A stretch of DNA of 62,990 nucleotides, counting the filler. It is 15 parts of 15 records of this genome, joined end to end, with 100 filler letters (N's around TTAATTAATTAA, not from the genome) between each part and the next. Parts side by side here need not be neighbours in the genome. Positions count along the whole stretch, not along the records: positions 16,615 to 30,028 come from SRR9188676_3538; 14 more parts are not named here. One strand, 5' to 3'. A program made the position numbers and the translations under genes. The notes below the pieces were generated by a model. It was not told where the DNA came from and searched no databases. It saw nothing but the letters and a program-made list of their open reading frames with translations. Of this stretch, positions 1 to 62,990 are shown piece by piece. The first letter of the stretch is position 1, and every line of letters begins with the position of its first letter.

Positions 1-1003
1 TGCTTTTCTCTATTTAGATAGACTGAGAGGTGATAATGGTGAATTTGACGACTACTTTGCGATTCTACGAAGTTCTCAACCATTGCACGAACTATTCGGA
101 TCTATCATACCTACTGCTATACAAGGATTTCGGAAATGTCTAGGCTTGGCTATGATCAACATTCGGATGGATCGATAATGATGATGGAGAGAGTAGGATA
201 ATGGTGAATTTTACTCTGCCATGCGCTGCTTCGACTATCAAAGTACCTAGGTATCTTTTACCCGAGTTGTTTGTTCATTTTACAATGATTTTGGTAATTT
301 ATATTCTCATCAGAATCATTTATTCTGTATCATCATGAGCATAAAAAATATATCTCCTTATTATACCCATTATGGGCTTATTTTATATATTTATATTTAT
401 CTATATCAATATAGTGATGGAAAGAGCGGTGCCGGTGGTGAATTTGGCGACTGGACTATGAAATGCACCGATACTTCCAAGTAAGTATAAGGACTATCCG
501 ACAACATCGAAACAGCGAAAAACCCACACTGCAGTTGAATTCCCGAGAGGACTGATGGCTAGAATTGCTTCTTTTTGAACCACAGTGATGTCTTTGATCA
601 TAAGCTCAGTGGTAGGTAGTGTCATAGTCAACTGGAGAGGATGCAGACGTCTACAGTGAAATGTGTACAGGGTCCCAGCCTCTATTCTCTCTCTATACAA
701 TGATCATTGCTTTCGGGATAAGTATGAAAGGGCTCTCTATTCCGGACCGGGCTAGTTGGCGGCGAATATGTTCCTTGACGAGGCTTTCAGGCATTTCACA
801 GGGAGCTTATTTTATTTCACAGGGAATAAATACCTCGCTACCATCCTCCACTCGCACCAATCCTGATTTTGCCACTATACCCCCCAGATTCAGAACAATT
901 TTAGAGTAGAGTTACCCCCCTTAGAAAGAATGCATTGGTGGCAGCCATTCGTTGGGTTGGCAGGGAGAATTTTCGATTGATCAGCAAAAATCAAAAAAAA
1001 TAA

Positions 1004-4117
<3,114 letters not shown>

Positions 4118-4510
4118 TGAAACTGAATAATGAATTTACGAGCAGGAGCTTCAACAAGTCATTGGAGCTTTTTCCTCCTTCGCATCCCAACTTGTCGAAC
4201 CACTTTTACTGCCTGCTCTCTCTTTCGCCTGACCTATCGTTTTACCCTTCTCATTTATCGATCTACCTATTTACGGGACCGCTTACCTTCTCTGCCCTTT
4301 CGCTCTATAACCGAATTTCTGCAACACTGATAACCTCATTGATTTATCTCGCTCTCAATTTATTTCCTTTTCATGACGTCCGCTCTCTGAACCTTTCGAG
4401 TGTTGCTTGATTATCTTTGCAAATTTCTCCAATGATGTCAGTGTTGTTGAGCCTGGTTATCTTAATTGTTGGGATACCGTCGCAATAGATTATGCAATTT
4501 CTTTTATTTC

Positions 4511-4610
4511 NNNNNNNNNNNNNNNNNNNNNNNNNNNNNNNNNNNNNNNNNNNNTTAATTAATTAANNNNNNNNNNNNNNNNNNNNNNNNNNNNNNNNNN
4601 NNNNNNNNNN
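4511..4610. other. Artificial contig-joining spacer (N-run + TTAATTAATTAA + N-run). Others at approx. 7699-7798, 9913-10012, 12392-12490, 16515-16614, 30029-30128, 33474-33573, 37848-37947, 40498-40597, 44592-44691, 50378-50477, 54666-54765, 57573-57672, 60722-60821
   Basis: The same structure of about 100 nt occurs 14 times. TTAATTAATTAA places stops in all six frames. Genes are cut off at the spacers and base composition changes across them. Confidence 0.99.
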
Positions 4611-4707
4611 GCTAAACTATCCCAACAATTAAGGTAGTATGTATGATGGAAATGGTAGAATGTGAATGAGTAGTATGTATGTATGCATGTATGTATTGGT
4701 GATGTAC

Positions 4708-6700
4708 CTGTAACCATAGTGGTGGGGCCTCTCCAGTAATTCCTGCAGTCCTCGACGTCCGTGCAGTTATGGTATGCCTCACTGCGGTTGGTCCGTACAA
4801 GATCAGGAAGCCATTGTTGAAGTTGGCTGCGTAGAGTGAATAAAACGAGAATGGAAGCAGATATTGTATTCGAAGACATGTGAGTATTGACATGAATCGG
4901 GATGTGTATGTGTATCGGGGTGGGGTGGGGTATTGGATTAGCACGAACAACTTGGGAGAGAGCTGGCCTTGAAGCCAAAATACTCGATTTACTCCCAGGA
5001 ATCAGTTATCAGTTTTCTCCCTCAGAGTGCAGAGTATAAAGATATGGGTGCGGAAGAAAGATCATCAATTTCGGAATTGGACTCATAAAATGAGCGTCCG
5101 TCGAAACAAGTGAAAGTAAAGCACCTTCAATAGTCGATAGTTGTTACGGAGAAAGAGAGAAAAGGGGGGGGGTTAAATAGGGGGGGAGAGAAGTATACTT
5201 ACCCCAACATAGCATCTTCGAATCCCCAGATGTGCTCATGGACCTAAATATGGCAGAAACAGAAATGGCACGAGTGGAAGATAGGTTAGAAAGAGAATAG
5301 TGCGCATTCATGTTTAGAAAGTGGCCGAGCACAGCACTAGATACGGCGACAAGATGAGAAAAAAGAAAGGAGAGACGATCCGGCGAAGCGCTGATCATTA
5401 CGCAAAGATAAAGCTCACGAATGGCCCAATCGGAGGGTAAATAGGTGACTTTGACGTCATCATGGTGACTGATGTGATAATGGGAGGAGCACGTACACTG
5501 CGGGAGTGGAAGAGCGCAGAGAGATGAGTGACTCGCAAACCGTTCAAAAAGGCCTCATTTTGCAGCAGGGCAACCGCACCTGAGGAAGAGGAGAAAAAGC
5601 AACCTACAACTCTCAGTAATCGCAATAGCATCGTAAAAATGGGAAGATGGGCAAGAAAAACGCAATCAAGGCTACAATCTGAACCTATCATCTCAGAAGT
5701 TACTTCGGGCTTCCGGGAGAAGCTTGTTCCCCCTTATAACAGGCTGAGAGAATTGACTCTATGGGGCATGATAACGAGTTCCACTCGAAAAGTGCATTCG
5801 AATGTGATCATGAATAAATAAATATGCTCATAATGGGAATGATGCCCAATCTAACATAAATGACATACATACATGACACACTGTATCCGAGCAAGTGATG
5901 AGGCAACTCTGTCAGTATTGAGTCGAATATAACTCGGGACATTACATTCACGAGCCAACACGAGAGCGTTTTCGTAGCTGTGAAATAATTCAGAAGATAA
6001 ACCGTAGGATATCCTTACCAGAGTAAGCACAATTGACAGTGGTGATCATATCAGTGACATCGTTCAGTTGTCGACCGTCCTTGGTCACAGAAAGCTCAGG
6101 CAGAAAGTGCCACCTTTGGAACATTTTGTACGACACAAATGCATTCTTTTCGGTGAATTCAACATCAAACTTGTCAAGGTATTGGCGATAGCGATAAGGA
6201 CCAAGTTCCTGCAAAAAATCCATCAATATTTTGGACAGGAGAAAGTAAGGACGTATATGAACCTCAAGTCGTGGGATGTCTCTTCCCTGCAAGATGTCGT
6301 CCAAGTTCGTGATGTTCCAAAAGTAGAAGTTCATGTATTCATCAGCATGCTGGTCCTTATCGCCATGGTTCTTCACCCAAACTATTAGAGCAATTATGGA
6401 ATGAGTCAAACAAGCGGAATTCCTGAATAACTGAGAAATACCATCGTAATCATCATCATCGAACCCATCAACAATCGCGGATTGCTTGACTTCCTATTAA
6501 ATTGAATGTGGATTTGCATTAGCATGTGGAAAAGAGGTTCGACCTACAGTTTGATCAGCAATTCTCGGATAGCTTACCTCCTTCAAGGACGAATCAATGT
6601 ACCAACTGAAAACAAGTCCGCAGATCAGGACTACCAGACCAAGACCAGTAAGGACAAAGCCTGAGATCTTGAGTAATTTGATTTTCTGTTGCTCCTTCAT
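4708..6700 (-). CDS. CD36 / scavenger receptor class B (LIMP-2/Lmp-like) family protein, multi-exon, 3' end missing
   Basis: N-terminal TM helix (ISGFVLTGLGLVVLICGLVFSWYI), then CD36-typical motifs YMNFYFWNITNLDDILQG, PRLE|ELGPYRYRQ and DMITTVN, and a later exon ending TMVTG. Exon junctions near 6578, 6493-6442, 6381-6263 and 6208-6019 are GT-AG. Confidence 0.88.
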
Positions 6701-7052
6701 TCTCGGAATTCAATCTCCAAATCAAAAGAGAGAGAATGTCTAGAGAATGTGTCTTCGGCAAGAGGACGTGAGATTGGAAGAACGTTCGATAAGTTCGAAA
6801 GAAAGTTCGGGAACCCTCGAAACATATGACGTGTTCGGGTCCATGGCAATTTCATACCTCGCCAAGAAACGAATTGAGAAAAAAACACCCATTTTTCCCC
6901 TTACAAATCGTATTTCAAGACAATATACTGGCTTAACATTGCATTTCCTCGATTTGTACTAAGAGATTGTGGACTAATCTCCTTTCCCCATCATGGGTAC
7001 TTGTGCATGTTTCATTCGATTTTTCATTTTCTGATTCATTTTCTTCTCTTAG

Positions 7053-7486
7053 GACTCAATTTTGTCGAGCAACTCCTCTGCCTTTTGGGTCGTCTTCAGC
7101 CGTATCTCGAAAAAGATTACACGCGGCTGGTCCAGAAGTATGAGATCTCATTGCTATACACGACACTGCAGCAGCGCCTACAATCCAATCATGAGAGGGC
7201 CAAACAAGTTCGACAAGACCTTTTAATCCTTTCAAAGTTTGCAAGTACTCTTCCTGATGCACAGCCTGTGATTGATGAAAAGCAGCGAGAGCTCGATGCG
7301 ATTCTGAAGGTGATTTCACATGTCCCATTTTTCTGAGAGTATTATGAAGCACAAATTCTATACTTCTCTCTTATTTTGGTCCAACTCCAACACATTTCAG
7401 GAAGAAGAAGCGGTCAAGCTGCAAGCTGAAAAAGTTGAGGTCACAAATGGCTGCAAACCTCTGCCAGAAACGCAACTCGCTGATCT
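7053..7486 (+). CDS. Hypothetical coiled-coil protein (exons; boundaries approximate)
   Basis: Open helical frame GLNFVEQLL...QRELDAILK, then a GT-AG intron and an exon EEEAVKLQAEKVEV. No family recognised. Confidence 0.4.
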
Positions 7487-7839
7487 GTAAGTTTTTCAGC
7501 TTCTCAGAGTCGTTTTCCCCCCTAAATTGCAATCTTTTATTACAATATCCTATAGTTTTCATTGCTCATTTCTTGTGACAAAGAGCTCAAGATGTTTCGA
7601 TGAGAAAAAATCATTCACACAAAACCACCCCCTTTTCTTACTGCCGTGGATAGTGACATCGAAGAATAACATTTCTGTTGTTCTGGATATTCTATCCANN
7701 NNNNNNNNNNNNNNNNNNNNNNNNNNNNNNNNNNNNNNNNNNTTAATTAATTAANNNNNNNNNNNNNNNNNNNNNNNNNNNNNNNNNNNNNNNNNNNNGG
7801 GGGGGGTGGGGGTGGGGTGGGGGGGGGTAGATCACGTAC

Positions 7840-9736
7840 AGTTCCGAGGAGGGTAACAGGCACGCCTAGCACCACCACGCGCGTGATATGGCACCGCTTT
7901 CTGTGGTCATCATGACTGCCCTTACTACTTGCCGTATTGCTGTTGGGGGTGCGAGGGGACGCGGCAAGATCGCGATGCGGGGTGCGTGCAGGTGCCTGTG
8001 AATGGGGATTTGTACTGCGTGATGGTCCAGCAGAAGAACTTGTACTAACACCCCCACTCTCCACTCTCTCCCCTCTTTCGGGGACAGGCTGCAGCTCGAA
8101 GGGGCTCGACGTGTCAGAGAGGTCCAACCCCCCCACACCCACAGTGCTACCCCTTTTCGCGCTCGCACTACTGGACGTTCTACTCCCTGTGGGGGTCTTA
8201 GAACTGCCAGCATTATCACTATTCATCGTCCTATTCGTGTCGGCAGTATTTTCACTACTTGTAGATACACCAGCGCTCGCCGAAGCAGAGGTCGAAGAGG
8301 AATCTGAAGAACCAGTAGTTGTTTTAGCCTTAGCAGCAGCATCAGCACTGCCCTTCAGGAGAGGGGATGGTGATGCTCCTCCGGGTTGCATCTCGAGGTC
8401 CTGTGGGGTAGAAGGTGGTGGGTCGGGGACGGCAGCGGTCATGGCAGCCTGCTCCACGGCATCGGGGTGCACCACGCGGCCGTCGGGGAGGTACAGTGCC
8501 CGAGATGTGCGCCCCACAACCCACACCCTGCCGCTGTCGTCCAGGTACCCCACGTCGCCCGTGCGGTGCCAGATCACGCCGTCCGCGTCTCGGATCTGCA
8601 GTAATTGCAATCCGCAAGAGTACATAAATAAAGAGATAAATGTAAAAATAGATCTAGCAAACCGCAAGCGTACATAAAAACAGTAGATAAGCTTTAAAAA
8701 ATAGATCTAGCGTCGAGGCCGTCGTGTAGGCACCGCACGTCCCCCGTGCGGCCCATACGGTGGCTAGATTACATCGTCCGCGTTTCGGATCTACAACACA
8801 ACGCTATGATACATATGCAAAGTATGAGAGGATTGGTTGCTTTCAGATGCTAGAGTTCGTCTGATCGAGCAATCGTCGCGAATCTACCGAGTACATTCAT
8901 GTCTATGAACAATGAAAAATATTGATCCATTAACTTATCAGAAAATAAAGCGACCACGAAGAAAATCAAGCAATGTCGAACTATCGATTTTTCCTTCCAG
9001 TTGTCCTCAGGGTGTCGTGGAAGCGGAGTATGTCGCTTCTTGCAATTCATGTACAGCAGGAAGGATATATATAGTCGAGCACGGGGATGCCGATAACGTA
9101 GAGATATCATGCGATTGAATAGTCTATTCTCTACCTTCTGCATGCTGTAGGCGTCGACATCCATGTAGTACTCGGACACGACGTGGTCGCCGGCAACGAT
9201 GATCTCGCCCAGCGTGCCCTTTCGGACCGCCCACTCGGACCAGCCCCCTGCCCCGTGGAGCGTCACGGCCCGAGGCGTCGCCTTGATCACGGCAACACGT
9301 GTCACCGGCCGCCCCGTGCACACCCCAAGCCCTACGCGCTCGCCCTGTAATCACATCAATCACGCATTCCGTGTAAGCTGAGGTATCGGTCACGATCATA
9401 TCTTCTGATAATCTTTCTTACTATATTCATATGATACAAATGAGCACTCTACACTATCAATATACGAATCGAGTAAGATAGTACTACATCATATTCTTTG
9501 TTAACAGCGCTGCCGGTACACGGAATATTACCATTAAGTGGAAGGGGGAAGAAAAAAAAAAAACGGTTCTTGCGAAAATGAAACAAGTTGAGAGCGTGAC
9601 GAGAAGAATGTAAGGCACGTACAGTACGCAATGCCAGGGATGATGCTGCGGGGATACGAGAGATAGGGTCGGCCTCGGAATAGCCGTAGTACACTTCCAC
9701 ATTCTTGTCCTCGAAGACGGAGCAAATCGTGCGCAG
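7840..9736 (-). CDS. ANL-superfamily adenylate-forming enzyme, OleC (beta-lactone synthetase)-like, internal fragment. Exons 9736-9623, 9344-9135, 8595-7840
   Basis: Spliced motifs YYGYSEADPIS, GVCTGRPV, GTLGEIIVAGDHVVSEYY and KIRDADGVIWHRTGDVGYLDDSGRVWVVGR. Introns are phase-0 GT-AG. A long Ser/Thr/Pro-rich insertion precedes ITRVVVLGV. Confidence 0.85.
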
Positions 9737-10270
9737 CTGCGAGTGCACATTAGAGATACAATGAGCACAAAATTACAAAATAATTGCATAAACTGATATC
9801 CTAACAATTAAGGTAGAGAGTGCACATCATAGTGTATACAGAAATAGGTTCATATACAGACAAATCTACCTGATACATAAACAAATATGCTCATAATGGG
9901 TATAATGTCCAANNNNNNNNNNNNNNNNNNNNNNNNNNNNNNNNNNNNNNNNNNNNTTAATTAATTAANNNNNNNNNNNNNNNNNNNNNNNNNNNNNNNN
10001 NNNNNNNNNNNNTCAGCCAAGCCCTCGAAGAATCGGATCAAAGTTGGGTACAATATAGTTCGTGAGTTCAGCCATCCAGAGCAGCATTGATAAAATCAAA
10101 TGATCAGGAGGAAGGTTCTGATAAAACCTCGAGAATCTCCGAGATGATTTCTTCCAGAAATAAAAAAGATTGCGGCCTTTCTGTCCGAGCCTTATGTGGG
10201 AAGTAATAAATCAATTTTACTCATTCTGGAAAACAATACATAAATCACATATTTTCAGCATGACACGTAC

Positions 10271-11288
10271 CTATCTTCAACGACTTTGAACTGCGTCGCA
10301 TTCTTCACATAAATCTCGGGTTTGAATTGCTTATCCCAGTCAATGGCATCAGGATCGATACCATACAGACTCGGGTCCTTCCATCTGGTGAACAGTTTGA
10401 CATCGCAGTAGAATGTCTGTGCTACGATATCCACACTGGCAATGGAAAATACCGTGAACCCGATTTCTACATTCACAGGACCTTTCGGGGGCTTGGGTTT
10501 GGTGGATAATGATGGAGGAGGGTCTGGCGTGCGCCCTTCGGACTAAAAAATGGATGGAGAGAAGTGATAAGAGAATGCTCGCGTGAAAGGAAGGGATGAA
10601 ATTGGGAGGAAGGAGAGATGCAGCGATCAGAGGAAACATATTATCTTGCCTTTTCTCCTTGAAAGATATTAGTAAGATACATTTCCATGGTCAAAGAGCA
10701 TCCATATCAATCACAATAAGAGAAGCATCTTAAAAACTTCATCGTACTAAAAAAAGCACATTTGTGTCCTGAACTCTACAGTCGAGGTCAGGAGCTCACG
10801 GTGACATTGCTCTACATCATAGTGCTACTAGATCCCTATTCAAGTAAGCACAGCAAAATTCGTACCTGTTGGCTCTGGAGCTCTTCCCACTCAATCACCG
10901 AGTTCGGCAGCCCTGGTTCAAAATACTTGGGCAAAGCTACTTCTACACTGCTCTTTTTTTTGCCTGCTGCTCCATTCAGAGCCATATCTGAAGGGAAAGG
11001 CAAATTGTAAACGGATTGCACATGCTTCATCTCAAGGCTGTCTCTTGTGCGGATCAGTTTCAGATTCAAAGAGAGTCCTGATGGGGTTGATGGACTGAAG
11101 ACTATGCAATGATTATCAGCATCATATAATGCGAACTGAGTGTCATGTGGCAGCCCAAAGGAATCGCAAACAGATGTTCGAAGATCCGTGCTTGTTGTGC
11201 CCTCGGGATACCACCTGAATTTCTGTGTGATGGGTGGGTCATGTTCCGCGAAGAATATCGATATGGTTCGTGTTTCCACCAACACCAT
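10271..11288 (-). CDS. Pentameric ligand-gated ion channel (Cys-loop/GLIC superfamily), N-terminal part, with a probable N-terminal extension; truncated
   Basis: Exon at about 10542-10271 reads PKGPVNVEIGFTVFSIASVDIVAQTFYCDVKLFTRWKDPSL...WDKQFKPEIYVKN, the beta1-beta2 / WxDxxL / loop A (PxxxxxN) pattern. The upstream same-strand ORF 11288-10866 ends at a donor CAG|GTACG. The exact joining exons were not resolved. Confidence 0.8.
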
Positions 11289-12523
11289 TCAGCACCCGGG
11301 AAGATCGTATCGACCGATCTCACAACAAAAGATTCTCCAAGATCTTTGTATCTAAATTTAGCAGCCACCATGTACCATAATGAGGAATTGCTTCTTGTTG
11401 GAGAAAAAGCAAGAGCGGATACAACAATAAATCTCAGAAATCACAACACAAGGACACAACGAAGGATTGGTAATAAAAAGAACTGGCTGATTTATTCATG
11501 AAAAAGTAAGATGCGACTCACCGATCTCGTGATCGATATTTGCACATCTGCGAGACAGGGAAAAATTACTGGAATAACCGACAAATAATTCGTGGAATAT
11601 TGAGGAGGAGCAAAATTGAGAAGATAAAAGCAAATTGTCTGAGGATGTAGCATGATGAATGATGTGTCAATGTTTTTGAGAGATCGTAGGTCGGTGAGGG
11701 GGAGGTGGGATGATTGGATGATGGTAGAAATTCGTGATCGAACAAACATTGATGAGGATAGGATCGGGAGTTCAAAAAAAAGAGAAGGAAATGAGAAGGA
11801 ATAGTTGCAGACTGGATGCTATATATTACTATATATGCACGCATGAAATTCAGTCAGCAATCAAATCAAAGATGTCAAAATTTGTTCTCAGCCACAGAAA
11901 TATATGAAATCTGCCGACTAATGTGTTATGAATGAAGATAGATGGCTGAGACAGAGTAGAAAGCTGAATTTCATGGAGACGGGACAATCTATTAATTCGG
12001 AATGTTTTGGGATGAAAGGAATGAACGGTAGGAACGAAATTAAGTGTGTGAAAATTGGAGAAATGATAAAAAAAAAAACGGAAGTCTGACTCGAAGAACG
12101 AGCGCAGAAAATAACCAACAAAAATACCAAGACAAAAAAAGGGGGGGAGAGGGGAAAAAGGGATAATAATTGTGAATAAGAATGACAGAACCAAGTCAAA
12201 TTCGTTTTCATAGGAGAAGAGATTTGGTCGAGTTTCTGACGCGTGAAGTGCTATTAATACTGGGAATCATATCACTTAGGATTCGAATCAAATTCACTTA
12301 TGCAGCGAAATCTAAAATCGACTGACCCGCTGAAAATATGGAAATTTGGCAAATAAATAATTAAGCTCATAATGGATGGAAAATACTGATCNNNNNNNNN
12401 NNNNNNNNNNNNNNNNNNNNNNNNNNNNNNNNNNNTTAATTAATTAANNNNNNNNNNNNNNNNNNNNNNNNNNNNNNNNNNNNNNNNNNNNATATCATAA
12501 AGTGCATTTTATAAGTCGTTTTG

Positions 12524-14304
12524 TCAACTTTGAAGACTTATTCCTGTCAAATTCATGATATAAAAGCTCATATTACACATGTAAGAACTACTAAAACCGA
12601 TGATGATGATGAAACTGATGAAAATTCCCTCCCTCCAAATTTTCAGCATTTCGATTGCTTCAATCTCGATCTGATTAGGTGAGGCACGATAGGGCATCAT
12701 TAGCAAATCTGAGAAGAGATTTTGCCCGATATCCTGATTCTAAAAAATGCCAGCCGCTACGCTACGCAAGCCCTGCTGAAATAGAGCGACCCATACCTCC
12801 AAGTTTTTCAGCATTCCTGTGGGCTCATCATCTCGATCCGCACCGGCTGTGGCTGTGGCTGTGGGTCCATCCTTGCGCAAATCATTCTCGCGCATTGCTC
12901 CATACTGATACTGATTATCGTGATGTAACTGCTGCTGTTGATCATGAGCATGTGAATGGCTTTCAGAGAGAGACCGGTCAGGTAACCCCCCACCCATACC
13001 CATTCCCATACCCCTGCCTGATTGGTCCATTGTCATACCATTATTATTATCGTTCAATATATTATTACTGGCAAAAATGCTATTTGAAGGGAGTCCATTT
13101 CCGCCTCCTATTAGACCGTTCCCTCCTCCACCGGATAGAGATACAGATGTAGATGTCATATTGGTAGCATTTGCCCCTGTCGGGAATAAAGATGTGCTCG
13201 AAAAGGCATGACGGTTCTTTTTCGCAACGACAGGGAACCATACTGATCGAGATGCGGCTTCGGGAGTCTGGGGTCGAGTCCCTGGGCGTAGAATTTTAGT
13301 CCCTTCGAAGAAATTTACGGATGCGAATGGATGAGGCTGTTGTGTGTGGTTTGGTGGTTTGGTATGTGATTGAGTTGTGGTCTGGTGGGAATTAGGCTTG
13401 CTGTGACCCTGAGAGGTGGAAACGTTCATGAGTTTGCCTGGTGCCGTGGGCGGTCGGGATGGAATTTGCTTGCTTGCATTGCCTGATAGTAGTGATGAGT
13501 TTAGGGAGAGAAGGAAGAAGGTGTGATGTGTGTGCGAGGGTGTTTGTGTTTGTGTGTGTGGGGGGTGTTTCGGTGAATTTCCGATGTATATTTGGAGACA
13601 TATGTGTGGGTATGGAGGGGGTAAAAGACAGAGAGAATGGGCGAAACGAGGATTAGATGAAAGCGTAGGTCTGTTGAGACAACATAAAAGGGATAAATAC
13701 TGATAAGTGTCCTTGGTTTTGACTCATCCTCACTGATACCTCACCCCATCACAAGACCCAATCTTGATTCCATAGGCCCGACGACCCATCTAGATATTTT
13801 TGTCGGAAGGAGCTGGAATTTTGTTGTCCGAGTTGGAAAGAGCGAAGTCAAATCATCAGTAGCTTCACAGAAGTATTAACAATAAGAGACCTTATAGGGG
13901 ATTCATTCAAACAGGACTGTTGACTTGTATGTCGAAAAACAAGGTACCTGATGCGGGATTATCGCTGGGATTCGCGAGAGCATTCGCCCGAGACCCAGTA
14001 GCTGCGGTATTAGGGCTTGATGACATCACAGCCATATCATCAGGATCATCTACATTTGCATTCTCATGTTCTCCGTATATTCTCCATTTCCATTGAGGAA
14101 GCCTATGCGATCATCAATGCAAAAGTGTCAGCAAACTTCAAGACATCAGACAGCTCGAAGAATATTTTTAATATTTCTTAAATGAAATGTAAATATCAGA
14201 GAACGAAAAAAAGAAAAGTCGATCAAATACTTACGTTTTATATTTACTCACATCCCATTGCTGATTGTGTCTCTTGGCCCAACCATCGAATCCAGTGGTG
14301 GCCA
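12524..14304 (-). CDS. Hypothetical multi-exon protein with low-complexity (N/G/Q/H-rich) region; partial
   Basis: ORF 13429-12740 joins through intron GTATGG...TTTTTTAG to the in-frame exon NQDIGQNLFSDLLMMPY. Upstream exon-like segments lie near 14304 and 14100-13948. No family recognised. Confidence 0.4.
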
Positions 14305-15163
14305 TATCACAGAAATGGTATCAGTAGGCTAAGAAAATAAGTCTAGATATTATATTTCAAGAGATCTAGTGAACACATTGCAGAAAAAGGCTGACATTCG
14401 TGAAAATCCAACTGCTAAAAATATGAACAGGAGAATGTTTTAGAAATGTTCAACCAAAAGCATCAGAACTCGACAGGCAAAAATCGTTTCAACACAAGCA
14501 TTGCATTTACAAGATGGCCAAAGATTGTAAAGAGTTTATCATGATTGCACTATACCAGAGTGGTACTGTACACCTGCTGTCTCCATACACCGAGCGAAAT
14601 CCTCCTCCCAAGGACTTTCTTTCGAACCTCGAAGGGACCCATGGCTTCAACGATGCTATCGCCATCAATTCTGAGGGAATTTATCGATGGTTCGTCTGCT
14701 CATCTTTTGGTCTTACACGTTTGTTCTAAGTTTTGTTCTTCTCTTTCCAGGAAGCTCCCTGTCGGTATGGACCACTACTTCATCCGCTTTTTGAGCCTCG
14801 AAGAGTAATCTCATGCACTTCTGGCTCTTTGTTGTTTCTTTGCTCTTCTATTTTGTGATGTCCAGGGTACCCTTATGTTCCAGTGATTCTCACGGCGCTC
14901 GCGAACAGCGGTTGGAGACTCATCTCAACATCATCGAGTTCCGTCCAAGAAAGAGGGGACCTCTCGCTCGTTTATACCCTGGGGAGATAATACCTGATAA
15001 TCCTTAGCTATTTTTTCCATTCAAAATAAACTCCATCCTGCAATCACTCCGCCTTGCCTGTAGTCAGGTTATTAACCTTGCACATTTTTGTGAACCTTTG
15101 CTGATGGTTCGGTCGATGGACCGGGTTATGAAGGATTTTGGTGATTGAATTTCGATATTTTTC

Positions 15164-16256
15164 ATGAATGACAGCTTTGTACTCAGGAATATGGATAAAG
15201 GAGCATTCGATAAGGAGGAGAGACTCCTGCATGATCGAGCATCCGACGAATCCATCATTCTGAAGCGAAACCAAAAGCAGACTTTCTCAACAGATACATA
15301 TGAGCCTTTATCAATCAATAGCTCTCATGTTGAGAAACGAACCATCCCGAAATGTCGAGCGAAAAGGACCCAGAAAAAGGATACCGATGATTTCCTGACC
15401 CAGAAGCGCAAAAGGTTTCATCCGTATTTCCGATCGAAACAAGTAAGAATATTTGTTTATATATTATGATTCTCTGTTCTGAGTAACTCTCTCGTAGTCC
15501 AACCATGATCCGACCCCGACCGATCATGAGGATCAAGCAATTCCTCATCGCAGCTCAAAATTATTACATGGACCATTAAATGCATTTCCTCCTGGACCCA
15601 CCTCCACAATATCGATATCAGGTATTATACTTTCTTAGCTCTAGCCCTCCTAATTCAACCGTAATATGTCCCATTAGATATCAGCCGTCGACGTCTCGTC
15701 CAAGAAGTGGATTTGAAAGACAGGGAAATCCAGCCTGGATCTCTTTCTTTTCTTGCCTATGCCGAGAACAATAATAGTGATGAGGACGATGAAGTGACAG
15801 TTGGTCAGATAAGTGAACAGGCGGGGAATTGGAGCAACAGAGAAAAAAAATCCAAAAGATGCTGTTGACTCTGATAATGAGAACCAGGACAGTACCATGA
15901 GCAGGGACAGTGAAAAGGACAGTGAAAGTGACAACGATGCAATTGTTCTACAATGGAGTTTTGAACAGCGGATGCCTGAGGCTGGCGAGCCTGTGTGTGT
16001 GAAATGTGGTAAATATGGCATGTACATCTGTGATGTGACCAATGAAGATGTGTGCTCTATGGAATGCCGCGATGCCAGAATGATGCTACATACGCCAGAG
16101 ACTATTGTCCCCTATATGTTAACAATCCATTCTGAAACCAGAAAGGAAGAACGAGGAATGTCCGCTCCCGTACCAGCCGATAAAAGCGAGTTGACGGATG
16201 AAAAGAAATATGCATCATTCCCGCATAATTCCGGAAAATCTGTTTGGGATCCGAGG
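15164..16256 (+). CDS. Protein with DDX59-type HIT zinc finger; possibly the N-terminus of a DDX59-like DEAD-box helicase
   Basis: SFEQRMPEAGEPVCVKCGKYGMYICDVTNEDVCSMECR matches the DDX59 zf-HIT pattern QRxxxxGEPxCxxCGxYGxYICDxTxEDVCSxEC. No helicase domain is seen before the contig ends. Upstream exon assignment is tentative. Confidence 0.75.
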
Positions 16257-16624
16257 TAAGCGTATAGGGATCCTGGAGAAAATCAAAACTGCTTTTATAT
16301 AAGATCATGATTAGCTCGTTGGGAGAGTCCTACCCTCATTTTGAATGGGTGTTGATAGGGGAACCCCACTACCTTTGATTCCCCTCTCAATGATTCCCCT
16401 CTCAATGCCACGGAAAGTTCTTTCCCGGGGCGGATCTAAGGAAGATCTGGCTCTCTGGATGGATGGAACTCTCACTTTCCAACTGTTGAAGAACTTTCCA
16501 TCCAGTCAGATCTTNNNNNNNNNNNNNNNNNNNNNNNNNNNNNNNNNNNNNNNNNNNNTTAATTAATTAANNNNNNNNNNNNNNNNNNNNNNNNNNNNNN
16601 NNNNNNNNNNNNNNAACTCACTAA

Positions 16625-17176
16625 ATGCTCAACGAACAGGAATTAGTCAAAGCCTGCCAAAAAAACGACCGCAAAGCCCAAACTGCTTTTTATAACCTGT
16701 ATAAAAGCAAATTGATGGGTGTTTGTCGTCGTTATACTCGCACGCCCGAGGAGGCCGAAGACATCTATCAAGAAGCATTTGTGAAAATATTTAATAACAT
16801 TCATACCCTTGAAAACCCAAAGGCTGTTGGTGCTTGGGTTAGAAAGGCGGTAATTCATACGGCAATAAATTATTATCATGCGAATTTAAAATTTCAACAA
16901 AATACAGAATATGAAAATATTGTACTAAGCAACGATGATTACCCCAACCTATTATCAACACTTACAAGCGAAGAACTTCTTGCGCTCATCAATAAATTAC
17001 CCGACGGCTATCGGATGGTATTTAACCTTTATGTAATAGATGGTTATAATCATGCCGAAATCGGAGAATTGTTGGGTGTGAGCGAGAATACTTCAAAATC
17101 ACAGCTTTCAAGAGCCAAAGAGTTACTCAGAAAGCAATTAAAACAACTGGGAATTGTCAGCTATGAACGCACTTGA
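16625..17176 (+). CDS. ECF-family RNA polymerase sigma-70 factor
   Basis: 183 aa with region 2 (AEDIYQEAFVKIF) and region 4 (LPDGYRMVFNLYVIDGYNHAEIGELLGVSENTSKSQLSRAK), typical of Bacteroidota ECFs. Confidence 0.96.
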   Translation: MLNEQELVKACQKNDRKAQTAFYNLYKSKLMGVCRRYTRTPEEAEDIYQEAFVKIFNNIHTLENPKAVGAWVRKAVIHTAINYYHANLKFQQNTEYENIVLSNDDYPNLLSTLTSEELLALINKLPDGYRMVFNLYVIDGYNHAEIGELLGVSENTSKSQLSRAKELLRKQLKQLGIVSYERT

Positions 17177-18596
17177 TAACGAAAAAGACCCTTTTGAGGA
17201 TATTTTCAGAGATAAATTGTTTGATTTTGAATCTGAACCAAACGATAAACTCTGGAAATCAATAGAACCTCAACTTCCTGCTAATCCAGCAAGGAAAATA
17301 CCGTATTGGCAAATGGCAGCAGTAGCAGTTTTGTTATTGCTGACAGGCATCGGTGTGTATTTAATGCCTTCGTCAATCAGTAATGAAACCGAAAAAGCTC
17401 AGGTTGAAAAAACACAAGAAAAAGAGTTAAACAAAACCATAAATTCTAGGGATTTATTAGAAAAAAACAATAAAAACTTAAATAAAGAAAATAAATCGAC
17501 TATTATTGAGGAAAATCATTTACAAAAATCAGACAAAATAGTATCTTCAACAATTGAGAGTAATGGAGCTTCTGAAAAAGTTCAACATGAATTATCATCA
17601 GAAAGTAAAAAAACAACTTTAAAAGAACAACAAAATAGATTGAAAGTAGCAGGAGTGATACCGCCTGTTAATTCAAGTAATGAGGTTCAAGATGAACTTG
17701 CAGATGGTGCAAAGCAAAATAACTTTGTGAATCAGTATTCAAAAAAATATTCTTTGAATAAAAGCAATAAAGTAAATCGTTCTGCTGTATTCTCAGGTAA
17801 GTATGAAAATATTGATGACGAGTCGGCCGATAAACAAAGTATTGAAGCAACTAAGTATTCGGAGCAGCGTTCCACATTATTAACAAGCCTTGATGCAAAA
17901 GCGTATCATCCATTTACAAATCATTTCAGAACACCGAAAATAAAGTATCGTGGACCAAAACCTACTGTATATTTTAAAGAATCGAAGCCGGTAGAATGGT
18001 ACATAAGTGCGATGCCACTGATTAATTATTATACCATCACAGCTAATGGCAACGATGCGAATTATGTTCACAAAATTGCAGTGAATGATGAGGCAGACAG
18101 ATTAGGTTTTTATACGCAGGCAGGTTTAGTTTTTACTTTGTCGGATAGATTTAAGCTAAGAACAGGTTTGACTTTCACCAAAACCAATCATAGTTTTAGC
18201 TATCAAGTTCGTACGGATTCATTAGTGGTGCAGTCACCTGATAATACTACTGGCGTAGATGTAAGTTTTGCAGAACTCAAAAAAGTATATGCTCAGTCAG
18301 CGTATTATTTAGGTACAAAAGTTGATTTACAATATACTTTTTTAAGAGGGGAATCACTTTCTCATTATGTAAATGTAGGCGTGGAGGGAGCGTACAAAAT
18401 TAATGGAAGTAACCAGTTGAATGCCTTTGCGAATATTGCTTATGGAATTACTCGTCAGATTGGAGATCATGCCTATTTGTTTGTAGAGCCAACTTTTAGT
18501 TATTCGCTCAACGAACAAAGTGATTCAAATTCTTTGTTATTAATCAAACCCAATAAAATTGGCTTTAATATTGGGATAAACTTCAAACTAAAATGA
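17163..18596 (+). CDS. Putative anti-sigma factor with inner-membrane helix, long disordered linker and C-terminal outer-membrane beta-barrel
   Basis: Start overlaps the sigma gene end. N-terminal FEDIFRDKLFDFESEPNDKLWKSIE, TM helix WQMAAVAVLLLLTGIGVYL, about 190 aa K/N/S/E-rich linker, then amphipathic strands ending IGFNIGINFKLK. Confidence 0.8.
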   Translation: MNALDNEKDPFEDIFRDKLFDFESEPNDKLWKSIEPQLPANPARKIPYWQMAAVAVLLLLTGIGVYLMPSSISNETEKAQVEKTQEKELNKTINSRDLLEKNNKNLNKENKSTIIEENHLQKSDKIVSSTIESNGASEKVQHELSSESKKTTLKEQQNRLKVAGVIPPVNSSNEVQDELADGAKQNNFVNQYSKKYSLNKSNKVNRSAVFSGKYENIDDESADKQSIEATKYSEQRSTLLTSLDAKAYHPFTNHFRTPKIKYRGPKPTVYFKESKPVEWYISAMPLINYYTITANGNDANYVHKIAVNDEADRLGFYTQAGLVFTLSDRFKLRTGLTFTKTNHSFSYQVRTDSLVVQSPDNTTGVDVSFAELKKVYAQSAYYLGTKVDLQYTFLRGESLSHYVNVGVEGAYKINGSNQLNAFANIAYGITRQIGDHAYLFVEPTFSYSLNEQSDSNSLLLIKPNKIGFNIGINFKLK

Positions 18597-18697
18597 TAAG
18601 CGTATTTAATTTTTTCTGGAAGGGGCTAGTTTGTATTGTATTAATTGTTGTTGCATTAACGGTTGCTTTATTTAGCGGAGAAGTTAGTAAACTATAA
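18593..18697 (+). CDS. Small 34-aa single-TM protein (MISVFNFFWKGLVCIVLIVVALTVALFSGEVSKL), below the ORF-track cutoff
   Basis: ATGA overlap with the upstream stop codon, one hydrophobic helix, and it ends just before a terminator hairpin. Confidence 0.55.
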   Translation: MISVFNFFWKGLVCIVLIVVALTVALFSGEVSKL

Positions 18698-18704
18698 ACT
18701 AAGA

Positions 18705-18742
18705 TTTGAGGAGTACTCCAAAGCGGATTACTCCTCAAAAAA
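18705..18742. terminator. Intrinsic terminator between convergent operons, probably bidirectional
   Basis: Inverted repeat TTTGAGGAGTA ... TACTCCTCAAA followed by an A-run (U-tract on the minus strand). Confidence 0.8.
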
Positions 18743-18753
18743 TAAACTGTTTT

Positions 18754-18991
18754 CTATATCAATATTGTAAAATGCACATTCAACCTTGTATTCGCTTTTA
18801 ATTCTCCTCCAGATAAATCTTAGTTAATTGACTGATCTCTGATAATTCACTCCTAAAAATACGTTTTTGTAGTAGGATTCAATTCCTAAAGCACCAAAAG
18901 TAGGATATCTTCCCATTTGTGATAATGCAGTGATGTCGCTTAAATCCTTCAAATGAAGTTGTTTACCAGTTTTTTGGATAGCTTTTATCAT
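18754..18991 (-). pseudogene. Decayed remnant of the C-terminus of an outer-membrane beta-barrel 'transporter' gene downstream of mbnH
   Basis: Minus strand reads TFGALGIESYYKNVFLGVNYQRSVN*, then after a frameshift DLSGGELKANTRLNVHFTILI*. These look like terminal barrel strands with no N-terminus or signal peptide. Confidence 0.55.
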
Positions 18992-19006
18992 GATATTTTT
19001 TGTTGA

Positions 19007-20104
19007 TTAAGGAGTAAACCTTTTATCAGTCAGAAATTCTCTGTCGGTAAGTGTTCTTAAAAATACAATAATCTGAGTTTTTTCTGTAGCCGTCAGAGGA
19101 ATACCAAGTTTGCCATTTTGATTGAGAATTGGGTCAAGATTTTGGGTAGCCGTAACGGTATTCATATAATGATTGAGTACCTCATCTAACGTCTGGAATC
19201 GTCCATCGTGCATATAAGGTTTGGTGGCTTCTACATTTCTAAGACTTGGTACTTTAAACTTATTTTTATCTTCGAGCATTTCCGTTACTCGCATTCTTCC
19301 ATCATCAATTACAGGTTCGATAAATGCTTTCTTTACACCATCCACCATTCTATAAACTACTTGTTGACGTTCTGTTGGCGATAAACCGTTATTTCTGAAA
19401 CTTCCATCACTAAACAATTCTCCAGCATGGCATGAGGAACACTTTTGTTTGAATAATTCCATTCCAGCCAATTCTGTTTCGTTAAAAACTACTCCACTTT
19501 CTTTCCTCATGTATTTATCATAACGAGAATTAGCAGAGACTAAAGACAATAAAAATTGAGAAAGTGCTTTCAAAAATCGTTGTGAAGTAATTTCAGTAGT
19601 TCCAAAAGCATTTTTGAACATGACGGGATACTTTTCTGTCTTCCGCAGCTTATCCAATACGTTCGATACTTTCTCGTCCATTTCAACTGGATTTTCGATA
19701 GGAGAAATCGCAAAAAGGTCTAAATCAAATACACCACCGTCCCATCCAAAAGTTTTTTCCCAAGCCAGGTTTTGTAATGATGATGAATTTCGTAGTCCAA
19801 TCTGGTTATCAATTCCATGACTTAAATCATGCAAATGATGTGTAAATCCAAAGTCTTGGCGATGGCATTCGCCACAAGACATTGAGCCATCTCTTGAAAG
19901 AAGTCCATCATAAAATAGGCTTTTCCCTAATTCAAAACCTTCTTTTGTAATAGGATTACTTTCCAATTTATAAACTGGACTTTGAAAATTGCTAGGCTGA
20001 TAAAATAGTTTTTCAGGCTCAATTACCCCATCTGGCTGTTTTGAGCAGGAAAAAACCATCAGAAATAGAAACAGTACGCTGGTGTTTAAGAATAGATTCT
20101 TCAT
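19007..20104 (-). CDS. mbnH: MbnH-like di-heme cytochrome c peroxidase/MauG-family lipoprotein
   Basis: Lipobox VFSC, two heme motifs (SCGECH, CSSCH), LGKSLFYDGLLS, RNSSSLQNLAW, FKVPSLRNVEATKPYMHDGRF. Adjacent to mbnP. Confidence 0.9.
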   Translation of the reverse strand: MKNLFLNTSVLFLFLMVFSCSKQPDGVIEPEKLFYQPSNFQSPVYKLESNPITKEGFELGKSLFYDGLLSRDGSMSCGECHRQDFGFTHHLHDLSHGIDNQIGLRNSSSLQNLAWEKTFGWDGGVFDLDLFAISPIENPVEMDEKVSNVLDKLRKTEKYPVMFKNAFGTTEITSQRFLKALSQFLLSLVSANSRYDKYMRKESGVVFNETELAGMELFKQKCSSCHAGELFSDGSFRNNGLSPTERQQVVYRMVDGVKKAFIEPVIDDGRMRVTEMLEDKNKFKVPSLRNVEATKPYMHDGRFQTLDEVLNHYMNTVTATQNLDPILNQNGKLGIPLTATEKTQIIVFLRTLTDREFLTDKRFTP

Positions 20105-20120
20105 ATCTAATTTATTTAAT

Positions 20121-20153
20121 CTTCTACTCTTCAAATTTATTGAAGAGTAGAAG
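20121..20153. repeat. Perfect 14-bp inverted repeat in the mbnP-mbnH spacer
   Basis: CTTCTACTCTTCAA-ATTTA-TTGAAGAGTAGAAG. Confidence 0.9.
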
Positions 20154-20160
20154 TATTTTT

Positions 20161-20973
20161 TTAATTAGCATCGTTACTAACATTGTTTACACTAAACATC
20201 TGCTTGTAGTTGTCGGCAATAGGTGTAGCTGTATTTATAGTATGTACCAAATTGGTCTCAGCTAATTTTATTTGAGTAGTACCATTAAATACCTTCAAAA
20301 TATCTACAAACAAATGTACTTTTGGCGCAATATTGCTACGAACTGTAGCTGCATTTGAGAGTGGTAATGTTATCGTACGAAGATTATTGGCAGTTTTTGT
20401 CGTCATTCCTCCAAAACCTCCTACGTGCAGTTGAAATGGTCTTTTTCCTGAAGCATTTGTTGGAATAACAGAAGATGTTCCTTCAAATTTAAAGAAAATA
20501 TAACCCGAATTCCATGCCCAGTACATGCCATCATCACCATAAGAGGCTGGGTCAAGTACTCCTATTCTTTGGCTAAGGTCAGAAGTACTTCTAGTACTAT
20601 CTACACCAACTATGAAAGATACTTCTTTGTAATTTCCAGTAGGAATATCTTTTAATTCAGCTTCAAGACTACCAGCATCTGACTGTTTTATCAAGAAATA
20701 ATTATTCGGAAATTTAACAACAGTATCATCTTCTTTCTTGAACGAAACATTAGAAATAAAGTAATTCAAAGTAATAACCGTAAAATCTTCGCCAGAACTG
20801 TTTGTATAAGCTTCCGTTCCAAGTACTAAAGCCTTGTCGCCCACTTTATTATCGAAAGAAAGTGTGATTGAGTTTTTATCGTTTGGATTGATTTCATCTT
20901 CTTTACAAGAGAACAATACTATAGATGAAAACAAAAGCACAAAAAGCATGTTGATATATTGAGTATTTTTCAT
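20161..20973 (-). CDS. mbnP: MbnP-family copper-binding lipoprotein
   Basis: Lipobox LFSC, LNYFISNVSF, FIVGVDS, and the WxW motif MYWAWNSGYIFFKFEG followed by HVGGFGG. Directly upstream of an MbnH-like gene. Confidence 0.88.
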   Translation of the reverse strand: MKNTQYINMLFVLLFSSIVLFSCKEDEINPNDKNSITLSFDNKVGDKALVLGTEAYTNSSGEDFTVITLNYFISNVSFKKEDDTVVKFPNNYFLIKQSDAGSLEAELKDIPTGNYKEVSFIVGVDSTRSTSDLSQRIGVLDPASYGDDGMYWAWNSGYIFFKFEGTSSVIPTNASGKRPFQLHVGGFGGMTTKTANNLRTITLPLSNAATVRSNIAPKVHLFVDILKVFNGTTQIKLAETNLVHTINTATPIADNYKQMFSVNNVSNDAN

Positions 20974-21006
20974 TATTATTTTTTAATGTTAAACGATTTT
21001 TAAAAC

Positions 21007-22638
21007 TTACTTCACCTTCAAAAACAAAGCAAATCCAAATAAACTCACAACCAAAATACCTAAAGCTGAAAGAATCGTAACGATGTCTCGAATGTCTTTT
21101 CCTGCCCAATCCATAAACAAGAATTTATGCAATACGCCAAAAGAAAGTCCTTCTCGGCGGTCTGAATCAACGATTTGTACGGCTAAACGACTGGTGGCTG
21201 GTTCTACATAATAAGTCAAATGGTTGTCGGTTGCCAAAGCTAATTTCACTACGGGTAAACGTTTATTTACAAAACCATACTCTTTGTCGAACTTGTTTAA
21301 AAAACTTATTGAAGTAATGGCAGGCAATTCATCCTCTTCTGTTGCGTCATTATTAGTAGCTAAATCACAACAAGCTGGGTCGCCACCTGTTTTTCCTTGC
21401 TCAATAAAATGTCCGACCAATTCTTTAGCATGTTCAGTGATTCCGTTTTCTAAAAGACTTGCTGTTTGAACATCATAATATTGAATATTAGTTTTTACGA
21501 CCGTCTTTTTAGTTTCGTTAAAACGTTCGGCTTTGTCTTGTTGTTCTTTTTTCCAAGCTCCTTTTTCTTCTGGTTTTGGAAATACTTGGTAATACAATTT
21601 GTCGCCGATTTTGGCTAAAGAAAGATTTGCAACCTTAGCCCAGTCTAAAGGCAAAACTAAATTAGCCGTTTGTAAATCTGCTGTTTTGATGCTTGGTTGG
21701 TAGAAATATTTGATGCGTTCGTCTGGGGTGAGTTTTCTGGTAGCGTGATAAGCTCCTGAAAAAGCAAAAGTGAAAGTAACAAAGGCAACCCAAAGCCCAA
21801 TTTGACGGTGATATTTTCGTAAGATACCTGCTTTGTCATTGGCATTGCGTGGCTTTTTGAATTTTCCCCACATAAAACCATAAATCACCAAACCACTAAT
21901 CATTGAAATAATGATGATAGCAAGAAAGCCAATCATGATAGAGATTCTGAGCGTATTATTGGAAATTTTTGTCAAGAAATCCCAGTTGTGGAATGTTCTG
22001 AAAACCCATAAAAATGCTTTTCTGCGGTTTTCGTTGAAATTTGCTAAACGAGTTTGATCTGTTTCTACATAAATATCCATACCGTCGGCACGGTCGAATG
22101 ATACTTTCCAAACGGGCAACAGACGATTCACGTAAGCGTATTCTTCACCAAAATCTGTAATTTCTTCGATACTTTTAATGGCTGATTTTTGGTCTTCGGT
22201 AAAATAACGAGCCAAAAATTCTGCGTACTTTTTATCGCCATTTTCAAGCATTTTAGCATTGGTAGCATTGAAGTACGCCAAACGATTACTTACTCTTTTT
22301 ACCTGATAATAAGTTTGATTATTGAAGCTGACAATTCTGAAATTTTTAAATTCAGTAATTTCATTTTTGTTCAGTACTTTTTGCAAAGACAATTTGATTT
22401 GTGCTTGGTTTATCGCCTCTGGCTTTACAAATTCGTGTGCCAATTTTACTTTAAACCAATGCGACATAAAGGGGTGCATCATTCCTGAGATACACCAAAA
22501 GATTACGGGAATCATCGTAATCAAACCGATGATTCTGTGCCAACGATAAATATTTCGTTTGATTTTTTTCTTAAATCCTCCGAAGTACGATTCTTTCTGA
22601 ACCTGCTCGTCGGCTATTTCAATGATATTATTTGCCAT
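21007..22638 (-). CDS. PepSY-associated TM helix domain membrane protein
   Basis: YRWHRIIGL...WCISG, FRTFHNWDF, RKYHRQIGL...FSGAYH and GVLHKFLF are the His-bearing TM helices typical of PepSY_TM proteins encoded next to TonB receptors. Confidence 0.88.
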   Translation of the reverse strand: MANNIIEIADEQVQKESYFGGFKKKIKRNIYRWHRIIGLITMIPVIFWCISGMMHPFMSHWFKVKLAHEFVKPEAINQAQIKLSLQKVLNKNEITEFKNFRIVSFNNQTYYQVKRVSNRLAYFNATNAKMLENGDKKYAEFLARYFTEDQKSAIKSIEEITDFGEEYAYVNRLLPVWKVSFDRADGMDIYVETDQTRLANFNENRRKAFLWVFRTFHNWDFLTKISNNTLRISIMIGFLAIIIISMISGLVIYGFMWGKFKKPRNANDKAGILRKYHRQIGLWVAFVTFTFAFSGAYHATRKLTPDERIKYFYQPSIKTADLQTANLVLPLDWAKVANLSLAKIGDKLYYQVFPKPEEKGAWKKEQQDKAERFNETKKTVVKTNIQYYDVQTASLLENGITEHAKELVGHFIEQGKTGGDPACCDLATNNDATEEDELPAITSISFLNKFDKEYGFVNKRLPVVKLALATDNHLTYYVEPATSRLAVQIVDSDRREGLSFGVLHKFLFMDWAGKDIRDIVTILSALGILVVSLFGFALFLKVK

Positions 22639-22653
22639 GTTTTTTTTTATTTA

Positions 22654-22748
22654 GTGAGTGAGTGAATTGTGAATTAGTGAATTGAGAATTAGGATTATAT
22701 TAATTATTGCAGTTCATATAATCATTAATTCACAACTCACTCAATCAC
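22654..22748. repeat. Imperfect intergenic inverted repeat built from short GTGA(A/G)T-like units (REP-like)
   Basis: Left arm GTGAGTGAGTGAATTGTGAATTAGTGA; right arm TCATTAATTCACAACTCACTCAATCAC. Lies between the TonB receptor and PepSY genes. Confidence 0.65.
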
Positions 22749-22750
22749 AA

Positions 22751-25114
22751 TTATTTACCCGTAAAATTATACTGCAAGCCAATCACCACAGTGCGTGGAG
22801 CGGCTGGTGTGTAGGTTGTCCTGTCAGTTGCATTATTACCTCTTGAAGCTTGGTTGGCGTACAATTCGTCAGTCAAGTTCATGATGTTCGTAAATACTTC
22901 AATGCCTTTGAAATTATAGCCCGCACGGAAATTCAATACACTCACGCCTGAAAGTCCGAAAGCAGTTTTGTCGTTGTACATCACAGTATTTGTTTGGTTT
23001 TGATAATATGATGACAAGCGTTGCCACTCGATAGCAGCACGTAAACCTTTCGCCCATTTTGGTTTGTAAGTGATTTCAGAATTGGCAATAAACGAAGGAG
23101 CTGAAGGCATATCTTTGCCATTTACATCTTTCACCAAATCTGATGACTTGGTACTCAAAGTAAATTCTATGAACCGGTGAACGGCATTTGTTCCGCCAAA
23201 ACGAATAAACCATTCTGAGTTTGGCTTATAAGTAATGCCGTATTCAATACCTCTGTGCAAAGTTTTTCCAGCAGATTGATAGTCAGTAGAGTTGTCGGGC
23301 TGACGAATACTTAATAATTCGTTTTTACCATTCATTTCATAATAGGCAACGTCGATATAAATTTTATTATCTAAAAACGATGCCCAGCCACCCACTTCTT
23401 TGTTGTCGAAATAGGCAGGCGTTAAATTGTAGTAAAATGGATTAGCACTTCCTGTTGGTGTTTTACGGAAAACTGCTGTTAAGCCCGGAGGCGAGAAGCC
23501 TTGTGAATAATTAACATAAATTCCTTTTCCATTGCCTAAATCATAAGTCACTCCGATTTTGGGCGTTACTTGGCTGTACTCTTTTGTCCCTGTAGAGTTG
23601 TTATCCAAATAATTTAAATAATCGAATGACATACGGTCGTAACGAAGTCCTAATGAAAGTCTTAATTTTTGAATAGGTTCAAAATCAAATTGTGAGAATA
23701 AACCTGTATTGTAGATTTTAGCATCATACTTGGCTACAAAAACATCTGGATTTTCTTTTACCAAAGTATATTTTTCAACCGATTTTCCGTCTGGACGTAG
23801 TTTTGCTGAAAGGTCAATTGTATAAGAACGATACGGATTCGTTGAATAATCATAAGTACCACCGACTAATAAACGAGCTTTCAAGAAATTAAATCTTTGT
23901 GAATGCTGTGCCAAAACGCCATAAGAAGTAAATGAATTATCATTGATTTCTCCTTTAGCTGTAGTCGCTCCAGTCGTCCAGCGAATTGAATAACTTGGGT
24001 TTTGTCCGACAAAATTATTACGGTAATATGGCGTAACGGTTGTTTCTGCATTAGCATTCCAAGTATGTTCTAAAGAAATTTTGGCACGAGTCGCTAATAC
24101 TTTTCTGTAAGTAAAATCTGAAGTTGATGAATATTCTCTTTTGTAAAATGCGATAGAGTCAACGCTTCCGCCTGTTTGTGAGTAGTAATCGTTATAAGCC
24201 AAAGTACTTACCAATCGAGTTTTATCAGAAATTTTGTATTCGGCTCTGGCATTGAAAGACGTTTTGTCAAAATCACTTCTTGCTTGCCAAGAATCTACTT
24301 GTTTCGCCACATAACCGCCTAAGTACAAACCAAATTTACCAACAGTTGCACCTGCTCCGTATTGCACTCTTTTATAACCATAATTATCAAACTGAACACC
24401 TACTCTTGCAGTGGGTACGGCAGTTGGGCGTTGTGTAATAAAGTTAATCGCACCGCCAACGGCTTCGGGGCCGTACAAAGAGGAAGCTGGACCTTTTACT
24501 ACTTCTACAGATGAAACTGAAAATACATTCATTTCAATAATGGCATTGTGGTTGAAAACGCCCATCGGACGAATCGGCACGCCATCTTCTAAATACAAAA
24601 AATACGCAGAAGTCCCCATTGGTTGACGAATACCCATTCCGTGTTGTTCGTTGTTGTAGTTCATCATCACAACGCCGGGCGTTTTGTTGATGATTTCGTA
24701 CATACTTGTTGGCTTGGCATCGTTAATCAAGGTTGAAGATAATTTTGAAATCGCTATAGGAGCTTCTGTACGCAAACCTGCTTCACGATTGGCAGTTACT
24801 ACTACTTGTTGAAGATTTTCTACCGAAGGCTCTAAAGGAATATTGAGTACTTGCTCGGCTTTGTAATCCATTTCTAAAGTCTGAAAACCAATGCTTGAAA
24901 TCGAAATTTTATTGATTTTTTCCTTGGTTTTCAAGGCAAATTCACCGTTGATATTGGTAGTAGTTCCAGCGGTTGTGCCTAAAGCTTTTACAGAAGCACC
25001 TACTACGGGTTCTTTGGTGGAGCTATCAAAAATTTTACCTTTTATTAGATTTTGGGCAAAGGAAGTACTTATCGTCAAAAACATGACGAGGATAAAATTG
25101 AATATGTTTTTCAT
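22751..25114 (-). CDS. TonB-dependent outer-membrane receptor with N-terminal carboxypeptidase-regulatory-like domain
   Basis: Signal peptide, IKGKIFDSSTKEPVVGASV, VVVTANR, plug motif VEVVKGPASSLYGPEAVGGAINFIT, C-terminal PRTVVIGLQYNF. Confidence 0.95.
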   Translation of the reverse strand: MKNIFNFILVMFLTISTSFAQNLIKGKIFDSSTKEPVVGASVKALGTTAGTTTNINGEFALKTKEKINKISISSIGFQTLEMDYKAEQVLNIPLEPSVENLQQVVVTANREAGLRTEAPIAISKLSSTLINDAKPTSMYEIINKTPGVVMMNYNNEQHGMGIRQPMGTSAYFLYLEDGVPIRPMGVFNHNAIIEMNVFSVSSVEVVKGPASSLYGPEAVGGAINFITQRPTAVPTARVGVQFDNYGYKRVQYGAGATVGKFGLYLGGYVAKQVDSWQARSDFDKTSFNARAEYKISDKTRLVSTLAYNDYYSQTGGSVDSIAFYKREYSSTSDFTYRKVLATRAKISLEHTWNANAETTVTPYYRNNFVGQNPSYSIRWTTGATTAKGEINDNSFTSYGVLAQHSQRFNFLKARLLVGGTYDYSTNPYRSYTIDLSAKLRPDGKSVEKYTLVKENPDVFVAKYDAKIYNTGLFSQFDFEPIQKLRLSLGLRYDRMSFDYLNYLDNNSTGTKEYSQVTPKIGVTYDLGNGKGIYVNYSQGFSPPGLTAVFRKTPTGSANPFYYNLTPAYFDNKEVGGWASFLDNKIYIDVAYYEMNGKNELLSIRQPDNSTDYQSAGKTLHRGIEYGITYKPNSEWFIRFGGTNAVHRFIEFTLSTKSSDLVKDVNGKDMPSAPSFIANSEITYKPKWAKGLRAAIEWQRLSSYYQNQTNTVMYNDKTAFGLSGVSVLNFRAGYNFKGIEVFTNIMNLTDELYANQASRGNNATDRTTYTPAAPRTVVIGLQYNFTGK

Positions 25115-25397
25115 CTTTTTTATGAATAGCAATAGGCTACTGAGCTTTTGAATTCTTGTTTTTATGAGCTTAAATCATCCAGAAAGCTTTCTCGTATTGA
25201 AATAATACAAAGCATACATGGCTGAATCAAGCAGACATACAAAAACCAAACAGCAGCATTTTAAAGAATGACTGTGTTAATACTTGAAAGAAAATGGGGG
25301 ATTTGTTCGTTTATATATTTTGAAGCAAAAGATTAACAGGGAAGAAAGCCAGATACTTCTTCAAAAAATAAAAAACAAAACCAGAAAATTTCTGTGA

Positions 25398-25787
25398 TTA
25401 GACAGTCGGAGGATGAAAAAGAGAAGAACTAACGCTTACTGAATTTTCAGTAAGAAATGTGTAGATAGATTTTGAAGAAAGAGGTAAAAAAGCCCATTCT
25501 AATGAGAAAGTTGGCTCGGCATCAAACACTTCTTCCAAGATTTTCTTGAGAGATTGCCCTTGTTTTTGTGTTTCTTTGGTGGCATTGTCTTCTGCTACTT
25601 TTTGTAGTTTTTTAGCTAAATAACAATGACCATTACAATTCATTTGTGGTTTGAAACGGTTTTCACAAAGGTTTTGAATGATGTACTCCTTTCTTAATTC
25701 AAAATCCAAATACACCACAGGTACGAGTAGCGTTTTTACGCTAATCAACACCAACAGCAGTAAAGCTATGTAGTTTTTGGTTTTCAT
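25398..25787 (-). CDS. Conserved Bacteroidota Cys-rich small protein; candidate metal-sensing leader ORF (DUF2946/CruR-like layout)
   Basis: N-terminal hydrophobic segment, Cys cluster LCENRFKPQMNCNGHCYLAKKL, C-terminal LFHPPTV. Co-oriented about 280 nt upstream of the TonB receptor. Confidence 0.8.
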   Translation of the reverse strand: MKTKNYIALLLLVLISVKTLLVPVVYLDFELRKEYIIQNLCENRFKPQMNCNGHCYLAKKLQKVAEDNATKETQKQGQSLKKILEEVFDAEPTFSLEWAFLPLSSKSIYTFLTENSVSVSSSLFHPPTV

Positions 25788-25916
25788 GGATTTTTAAATT
25801 TCACGCAATTTACTACCAGAATCAATAAGTTGTACCCTGATGTTATTTTAAATAAAAATCAATTTAAAATATTTACTTTTGTGGATTACTAACCACAAAA
25901 ATTAATCATCAACATC

Positions 25917-26516
25917 ATGTCAGACTTTCAAACATTCTTCAAGCTTGGCTTTCAACACATTACAGATATCAATGGTTATGACCATATTTTGTTTGTTGTT
26001 GCGCTATGTGCTATTTTTCGACTCAAGGATTTAAAAAAGGTAGCTATTTTGGTTACAGCATTTACCATTGGGCACTCGCTTACTTTGGCTTTGGCAACAC
26101 TTCAAATAATTACTTATAGCTCAGAATTTATAGAATTTTTAATTCCCGTCACTATTGTCCTTACTTGTTTTATCAATCTGTTTCATAAATCTTCTGAGCG
26201 AGCTTCACAAGCAGAACATTCTTCCATTTTACGTTATCCGATGGCGATGTTATTTGGGTTAATTCATGGAATGGGTTTTTCAAATTACCTTAGAAGTTTG
26301 TTGGGAAAAGAAGAAAGTATTTGGCAACCGCTTTTGTCCTTTAATATTGGTTTAGAAATCGGACAATTACTGATTGTGTTACTTTCCTTACTGTTGAGCT
26401 CTTTATTGTTAGATATTTTCAAAGTGAAAAAACATGATTGGAATTTAATTCTATCAAGTTTAGTAGCGGGAATTGCTATTACTTTAATTTTAGGGACAGA
26501 TTTTTTGAAGGCTTAA
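25917..26516 (+). CDS. HupE/UreJ-family membrane protein (putative Ni/Co or other metal transporter)
   Basis: GFQHITDINGYDHILF, TAFTIGHSLTLAL, FGLIHGMGF, FNIGLEIGQ. Confidence 0.92.
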   Translation: MSDFQTFFKLGFQHITDINGYDHILFVVALCAIFRLKDLKKVAILVTAFTIGHSLTLALATLQIITYSSEFIEFLIPVTIVLTCFINLFHKSSERASQAEHSSILRYPMAMLFGLIHGMGFSNYLRSLLGKEESIWQPLLSFNIGLEIGQLLIVLLSLLLSSLLLDIFKVKKHDWNLILSSLVAGIAITLILGTDFLKA

Positions 26517-26517
26517 A

Positions 26518-26557
26518 TAGGTATTTTCCTCAGCTATTACGCTGAAGAAAATACCTA
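26518..26557. terminator. Hairpin terminator between convergent hupE/ureJ and histidine kinase genes
   Basis: TAGGTATTTTC-CTCAGC-TATTAC-GCTGAA-GAAAATACCTA. Confidence 0.75.
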
Positions 26558-26564
26558 AATCATT

Positions 26565-27620
26565 TTATACTACAGGATTGATTGAGTCTATTTTATTAGG
26601 AATGATGATTTTAAAAGTAGTTCCTTGTCCTTCGATACTCTCAAAAAAGATTCTCCCTCCAAGTTTTTCGATGGTATATCTTAATGTATAAAGTCCAATT
26701 CCTGTGCCATGTGCTTGACTAGTAGCACGATAGAATAGCTTGAAAATGTTTTTTTGCAATTCCTTTTTGATGCCAATTCCATTGTCTGACAAAATAATTT
26801 TTACAAATTCCTTATCGCCTGAAATATTTATTTTTAAGGATGAATCATCTCTTTCAATATTTCTGTATTTGATTGCATTATCAATGATGTTCTGAAATAA
26901 TGAAGTAATGATGGATTTATCAAAGTAAAAATCAAAAGGTAAATCTATTATTTCTTCAAAATGTTGAGCAGAATAACCTTCAACACTGGCTAGAGATTTT
27001 TTTACTTCATCAATAATAGTCCTGAAATCAATTAATTCAAAATGCGGAATCTCTTTTTGGATTTTGAGTGATTTGTTTACTTGCTCTACCGTTTCTAATA
27101 ATCTACTAACACTTTCATTAATCAGTCCGCAATAGCTTTTTAGGGTATCAATATCAACGGGGTCTTCTTGAAGTGCCATTTTTGTTAATTCCAATACACT
27201 TGTCATTGGGCTTTTAATATCGTGCGATAATCTGTACGAAAATACTTCTAAAGATTCTATCGTATTTCTATATTCGGTAATATTAGAAATTGCCACACCA
27301 ACACCATTACCAACTTTGAAGGCTTTTACTCTGTTGTACTGATTTCCATAAATTGGGCTTCCAATAATTTCTTCAATAATAATGGGTTTACCAGTAAGTA
27401 TTACTTCATTGTATTTTTTTACTAATCCTTTTTCTTCAGCGTTAGGAGCTACTTCTAAAATATGTTTTCCAACGAAAGCATCTCGCTCAAGATGATAAAA
27501 TTTAAGTAAGGTTTCATTTGCATCTATAACATTCAGTTCACTGTCAAATAGAATAAAATGAAGCTCTGCATTATCAAAAAAAGCAGAGCGAAGAGTTTGT
27601 TGTTCATTTTCCGTTATCAT
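26565..27620 (-). CDS. Cytoplasmic PAS-domain sensor histidine kinase
   Basis: N-terminal PAS-like region, H-box SHDIKSPM, N-box NIIDNAIKY, G1 DNGIGI, G2 GTGIGLY. No TM segment. Confidence 0.93.
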   Translation of the reverse strand: MITENEQQTLRSAFFDNAELHFILFDSELNVIDANETLLKFYHLERDAFVGKHILEVAPNAEEKGLVKKYNEVILTGKPIIIEEIIGSPIYGNQYNRVKAFKVGNGVGVAISNITEYRNTIESLEVFSYRLSHDIKSPMTSVLELTKMALQEDPVDIDTLKSYCGLINESVSRLLETVEQVNKSLKIQKEIPHFELIDFRTIIDEVKKSLASVEGYSAQHFEEIIDLPFDFYFDKSIITSLFQNIIDNAIKYRNIERDDSSLKINISGDKEFVKIILSDNGIGIKKELQKNIFKLFYRATSQAHGTGIGLYTLRYTIEKLGGRIFFESIEGQGTTFKIIIPNKIDSINPVV

Positions 27621-27986
27621 AATTAATTAATTAATTTGGATTTAGTTATTTTATTCGAATTTGGATAGTGTAGAAATTACTTTCCAAAGCCTTTTTTGTT
27701 TAAGTTATGATTTCTCAATCAAATTATCTCAATAAAAATGGATGAAATTTTTATTAATTTTCATTGAAAATATTAGAGATATTTCATCATCCTATATTTA
27801 TGTGTTTTTATGTTTTTTGCTTATCTTGAAATATTTATATTGCTTTTCACTTAGAATTTCTGGCAAACAAAATAACTGTTGAGATATATATAAAATATCT
27901 TTATATTGTATTTGTATTAGTTTATGAAGTAATAAAAGCAAATTAATAGTAATTCAACCTTCTTCCCATTATCATTAAATTAGTTT

Positions 27987-29915
27987 ATGTTTCAAAAAGT
28001 ATTTGTGTTGATATTGTTTTCTTTGTTATTACCTTTCTTGGTTTTTTCTCAACAAAAAAAACTTGACCAACTGCTTTCGCAATGGAAGAAGTTAAGTGTT
28101 TCTGCCCAACAGAAATCAGATACAACTACAATCAATTTATTGAATACCATTGCAAACGAGTACATGCAAACGGTTTCCGACAGTGCTTTTATTTTTTCAG
28201 AGAAAGCTTTAGCATTATCCAAATCGCTAAAATATGATAAAGGAAGTTCTGTTGCTTATGTCAATATTGGTAAAATGCACTACATGAAAGGCAATTACGA
28301 CTTGTCTTTAAACTATATACTTACTTCATTAAATATCAGTAATAAAAGTAATGATAAAGCGGGAGTAGCAGGGGCGTCCAATGTAATTGGGTTGATTTAC
28401 CTTGCCCAGAAAAAAACTAATCTAGCCCTAGCAGAATTCCTAAAGGCGGCAAAAATCAATACCAATATCAACAATCAAACAAGATTATCAGCTAATTACT
28501 TTAATGTTGCTTTGACTTATTTAGAGGCAAAATCAGATAGTGCTCTTCATTACTTTTTACTGTCTAAATCAATCAGCACAAAAATCCACGACGAGCATTT
28601 GATTGCGATGGCAAACAATAGACTCGGCGATTACTTTTTACAAAAATCACAAACACATAAAGCAATTGTTTATTATTCTTCTGTGCTAAAGAATAAAAAA
28701 TATCAAAACGATTGGGAGAATAGTTTCGCTTATACTGGTCTGGCAAAATGTTATTATAAGCAAGGCAAGTTTAAAGAAGCAAGTATCAATAGTGGAAAAG
28801 GGCTTTCTTTAGCCCAAAAAAATAATACTAAATGGGATATTGAACAAGCTTTAAGAGTATTGCACGAATCCTATAGCGCACTTGGCGACTCAAAAAATGC
28901 TTATAAATATCTTTTGATGGATAAAATTTATAGCGATAGTTTATTTGATGAATCAAAAGAAAAGGAAATAAATGCACTCAACTTAAAGCAACAACAAGCT
29001 GAAAACGAAGTGTTGATTAAGAAAAATCAGATTGCGGAGGAGAAAGAAGCCACTAGCCAAATGGTAACCCTCATCATTATACTGATTGCTTTATTCTTAA
29101 TGATTATTACCTTGATTACTTTTAGAAATGCTAAGAGGAATAAAAAATTATACCAAGCACTCCAGAAAAAAACAGATTTCATCGCCTCTCAGAATGAATT
29201 AATTGAGCAAAAAAATGAAGAGCTTAATCATTCCAATCAAACAAAAGATAGATTGTTTTCTATCATTGGACATGATTTAAGAGGGCCATTTGCTACGATG
29301 CTTGGGGCATTAGAATTATTTAAGACAGGAGAATTGGAAGAAGAAGATAAACAAATGATGCTTGATAGAATTTTAGAGCAAATGACTGTTACTTCTGCCA
29401 TGTTAGAAAACCTATTGGCTTGGGCAAATAGCCAGCGAGAAGGTTTGAAAACGCAATCAATAGACTTGTCTTTAACAGGAATTATCAATGAAATACTTGG
29501 TGTTTTTGTGATGGTGGCGGGTGAAAAAAACATTCAGCTTATTCATCATTTTGAAGAACCTCTATCAATTAAAGGCGACCCCGATCAAATTCGAATACTC
29601 TTCCAAAATTTAGTAGCTAATGCCATTAAATTTACCAAACCCAAAGGTAAAATCGTAATTAGTTATGCTGTGAGCGATACTGCTATTAAAGTTTCTATCA
29701 AAGATGATGGCGTTGGGATGTCGGAAGAGAAATTGAAATTGATTTTTCAAGAATCTGGGAAAAGTATTTCAACTTATGGTACTAAAAAAGAAAAAGGCAT
29801 TGGCATTGGCTTAATGCTTGTGAAAAAATTTGTAGAACTAAACAATGCCACCATTGCTGTGAAAAGTAAAGAAAAAGAAGGAACAGAATTTGTGGTAGAG
29901 TTTAGTAGAATTTAA
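27987..29915 (+). CDS. TPR-repeat membrane sensor histidine kinase
   Basis: Signal peptide, periplasmic TPR-like helices, one TM helix, H-box IIGHDLRGPF, NLVANAIKF, DDGVGM, GIGIGL. Confidence 0.93.
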   Translation: MFQKVFVLILFSLLLPFLVFSQQKKLDQLLSQWKKLSVSAQQKSDTTTINLLNTIANEYMQTVSDSAFIFSEKALALSKSLKYDKGSSVAYVNIGKMHYMKGNYDLSLNYILTSLNISNKSNDKAGVAGASNVIGLIYLAQKKTNLALAEFLKAAKINTNINNQTRLSANYFNVALTYLEAKSDSALHYFLLSKSISTKIHDEHLIAMANNRLGDYFLQKSQTHKAIVYYSSVLKNKKYQNDWENSFAYTGLAKCYYKQGKFKEASINSGKGLSLAQKNNTKWDIEQALRVLHESYSALGDSKNAYKYLLMDKIYSDSLFDESKEKEINALNLKQQQAENEVLIKKNQIAEEKEATSQMVTLIIILIALFLMIITLITFRNAKRNKKLYQALQKKTDFIASQNELIEQKNEELNHSNQTKDRLFSIIGHDLRGPFATMLGALELFKTGELEEEDKQMMLDRILEQMTVTSAMLENLLAWANSQREGLKTQSIDLSLTGIINEILGVFVMVAGEKNIQLIHHFEEPLSIKGDPDQIRILFQNLVANAIKFTKPKGKIVISYAVSDTAIKVSIKDDGVGMSEEKLKLIFQESGKSISTYGTKKEKGIGIGLMLVKKFVELNNATIAVKSKEKEGTEFVVEFSRI

Positions 29916-30176
29916 TGCTCATCACACAACTTTATACAATTTCATTATTGCAGTTAAAATCATTTCAATAGTTTCTAAAGGTAAATCTTTGTTTGAGTCA
30001 AAAAGCATAATTTTCATTTTTGAACGCTNNNNNNNNNNNNNNNNNNNNNNNNNNNNNNNNNNNNNNNNNNNNTTAATTAATTAANNNNNNNNNNNNNNNN
30101 NNNNNNNNNNNNNNNNNNNNNNNNNNNNACACATATACGATGGAAATGGGCTCGAATATGTTTCGAAGAAACAGAC

Positions 30177-31479
30177 CTGAAAGTACGGGCCATTAAATGT
30201 TCTGGTTTTGCCGACAAAGTCCAACACGGCATCTGTGGTTGGGGTGGATGGGGTCGGCAGCTGTGATCTATGGCGCCCTAAGTTGGTGTACGGATCCACT
30301 AGCTCTTGATCTCGCTGGTTTTCTGCCATTGCGTTCTCAATTAGTGATAGCTGTACTTTCAATGCGTCTTGCAATCTCAGATTCGAATCCAAAAGGAGAG
30401 CCGGATCGGTAAAGGGCATGGACGCCAAATAAGAGTTATCCGAAAGCATTTGAAGCAGAGAGGCTAAATCTCCTGGCAATGTAGTAGAGTCTGAAAACAT
30501 GGAAGATGCAAGAGGGTCGAGTTCTGGTGCAGGTGAAGGGGGGGATAATGCGCTGTGCTGGACGGATGGTATGGAATCATTTCTGCTCCCATCTGCAGTC
30601 GAATCGAAGAAAGGAGCGCGCTCCGGGAACATAGAAGGCTCAAAGGGAGCAAATGGAATTAGAGGAGCGTTCATTGTGTTCGGAAGAGAGGCAGTGGGAG
30701 CAGTAATTGGCGTGGGCATCGAGACGACATTCTGAGGTCGCGAAAATGAGGAGGAGGAGGCGCTTGCAGTCGAAGGTGTGGGTGAAATAGTTGTATTTTG
30801 GGGGATAGTAATTTGCGTAGATGTAGGACGCTGTAAAGTACGAGATCCGGTTTCCTGAAAGGAACAACAAGAGTGAGTTTAGATCGGGTGGGGGAGGGAT
30901 TCTAAATGTTTGATCGTACTCTCAGTAGGATTTGTTGGAGGTATTCTGCTTCACGAGCATCTTCTTCGCCATCTGTTAGTTCGTTAAGATCAAGTTCTGA
31001 ACTCACATCCGAAGCAGCATCTGGCTGAAGCTCGGAGACTGGGATGGAAGATGCAGGAGGGCGGGCAGCGGTGGTAACAGCGGGCTCCGAAGGAGAGTTT
31101 GTTGATGTAAAGAGTGGTGAACCTCTGATGGATGTATTTTGGGGAGATTCATTGGAATTTTCAGTGGTATGAATGTTATTTTGAGTCGGAAGTGAGACTG
31201 ATGCAGTAGATGCTGAACTACCATAAGATTGGGTTGAGGGCTGCAGGATCGGCCCAATAGCTGTAGATTTGAAGAACGGTGCTGTATACGAGGATAGTGA
31301 TTGTATATGTTGGGTTTCCTATTCAGGGACGATGAGTAATAAGCAGAAAAAGAGAATGGAAACAATCTTGAGCTTACGCGAAGCAGAATCTGATTCAGGT
31401 ATTCAGCTTGACGCGCATCCTCTTCACCGTCACTAAGATCGTCGAGATTTATGTCAGAACTATCAGAATCCTCTCCCAT
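30177..31479 (-). CDS. Multi-exon protein, N-terminal part; tentatively SNAPC4/SNAP190-like (Myb-domain snRNA-activating complex subunit)
   Basis: An acidic, Pro/Ser-rich N-terminus is followed by LLDSNLRLQDALKVQLSLIENAMAENQRDQELV...FNGPYFQ, resembling the SNAPC4 coiled coil plus PYF motif. No Myb repeats are seen before the contig ends. Confidence 0.4.
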
Positions 31480-31718
31480 TCCAGAGAATTTGCCGTCCAA
31501 ACTCCTCAAGGAAGCATTGTCAGAGGTTCATTGCCGGGGGCTGCCAGCAAAGTTCAACGGGGGAAGCAAAGCCACAATTGAAAAGATCCAGAGCGGGATC
31601 CAGGCGCCACCGTCTCGCCACCGTCAGAACGGATGAAAGCAGGAATCGGGCAATCCAAACACAACCACTGAAAAAGCACGTGGTTCCATCTCTATTTGAT
31701 TCAGCAGTTGTCCGTGAC

Positions 31719-33234
31719 ATGGTGCTGAAGCTTAGTAATCCGAGCCACAAATCTCGCCTATTGCGATTTCTTCGCGAAGTTGGCCGCGTCGGCGAAGTTG
31801 TGGATCTGACGCGGGTGATTGCGGTGCCTGATTCCATTCAACTTGAATATATCGATGCAACCGGAGATACTCGAAATTTTACTTTTGAATTTATCACTCC
31901 ACTTTCAGGTATGTCGTTTGGCACCTCTATAAGCTCGCATTTTCGAGGCAAACTCATATTCTTCATCTCATGCAGTCCCTGTGGATGAAAATGTGATCTT
32001 TCGGGCATTGGATCATGAGGAGCGATATGTGTCAGATGGATTTGTGGCCCATGACGGTGTCCAAAACAACATCTCTCGTGACTCCTCTCTTGCTGTCACA
32101 TTTGCACAGTTCCTAGAGCTTGGCGCGACCACCTTTGGCGGATATGATGCCTTTGTTTCACATCTGAGCCATGGCTTTATCTCAAATGATCAATACCAGC
32201 GAGCTCTTCAAGTTGTAGAGCTGCTTCCTGGTCCTTCTGCCGTGATTCTAGCATCCTTCTTCAGCACGGGTGCTCCCCGAAAACTCAGTGGCCTGACTGC
32301 AGCTTTTGCCTCGATCATTCCCGGTCTCGTGCTGATGCTCTTCTCTTCGTGGCTCTATGTCGCATATGGCAAGGATTCATCGGATGTGCAAGCATGTTTC
32401 CGCGGCGTTCGGCCGTCCATGTGTGCTATTCTTGCATTCACCATCTATCACTTCGGAAATAAGATCCTGACGGAAAAGAACGGCGCAGTCAACTATGAGC
32501 TCAGTGGACTCGCCTCACTCGCATTCCTCATGTCCATTGTCGAAATGAATATGTTCCTTGCACTGGGATTCTGCGCTGCAATCCACTACACGTACAAATT
32601 CTACTCCAAACTCACTCCCATTATGGTCCTCATCGCGCTTGCTCTCTCTGCGCCCTGCTCTGTACTATCTCCCTGGCGAGAGTCCTCCTCTGAGGGCGTG
32701 GTCGCAGGCACATCACAAGGGGGGATTTTTGCGCTCGGTCTGCTCGCAAGCCTGTTGAACTTTGGGCACCCATTCACTGCGATCGCTCTGCTTTACCGTG
32801 ATGCCGTGCAGGATAGCGACCACTGGATGTCTAACGGCGAGTTCCTTGACGGGCTCGCCATCACCACGGTCCTGCCTACCCCCGCCGCGTACTATGCTAC
32901 TTTTGTCGGGTACCTAGCCGAGGATATGACTGGTGCATTGATCATCACGCTTGCATTCTCACTGCCCGTACTGCTCTATATCTTTGTGGGCTGCCAGAGA
33001 ATGGAGCGCATTGCATGCCACCCTGTGATGTCTGTGCTGCTGGAGGGTGCCCGTGCCGGTACTGTGGGACTGGTTATGTACTCTGCTTGTCGGTTCCTGA
33101 AAATCCTGTCCGGTGGTCTTGAAACAAGCCTGTTCTCGCTCGCGCTCATCTGCCTCGTGCAATCCAAGAATGCATATTCCGAGGTCATTCTGCTGATCGT
33201 CAGCGCCATCGCTGGCAAAATCATCTATTCATAA
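31719..33234 (+). CDS. chrA: Long-chain chromate ion transporter (CHR family) with N-terminal soluble extension; intron 31909-31975
   Basis: Two CHR half-domains: FLELGATTFGG...VELLPGPSA...IIPG and LLNFGHPF...HWMSNGEFLDGLAITTVLPTP...TFVGY...FSLP. The GT-AG intron joins the two ORFs in frame. Confidence 0.88.
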
Positions 33235-35813
33235 GCGAATCTCTTACAAATTTCCGACCACTACCATTTTAGCATACATCAGCGCACAGACAGCAATGTT
33301 CATTCATCCCTCTCGAATTGTTTCTCATTTCGATGCCCCTCTTAAGAACTCTTGCGGAGTGTATCTATTTGCTTCTACATCTCGGTTCCCTTATCCTGGG
33401 CTGGTGTTGTATGATGGGGTTACATCTGTAAAGGAAGCTCAAGTAGTTTTATTTTGACTCTGAAAATTTCTCGNNNNNNNNNNNNNNNNNNNNNNNNNNN
33501 NNNNNNNNNNNNNNNNNTTAATTAATTAANNNNNNNNNNNNNNNNNNNNNNNNNNNNNNNNNNNNNNNNNNNNATTCTTGCTCATTGTGGAAAACAAAAA
33601 ATGACGATGATGGTGAGACTGTTAATACGTGGGTCTCTCGATCTCATGTTTGGATGCTAAATGAGGTGGATCTGTTTATTAACCAGCGGCCATCTCCAGA
33701 AATCCTTTCGTCGGGAGCTCAGCTGGAAGGGATCATAAATATGTTCTGGACTGTGGTAATAATATCTATTTGACGTACGAGAGATTGCTATTGATTTGGG
33801 CTCGAAAGTCAGCCCCCAAAGGAAGCCTCCTTTCAGTTGAAGTTTGATTTGTCTGATCAGCCTCACAAATTTTCAACCGAATAGTTGTCGACAGCCAGAT
33901 ATGATCGCAATTTCGAATGAAAAACACAAACCTTCTCTCTCGATCACAAGGAATGGATAAATGGCTGGATCCGAGAGGATCCAATGATCAAAATTTAACT
34001 CCACTTCCGCTCTCTGGGACGGGCCAAGGTCAGAGCACATTGACGCAAACTTTCGGTCAACAACAAGCATGATATCCGACTGGATAAAGCACAGATACAG
34101 ATACAGACAATAATAAGTGGTTGCAGTCCTATCAAATTAGAGACTGTTCACAGTCTCTATCTTTTCTGAACCTCCGGATGTTGCAAGTATCGAAGTTAAA
34201 ACCAGGTGCTACCTATTTGGAAGCTCCAAATCTTATCTAGAATATAGAGAGAATCTCCTTGTTTCTAGAAGCAAGTAAAGGGTATAGTTCCATGGTTTTG
34301 ATTACGATCCTCTATCCTCGAGACACCAAGAACAGAGGTCCTAGAAGATATTACATGATCTCCTGAAGCGGAAGGAAGAAGCCATATGAACATTGGAAAA
34401 TGAAAACGAAATCGTACCGGACAAGCGGATGGTCTACTGAAAAGACAGAGAGAGATCACCCAGGGAATGGTTGCTGAAAAAAGTCATGTTAGATGAAAGA
34501 TCACGGGAACAGAATTGAAGTAAAATACATTTTGATGACCGCTTCGTGGTACCAGCAGTGTCCGTGGTACTTAATGATACTCGAAGTTGTTGAGACAAAT
34601 TAGGTCTAATCTTGAGGATACTTTGACCACCATCGAATGAGATGCTCATGAGTTCCTTTCTCGCTGTCTTTGTTCTGAGAAACGAGTATGAGATAATTAT
34701 ACTTGAATTTAAGGATGCGGGAGAGAAGAGTAGTTAACGTACTCTTTAGATCGTCCTTTCTTCCGCAGGAAAGAGCGGAGATTGCGTCGAAGAAATAGTG
34801 GCTGATGATGGAGATTGAGAGACCATTCAATGAGGATGAGAACAGCAAAATGACTAATAATAATAATAAAACGTACGTTTGCGGCATGCCGCTGCTGCAA
34901 GAGCCAGCACATGGCAGCATTGTTATTAAATAGAAACTTTGCATCCTTCTCCTCGAGAAGGCCATTCAAGACACTCTCTGAGACAGACTTGTTCGTTTCT
35001 AGCGAGCGGGTCATTATAAACTAACCATAGAGGTTCCTGCTTATGTTACAAAGCCCACACGACCAAGAAAAGACTGTGAAAAGGGCCGAAAAAGCCTCAA
35101 GAATCTCGAGAAATTTTTCCCTCCCGATTTCGAAGTTTACAAAATGAAAGATGAAAGGTTCATATTAGCAGTTTTAGAACAATAATAATTGCCATTCTCT
35201 CGGTATTTTTCAGGCATTTTGACATCTCTGAACTTGACTCTCTCTCATAGCGGAGCACATGGTCTGATGCCCTTGGTTGGCGCGGTGCTACTGGGTCGAT
35301 TTACTGAAGGATGCTCGATAGACATTGACTGCATCAGTAATCGAATCCATGAAGTCCCTGGTTATCTCTCCTGCAATTGAAGGTTGGGCTTGAATCTTGG
35401 CATAAAACTATTTCCATCCATTGGAAAACTTTTCCAGATCGTCTGGATGATCAGCACGGCCTCAGCGAGGGTTTCCGCTTTGTCTCAAGCAAGAATGCCT
35501 CGAAATCTTCTCGAATTCTGTTGAATTTTCTTCGAAGGCAAACTATTGTGATATATCTTCCCATATCGCATCATAATATGGACAATAGATAGAGTAGACG
35601 ACAATCTAACGAATGAAGGTAAACAGGAGAGTGTTAATGAGCGGAAACTCGTTTTTGATTGTTTACCCCCCTACATAGAAATTCAGTGAGGACACCGGAG
35701 CAAAGAAAAGAGGGGGGGATTGACCGACTGAACTTTCGACTTTCGACTTGCAACTTTTCATCACACTACAGACTACTACAGACTCTCCTCTCTCCATATT
35801 CAGGACGACCAAA

Positions 35814-36253
35814 ATGGACCTTGAAGTCGCTTCATTCTTCGTAATCCTTTCAACCGTCAGGTAGGTAGGATCTTTGAAACAATCAATGAAACTGCCACTG
35901 GATCAATCTCATTGTTCTTCTCCAGCCTGAACTATGACGGGAGGATCAAAGCAAGCCTCAGTCAACTTAAAGGGAAGGGTGCTGCTGAAACTGCTCGAAG
36001 TATGGCCGAAGTCTCTGAAAGAGTCATCAAGGCTGGACTTGCTGCGAAAACAATATCCACAAAGCTGATTTGCGCAGAGCTGCTGGGAGGGGTCACGATT
36101 CTTGGGAACAATATGAGTCGGGCAATGCTTGCATTCAACATGGACAATACCAATATTCTTATTGAAGCGCTCGATAAACTCGGCACGAATGTGGGGGATT
36201 CTTTGGATATACTCCAACAACTGGGACAAGAGTGGCATGTGATTGCGAATACG
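35814..36253 (+). CDS. Hypothetical helical protein (first exons)
   Basis: A short ATG exon at 35814, a GT-AG intron, then the open frame LNYDGRIKASL...WHVIANT ending at donor ACG|GTATG. Confidence 0.4.
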
Positions 36254-37560
36254 GTATGTTTTGTGTCACACACCCATACAGATACGACATTCTCTCATCT
36301 ATTCAGATATTCTCTCTCTCTTCCACGACGTGGACATGAATATCCAGGTTAAGAATAAGTCAACTCCAATGTCGCCGAATTAGATAGTGATCTTTGTTGA
36401 TGTCACTCCTGATTTGAATTTTTACCTCAATAACGTCTGAACACGAATACGATATCACGCTTTTTATTTGTATTCTGTCATTTCAAGGAACAAACGAGAT
36501 AGTATCAAGGCCCAGACTGGATGATAATCAAATACCGTTGCGTCCGTTTCAGAGCCCTAGATTGATCTGTAACGACCACCAAAGCTTCACCACTTTTTTC
36601 CTCTAGCCCGTTGTTGAGAGTTTCGGCCTGATATGCATCATCTTTTTCACTTTACGGACCAACATGACAGGAGTCATTCTTTTCGTTCCAGCTCTTTGCA
36701 AGTTTGGCTATACCATATTAGAATTCGATATGAGATAACGATAGAGGCAATTGTTTGTTATATTCACATCCACGATTGTGGGTCATGGCTATTTTTGATC
36801 AACCTCGATGGCATTGGCTCCACACTGAACAAACATCAATTCCCTAAACACTTCTCATCGAACATAAAATTTAAAAGATGATTAATCTCAACATCACTGT
36901 GCATCCTAGTCTCAATACAAAAATCCTTGTCGTTCCAGGAAGTGTCCACAAAATGGAGACTATATGATCTATCACAAGACAGTTCATGCTGCAGTCAAAA
37001 ATCATCGATGTAAACTGAGCGGAGACCACACTTGAAACACATTCGCAATCCCCCGGTGAGATCGGGCAATCTCCATTTCCAAGATTCTTGAAAATCAAAC
37101 AAGTACGTACAAATAATTATGTCGGAAATAGTCAGGAGACTATTCAAGGGAGATCTCCGCGCCTCAGAAAATTTTACGCTCGTGTAGGAAATGCATTCCT
37201 TAAAATGAACCTTTGTGCGAATCAATCTCACAAGAAATCATTCAATCATATTACCTCCTTTCTCAGACAAGTGCCGGATGGCAATCGATAATTCTATGTC
37301 ATTCGGCTTTGTTACATAATAATCTACAGAGCGTGTCCTGCTCGGGCAAATAATTCCGTCAACTCCACTCCTCCAAGCTACAATCCTCCGATCTCACTCA
37401 TTTCCCCGCCAAATTAATGATGTTTGTTTAGATTACTCGACTTTAATCACCCTTCATAAACTTCCTCCTGACGACACACAACGGGTAACGTACCCCAAGC
37501 CCTAATGTCAAAAATTCTCCAATCTCAGACACTTCTTCCTTGAGTAATTAAAAAAACAAA

Positions 37561-37739
37561 GCGAAATTCCTAATAGGGGGGGTAGGATCAAGACCTATAG
37601 AGAAATATCCCCGTCGCAATTCTTGGTTGGTTTGGGGAGTTCAACGAAATTTTCGTTGGATCCCCCAAACCAACTAAGAATTGCCAGACAGGAACTTCTG
37701 ATAGATCTTGGTCCTACCCCCCTTACCACGAATTTGGCT
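37561..37739. repeat. Foldback palindrome of about 180 bp (MITE-like or long RNA hairpin)
   Basis: Arms of about 89 nt centred on 37650, for example GGGGGGTAGGATCAAGACCTAT / ATAGATCTTGGTCCTACCCCCC and GCAATTCTTGGTTGGTTTGGGG / CCCCAAACCAACTAAGAATTGC. Confidence 0.9.
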
Positions 37740-38972
37740 TTTATTTATTTATTTATTTACTCTGGGTGTCGTGTTGATGAGCCAAGCTCCTGAAATGATG
37801 TCGGGGGGCTTCCGTAACATACGTAACGCTCAGGGTGTATGGGTGTGNNNNNNNNNNNNNNNNNNNNNNNNNNNNNNNNNNNNNNNNNNNNTTAATTAAT
37901 TAANNNNNNNNNNNNNNNNNNNNNNNNNNNNNNNNNNNNNNNNNNNNTCCTTCTCTCTCCCCACATCCCCACACACATCCCCACACACGTTGGGATAGTT
38001 TAGCAGTATTATGCAATGATTTTGATTATTTTTCTTTATACATACACTCTCTGGCATATATATACACACACTGTCATTCCTCCAAACCCAATCTTTGTTT
38101 TATTTCGGCGCTTTACGATGATTTTGGTAATTTATCAGCCGGCTTATTGAGACACAGATCTTTACTCATACACAGCCCCCTCCGGTCCCCGCGCCATCCC
38201 CGAAACACACACACATTACAGACATAATCACATGGTGTACTACCTCAAGTATTCCCCCTTCTGCCAATAAGCATATAGATGCACACTCTTTGATTTGCTC
38301 TTATGCTCACCTTTCATTATTGCAGGATCAGGCGGGATCACTGGACTGGCGGGCGACGGCTCTGGCATCGTCACAACATTCCTCCACGACTTCACACTGG
38401 TGCGTTTGGGAATCACTCATCCACATACTAATATACAGACCCGTGTAGTCAATTGAGCGTGACACTCAACAGTGCCTAAAAGATATAGAAGTGGAACAAT
38501 TGCTCAGAAAATGCAAGTGCAAATGTACAAGGAGATAGACAACCCTGATAGAAATTGAGAAGTGGGGGGAACTGTTTGCAATATCGCGTAGACTGCGATT
38601 CAGCTATTGCTCCTCAGATTTGCCCTTGACATGCTTATTCATCAGCATCACTATGTTTCTAACCCCAGCAGATCCACAAGGTCAAGACCTCTAGCTCTCG
38701 GTCCTCCCAACGAGGCACGCAGCCTATCTCTCTCTGGTTGAGCTTCTTTGTAATGAATTGCCAAACAAACGTCTCGGATAACTTGGTGTTGAACCAATTC
38801 AGGATACGGTTGATTGATTGATGTATTCACTCACGACTGTCTTGATTGATAACTCAGGCATCTCTTTCTGTGTATGTTCTACGCGATGCAGTACACGCGT
38901 GAGACCGCGCGGCGTGGTGCCGACTCCCTGACTGACGAGCCCTCCTTCCCCTCCGTATACGACCCCGAGGTG

Positions 38973-39082
38973 AGTAATGGGAAAATGTGACCTAGTATGG
39001 GAAGTGCATTTGGAATAGCGACTGCCTAGTAATGGGAAAATGTGACTTAGTATGGGGAGTGCATTTGGAATAGCGACTGCCT
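38973..39082 (+). repeat. 55-bp tandem duplication (2 copies, 2 substitutions)
   Basis: AGTAATGGGAAAATGTGAC(C/T)TAGTATGGG(A/G)AGTGCATTTGGAATAGCGACTGCCT, twice. Confidence 0.92.
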
Positions 39083-39388
39083 TAGTCCTTATCACCGCCT
39101 CATACTTCTTCGTTCATCTTATGAGCTTCTTGTATTTATCTTCCCGTCTATGTCTAATCCTGATGTGCATCATTCCTCGTTCCTTTTTCACCATAACATA
39201 TCGCTGATTCGATATCTTATCCAGTCCTGAATGCAGTCTTCTCGAAGTCCAGTCCTCTCTGTCCTTCTCTCTCGTCTTTTCTCTCCACTCTTTCATCCTA
39301 TCTTCCTCACCCTTCTCGCTCTTTGAATCTTTCCTCTGTTGTCTCCTGTGCTGATTTTAATTTTTAATTTTTATTTTATTTATGTCAG

Positions 39389-40015
39389 CGATTGGCGATC
39401 ACACGTACACACCACACCAACCTGGATGCACTTCTCAGTCCGCCCGGCTTACGTGGCGCCCATACCCCCCCTATCTCAGGGATGCATACCCCCCCTGGTT
39501 CAACCTCCCCCCCTACATCTTTTGATCATCAAAACACATCACACAGTACCCGACACTCCACGCGCCACACCCAAGCTAGACACATCAATCTGGACGGGCA
39601 TAACGGACACACCTCACCGTCACGCCACTCCCATACCCATACCACTAACCAAACCCATACCCACCAAAATTCCCACTCTCTAACGAACATTCGCGAACGG
39701 ACACAAGACATTGCCACGTCATATAGCCCCGTAGCACATCACTTCCATCATACCCCCCAGGGGCGCAAAGAACACCATTCACCCCCCCTATCCTCCTCTC
39801 TGCCAGATAATTTGGCCTTCCCTCGCCATAGCATATCGAAAGCACATCACCATAGCCACCTACACAAGCCCCAAAGCCCTCACAGCTCTGGGCATGTGAC
39901 ATACACCCCTGTCTCGACCTCGACTTTGACCTCCACTTCCAATCGCGAGCCGCTTCGCCACACTTCTATGAGTGACTCCCAGTTATTAGCCGAACGTGAG
40001 ATTTCTGAGCTGTGA
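39389..40015 (+). CDS. Terminal exon of a His/Ser/Thr/Pro-rich hypothetical protein
   Basis: Open frame of about 207 codons after a pyrimidine-rich acceptor, ending TGA. Upstream exon-like pieces lie near 38326-38399. Confidence 0.5.
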   Translation, partial: RLAITRTHHTNLDALLSPPGLRGAHTPPISGMHTPPGSTSPPTSFDHQNTSHSTRHSTRHTQARHINLDGHNGHTSPSRHSHTHTTNQTHTHQNSHSLTNIRERTQDIATSYSPVAHHFHHTPQGRKEHHSPPLSSSLPDNLAFPRHSISKAHHHSHLHKPQSPHSSGHVTYTPVSTSTLTSTSNREPLRHTSMSDSQLLAEREISEL

Positions 40016-41298
40016 TAATACCCTCCCTTATTATTATGTTTTTATATGTCTGCTCCAGCAGATTTGTCCTATCCTATCATGTATGATTGTCTATCTCGGA
40101 TTGCTACACGCGTGCAGCATCTGATTCTTGTTTTTCTGTTTTTTATTCGTGAAGCCGAGGCACAGGCACGAATATCTCAGTGGTACACAGCCCACCCTTT
40201 TCTTCCCGCATATGCTCCTCGCCTGAGTTCTCCATAAACTCACTCTGAATACTTATAGAGAATGCAGAATGCAGGCTTGGTCCATGCCCGAGAAGATTGG
40301 GCGTATTCAGTATCTATAACTTGCTATACGGTGGTGAATGTATATAGTGTCTGTTGTATATAGTATGAGAACTCATGTATGAGCAGGGTGAGTGGGACCT
40401 TAGTACTCGTCGTGAGGACTTAATGATGATGCATCGCCCTTTCTCTAGTTCTCTAGTTCTCACTCTCTAGTCGTTTTTTTTTTTTTTTTTTTTTTTTNNN
40501 NNNNNNNNNNNNNNNNNNNNNNNNNNNNNNNNNNNNNNNNNTTAATTAATTAANNNNNNNNNNNNNNNNNNNNNNNNNNNNNNNNNNNNNNNNNNNNAAA
40601 AACGCCCGAACTGGCTCACGATCTGATCGCCTCCGCTCCATGAGGACTAAGTCGGCTTATACCACTTTTCATTCCGTTGTAGCCGGATCCAGACTCGCAT
40701 TGGGATAAAAATAAACGCTGGTAATATCAGATCCACCACACACAAAGATACACAGACACACACAGAAAAAAAAAAAAAGAGGAATTTTTTAGATTCCCAA
40801 CCATGAACAACCATGAAATATCATCGGAACGACAGAAGAAAGTGAGGAATGAGGCCTCTTGAAATATTCCAAAGAAGGCAATCATCATCGAAGAAATTTA
40901 AAATGGGCTGCTAATCACGCATTTTTATTTTCGCGCGACGTCAGACTCACCAAAAGGATCATCAAACCTCTTTTAAGATCGTTCCGGTACATTAACTTGG
41001 TATTATGATTTTCCCGTAACAGAACGACCTCGACGCGGACAGTCATCTAAATTCTGAAAATGATCGATTCGAATGTATTGAAAGATATGATCAATTCCCT
41101 GCATTGAAAAAAAGAGTCAGGAGTAAGTAACTGATAGCTTTGAGCGGAATTTCCACATCGCATTACGTTCTGATGCACAGAATTCTATTAGGATATTAAG
41201 GAAGCAAAAGATGAGGGGGATGGGTCCAAAGGCCTGAATTTTTTTGTTCCGTGAGATGTGAATGGCCTAAAAGGGAGCTGATGAGGGTAAGGACTGAC

Positions 41299-42146
41299 CT
41301 TTCTTTGTACACCATCTTCGCCAGTATATGGTACCGGGGTGGTCCACACCCAGAGACCCTTGGTGCAGGAGTGAATGGTGGAACCAGTATCGAAAGCTGC
41401 AGGAACAGAGAGAATATTATTAAAAATCAGGAATAAATAAATAAATAAAAAAACAGGGCTCATCTCAGCCCATTCCATAGACTCTCGAAACGGAAATGAA
41501 CAAAAATCACTTGTTCGTCAATTTGAATTTCGTCGAGATCATCTGAGTTCGATCCCTTCCAAGAGAACATTTTTTTCGTTCACTTTTCCCCTTCTATTGC
41601 ATTCAAACAGCTCCGCATGATAGACTATGAGTTTTTGCTTCCCCTCTCCTGGCCTGCCGATGACTGGTGTTCCAGGGGAAGAGGATGGAATAGTCTCATG
41701 TATCGCCGCGAATAAATTCAAGAATAATCAACCAGATCCTATTTAATTCCTCTCTAAATTGCATGTTCCACGCATCGCTGAAAATAAAGGAAGGAAAGAT
41801 AAGGACATACCGCCAGGATGTTTTAAGATCTGATTTAGCACAAAGCTTTTCCCTGTTCTGTAGGGTCCAGCAATGGCAAGGACTGACAACGGTTCCTCGA
41901 TCATGCGCAAGGCGGCAGCGGCCTCTTCATTCACTTTCAGTTTTTCCTGGAAGCATTAGAAATTTCAATAAGATCGATGCATTTTTCAGAATAATTTTGA
42001 AAGATAAAGACAAAAATAAATACCCCAGTTTCGTCAATTGTAATCAGAGGGAGTGCGGTCCCTTCAACAGGGATTTGGGGGCCAAAGTCCCAGATGCTTC
42101 CTACGCTCGGGCGAGACTTCATTGTAGGAGGAGTTGAAGTCGCCAT
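41299..42146 (-). CDS. Guanylate-binding protein (GBP/atlastin family) N-terminal GTPase region; exons 42146-42024, 41946-41811, 41396-41299; truncated
   Basis: LKVNEEAAAAL, P-loop IAGPYRTGKSFVLNQIL and G2 FDTGSTIHSCTKGLWVW. Introns are GT-AG and keep the frame. Confidence 0.92.
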
Positions 42147-42357
42147 TTCTTTTCAATCTACAGATTCAAGACGATGGAGTCGAGAGAAATTCGCGAGGCG
42201 AAAACGGAAAACAAAAGAATGTTTTTTTTGTACACGAACCAAAACAAAACCGAAGATGGGGGGTATTTGGAAAAATTCCCGTTGGATCCAAGTTGCAGCA
42301 GCCCCTAGATTGTTTGACTGGTGTGATTTCGATTCAATTGAAAGGCATGTCCCTATT

Positions 42358-43924
42358 ATGAGCAGTCGCTGGGTACTTGCACGTGACCGCTATTTAGCCG
42401 CTGCGAATGCACCTATTGCTTCAGAAGGTACCATTCAATGTTCTTACTTCTCTACCCTCCCTTCGTTAGAAAATGCTCTGCTTACCCCGTCATTAGAAAT
42501 CCCGCGCAGCCCAAGAACTCTCCAAGAAAAGAACGCATCAACCACACCTCGACAGCGTCAAAGACGCCGAAGCTCTCGTTTAGTTCGATTACCATCCGAT
42601 TCTGACAATCTTTTTGCCTCAAACTCCATTCCTGAACTTCAACCTCTACCTGAACTCTCTCATCCAGTACTCGATCCCGACATTCCACCCATTCAAAGAC
42701 TTGAGATTAGAAGAGAGAGTATTGCAGCAGTTTTATGTCTACCTCGACCTGAATTCGATTTTGAACACACATTCCGACGAAGAACAAGCATCATGAACAT
42801 TCTGAATGGGTCTTCGCTCCCACCCTCATTGCCCTTTGCTTTCGGAAATCAGTTGCCGCTATATTCAATTGACTCCTCTGGGGAAATTCAACATTCTGAT
42901 GATTAGCCAGGCTGTTTATAACCGATTCGCATTTCGGAAATCATCAGCTTGTACCCATATATTCCCAGTTCCACTATTTAGAGAGATTCAATGATTAATA
43001 TCCAGGACTCCATTAATCTTTCATAACCTGAAAACTCCGACCTCGCATATCTCAGAATGGATTGGATTTTGTCCGAATGATCTCGGATATCATCTGCAGA
43101 ATTCGTTTTCTGACTTGTCTCATTGACTCCAGGACTGTCAGTATTCAATAAATATTGTCTATTATTCTAAATTTGCTGCGTATGTGCTCATAAAATTGCA
43201 AAAACCGTCGGACTCTGCTGCTGCTGTGGTTTCTATTTTTTTGTATCCCCGTTCGCAAGATTTAGCGATTTCCAAAAAATCTGCAATTCGATGTTCTGAA
43301 AAATGAGTGTTCGAGCTGAACGGTCAGTAAAATCGGACTTTAATAGTCCGAAAAAGGTTAGCTGATCGGAGTCCTTCTTGTTCCATGCTGACATCGTTTA
43401 TTCAGCTTGTAAAAGGAAATGACGTTCGCCTTCATGTTCGATTGTCAAAGGATAGCGTTCAATTGCTGTCGCAAATCTTTCAGAAATTAGATCTCAACTC
43501 AACGAAGCATATTCCGTTTGAACAGTTCTCTCTAGGTAAGGAAAATCCCAAGCATTGGAACCACTATCGACTAACGTCTACGATCGAACCAGCGCTTCAA
43601 GCTTTGGGACTGAATGAAGCTGAAATTAAGATTATGGGACAAGAGGCTGCCATTTTTCGGAACAAAAATGGGATCCAATTCTCTCCTTTCCTAGATCACC
43701 TCTCAAATTGGTACGAATTAGCTCATCCTCATCTCTCCTGTTCTTATTTCCCATTTCTTCTCTTTCCTATCAAAGGACACCTCCAAGCGATGCTGCACCT
43801 CCAGGGACGTTGTCTCTGGAGCTCGCGAAATTGAAGAATGAAAACTTGAAATTGCGCTCTGTCATCGTCGATTTGCGTGGTGAAATTGTTCGACAAAAAT
43901 CTGCAACAGAACCTGTGAAACGAG
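42358..43924 (+). CDS. Hypothetical multi-exon protein with an EF-hand-like segment and a coiled coil
   Basis: Exon-like frames include IFQKLDLNSTKHIPFEQFSL|ALQALG and ELAKLKNENLKLRSVIVDLRGEI. The gene model is uncertain. Confidence 0.35.
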
Positions 43925-44803
43925 GTACGGTTTTCTGATAAAGAATATATTTGATTAATGAATGCTGTGGTCATGGCATCCGAGAGTGTCTCCAGTTCGA
44001 CAAATATCTGCGACAGAACTGTTAGAACAATGCTGCTCGATGATTCTTGAGGATTTTCTTGCCTAACACCTCCACGTTTTCTGATACAACTGGAAAGTAT
44101 ATCTTGATCATACAATATTTTTTTCTTATTTCAGAATAGATTTTGCAATGATTTTGGGAAGTATGAGCTTCTTCTATTTGGTTTATGAATATCACATACC
44201 TGGTCCAACAATACTTCACATGATTTATATTTTATTTACCATGGATATTGTGTACAATGCAATTCACTACATTCCTGAGATAGAATACTCCGTCATCACA
44301 TAAGCATCGAACAAACATCATTGAGCTCAAAAACGAGCTACTCACAAGGGAATCCGGGTTCGCCTCAAGAGTTATTATTCGAGTAGGAAAAGACCGGTTT
44401 TGATTTTCGAGTTTCTCTCGTCTTTTCGAGCAATGAAGCAAAATGAGAGAAAATCGATGATTCTAGAAGGTGATTCGGCGATTTACCGATCTCTCAGATT
44501 TTTGCAATTCGGTTCAATTTACCGCAGAAATGCTGCTGCTAAACAGAATGACCGGTTTACTTTTTCGGTTTCTTCCTCCTTTCAAAGAGAANNNNNNNNN
44601 NNNNNNNNNNNNNNNNNNNNNNNNNNNNNNNNNNNTTAATTAATTAANNNNNNNNNNNNNNNNNNNNNNNNNNNNNNNNNNNNNNNNNNNNTCAAATCAA
44701 ATCCGCGTTCAATTTCGTTGCAAGGAATATGAAATGGATCAGACAGGTTATTGATCATATATAGACGATTTGTCGGCGAGATGAAGATCTTTCTCAGACA
44801 TGA

Positions 44804-45529
44804 TCATTTCATTCTGCCAATCGAAAGAATGGGGTGTGGGGGTGAGAGGGATGAAATGTGGGGAGAATATACGTGTCTGGGGACAGGGGTCTGCGGGGAT
44901 GGGGAAGACGGTGTAGCGGAACGAGCCCTCGTTATTCGAGCGCGCGCAGAGTTGTGGCTTTGCGACAACGCGGAGGACAGACTGGCGTCACTGTCACGAC
45001 GCATTGGCGCGGCATGGGCCGACGAAGGACGCGTGGGAGGGGGGAAATGAGCACCAATAATATAGCGTGAGGACACTGTCACTCGGGCACTGGACGGGCG
45101 GGGGGGTATCGATGACGTGGAGCTGCGCATCGATTTTGCTGAATATGACGATGATGAGTTCAAACCTTGAGAGATGTTGGAGAATAGAGTTTAATTACAT
45201 TTCATAAGCTCTAAGACCTTCTCTTTTGGATGTATACCAGTTCTCTCGAGAGACTCTCTCTCGATTTCTCGAGCCTAAGCAAGAAAGCAAGATGAGCATG
45301 CCGGTCCAGGAAATGTCGACTTAGAGGAGCCAACCCTTGCAAGTGCGATCCGATGCTTAAATCGTGGAGCAAGATGAGGATCATATAGAGGATCATAGAC
45401 TGGCATCTTTTCCTTTACATCGATCGCAAGTTCCCAATGCTTATGCGATGGTTCTCGGGACTTGATGACCACTGGGTCATCTGGCCCGTCGCCAACATCA
45501 ATAAGAGGTTTCCGTAATCGTATATTCAT
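44804..45529 (-). CDS. Hypothetical protein, divergent from TFB2
   Basis: ATG ORF at 45529 containing YDPLYDPHL, followed by a Ser/Pro/Arg-rich exon 45163-44804. Splicing not resolved. Confidence 0.35.
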
Positions 45530-45640
45530 GATTAAAATCCCTAATTCATCCTGTCTGTGGCAGTGAAATCAACTGTCTAATATTAGACCACCTTGAGCGG
45601 TATACTTTCTCGTGACTATTTTGTTTTCTCTTGACAAAAA

Positions 45641-47365
45641 ATGAATCGGCAGAATGAGGACCTTACGCTCTTTGATTATCTCGCAAGGTTTCCTCCAACT
45701 TCTCTGGATCGATTATGGAACAATCCATGGGCATGTCAGTGTGTGCTCCGTTCTCTTTCTTCCGTCGCAAAGCAATATGTACTCCGCCTCTTCTTCATCG
45801 ATGCACCCACCACCTGGAAATCCATAGATGGCGGCATAAAACCGAGTTCGCATGAAGATGAACAGGACAATATTAAGACTCAAGCTCGTCAGCGCCTGTT
45901 TGACCTTCGGATCATCATCGATGCCTCAGCACCAGGACAAGGCTCGAATGCTACCACTATACTCTTGGATGATGCAAGGATCCGAATCAACAAAGGCTTT
46001 CAAACACAATTGCAAAACGCTGTTATGTCTGGAGATCTTTCTCCCTTCAAAGCAACGAAAACTTTGCTCAAAATTGGACCTTCAGATCTCGAGGATTTCT
46101 CCTTGAGACAATGGGAAAAAATTCTTCATTTTATTGCAGGATCTTCCGAACTTCTTCCCTCACCATCTGTCATCGATCTGATTGTGAACTGTGACCTCAT
46201 GCGGCCCGAGGGGGAGGACGGTCTGCGCATCAGTGATCGAGGTTTTCAGTTTTTGTTGAAGGACGTGTACTATCAGGTGTGGACATTTGTGCTATTGCTC
46301 ATGAATTCTCTTGCTGTTGAACAAGAAAAGAAAGAAGCTGTGGTCATTTTCCTCTTTGAATTGGCATTCGCTCAATTTGGAGAGGCCTATTCTGTGGAAC
46401 GCTTATCTGGCCTGCAAAAGGACTTGCTTCCTCAGTTTAGAGAAATCGGACTCATCTATCAGCCAGATGAAGATAATAAGATATTTTTCCCAACTCGATT
46501 AGCACTGAACCTGGCGATCCAAGCCAGCGGGTCGACTCAAGACACGGACCTGCTAAGTGCCGATGCTCCTGTGAACGCTGGCTCTGGCTATGTGGTCATT
46601 GAAACCAACTTCCGAGTATATGCATATACACAGTCTCAGCTTCAGGTACATCCACATTCATGTTTCTTGTTGAACCCCCCCCACCCCCCTCCCCCATTTC
46701 TTATGCTTCTCTCCTTCTATACTTGTAGATTGTGCTTCTTTCCATGTTTGTCAAGCTTTTGTATCGTCTCCCGAACATGACTGTGGGGATCATCACTCGC
46801 GACTCTGTGCGGTCTGCATTGACTTGTGGTATCACGGCCGAGCAGATGGTCACCTTTCTGCGAGATCATTCTCATCCTCAGGTATCATATGATGATTTTC
46901 TCCCTGTCTCCCTCTTTCTTTCCTTTTCTTTCCTTTTTCTCATTTTCTTCTCTTCCTAGATGTTGCTCTCGTTCTGTTGATTTTCTCACTTGTGATAATC
47001 GCTTCACTCTTCTCCGTTCCAAGCATTTTCACCTATCAGGTTTTCAACTATGTCTCACACCGAATATTTCTCTTTGATTTCATTTCTTTCAGTCCCTTGA
47101 TAAAAGGGTCAATCCATTGCCAGAGAACGTCGCTGACCAGATTTATCTATGGGAGCGTGAACGAGCGCGTGTGCAGACACAGCCCTCCATTTTGTACGAT
47201 CACTTCCCGAATCCCGAGCTTTTCAAGCGCGTAAGGCAATATGCTCAAGATCTGAATGTATGCCTCTGGTTCAACGATGAAAAGAGAATGCTGTGCGTCC
47301 GAGATGATGCTCATGCAACTATCAGGGACTTCATTAAAAGCCTCTCGACAAAGCCCCGAGAATAA
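45641..47365 (+). CDS. TFB2: TFIIH subunit p52/Tfb2 (GTF2H4); exons 45641-46645, 46729-46881, 47093-47365
   Basis: LRSLSSVAKQYVLRL, ISDRGFQFLL, FFPTRLA, VIETNFRVYAYT, ITRDSVRSALTCGITAEQMVTFL and LPENVADQIYLWERERAR. Complete from ATG to stop with two GT-AG introns. Confidence 0.96.
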
Positions 47366-48314
47366 AAAAAAAATCTCAGCAATATATTCGATGAGGGGAT
47401 ATGTGATGTTTGTCACTGAGGGGATATGTGATGTTTGTCACTGCAGAGGGACGAGAGGGACTACCGCTCTCTTGTTCTCTTCGTCGCTCTTCTTCTGGCT
47501 CGCTGGGGTATTTGGAGTTCAAGGGTCAGTAACTCCATGGAGACACACACCTCCGAATGCATTTGGGCAAATGTCCAAATGGACTGTCCGAATGCCCGAA
47601 TTAAACGAAAATAAATTGGCTTCACTCCGAGTAGCTCCATGGACCCTTGGGATGTTGCCCCCTGGTCTTCAGGAACCCGAGCGCAGAACGCATGTAAAAA
47701 GGAACGAGCAGCAACGGACTCCGAGTACTCATAAATTCTATCGCATTCTTCCGCGGACGCGGCCCAGGTTCCGAAAGAGAATATTACCTTGATCACCTGT
47801 ATGACCTGGAAAACGAGCAATCAGGAAAGCTGACTCACAATAAATCAATGAAAATGTCATATTTTTATGTTACAGAGATTCTCAAGACCGATGCAAGGAG
47901 TTCTTGTCAGTTATTGTTCATCAATTGCTAATGGATGAGTGATGGACGTGAGTGACCACTCTTTTGACTCTCATTTCTTCTTTCAGAATAATAATCCTTC
48001 TGAGTGTACATATATAAGCGTGTTACATGAGTTTTCTTGTGTGTCATCTTGGTATTGTTCAGCATCGCATCGGGAGTCTCCGAATAGTTCTTCTTCTGAC
48101 AAGAGAAGAATCGAGATCGATCAAAACGTGAACAGGAGATGCATATCAGCAGATATATTCCTGATTCCTGTTCGTTAGTAGCGGGTCTCAAAACTCGGCG
48201 GTGAAGTTCGGGGATGGACTCAGCATCTTCTCTCCCCGACTGCCATCTGTGATGTCACTCCCAATCGCTGGAATGGATTTTGTCTGAGTATTTCTCTCAG
48301 TATAGGCTTCAAGA

Positions 48315-49716
48315 ATGCTAGGAGGACCGAATCCTGGCTGGAACAATATAGCCCATGTGGTATTTGATGGGGTTCCGCTTGTAGCTTATGCATCAGGCTC
48401 CACCCTGGTGATTACATCTCGACTTAGTCTCCAGCCCTTGCAAGTCATCCCATTTCCGCTCTCAACTGAGAATACGAATGATTGTAAAACACAGCGAATA
48501 TGTGCAGTTGACTGGTGTCTAAATGGAGAGCTGGCTGTTGCATGTGGCAAGCAGGTGGTTATCCTCTGCCCATTCTGGCGCTCTCATACCCATAGTTCTC
48601 TCACCTTTGCATCAACCTGCCCCTATGAGTGGAACATATCTTTCATGATGGCCATTGATGAGCCGATCCTGTCTCTCTCATGGTCAGGCCTGGGTCACGA
48701 TCTTGCTGTGGGCACCACTAAGGCCCTGTACCTACTGCAGCATAATCTGGAAGATAGTGATGAAAATGACTCTGAATGGAAGAAGTCTCTTATTGAGTAT
48801 ATTGACCATCCTTGTGAACAAGTCAGCTTTTCCTCTGATGGGCGCTTTTGTGCCGTACTCGGTGCACTTGATCAGCTGGTCACAGTCTACGATATATTAC
48901 ACAAAAGCGAGAACGGAACCTACACATTTGAGTTTCTTCCACATCCAGCGACTGTTATTTGCCTGAAATGGCTACCTGGATTCCGCACGAAAAACTACCT
49001 TGCCACGCTGTGCCGTGATGGCAATCTACGGCTGTGGGCCGAGACATCCGGGGACAATGCACATAGTTCCCAGCTGAGCTTGTGCTGCTCCATACAAGTA
49101 GAGCCAAACATTTCATCGGCACCCTCTATGAATTGGGTTGTGTGCGAACGGACTTCCCCTTATCGGGCCAAAAGGCGTCATGCACAAGCAGACCACTCCG
49201 CAATCCTACCATCCACCATCACAACTTCTCGCCAATTTCAATTCTTTCAGCAAGTGAGCTTTGTAACACACTCTGATGCGACGCAAGAGTGGATCACTGT
49301 CGCGTTCCCCTCGGGAGATATTCTTGTGTTTAGTGTGGACGGACTGCACCAGCCAGCTGCGAACGCCATCACACTCCGGCCATGCCTCAAGTCCACCACC
49401 CCGACCACCCGCTCCCACGTCTGCAGTGACAGTTCTGAGCTAACCGCGAGTATCATCCCCATCACATTCCAAGTATCAGCCATTCTACCCCCTCCCCCCT
49501 CCGTGGACGGCCCTAGGCAGCTAACGCTGTTAGTCCATTCGGGCGCCAAGTATCTGGTCAATCCAACCACTGACAGACATGATGATTCCTCTTCCTCTGA
49601 GCCCGAGTATGCGAACCTAGGTGGCACATTGCTTGTAATGCAGCTGCCGTTCCAGCCGTCCAGCCACAAGCCCACGGGCTGGGCCCCATCCACACGTGAC
49701 TCCGAGGACATGACCG
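48315..49716 (+). CDS. Rav1/DMXL (rabconnectin-3 alpha)-like WD40 protein, N-terminal exon; truncated
   Basis: GGPNPG...LVAYASGSTLVI...LQVIP and FEFLPHPATVICLKW...LATLCRDGNLRLWAET follow the Rav1/DmX N-terminal pattern. Confidence 0.75.
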
Positions 49717-50908
49717 GTACGTGCTTCTGCCCTCATAGTGCGCGTGCGCTCCCATTAGATCTGCTACCTCCTATTTTGACTTGAAATGTTCACAATGTAC
49801 AGATGACTCTCGGTTCCTACAGATACGATACTTTTCTCTTTTCTCCGAAATCTCCAAAGGAACCTGAGGATCCATTGATGTGTAAGATCCGAGAGTCGAC
49901 TGATACTTCTTTATCTCCATCTCTTTCTGATTTCCTTTCATTTTTTTCTCTCTCTCCTTTCTTTGTTTCCCTCGGCTATGGAATATTGAATGGGAGAAAA
50001 GATTGAGAAAGATATTGAAGTGATCCTTACTCACACGTAATGGATTGTTTAGTTCTTTGTCAGCCATTATCATCCATTCAGGTGTGTGCTTTAATGCCAG
50101 TATCATCGATACACCACATATTTATGACCCCAAAGGAGAAATCGCAGCCAACCAAGAGCATTTCAAAAAACCACAGACGATTGCTAGCATATCACGACCC
50201 AATCTCTTGAGGCCATGAGCCCGACGATTAATGAAACCCCCCCTATATAATATGGCTCAGGTCCAATCATTTTCCAGGAAAGGAATGCTTTCGAGAAAGC
50301 TCGCCTCAGGGGCCTAGACCTAGTGCGTAACCTTTTTATTCATTTATTGAGAGCAAGGATCGAATCGATTTCATGGANNNNNNNNNNNNNNNNNNNNNNN
50401 NNNNNNNNNNNNNNNNNNNNNTTAATTAATTAANNNNNNNNNNNNNNNNNNNNNNNNNNNNNNNNNNNNNNNNNNNNGAGAGAGAGAGAGAGAGAGATGG
50501 GGGGGGAGGGAGAGAGTAACGATGAGTAGCTGCGTGGTCCGTTGCAGAAATACAAACAGAGTGCCGGTAGAATTCACCTTTCGGAATTGCACCTGGTCCG
50601 AGCCTGCATTCTCCTTCAAGCCTCTCCGAAAACCTAAGGAGAATGCAGGCTTTTATCTTACCCTGTGCAAGTCCGGACAGCGAGCGCGTTTCGGGCAACA
50701 TAGTATCCAACGCGTATGCACTGTATGTATTGCTTCGGAGAATCTGCTTCTCATTCATTTCATTTCATTCCATTTCATTACCCGCACTCAGTAATTGTGC
50801 GTGTGGGGTGAGCATCCCTGCTTTCTGCTTTGTTTTCATGACGACGAAATCCATGTTAGATCTCGATTGATAATCTTTACTTTTGTGTGATTTTTTTTTT
50901 GCAGCAGG

Positions 50909-53900
50909 CGTATACCCTCCCTACCCTGGCGCCCCGAATCCCCTGGGGGGTATGTATCCACCCGGGGTGTGGAACCCCATGGCCCAAAATCTACCCCCCC
51001 ATCCCGGGATGCCCTACCCTGTATGTTTCTTCACATATACCAAAGTAAATGCAGCATATGTGCGTCGAAAACCACAATATTGGCTCGAGACAAAGATTAT
51101 ATTTCAGTGGGTTGTGGCCGCGTGGATGAATGCTATCACGAAGGATGTCCTCATTACTTGCACAAATAATTTCACCAGATCTATTTCTCATAACAGTACG
51201 AACAATTTCTATGGAAGAAGTGTGTTCAGATATCCATTCGATCCATTAGATACATTGGATCCATTCATCCTCATTTTTCCATTTTTTACCGGATGATCCA
51301 AGCTCTACGAATAGCTGGAGATGATAACATACTTCAGGGCAGTGAAGTCCCAGGGTGCATGGACTCTTGGAGAAAGGATAGTCTTCGAGTGCAGTCTGAT
51401 AAAACTGGAAGTTCTTTTTGTTCGAGAATCCCGAATCTTGCTATTCTTTCTGTTGGCTTTCAAGGTTAATTTTCTCCCGGAGGAGTTTTTGAGGAGCCTT
51501 CTGCTCCACTCCTCCTGAATGGAGATTTGTCAGGAATCGAGGTTCTGTGTGTATGTGTGTATGTGTGATGTGCGATATCAATAAATCTCGTGTGTGCCCT
51601 AGTTTACATACTCTGAGTTGCATCTGAGGACGCATTGAGCCCTAGGGACTACATAATCTTCATTCAGAGCTCCTCATCTATCTTCCTATCTGATCGGCTT
51701 GCACTCGCGCTCAGGGGATTTATGGTCTGCCCTTACATGCTTATGTGATGCCATTCTTATTCTATTCTTTATATGCTCAACAAGAATGTCTTTTTTTTTC
51801 TCAGGCAGGCACTTGTCTACCATGTTGTGGGTGTCACGTTCATTGTTTAGTGTGCCGCTCCTTATGGCATACGGTGTTTGATGTGTGGTAGTGCTTCTCT
51901 GCTTCTCGAAAGAAAGAGCAGGCATTCTCCCTCGCACATAGAATGAACTCACTGATATCACCTGCCCCAAAAGGTTTTCCCGTACTTACCGATCTGCTCT
52001 CTATCTCTTTTTTCTGTTTTTATTTAGTATGGAAGTCAGTATCCTGGCATGCCTCCTCAGCCTTATATGCCATACCCCCCTTTTGGGGCGAATCCATATG
52101 GGGGAAACCCGTATCCCCCCAACATGATGAACCCTTACGCCAACCCTTTCCACCCCATGCAGCCCACGAACCCCATGCTTCAGAGTGAGTATTCATGAGT
52201 ATTCATGATATTTTCAATCCATTTTTTCAAACCTTTTCTCGACCATCCTTGATTTCACGCCATTTTCCTCCCACGCCAGTTCCCCTCCCGCCATCTCTAC
52301 TGATACATTAGAATACCCTAATCTCGCAATTTTTCTCGTGACTCATAGTGGGCATGGGCGGTATGGGTGGTATGCCTCCCTATCCCGGGGCTCTCCCACC
52401 CCCTGCCTTCCCCGGTGCGCACACCCCGATGCCAGGGAATGACGAGCTCAAGCAACAAGAGCTGGAGAACAAAGCTTTGGAGGAAAAGCTCAAGAAAGCC
52501 GAGGTATGCATTCATTTCATTCTTTTAAACCACATATGGATACTGAGCATCCGTTGATTGTTCGCCTTCTCATGGGATTTCCATCATTTTGCGATCTCGT
52601 GCGATCAGCTTGACTGACGACATTTCTCTTCGATATCTCTCTGAACGACACTGAGAATGATACTGATGCACAAACTTGGAATACCGAGAGATGATAAGTT
52701 GGTTTATTTTCTTCCAAGAAGATGAGGAAGATTTTAGAAGTATCTATGAGTAATAAATTAGCGAATAATGTACAGGAGTTATTTTTCGAGTCATTGGTCC
52801 ATTTCCATATCATCTTCGAATTCTAGCATGCGGGATGGCTCAAATTCGGCTTCCATATCGTCCTGGCCTTGGCTTGCGTCAGACTCAACAGGCTCATCTT
52901 CGGCCTAAGAACAAAGAAATGAGATTTTGAATCAAAAACGAGAAGGAGCATAGTATGTTCGTATGGAATCTGCGATTTCTTACCACAAATTCGTCATCGC
53001 TTTCGGAAGCAGTGTTCATTAGGCCGATCGGCTGATTGACTGGCTCCGCGCCTCGAATCGCTCGGATCTGCCCAAAAATTCGATAAGAACTTGCGTCCAT
53101 GACTCAAATAGTGCACAACTGACCTTTTCTTCGAGCTCGTGCTCCATCATAGCTAGGCGAGCATCTTCATGGGTGCGTGAATCAGGGAACCAGTCCTCCT
53201 CCTGAGAGATTCATTCAATTTTTGAGCATCAGGGATTCATACAATGCATAATAACTCGGATTTCTTACCACGACGCGAGACATTAACGAAGGTCCACACC
53301 AATAGTCCATTTGGTTTGCTTGTTTTTCTTGCGATCAAAATGTGCGAATGTTACCAAATTTGGAACATCTGGCGTCAAATAGATTCTTCTAGTTCTAGAT
53401 GGGGATCGAACATTCCATGCGTCAACGGATTCTACTCAGTTTTTTTCGTGCTGTATGTTGTTGCCTCACCGCATGCGGGATAAGCCTTCAAAAATCATCG
53501 GCGTCTCTAGAAAAAGACGTTCTGAAAGATGACAAGCAGATATTAAAGAGTCAATAAGGTCATGGGCTCGGATTTTTTGTCGTTCGAAAGGGAATGTTTG
53601 TAAAATCATCATTCTCCCATCGCATCGAATGGGGGGCGACTCAGCTCAGCATCTAATGGGATTTGATTGATCCTGATATTTTACTTCATGGTAATTTTGT
53701 ACTTTTACGATGTTTTCTGTAATAAATTTATGCTGGAAGACTTTCCAAACAAGCTTTTAAGAGCGATCAGGATGACTTCCTGATTATCATTTGCTGTACT
53801 AGTTGTCAATTACGGCTCGGTCCACGCGAAATTTAATAAAATATCTATTTAAAGTAGTATTATATCGTAATAATTGAGTTTGTTGTCTCAAAATATCAGC

Positions 53901-54617
53901 CAAGGAGAGATGTCACCATCATGCTCCCGAAGTGACAATCGGACAATTTGGAGGACAATTTTGCTGAAGTTGTACCAATCTAAATAGCTGACTCTGAGTA
54001 CATCCTGGAGATATTTCTCAAGAATGAGTACGAATCTTGCGATTATGAGAAAATCTCGTGAGGGGGAAAACCATGCCTCCGTCTATGTCGGAGATGAGTT
54101 TCAAAAAGATCGTAGACTCATAAAATCTCCACTTCGTCTTATTGTCATCACAGACTATGATCTGCACCAACTCTTGGACTTAACAATAAGTCCTCTACGA
54201 CAACATCCTTTCAGCTATCGCTCGCTCAGGTCCAGGGGTAAAATCGAAGACGAGGCACCCAGGGTATGATCAGTAGTCAGTACGGAAAATCGAACTCTTC
54301 CTCTGAACGCGTTTCTTCTATCTGTTACCGGAGAGGATATGATGATTCATTTTATTTCGGGGAAAAACAAAGCACTCTCTCAATCCTTAGGAAGCAGAAT
54401 ACTCCCTCCATTTCAAGAAACATTCAACAATAATGACCTATTTTCCGGCTTCAGTGTACACTTAATTTTCTCCGGCCATCCTCTGGTGATGCTACTGTAG
54501 GAGGAGGAAGCCACGCGTGCGCTAGAGAAGCAGGCCGCCGCCCTGCAGAAGCAGTTGCAGAAGATCACATCAGTCATCGACAAGGATGAGCATGCTCGAA
54601 CCACAGACCCATCAAAG
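50909..54617 (+). CDS. Pro/Gly/Tyr/Met-rich plus coiled-coil protein, internal exons at about 50909-51020, 52028-52185, 52350-52503, 54501-54617
   Basis: Compositionally matching exons (YPPYPGAPNP, YGSQYPGMPPQ, GMGGMGGMPPYPG...LEEKLKKAE, EEEATRALEKQAAALQKQL) bounded by AG/GT. Confidence 0.6.
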
Positions 54618-54766
54618 GTGAGCTCGTGAGCACAGCTTCGCTCTCTCTCTCTCTCTCTCTCTCTCNNNNNNNNNNNNNNNNNNNNNNNNNNNNNNNNNNN
54701 NNNNNNNNNTTAATTAATTAANNNNNNNNNNNNNNNNNNNNNNNNNNNNNNNNNNNNNNNNNNNNT

Positions 54767-56161
54767 ATGGGTATGGGTATGGGTCTGGGTATGGGGCAAA
54801 ATTATAACCAGAATCCAAAAATGAGCTACAGTCAGAATCAAAATGAGAATTCATTCCTTAATTCCACGCCAGGACTAAGCACTGCTATGGGTATGGGTAT
54901 GGGTATGGGTGGGTCCAAGTATAATACTAGTACAGGACAAGAGGACTTACTAGACGCACAGGAAATTCTGTCCTCCGTTCGCAATAACAACAATAACCCT
55001 GTCGATAGGAATACTGGGTCAGGGCTACCATGGGCCAATCAGAACTATGATTCTCACTATCGACATGGAACAGAAAATGACGATGAACATCAGGCGACTC
55101 GGCAGCCCTCGGCACGCAGAAATTCTAGTTCCTCCGCAGGGTCAGGACATTCACATTCACGTTCACAATACCCCCCTACCACCAACAATAATAGGACTGC
55201 AGCACAGAAACCCATAGATAGAGACAGAGATAGTCGATCACCCTCTCTACACTCTGACCATGAAAATCACCCCACTTATCACCCTAATGATGATGATGAA
55301 GATGATGATGATGAGAGGAGGAGCCGTTACAATACAGACTTTGACAACAATGGCTATAGTCATACTGCTCTGAAAACTAATAATGCATCCACACCAGCAG
55401 CACCAGGATCCCAGCAGCAGTATTCCCAATCCCGTGCTGCACGCGCCACGCCATCCCCCACACCCTCTGCCGCGTCCAGCACACGTCGCGCCAGTCCAAA
55501 CCCAAATCCAAATCCAAACCCTGATTCTAATCCGAATACCGATCCAAATCAGAATCCTAGTCAGAATCTTGTCAGAACTGCGAGTAATGGGAATGGGGGA
55601 TCCTCCTCACGATCCCAAATTCCTCAAAAGCAAGCTATTTTTACACCTTCCCAAGCAGAACCATCATTCCCAGGACCCTTACCACGGTCAGCAGCATTGA
55701 ACAATCCAGCAATGGTGGGGCTCGATTCACTCAGCGCTTCTTTGGATCCCAATGATGCAACTGGGGGAGCTGATCATCTCAATCTAACTGATGCAACTGA
55801 TGATTTGCACGCATCTCGGGCCACGTTACCAGGCGATCCAGCCATTCATGATGATGGTGATAATAATGAGCATGTTGATGATGACGATCACCATGACCAA
55901 ATGAACACTCCTGGACTTAATCAAGAGAGTGCTGAGAGAGGGGGTGGTGTTAATGGTGCAGGAAAGTACCGATATGATGATGATCAAAATGGGGGTGCAA
56001 CTGTAGGCACAACAGGGTTTCTAGGTCCTGATACACTACTAGGTGCTACTACAACAGGCGTGGTTGGTCATGATGTTTCTGCTACTCAGGAGAATGATGT
56101 AGATGCGACTCTTGATGGTCCATTGGATACCACTTTGGATTATGATGATGCTAATAGTTGA
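54767..56161 (+). CDS. C-terminal part of a large low-complexity, probably disordered protein
   Basis: 464-codon open frame starting at the contig edge, with MG, NP and poly-D repeats. Confidence 0.65.
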   Translation: MGMGMGLGMGQNYNQNPKMSYSQNQNENSFLNSTPGLSTAMGMGMGMGGSKYNTSTGQEDLLDAQEILSSVRNNNNNPVDRNTGSGLPWANQNYDSHYRHGTENDDEHQATRQPSARRNSSSSAGSGHSHSRSQYPPTTNNNRTAAQKPIDRDRDSRSPSLHSDHENHPTYHPNDDDEDDDDERRSRYNTDFDNNGYSHTALKTNNASTPAAPGSQQQYSQSRAARATPSPTPSAASSTRRASPNPNPNPNPDSNPNTDPNQNPSQNLVRTASNGNGGSSSRSQIPQKQAIFTPSQAEPSFPGPLPRSAALNNPAMVGLDSLSASLDPNDATGGADHLNLTDATDDLHASRATLPGDPAIHDDGDNNEHVDDDDHHDQMNTPGLNQESAERGGGVNGAGKYRYDDDQNGGATVGTTGFLGPDTLLGATTTGVVGHDVSATQENDVDATLDGPLDTTLDYDDANS

Positions 56162-58113
56162 GGCAGAAATTGTCATGATTCGATGATAAGATCACTTCTG
56201 TCTCAATTCATGCGACTTGGAAATAAAATGTATATCATCTTCCCATTTTATTTAGTCTGTTTAGTCAGCTCCTCTTTCGCTCTCTCTCCCTTCTCTTCTC
56301 TCTTCTCACTTCAAGCGAGGCCGAGATTTCCAGTTTAGTCAATAAAATGTTGTCTAGTCCCCCGCGTGACTTCGTGGAGGGAACAAGCTAGAAGAAGCTG
56401 AGCCGAACTCTGAAAAACGAGAAAAAGCTTAGACAAGCTTCTAATCTTCTAACTTCTACCAACTTCTACAACTTCTACAAGCGTCTAAGACTGTAATGCG
56501 ATGTGCTCGCTCCTCTCAGGTAGTATAAGACGAATCCCTCGCATTCATCACATTCATCCATGTATCCATCGTCAGTCGAACAAGTTCTTGTGGTGCTGCT
56601 AGAAAAAATCGAATCGAATTTCATTTTCCAAGCAGTGACAACCGTTTGACATTTAGAAGCTCGCATGCTTCTTCGGCACCGCAGGTGGGAGCGAAAATGA
56701 TAGACATGACGTGACATTCAGGTATTCAGAAATATGTTTTTTTATTGGGAGAGGGAATGATGATGAGGATTTACCTCGGCACATAAATCCAAAACATTTC
56801 GACAGTCTGGCCTAGAAAAACGGAACATTTAGTCTAATAATGTGGGTTACAATGCGCTGCGTTATAAACTGTTCAAATCACATTCTGCGCCTGAGGTATG
56901 GTCAGAAAAGAAGCCGAGAAGGAACAATAATTTCCAGCTGGCCTTCAGTGATAATGGAGAAATAATCGTCCATAGTATAAATCCGATGACATGATGGCTG
57001 CCTGCTACTACCAATGAAATAGCGATATATCGCTCGTGCATGATCACAAGAGTGTAAGTTGGAATCAGATCAGCGAAAAAGCAAAGAACAAAATGGGCCC
57101 ACAGTAATAGGAAAGGCAGCAGCATAAAATCGATGGTCCAGGACGTGATGCGCACATGAAATGAGTAAAGAATAGGGTCAATTTGTGATTAGATAGAAGA
57201 ACAGAAGGCTGTATAATATAAAAAGAAAGTGAAGGGAAGATAAAGAGAAAGAGAGAGATGGAGAGGGATTTAGAGCATGCCATCCGCATCATCGGTGGCG
57301 TCAGTGAAGCGCTCCTTCTTGATCTTGAGCAGCACTGTGGTCTTCCAGGAGTCAAGGGGCAGGATAGAATCGAAGTCGCCAACAGCCTGAATATGGATAC
57401 AAAGATAGAGATATATTATATTGTAAGCCTTGGATCGATCAGATGATAACAATGCCTGAAATTATGCGACCTGAAATTATGCGACTGAAAATAGCTTGTA
57501 CTTCAGCTACAAAAAGCGGGAAAATAGATGACAGAAAAGAAAAAAAGAAGAAAGACTCCGTCGCTTGAAAGTNNNNNNNNNNNNNNNNNNNNNNNNNNNN
57601 NNNNNNNNNNNNNNNNTTAATTAATTAANNNNNNNNNNNNNNNNNNNNNNNNNNNNNNNNNNNNNNNNNNNNGAATTTTTGGGGTCGGACAATTCTCGAA
57701 TCAAAACCTCTTGGGGGAAAAGGTGTGCCATTTCATCAGCCAAATTGATTTGCAACGGATAAACTGGACCATTTTGAAGGGAATTGGTGGATGCCCAGTC
57801 TCGAGTGTCAGCGATGAAAATATAAAGAAAATAAGCTCATATTACCAGACTCAGGATATAATCTGATCGCGGTAGAATCATGAAAGGGTATGCAATGCTG
57901 GAAAATGGTCAATGTATTGTATTGGTGTGTGTGAGTATGGGATTTGTGCAGTGTGTGGGGTACGTGAGGTGATATCTATGTGTGTGTGTGAGAGAGAGTC
58001 GGGGTGTGAGGTGTGTGAGGTCTGTGTGATGTATTCAGAAGGATGGCACGGCCTGAAGTGTCCCAGAGGGCATAGGGCTGTGGACATGTGTGTGAAATAG
58101 CTGTCCGATGTGC

Positions 58114-60721
58114 TTAGAAGAATGGCAAAGCCATTGAGACTTGAAGTATACCATAGGACGATCCAGTGGCAATCAGCTTCGAATCATTCGATATCTCCAC
58201 CGCAAGCACAGCATCCGTGAAGTCATCAATAGTTTGCACCAGTTTCCCATCCAGAGCCAAATCCCACAATCTCAGAGTTTGGTCATCAGAACCCGATAAC
58301 ACGTAGCGCCCATTCCTCGACACATCAATCGAATTCACTACATCAGTATGCCCCTGTAGCACGTGCACACACTTCCCCATCACACTTAAATCCCACACCC
58401 GCAGCGTTTTGTCCTCTGATGCTGAGATAATGTACCGGCTATTATGTGTGACTGTTAGTGATGTGATTCCCATGGAATGGCCTTTTAGTACATGTAACAT
58501 TTTATACCCGTGTATGAGGTCAAAAACCCGGATCAGTTCGTCATCACACCCCGCAATTAGATACTTATTGTCAGGAGTCACCACTATTGTTCTAATACCA
58601 TCCATTTTCCCTTTGATAGACTGCACAAGCTCGAAGTTATGGTTTAAATCCCAGATCCGAATGGTGGCATCTGAAGAGCCTGAGATGACATAATGGTCGT
58701 CTGGAGTGACAGTGACAGTATTGACGGCATCTGTGTGGCCGCGGAGTATGTGCATGTGTTTTGCATTGTTGAAGAGGTCCCACACTTGCACAGTGCTGTC
58801 GAGGGAGCCGGATATGACGTATCTTGAGTCGTTTGTGATTGCGATGGACATCACAGTGTCGGTGTGACCGGTAAGAGTGTGGGCAAGGTGTGGTATGGTA
58901 GGGTTGTGTGGTGGTAGGGTAGGGTTCTGTGACGTGGCAATGTGATGAGTGTGGTGTGGTGTGATGGTATGGTAGAATGGAATGCCAGGATGATGATGAC
59001 CGCTGGAGCTGTGTGATATGGTGGCATTGTTTGGTAGATGATGGTGATGTGCGCCGGCCGGATTGTGTGCTAGGGTCAGAGGGTGTGGTATGGTAGAATT
59101 ATTTGGTATGGTAGGGTTGTGTGGTATGGTATGGTTAGGCTGTGTCCCTTCATTCTCCGAGACCAAATCCCACACCCGAATGACATTGCGATCACTCATA
59201 CCCGAGAGAAGATATTTCCCGTTAGGGGTGAATGCCACAGAATAGATATGTCCATCCATTTCATCCACCGTGCCCAACTGACCCAGATCCCACACCCGAA
59301 TCGTTTCATCAGCAGATCCATATATCATACACCTGCAGTCATTCGACACCGCGAGGGATAGCACCGCACTCTCGAGCAAAAAAGCCTCTTGCTGCGCAAA
59401 TTGGTCAAGATCCCAGAGCCGAATGGTCCTGTCATCAGACCCAGTGAGGATGTACTTGCCATCTTTAGTGGATGATACTGATCGAACCACTTCGGTGTGC
59501 CCCTCAAGAATAGCAATCAGTTTCCCGCCTTGAGAAAGGTCCCACACTTGCACCGTATTGTCCCAGGCACCGGATAAGATGTACCGTGAATCGTGTGTGG
59601 TGGCGACGCACGTGATGCTGTTGGTGTGGTCTAGGGTATGCAGGAGGCGAGATCTGCCTCCTTGAGATTCAGAATGGGATAAAGTATATGCTAGTGATGA
59701 TCGACGCGATAATGATTGCTGTGATTGTGATTGAAGTGATTGCGCTTGTGCGAGTGATTGTGATAAAGTTTGTGATGTGCAAGGTGCATTCTGGCGCAAT
59801 TGTGATAATGATTGATGTGATTGTGGATCTGATGGATGTGATTCGGATTGTGAATCTGATTGATGTGATTGTGATAAGTCCCATACACGCACAGTTTGGT
59901 CCTGAGATCCTGAAATAATGAACCTGCCATCCCCGGAGACACACACAGCCTCCACCATACCCGTGTGACCCTTCAATGCAAAGATAAGCTGACCCCCGAG
60001 CGGTAGATCCCACACCCGAATCAGCTTGTCAGTATTCCCAGAGACAAGATACTTATCATCAGATGTGAGAGCCAAGCAGAGCACAGCACTCATAGCAGTA
60101 GGGTCAGTGGCACACACACAGTCAAGAGAGCGCACAATTTTACCACCCTGTGCCAAATCACAGATGCGAATTGTGCCATCGCCAGAGCCAGAAATGACAA
60201 GCGTACCGTCACTCGAGACAGCAATTGCCCGAATGCCCCTACTTTGCCCTTCCAGCACATGAATCAGCTGTCCACCTTGAGTCAAATCCCACACATTGAT
60301 ATCACCATCGCGCGTGCCAGAGATCACGAATTTCGAATCCGATGTGATAGTCAGTGCCGTCACTTCGCCGGGCAAAATGGAGAGCAAAGGGTCGAATCTT
60401 TGCGATGCTGGGATGGATTTGGTCACCAATATGCCCTCTGCGCAGTCTATATTCAGGGGCAGACCACACCGAAGTTCTACATCTCTGTATAGCTCTGAAA
60501 TGCAGGGCTCACCAGACCAGCTCATGAAGAATGAGTTTGGATCGCTTTGTAGGAAATGGGCATTTTTGCGCACATAGCGTAAGTAGTGATCCAGGCGCTT
60601 GATGCTCACATCAGTCAAAGCAGTCAAAGTAGTCAAAGCATCAGTGGTAGAAGGGGTGCTATGTGTGGAATTCTTCGATGGGGCAATCAGATGTGATGAT
60701 GATGATGATGGTGATGATGAT
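58114..60721 (-). CDS. Large WD40-repeat protein (double propeller), 5' truncated; probably NACHT-WD40 (NWD/TEP1-like)
   Basis: More than a dozen GH...SGSxDxTxxxWDL repeats. The frame is open to the contig end. The pre-propeller segment LDHYLRYVRKNAHFLQSDPNSF...EP resembles the linker of NWD-type proteins. Confidence 0.9.
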
Positions 60722-60870
60722 NNNNNNNNNNNNNNNNNNNNNNNNNNNNNNNNNNNNNNNNNNNNTTAATTAATTAANNNNNNNNNNNNNNNNNNNNNNN
60801 NNNNNNNNNNNNNNNNNNNNNTTTGTTCTGGTGTTTTTGAACCGCTTCCAGTCTGGTTTCTCCCTCAATA

Positions 60871-62953
60871 TCAGCAGAATTCGACTTCACGGTGTTTTAT
60901 GTGAGCTCCAAGCTCAATATGACTCTCTGCTTGAAGAGTCCATGCCCCACAAGCATAAGATGTATCAAAGGGGACACTCACATTTATCTCACGTAGTTCG
61001 AAAATGTGAGGATTACGGTCCATGCTTGTATTCATGGGAACTTTGAATCGCTGAGAGCTCTGAATTGTTCGAGTGCGGGTGCATCCGATTTTCATTGCGA
61101 TTCATACATTAGCTGGGAGTGCATGCGGGACAACGTACCTCGGAGATACTCTTCTTGCGATGTCTGGTATGAGGAACATGCAAGTGAGAAGCAGAGGGAA
61201 GTTTGCCACCATCACGCTGTGCAAAGGCTGCCATCCGCTCGGCTTGTGAGGGCTGCGAAAGGTCATTTGGAGGAGAGAACATTCGATCAACACAAGCTCC
61301 ATATTATGTACCTAATCCATCGAATTCCAATCATTTCGACCGAATCAAGGGAGATTGCCCTTACGATCACACGATTCTGACTAACAATAAAGCACACGGA
61401 CTGTTGAGAGACCAGTGTAAGTGTAGCTATCACTGTAAATGGCACACAAAAGCATACCTTCTTCCCGCTCTCACTTCTGGCAGAGTTGACTGGTGATGCG
61501 CGGGGTGATGATTCTGGTGAGGCACCAGGGCTAGCACTGGCACTGGCACTCGGGCTGCCACTCGCAGAACTGTCGCTCCATCCCTCCCGCACTTCAGGTA
61601 CCAATAACCGTGTCCCATCACCTCCATTCGTGCCTGCTGCTTTCACTTTCGACTTTAAGAGTTTGTCGAGGTCAATCGCCGCTCCAGAGCCATCTCGCAG
61701 GTTCGCGTCTTGCTGATGTTGTTGCATCATTGTCTGTGGGGCAGGGCTGAGCGAGCGCGGAGAACCCGGCAAGGACCGGGACGGTGTTTTCTGCAGCTTT
61801 GGCTTCGTGAGTAGCTTTGCGGCTGTCTTCACGTGCTGTTCTTCGTCACTGTCATGCGTGAGCTCCAGGTTCAGCGGTGGCACTACGGGCTTGGACCAGC
61901 TGGCATCATCCCTGTCGTATATATCGATAAAATAAGCTCATAATTAACAGTGTGAGAGAGAATGAGTGCGTCTGTGCAGTATGTATGATTATGAATGTGC
62001 ATGTCTGGGGGAGAGAAGAAGAGAATAGATAGAAAACTATACCGGCCATTGTGCTTAGCACTGAGGGATTTCTTTCTCCCGTTCACATCATCTCCATCCC
62101 GGTCCTTGTACTCCAGCTGTCGCCGCGCTGACACTGGTAACGCTCTGCATGAGGCAAGGGAGCGGAGAGCCAGAATTTTAATTGTGTTTTGGGGGGAGGG
62201 GGGGTGGGGGAGTTGGGGAATTGGGTGAAGAGAGAAAGAGATGATAGGGAGACAGATGTGATACAGCTTGGGGCACACGAAAGAAAATTCATTGCGGCCA
62301 GATCTGCAAGGACATGTTGACACGAAAAAAATAGGAATTCGTCGGGGCCCTGCTGTATATGTCATGGTCTTGTTTGTATGACCGCATCCAACTTTTTCGG
62401 CCCGTTGCAAAATGGGAGGGAACGGACATTGCATTCCAAATACAAATAGATATAGCAAGCCGGCTAGCCCAGAAATAAGCCAATAAATTATCAAAATCAT
62501 TGTAGACACATTCGAAAATGAAACCACGCAACAATTTAGAGGGGAAAGAAAAGAAAAGCAAATTGGACGACTTTCTGGCTCTCGAAACCACAGATATACA
62601 TACCTCGTATTGAACGTCCTATTTCTCGAAGCGGCAGTAGAAGCCTGAGCAGTAGATGGGCGGGGACCGCCAGGGCTTGCTGCTCTCACCCCACTCCCCA
62701 CTACTGTCCCATTCCCCGTACCCCCACCCCCAGCTGTACTCGATGGGCTGGGGGAGTGTGAGGCAGAGGCAGAGGCAGAGGTAGAGGTAGCTGAAGAGGG
62801 GGATGGGGGAGGGCGGGTGCGCATAGGGGATGGCGAAGGGCTGCGACTGGTACTGGTGACAGAGCTGCGTCCACCATGCACACTCCCGCTGGACTCGGTG
62901 GGGTGGAGGTGTGTGTGTTGCGGGGTGTGATCGCGTCTCACTCCGGGTGACAC
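60871..62953 (-). CDS. 3' exons of a Ser/Pro-rich hypothetical protein
   Basis: Low-complexity exons (62953-62604, 61910-61458 and smaller ones) with GT-AG boundaries. No family recognised. Confidence 0.45.
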
Positions 62954-62990
62954 CTGAGATGGGAAGGGAAGGGAAGGGTAGGGAAGGGAA

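Follow-up and report, generated by a model that had tools for sequence, protein, structure and literature searches.

The question raised by this locus is whether a small open reading frame (ORF), lying in front of the gene for a TonB-dependent receptor in a member of the Bacteroidota, is a regulatory leader that acts in cis on the genes behind it, or whether it encodes a protein that acts in trans. This is of interest because translation in the Bacteroidota differs from that of E. coli, and because, to our knowledge, post-transcriptional control of copper genes by an arrest peptide has been shown only for the DUF2946 proteins of Proteobacteria. The whole stretch of DNA that was analysed, here called the window, is 62,990 nucleotides long, filler included. 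It consists of pieces set apart by paired runs of 44 N, and the operon lies entirely within one of them, 16615–30028, which is Arcicella DNA, and the small ORF is 100% identical to its counterparts in A. rosea DSM 21163 and A. lustrica. The features of the locus are given below.

25917 to 26516, plus strand: HupE/UreJ_2 metal-transport membrane protein, divergent (Pfam PF13795, E 2.8e-49)
25398 to 25787, minus strand: small ORF of 129 aa with stop codon TAA, from the ORF call; candidate leader or sensor peptide
25115 to 25397, minus strand: leader of 283 nt between the small ORF and the ATG (25114) of the TonB receptor
25338 to 25397, minus strand: U-rich, G-poor tract directly 3' of the small-ORF stop codon (T 0.52, pyrimidines 0.67)
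22751 to 25114, minus strand: TonB-dependent receptor (CarboxypepD_reg, Plug, beta-barrel; Pfam and NCBIfam)
21007 to 22638, minus strand: PepSY_TM membrane protein (Pfam PF03929, E 3.3e-15)
20161 to 20973, minus strand: MbnP (Pfam PF20243, E 4.5e-53)
19007 to 20134, minus strand: MbnH-like di-haem cytochrome c peroxidase, CCP_MauG (Pfam PF03150, E 3e-51)

This arrangement is best explained if the small ORF acts as leader gene for a copper-uptake operon composed of the small ORF, the TonB receptor, PepSY_TM, MbnP and MbnH. An alternative in-frame start of the receptor, a TTG at 25132 upstream of the conserved ATG, would give a leader of 265 nt. The gap between PepSY_TM and MbnP is 33 nt in the window and holds no second copy of the small ORF. 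An ECF sigma factor gene is found near the small-ORF locus. RNA-seq contigs from three libraries of one study cover 25301–25782, 25415–25787 and 25341–25500, that is, the ORF with at most 97 nt of leader, the ends within the leader falling at 57–97 nt. These contigs are without the TonB receptor gene, an absence of cover that is no evidence of termination, and they record the presence of the small ORF in RNA libraries only.

The first-pass annotation of this DNA, made from the letters alone, had described a 129-aa ORF with an N-terminal hydrophobic segment, a C-x9-C-NGH-C cluster and LFHPP two residues before the stop, and all of these are present. The parts of the protein can be placed as follows.

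25707 to 25769, minus strand: N-terminal hydrophobic segment, residues 7–27 (sequence, with AlphaFold2 helices 2–19 and 21–31)
25623 to 25667, minus strand: Cys cluster C41-x9-C51-x-G53-x-C55 (C51-N-G-H-C55), candidate metal-binding site (conservation)
25422 to 25622, minus strand: linker, residues 56–122, polar and then variable coil, with its length kept and its sequence free (alignments, AlphaFold2)
25407 to 25421, minus strand: tail L123-F-H-P-P127, candidate arrest motif, followed by T, V and TAA (conservation)

Lys2 and Lys4 precede the hydrophobic segment, which is probably a signal anchor with its N-terminus inside. An AlphaFold2 model based on an alignment of 79 sequences has a mean pLDDT of 85.7 and contains helices at residues 2–19, 21–31, 33–40 and 54–88. 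Residues 1–88 fall in confident helices with pLDDT >86, rising to >90 for the first two of these helices, and residues 89–129 are modelled as coil with pLDDT 63–76. A Foldseek search of the PDB with the small protein found no match at E<=10. The conserved block of the protein reads Y26-LDFELRK-YI-NLCENRFKP-x3-CNGxCYLAK, after which come a polar stretch and then a variable one.

The protein belongs to a large family that is unnamed in the collections searched, no family model in Pfam or NCBIfam matching either the window protein or 79 diverse relatives with 23–56% identity to it. It has 166 close homologues, from 186 candidates, and an exhaustive search returned 3669 representative clusters at E<=1e-3, 207 of them at E<=1e-10. 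A profile of the 79 diverse members matches 146 of 401 Bacteroidota genomes drawn evenly from the phylum. A scan of a species collection with a narrower alignment gave at least 583 confirmed stretches of the 600 listed; the 80 loci kept from it come from Chitinophaga, Pedobacter, Mucilaginibacter, Flavobacterium, Chryseobacterium, Dyadobacter, Pontibacter, Aquirufa and others. Longer or fused forms are represented by one match among 8000 candidates, with the family part still at the very C-terminus; the N-terminal extension of that form is implausible, and it is weak evidence.

Conservation within the family is concentrated on few positions. The only columns invariant in all 79 members are C41, C51, G53, C55, P126 and P127; I36, L40, N43, P47, L57 and F124 are conserved to at least 90%. 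The Cx9CxGxC motif is found in 263 of 268 family proteins, and a PP follows later in 252 of these 263. The distance from the last Cys to the PP is 63–72 residues in 251 of the 252 (51 in the other) and 62–70 residues in the even genome sample. Between the PP and the end of the protein there are 1–4 residues in 221 of the 252, 5–9 in 30 and 21 in one. It had been proposed that a terminal HPP would be conserved at a set spacing from the Cys cluster; the spacing is indeed kept, despite the free sequence of the linker, and so is the PP, a pair of consecutive Pro codons of the polyproline (XPPX) kind, but the His is not fixed. The residue preceding PP is H in 171 of the 252 proteins, R in 38, K in 18 and Q in 12 (239/252 for the four together), and the second residue before PP is F in 200. 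Judged from the alignments, the tail motif is better written [ILV]-F-[HRKQ]-P-P than HPP. Of the 11 proteins that have the Cys motif with no later PP, some are truncated and three read HSP, HPL or HHP. As sequence features, those of the small ORF are far beyond chance. Since only the three cysteines, the glycine and the two prolines are invariant, and the linker between them is fixed in length and free in sequence, the pattern fits a sensor plus an arrest tail.

The gene order was examined in 80 loci, each from a different genome of the evenly drawn phylum sample; together they contain 83 family ORFs. The next gene is co-directional with the family ORF in 83 of 83 cases, as compared with 291 of 399 ordinary adjacent pairs in the same loci, and the intervening spacer measures 35–582 nt, with a median of 107 nt and none below 35 nt. 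Assigned by Pfam on at most 300 N-terminal residues at E<=1e-4, the 83 next genes are as follows.

TonB receptor (Plug): 33 of 83
MbnP: 21 of 83
YtkA-like: 9 of 83
Phenol_MetA_deg: 4 of 83
YHS: 3 of 83
AraC-type: 1 of 83
no family at E<=1e-4: 12 of 83

Among the 72 second downstream genes on the same strand there are 20 CCP_MauG, 10 PepSY_TM, 10 Plug, 6 SCO1/SenC, 4 AhpC-TSA and 3 Redoxin. The expected position upstream of metal-transport genes is thus borne out, always on one strand, for TonB receptor, PepSY_TM, MbnP/MbnH, YHS, YtkA and SCO1 genes. An earlier set of 68 loci, which is biased towards Spirosomataceae, had the next gene on the same strand in 61 of 61 cases and contained two modules: in one, the leader is followed by the TonB receptor and then by PepSY_TM or a BNR protein; in the other, by MbnP, MbnH and then a 306-aa protein. 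The gene upstream of the family ORF is also co-directional in 54 of 82 cases, with a gap of only 1–5 nt in 6, so the ORF often lies inside a string of genes, where it typically heads a module. A. rosea has two copies. The second, 35% identical to the window protein, ends G-I-F-R-P-P-Q-F, is followed by a T-rich tract and lies directly before an MbnP–MbnH pair that is separated from the receptor operon. There is accordingly one leader for each transcription unit, the separated units of A. rosea each having a copy and the window a single one, and this is counted in favour of a leader.

The same gene order bears on an alternative that we consider unlikely, namely that the product is a stable bitopic membrane or periplasmic copper-binding protein, a chaperone or accessory subunit working in trans together with the TonB receptor, PepSY_TM or MbnP, while its PP end caps or protects a flexible tail or docks to a partner. 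Residues 26–58 are strongly conserved and the model of residues 1–88 is confident; both would also fit a stable, folded membrane protein and are counted against a stalling leader. In addition, the three invariant cysteines would suit a Cu(I) site, and small accessory proteins encoded in the same operon as their partners are common. Such a protein would, however, need a partner that varies (the TonB receptor in 33, MbnP in 21, YtkA in 9 and YHS in 3 of the 83), and its gene is always 5' of that partner, in the same orientation in all 83 cases and with a spacer of at least 35 nt. Separated units each have their own divergent copy, and the linker is constrained in length only, which also argue against this alternative.

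The first-pass annotation had described about 280 nt of pyrimidine-rich leader with U-runs, in agreement with the 283 nt, T content of 0.40 and pyrimidine content of 0.565 found here; pyrimidines reach 0.67 over the 60 nt next to the ORF. The 83 family spacers were compared with 148 control intergenic spacers over their first 30 nt by the Mann–Whitney test, the p values of which treat related genomes as independent. T content is 0.394 in the family and 0.310 in the controls (p 2.5e-7), G content 0.133 and 0.172 (p 7.7e-4), and pyrimidine content 0.584 and 0.479 (p 2.5e-10). This U-rich, G-poor stretch after the stop is the sole family-wide feature of the leader RNA that was found. A G-poor pyrimidine tract would suit the loading of Rho, by analogy with CruR.

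Terminator-like sites occur in 31 of 83 family spacers, in excess of shuffled sequences (mean 9.75); against 41 of 148 controls they are not clearly enriched, and an intrinsic terminator was rejected as a feature of the family on this comparison. Folding of the first 70 nt after the stop does not distinguish the family from controls (z -1.59 vs -1.66, p=0.21), and Rfam gave only chance-level matches on the locus (E 0.19–0.83). The weak CAGAA/TTCTG stem noted earlier is present in the window, but three of five other Arcicella loci lack it. Arcicella leaders as a whole are divergent, with 100-nt indels, and similarity persists only in the final codons of the ORF and across roughly the first 45 nt. 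Folding of the window leader is somewhat more stable than that of its shuffles (z -3.06), and this was given no weight because the leaders of relatives diverge. As no conserved RNA element was found, the information seems to reside in the peptide and in the position of the ribosome, and not in a riboswitch-like RNA. The same result suits a trans-acting copper protein, and it is counted against the stalling leader together with the 11 of 263 proteins that have no later PP and the frequent position of the ORF inside a string of genes.

These RNA features also bear on a different kind of leader, which we regard as quite improbable. In that case translation of the ORF would matter in cis, through coupling or through protection from Rho or nucleases, with no sensing of copper; the copper response would come from a transcription factor at the promoter, and the PP would merely slow termination. 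A 10-bp inverted repeat at 25875–25902, in the divergent promoter region, and the nearby ECF sigma factor gene are consistent with this, as is the fact that the spacer and the U-rich tract are the sole conserved nucleic-acid features. On the other hand, this account leaves an invariant cluster of three cysteines, at a fixed distance from the PP, with no role, and in the DUF2946 precedents the copper response needs the Cys motif, at least as set out in the sections of Roy et al. on CruR (PMC9426467).

Our preferred reading, to which we give a probability of about 0.55, is that the small ORF is a cis-acting, copper-responsive stalling leader. It takes the observed anatomy, conservation, gene order and copper context as its starting point, and the precedent of CruR and CutF, in which copper genes are regulated in cis by stalling, is counted in its favour by analogy. 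Also counted for it are the tail shared with a second family (described below), the U-rich, G-poor start of the spacers, the AlphaFold2 model with its helices and C-terminal coil, and the RNA-library contigs over the ORF. We infer the arrest itself, copper as the ligand, the topology of the peptide and the direction of regulation, and the step downstream of arrest might be Rho-type termination or another. The N-terminal anchor would insert the peptide co-translationally, and translation would pause or arrest at the [ILV]-F-[HRKQ]-P-P codons, 1–9 codons before the stop. During such a pause the last 40 residues or so would fill the exit tunnel, and the Cys3 cluster, 63–72 residues upstream, would already have left the tunnel, probably reaching the periplasmic side of the translocon. 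Binding of copper to the cluster, or formation of a disulfide within it, might then alter the time for which the ribosome dwells. A ribosome halted on the stop codon and the first part of the U-rich, G-poor leader would set whether transcription or translation proceeds into the transport genes; as their products serve uptake, expression under copper scarcity would be the likely outcome. The geometry of the model is compatible with this scheme. The coil at residues 89–129, 41 residues in length, is close to the capacity of the exit tunnel, and the polar helix 54–88 could span the translocon; a tunnel-sized coil joined to a translocon-spanning helix would bring the Cys3 cluster to the periplasmic face with the ribosome on the PP.

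A second family, DUF6660 (PF20365), bears on whether the tail could be a module in its own right. In the ESM Atlas the nearest named clusters are DUF6660, DUF6769 and others with DUF2946-like labels, at scores of 0.88–0.89, which serve as leads only. DUF6660 occurs in 37 of 201 sampled genomes. Its members are small proteins with a hydrophobic N-terminus and an invariant Cys cluster, C..CSPFCxCxCC, and they end I-W-Q-P-P-[KQR], 1–4 residues before the stop, the general form of the tail being [IL]-[WL]-[QE]-P-P. An hhalign comparison of the two families aligns only their last 26 columns, with a probability of 61.8% (E 7.7e-5), and the Cys domains do not match; PF20365 is absent among the best 25 of 39 families when run against the 79 members. 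In all 13 loci examined, a long ORF on the same strand follows DUF6660 after 91–314 nt; it encodes a CusA/CzcA-type efflux pump in the three tested. Thus, the two families are alike in having a similar tail, an N-terminal hydrophobic segment, a Cys cluster and a place as first gene before metal transport genes. They differ in that DUF6660 has another Cys domain, a shorter Cys-to-PP spacing (about 40), efflux pumps as the downstream genes and hairpins directly after the stop. Literature searches found no published function for DUF6660.

Two different Cys domains that carry a common tail, both placed before metal transport genes, are the picture to be expected of a portable arrest module. The occurrence of such a tail on an unrelated Cys domain, in front of efflux pumps, also argues against the trans-acting copper protein considered above. 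It is possible, if somewhat short of an even chance, that the Bacteroidota have a non-RAPP arrest module of their own, [ILV]-[FW]-[HQRK]-P-P near the stop, which became attached to two or more unrelated sensor domains with Cys clusters, that of the present family for copper uptake operons (TonB receptor/PepSY_TM, MbnPH) and that of DUF6660 for CusA/CzcA efflux operons. The spacer of 63–72 residues in the present family would then enable the nascent chain to sense copper in the periplasm, across the membrane, before its tail has left the ribosome. If this is true, about a third of Bacteroidota genomes would hold a transmembrane nascent-chain metal sensor that is phylum-wide. A new arrest motif would be defined for Bacteroidota ribosomes, thousands of hypothetical genes would gain an annotation, and a simple marker would be available for copper-uptake operons (TonB receptor, PepSY_TM, MbnPH) of environmental as well as host-associated Bacteroidota.

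It remains to compare the family with known systems. The DUF2946 proteins, as described in the sections of Roy et al. (2022; PMC9426467) drawn on here, have an export signal, a CXXC motif and, at three residues' distance from the C-terminus, RAPP; 45 +/- 1–2 residues separate the two motifs. They head operons with TonB receptors, PepSY_TM, MbnPH, ScoC, PCuAC, YcnI, CopC and AhpC, with long spacers. In CruR (Bordetella pertussis Bp2923), according to the same sections, a ribosome stalled at RAPP blocks Rho, and copper relieves the stall. In CutF of Rhodobacter capsulatus, as presented in the parts of that report used here (10.1101/2025.02.05.636593), the nascent exported chain senses periplasmic copper and stalls at PPP, which melts a stem-loop over the ribosome-binding site of a detoxifying oxidase and so switches it on. 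The earlier account of DUF2946, CruR and CutF agrees with these parts of the two papers.

The present family resembles CruR in its small size and probable export, in the fixed distance that separates a Cys motif from a C-terminal x-x-P-P, in the place of the PP, 2–3 residues before the stop, and in preceding a TonB receptor and a PepSY_TM gene with a long spacer; MbnPH, SCO1 and AhpC occur in related operons, and the list of downstream genes is almost identical to that reported for DUF2946 operons. As to the individual DUF2946 features, residues 7–27 and helices 2–31 are as expected for an export signal or an anchor with N-in/C-out topology, which would still be a predicted orientation, and the family ORF is the first gene before a copper-related TonB receptor, PepSY_TM or MbnPH gene, after a long spacer. 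The differences are that the Cys motif is CXXC in CruR and Cx9CxGxC here, that the tail is RAPP in CruR and [ILV]F[HRKQ]PP here, that the Cys-to-PP spacing is 45 in CruR and 63–72 here, and that residues 26–58 are much better conserved than in DUF2946.

It could still be argued that the family is a highly divergent but true homologue of DUF2946 and not an independent analogue, given the shared architecture and operon context and the DUF2946-like labels of the ESM Atlas clusters (leads only, as noted). We consider this very unlikely. The DUF2946 model PF11162 does not match the window protein at E<=0.1, nor does it appear, at E<=1, among the best 25 of 39 families for any of the 79 members; hhalign against eight DUF2946-like proteins of Bacteroidota gives a probability of 1.8%, and no sequence homology was detected. 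Moreover, genuine DUF2946-like genes coexist as separate genes in the same genomes. The failure of the Pfam model, the lack of profile similarity and the differences in Cys motif, tail and spacing make the family an analogue of DUF2946 and not a member, as the first-pass annotation had supposed in proposing a Bacteroidota analogue with a different Cys motif. The phyla given for DUF2946 in the relevant section of Roy et al. 2022 (PMC9426467) are Proteobacteria with a few Planctomycetes, Firmicutes and Deinococcus, Bacteroidota being absent from that section.

With CutF the family would share its proposed logic, that of a nascent exported chain in which cysteines sense copper and a C-terminal proline motif holds the ribosome. 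It differs in its targets, which are uptake genes with no conserved stem-loop, as against a detoxifying oxidase and a stem-loop in CutF. The RAPP/RGPP peptides (ApdA, ApdP, SecM-like) have in common with it a C-terminal x-x-P-P, small size with a secreted or membrane location, and TonB, PepSY or copper genes downstream. Fujiwara et al. (2025; PMC12992588), in the sections concerned, report that the Arg of RAPP-type peptides is irreplaceable and that the second position tolerates only small residues. In the present family Phe stands in place of Arg, and His, Arg, Lys or Gln in place of the small residue; by its sequence the tail is not a known arrest motif, which is counted against the stalling leader. 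For many phyla the same sections describe small RAPP/RGPP proteins encoded ahead of TonB, PepSY and copper genes, and they report no RAPP/RGPP uORFs before the copper-related genes of Bacteroidota, a gap in that survey which the present family could fill. Full-text literature searches, covering the main text of papers, found no description of the family or of a motif of the F-H-P-P type. What would be new here, by analogy with these systems, is a copper-linked candidate leader of the arrest type with new motifs, a longer spacing between sensor and tail, and a new phylum.

The window (1-62990) strings together short pieces, with paired runs of 44 N at the joins, and only 16615-30028 within it is Arcicella DNA, with a GC content of 0.31-0.39. 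The remaining pieces lie at 0.42-0.50 and their ORFs look eukaryotic, with Ser/Pro-rich low-complexity frames after 30129.

In the divergent promoter region that separates the small ORF from the HupE/UreJ gene, the terminator scan picked out an inverted repeat, which may serve a metal regulator as an operator. At its MbnH end, the copper cluster is convergent with a gene pair that also adjoins MbnH in Arcicella rosea (locus L208:3068-5039); the 480-aa ORF of this pair, which is without a Pfam family and is possibly an anti-sigma factor, starts inside the sigma factor gene.

Features flanking the copper cluster (window positions)
25875-25902, 10-bp inverted repeat, arms of the type TTTTGTGG / CCACAAAA, 8-nt loop
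16625-17176, plus strand, ECF-type sigma factor gene
17154-18596, plus strand, 480-aa ORF

In a single study, RNA-library contigs from three runs cover the small ORF (25301-25787), and the ends of two of these contigs, at 25782 and 25787, lie no more than 5 nt from its ATG. Transcript ends cannot be read from contigs, and a very short 5′ UTR is thus only a lead.

Two conserved partners recur in the fetched loci, and neither has a Pfam family. The third gene after MbnP-MbnH regularly encodes a protein of ~306 aa (68 loci hold 23 copies), and Runella has one of ~146 aa, placed after the leader and before the TonB receptor (13 copies). A. rosea has a second copy of the small-ORF family, 35% identical and ending in G-I-F-R-P-P-Q-F, which heads a separate MbnP-MbnH unit and again has a T-rich tract on its 3′ side.

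Partner genes and second family copy
L022:8646-9566, plus strand, example of the ~306-aa partner
L024:6479-6919, plus strand, example of the ~146-aa partner
L208:7603-7986 (= G001:C12:159102-159485), minus strand, second copy in A. rosea

There may be a second stalling leader, on the efflux side. DUF6660 (PF20365) proteins, present in 37 of the 201 Bacteroidota genomes sampled, have an invariant C..CSPFCxCxCC cluster (loci L193-L207) and a C-terminal I-W-Q-P-P, 1-4 residues short of the stop, past which a hairpin often follows by 5-15 nt. A CusA/CzcA-type efflux pump gene lies downstream in 13/13 loci, with its identity confirmed in 3 of 3.

Small ORFs of the efflux side and of the DUF2946-like type
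L194:1495-1806, minus strand, DUF6660 example
G001:C1:589934-590128, DUF6660 in A. rosea
L104:1390-1776, plus strand, His-rich DCxxC example

His-rich small ORFs with DCxxC and a C-terminal S-R-A-P-P or H-R-G-P-P also occur in Bacteroidota (loci L101-L108). Their matches to PF11162, the DUF2946 family of CruR and CutF, are weak (30 of 401 genomes at E<=0.01; 4 above the cut-off). A DUF6769 protein at locus L190 ends in G-L-R-A-P-P-I-V. The His-rich DCxxC ORFs and the Cx9CxGxC small-ORF family are distinct genes.
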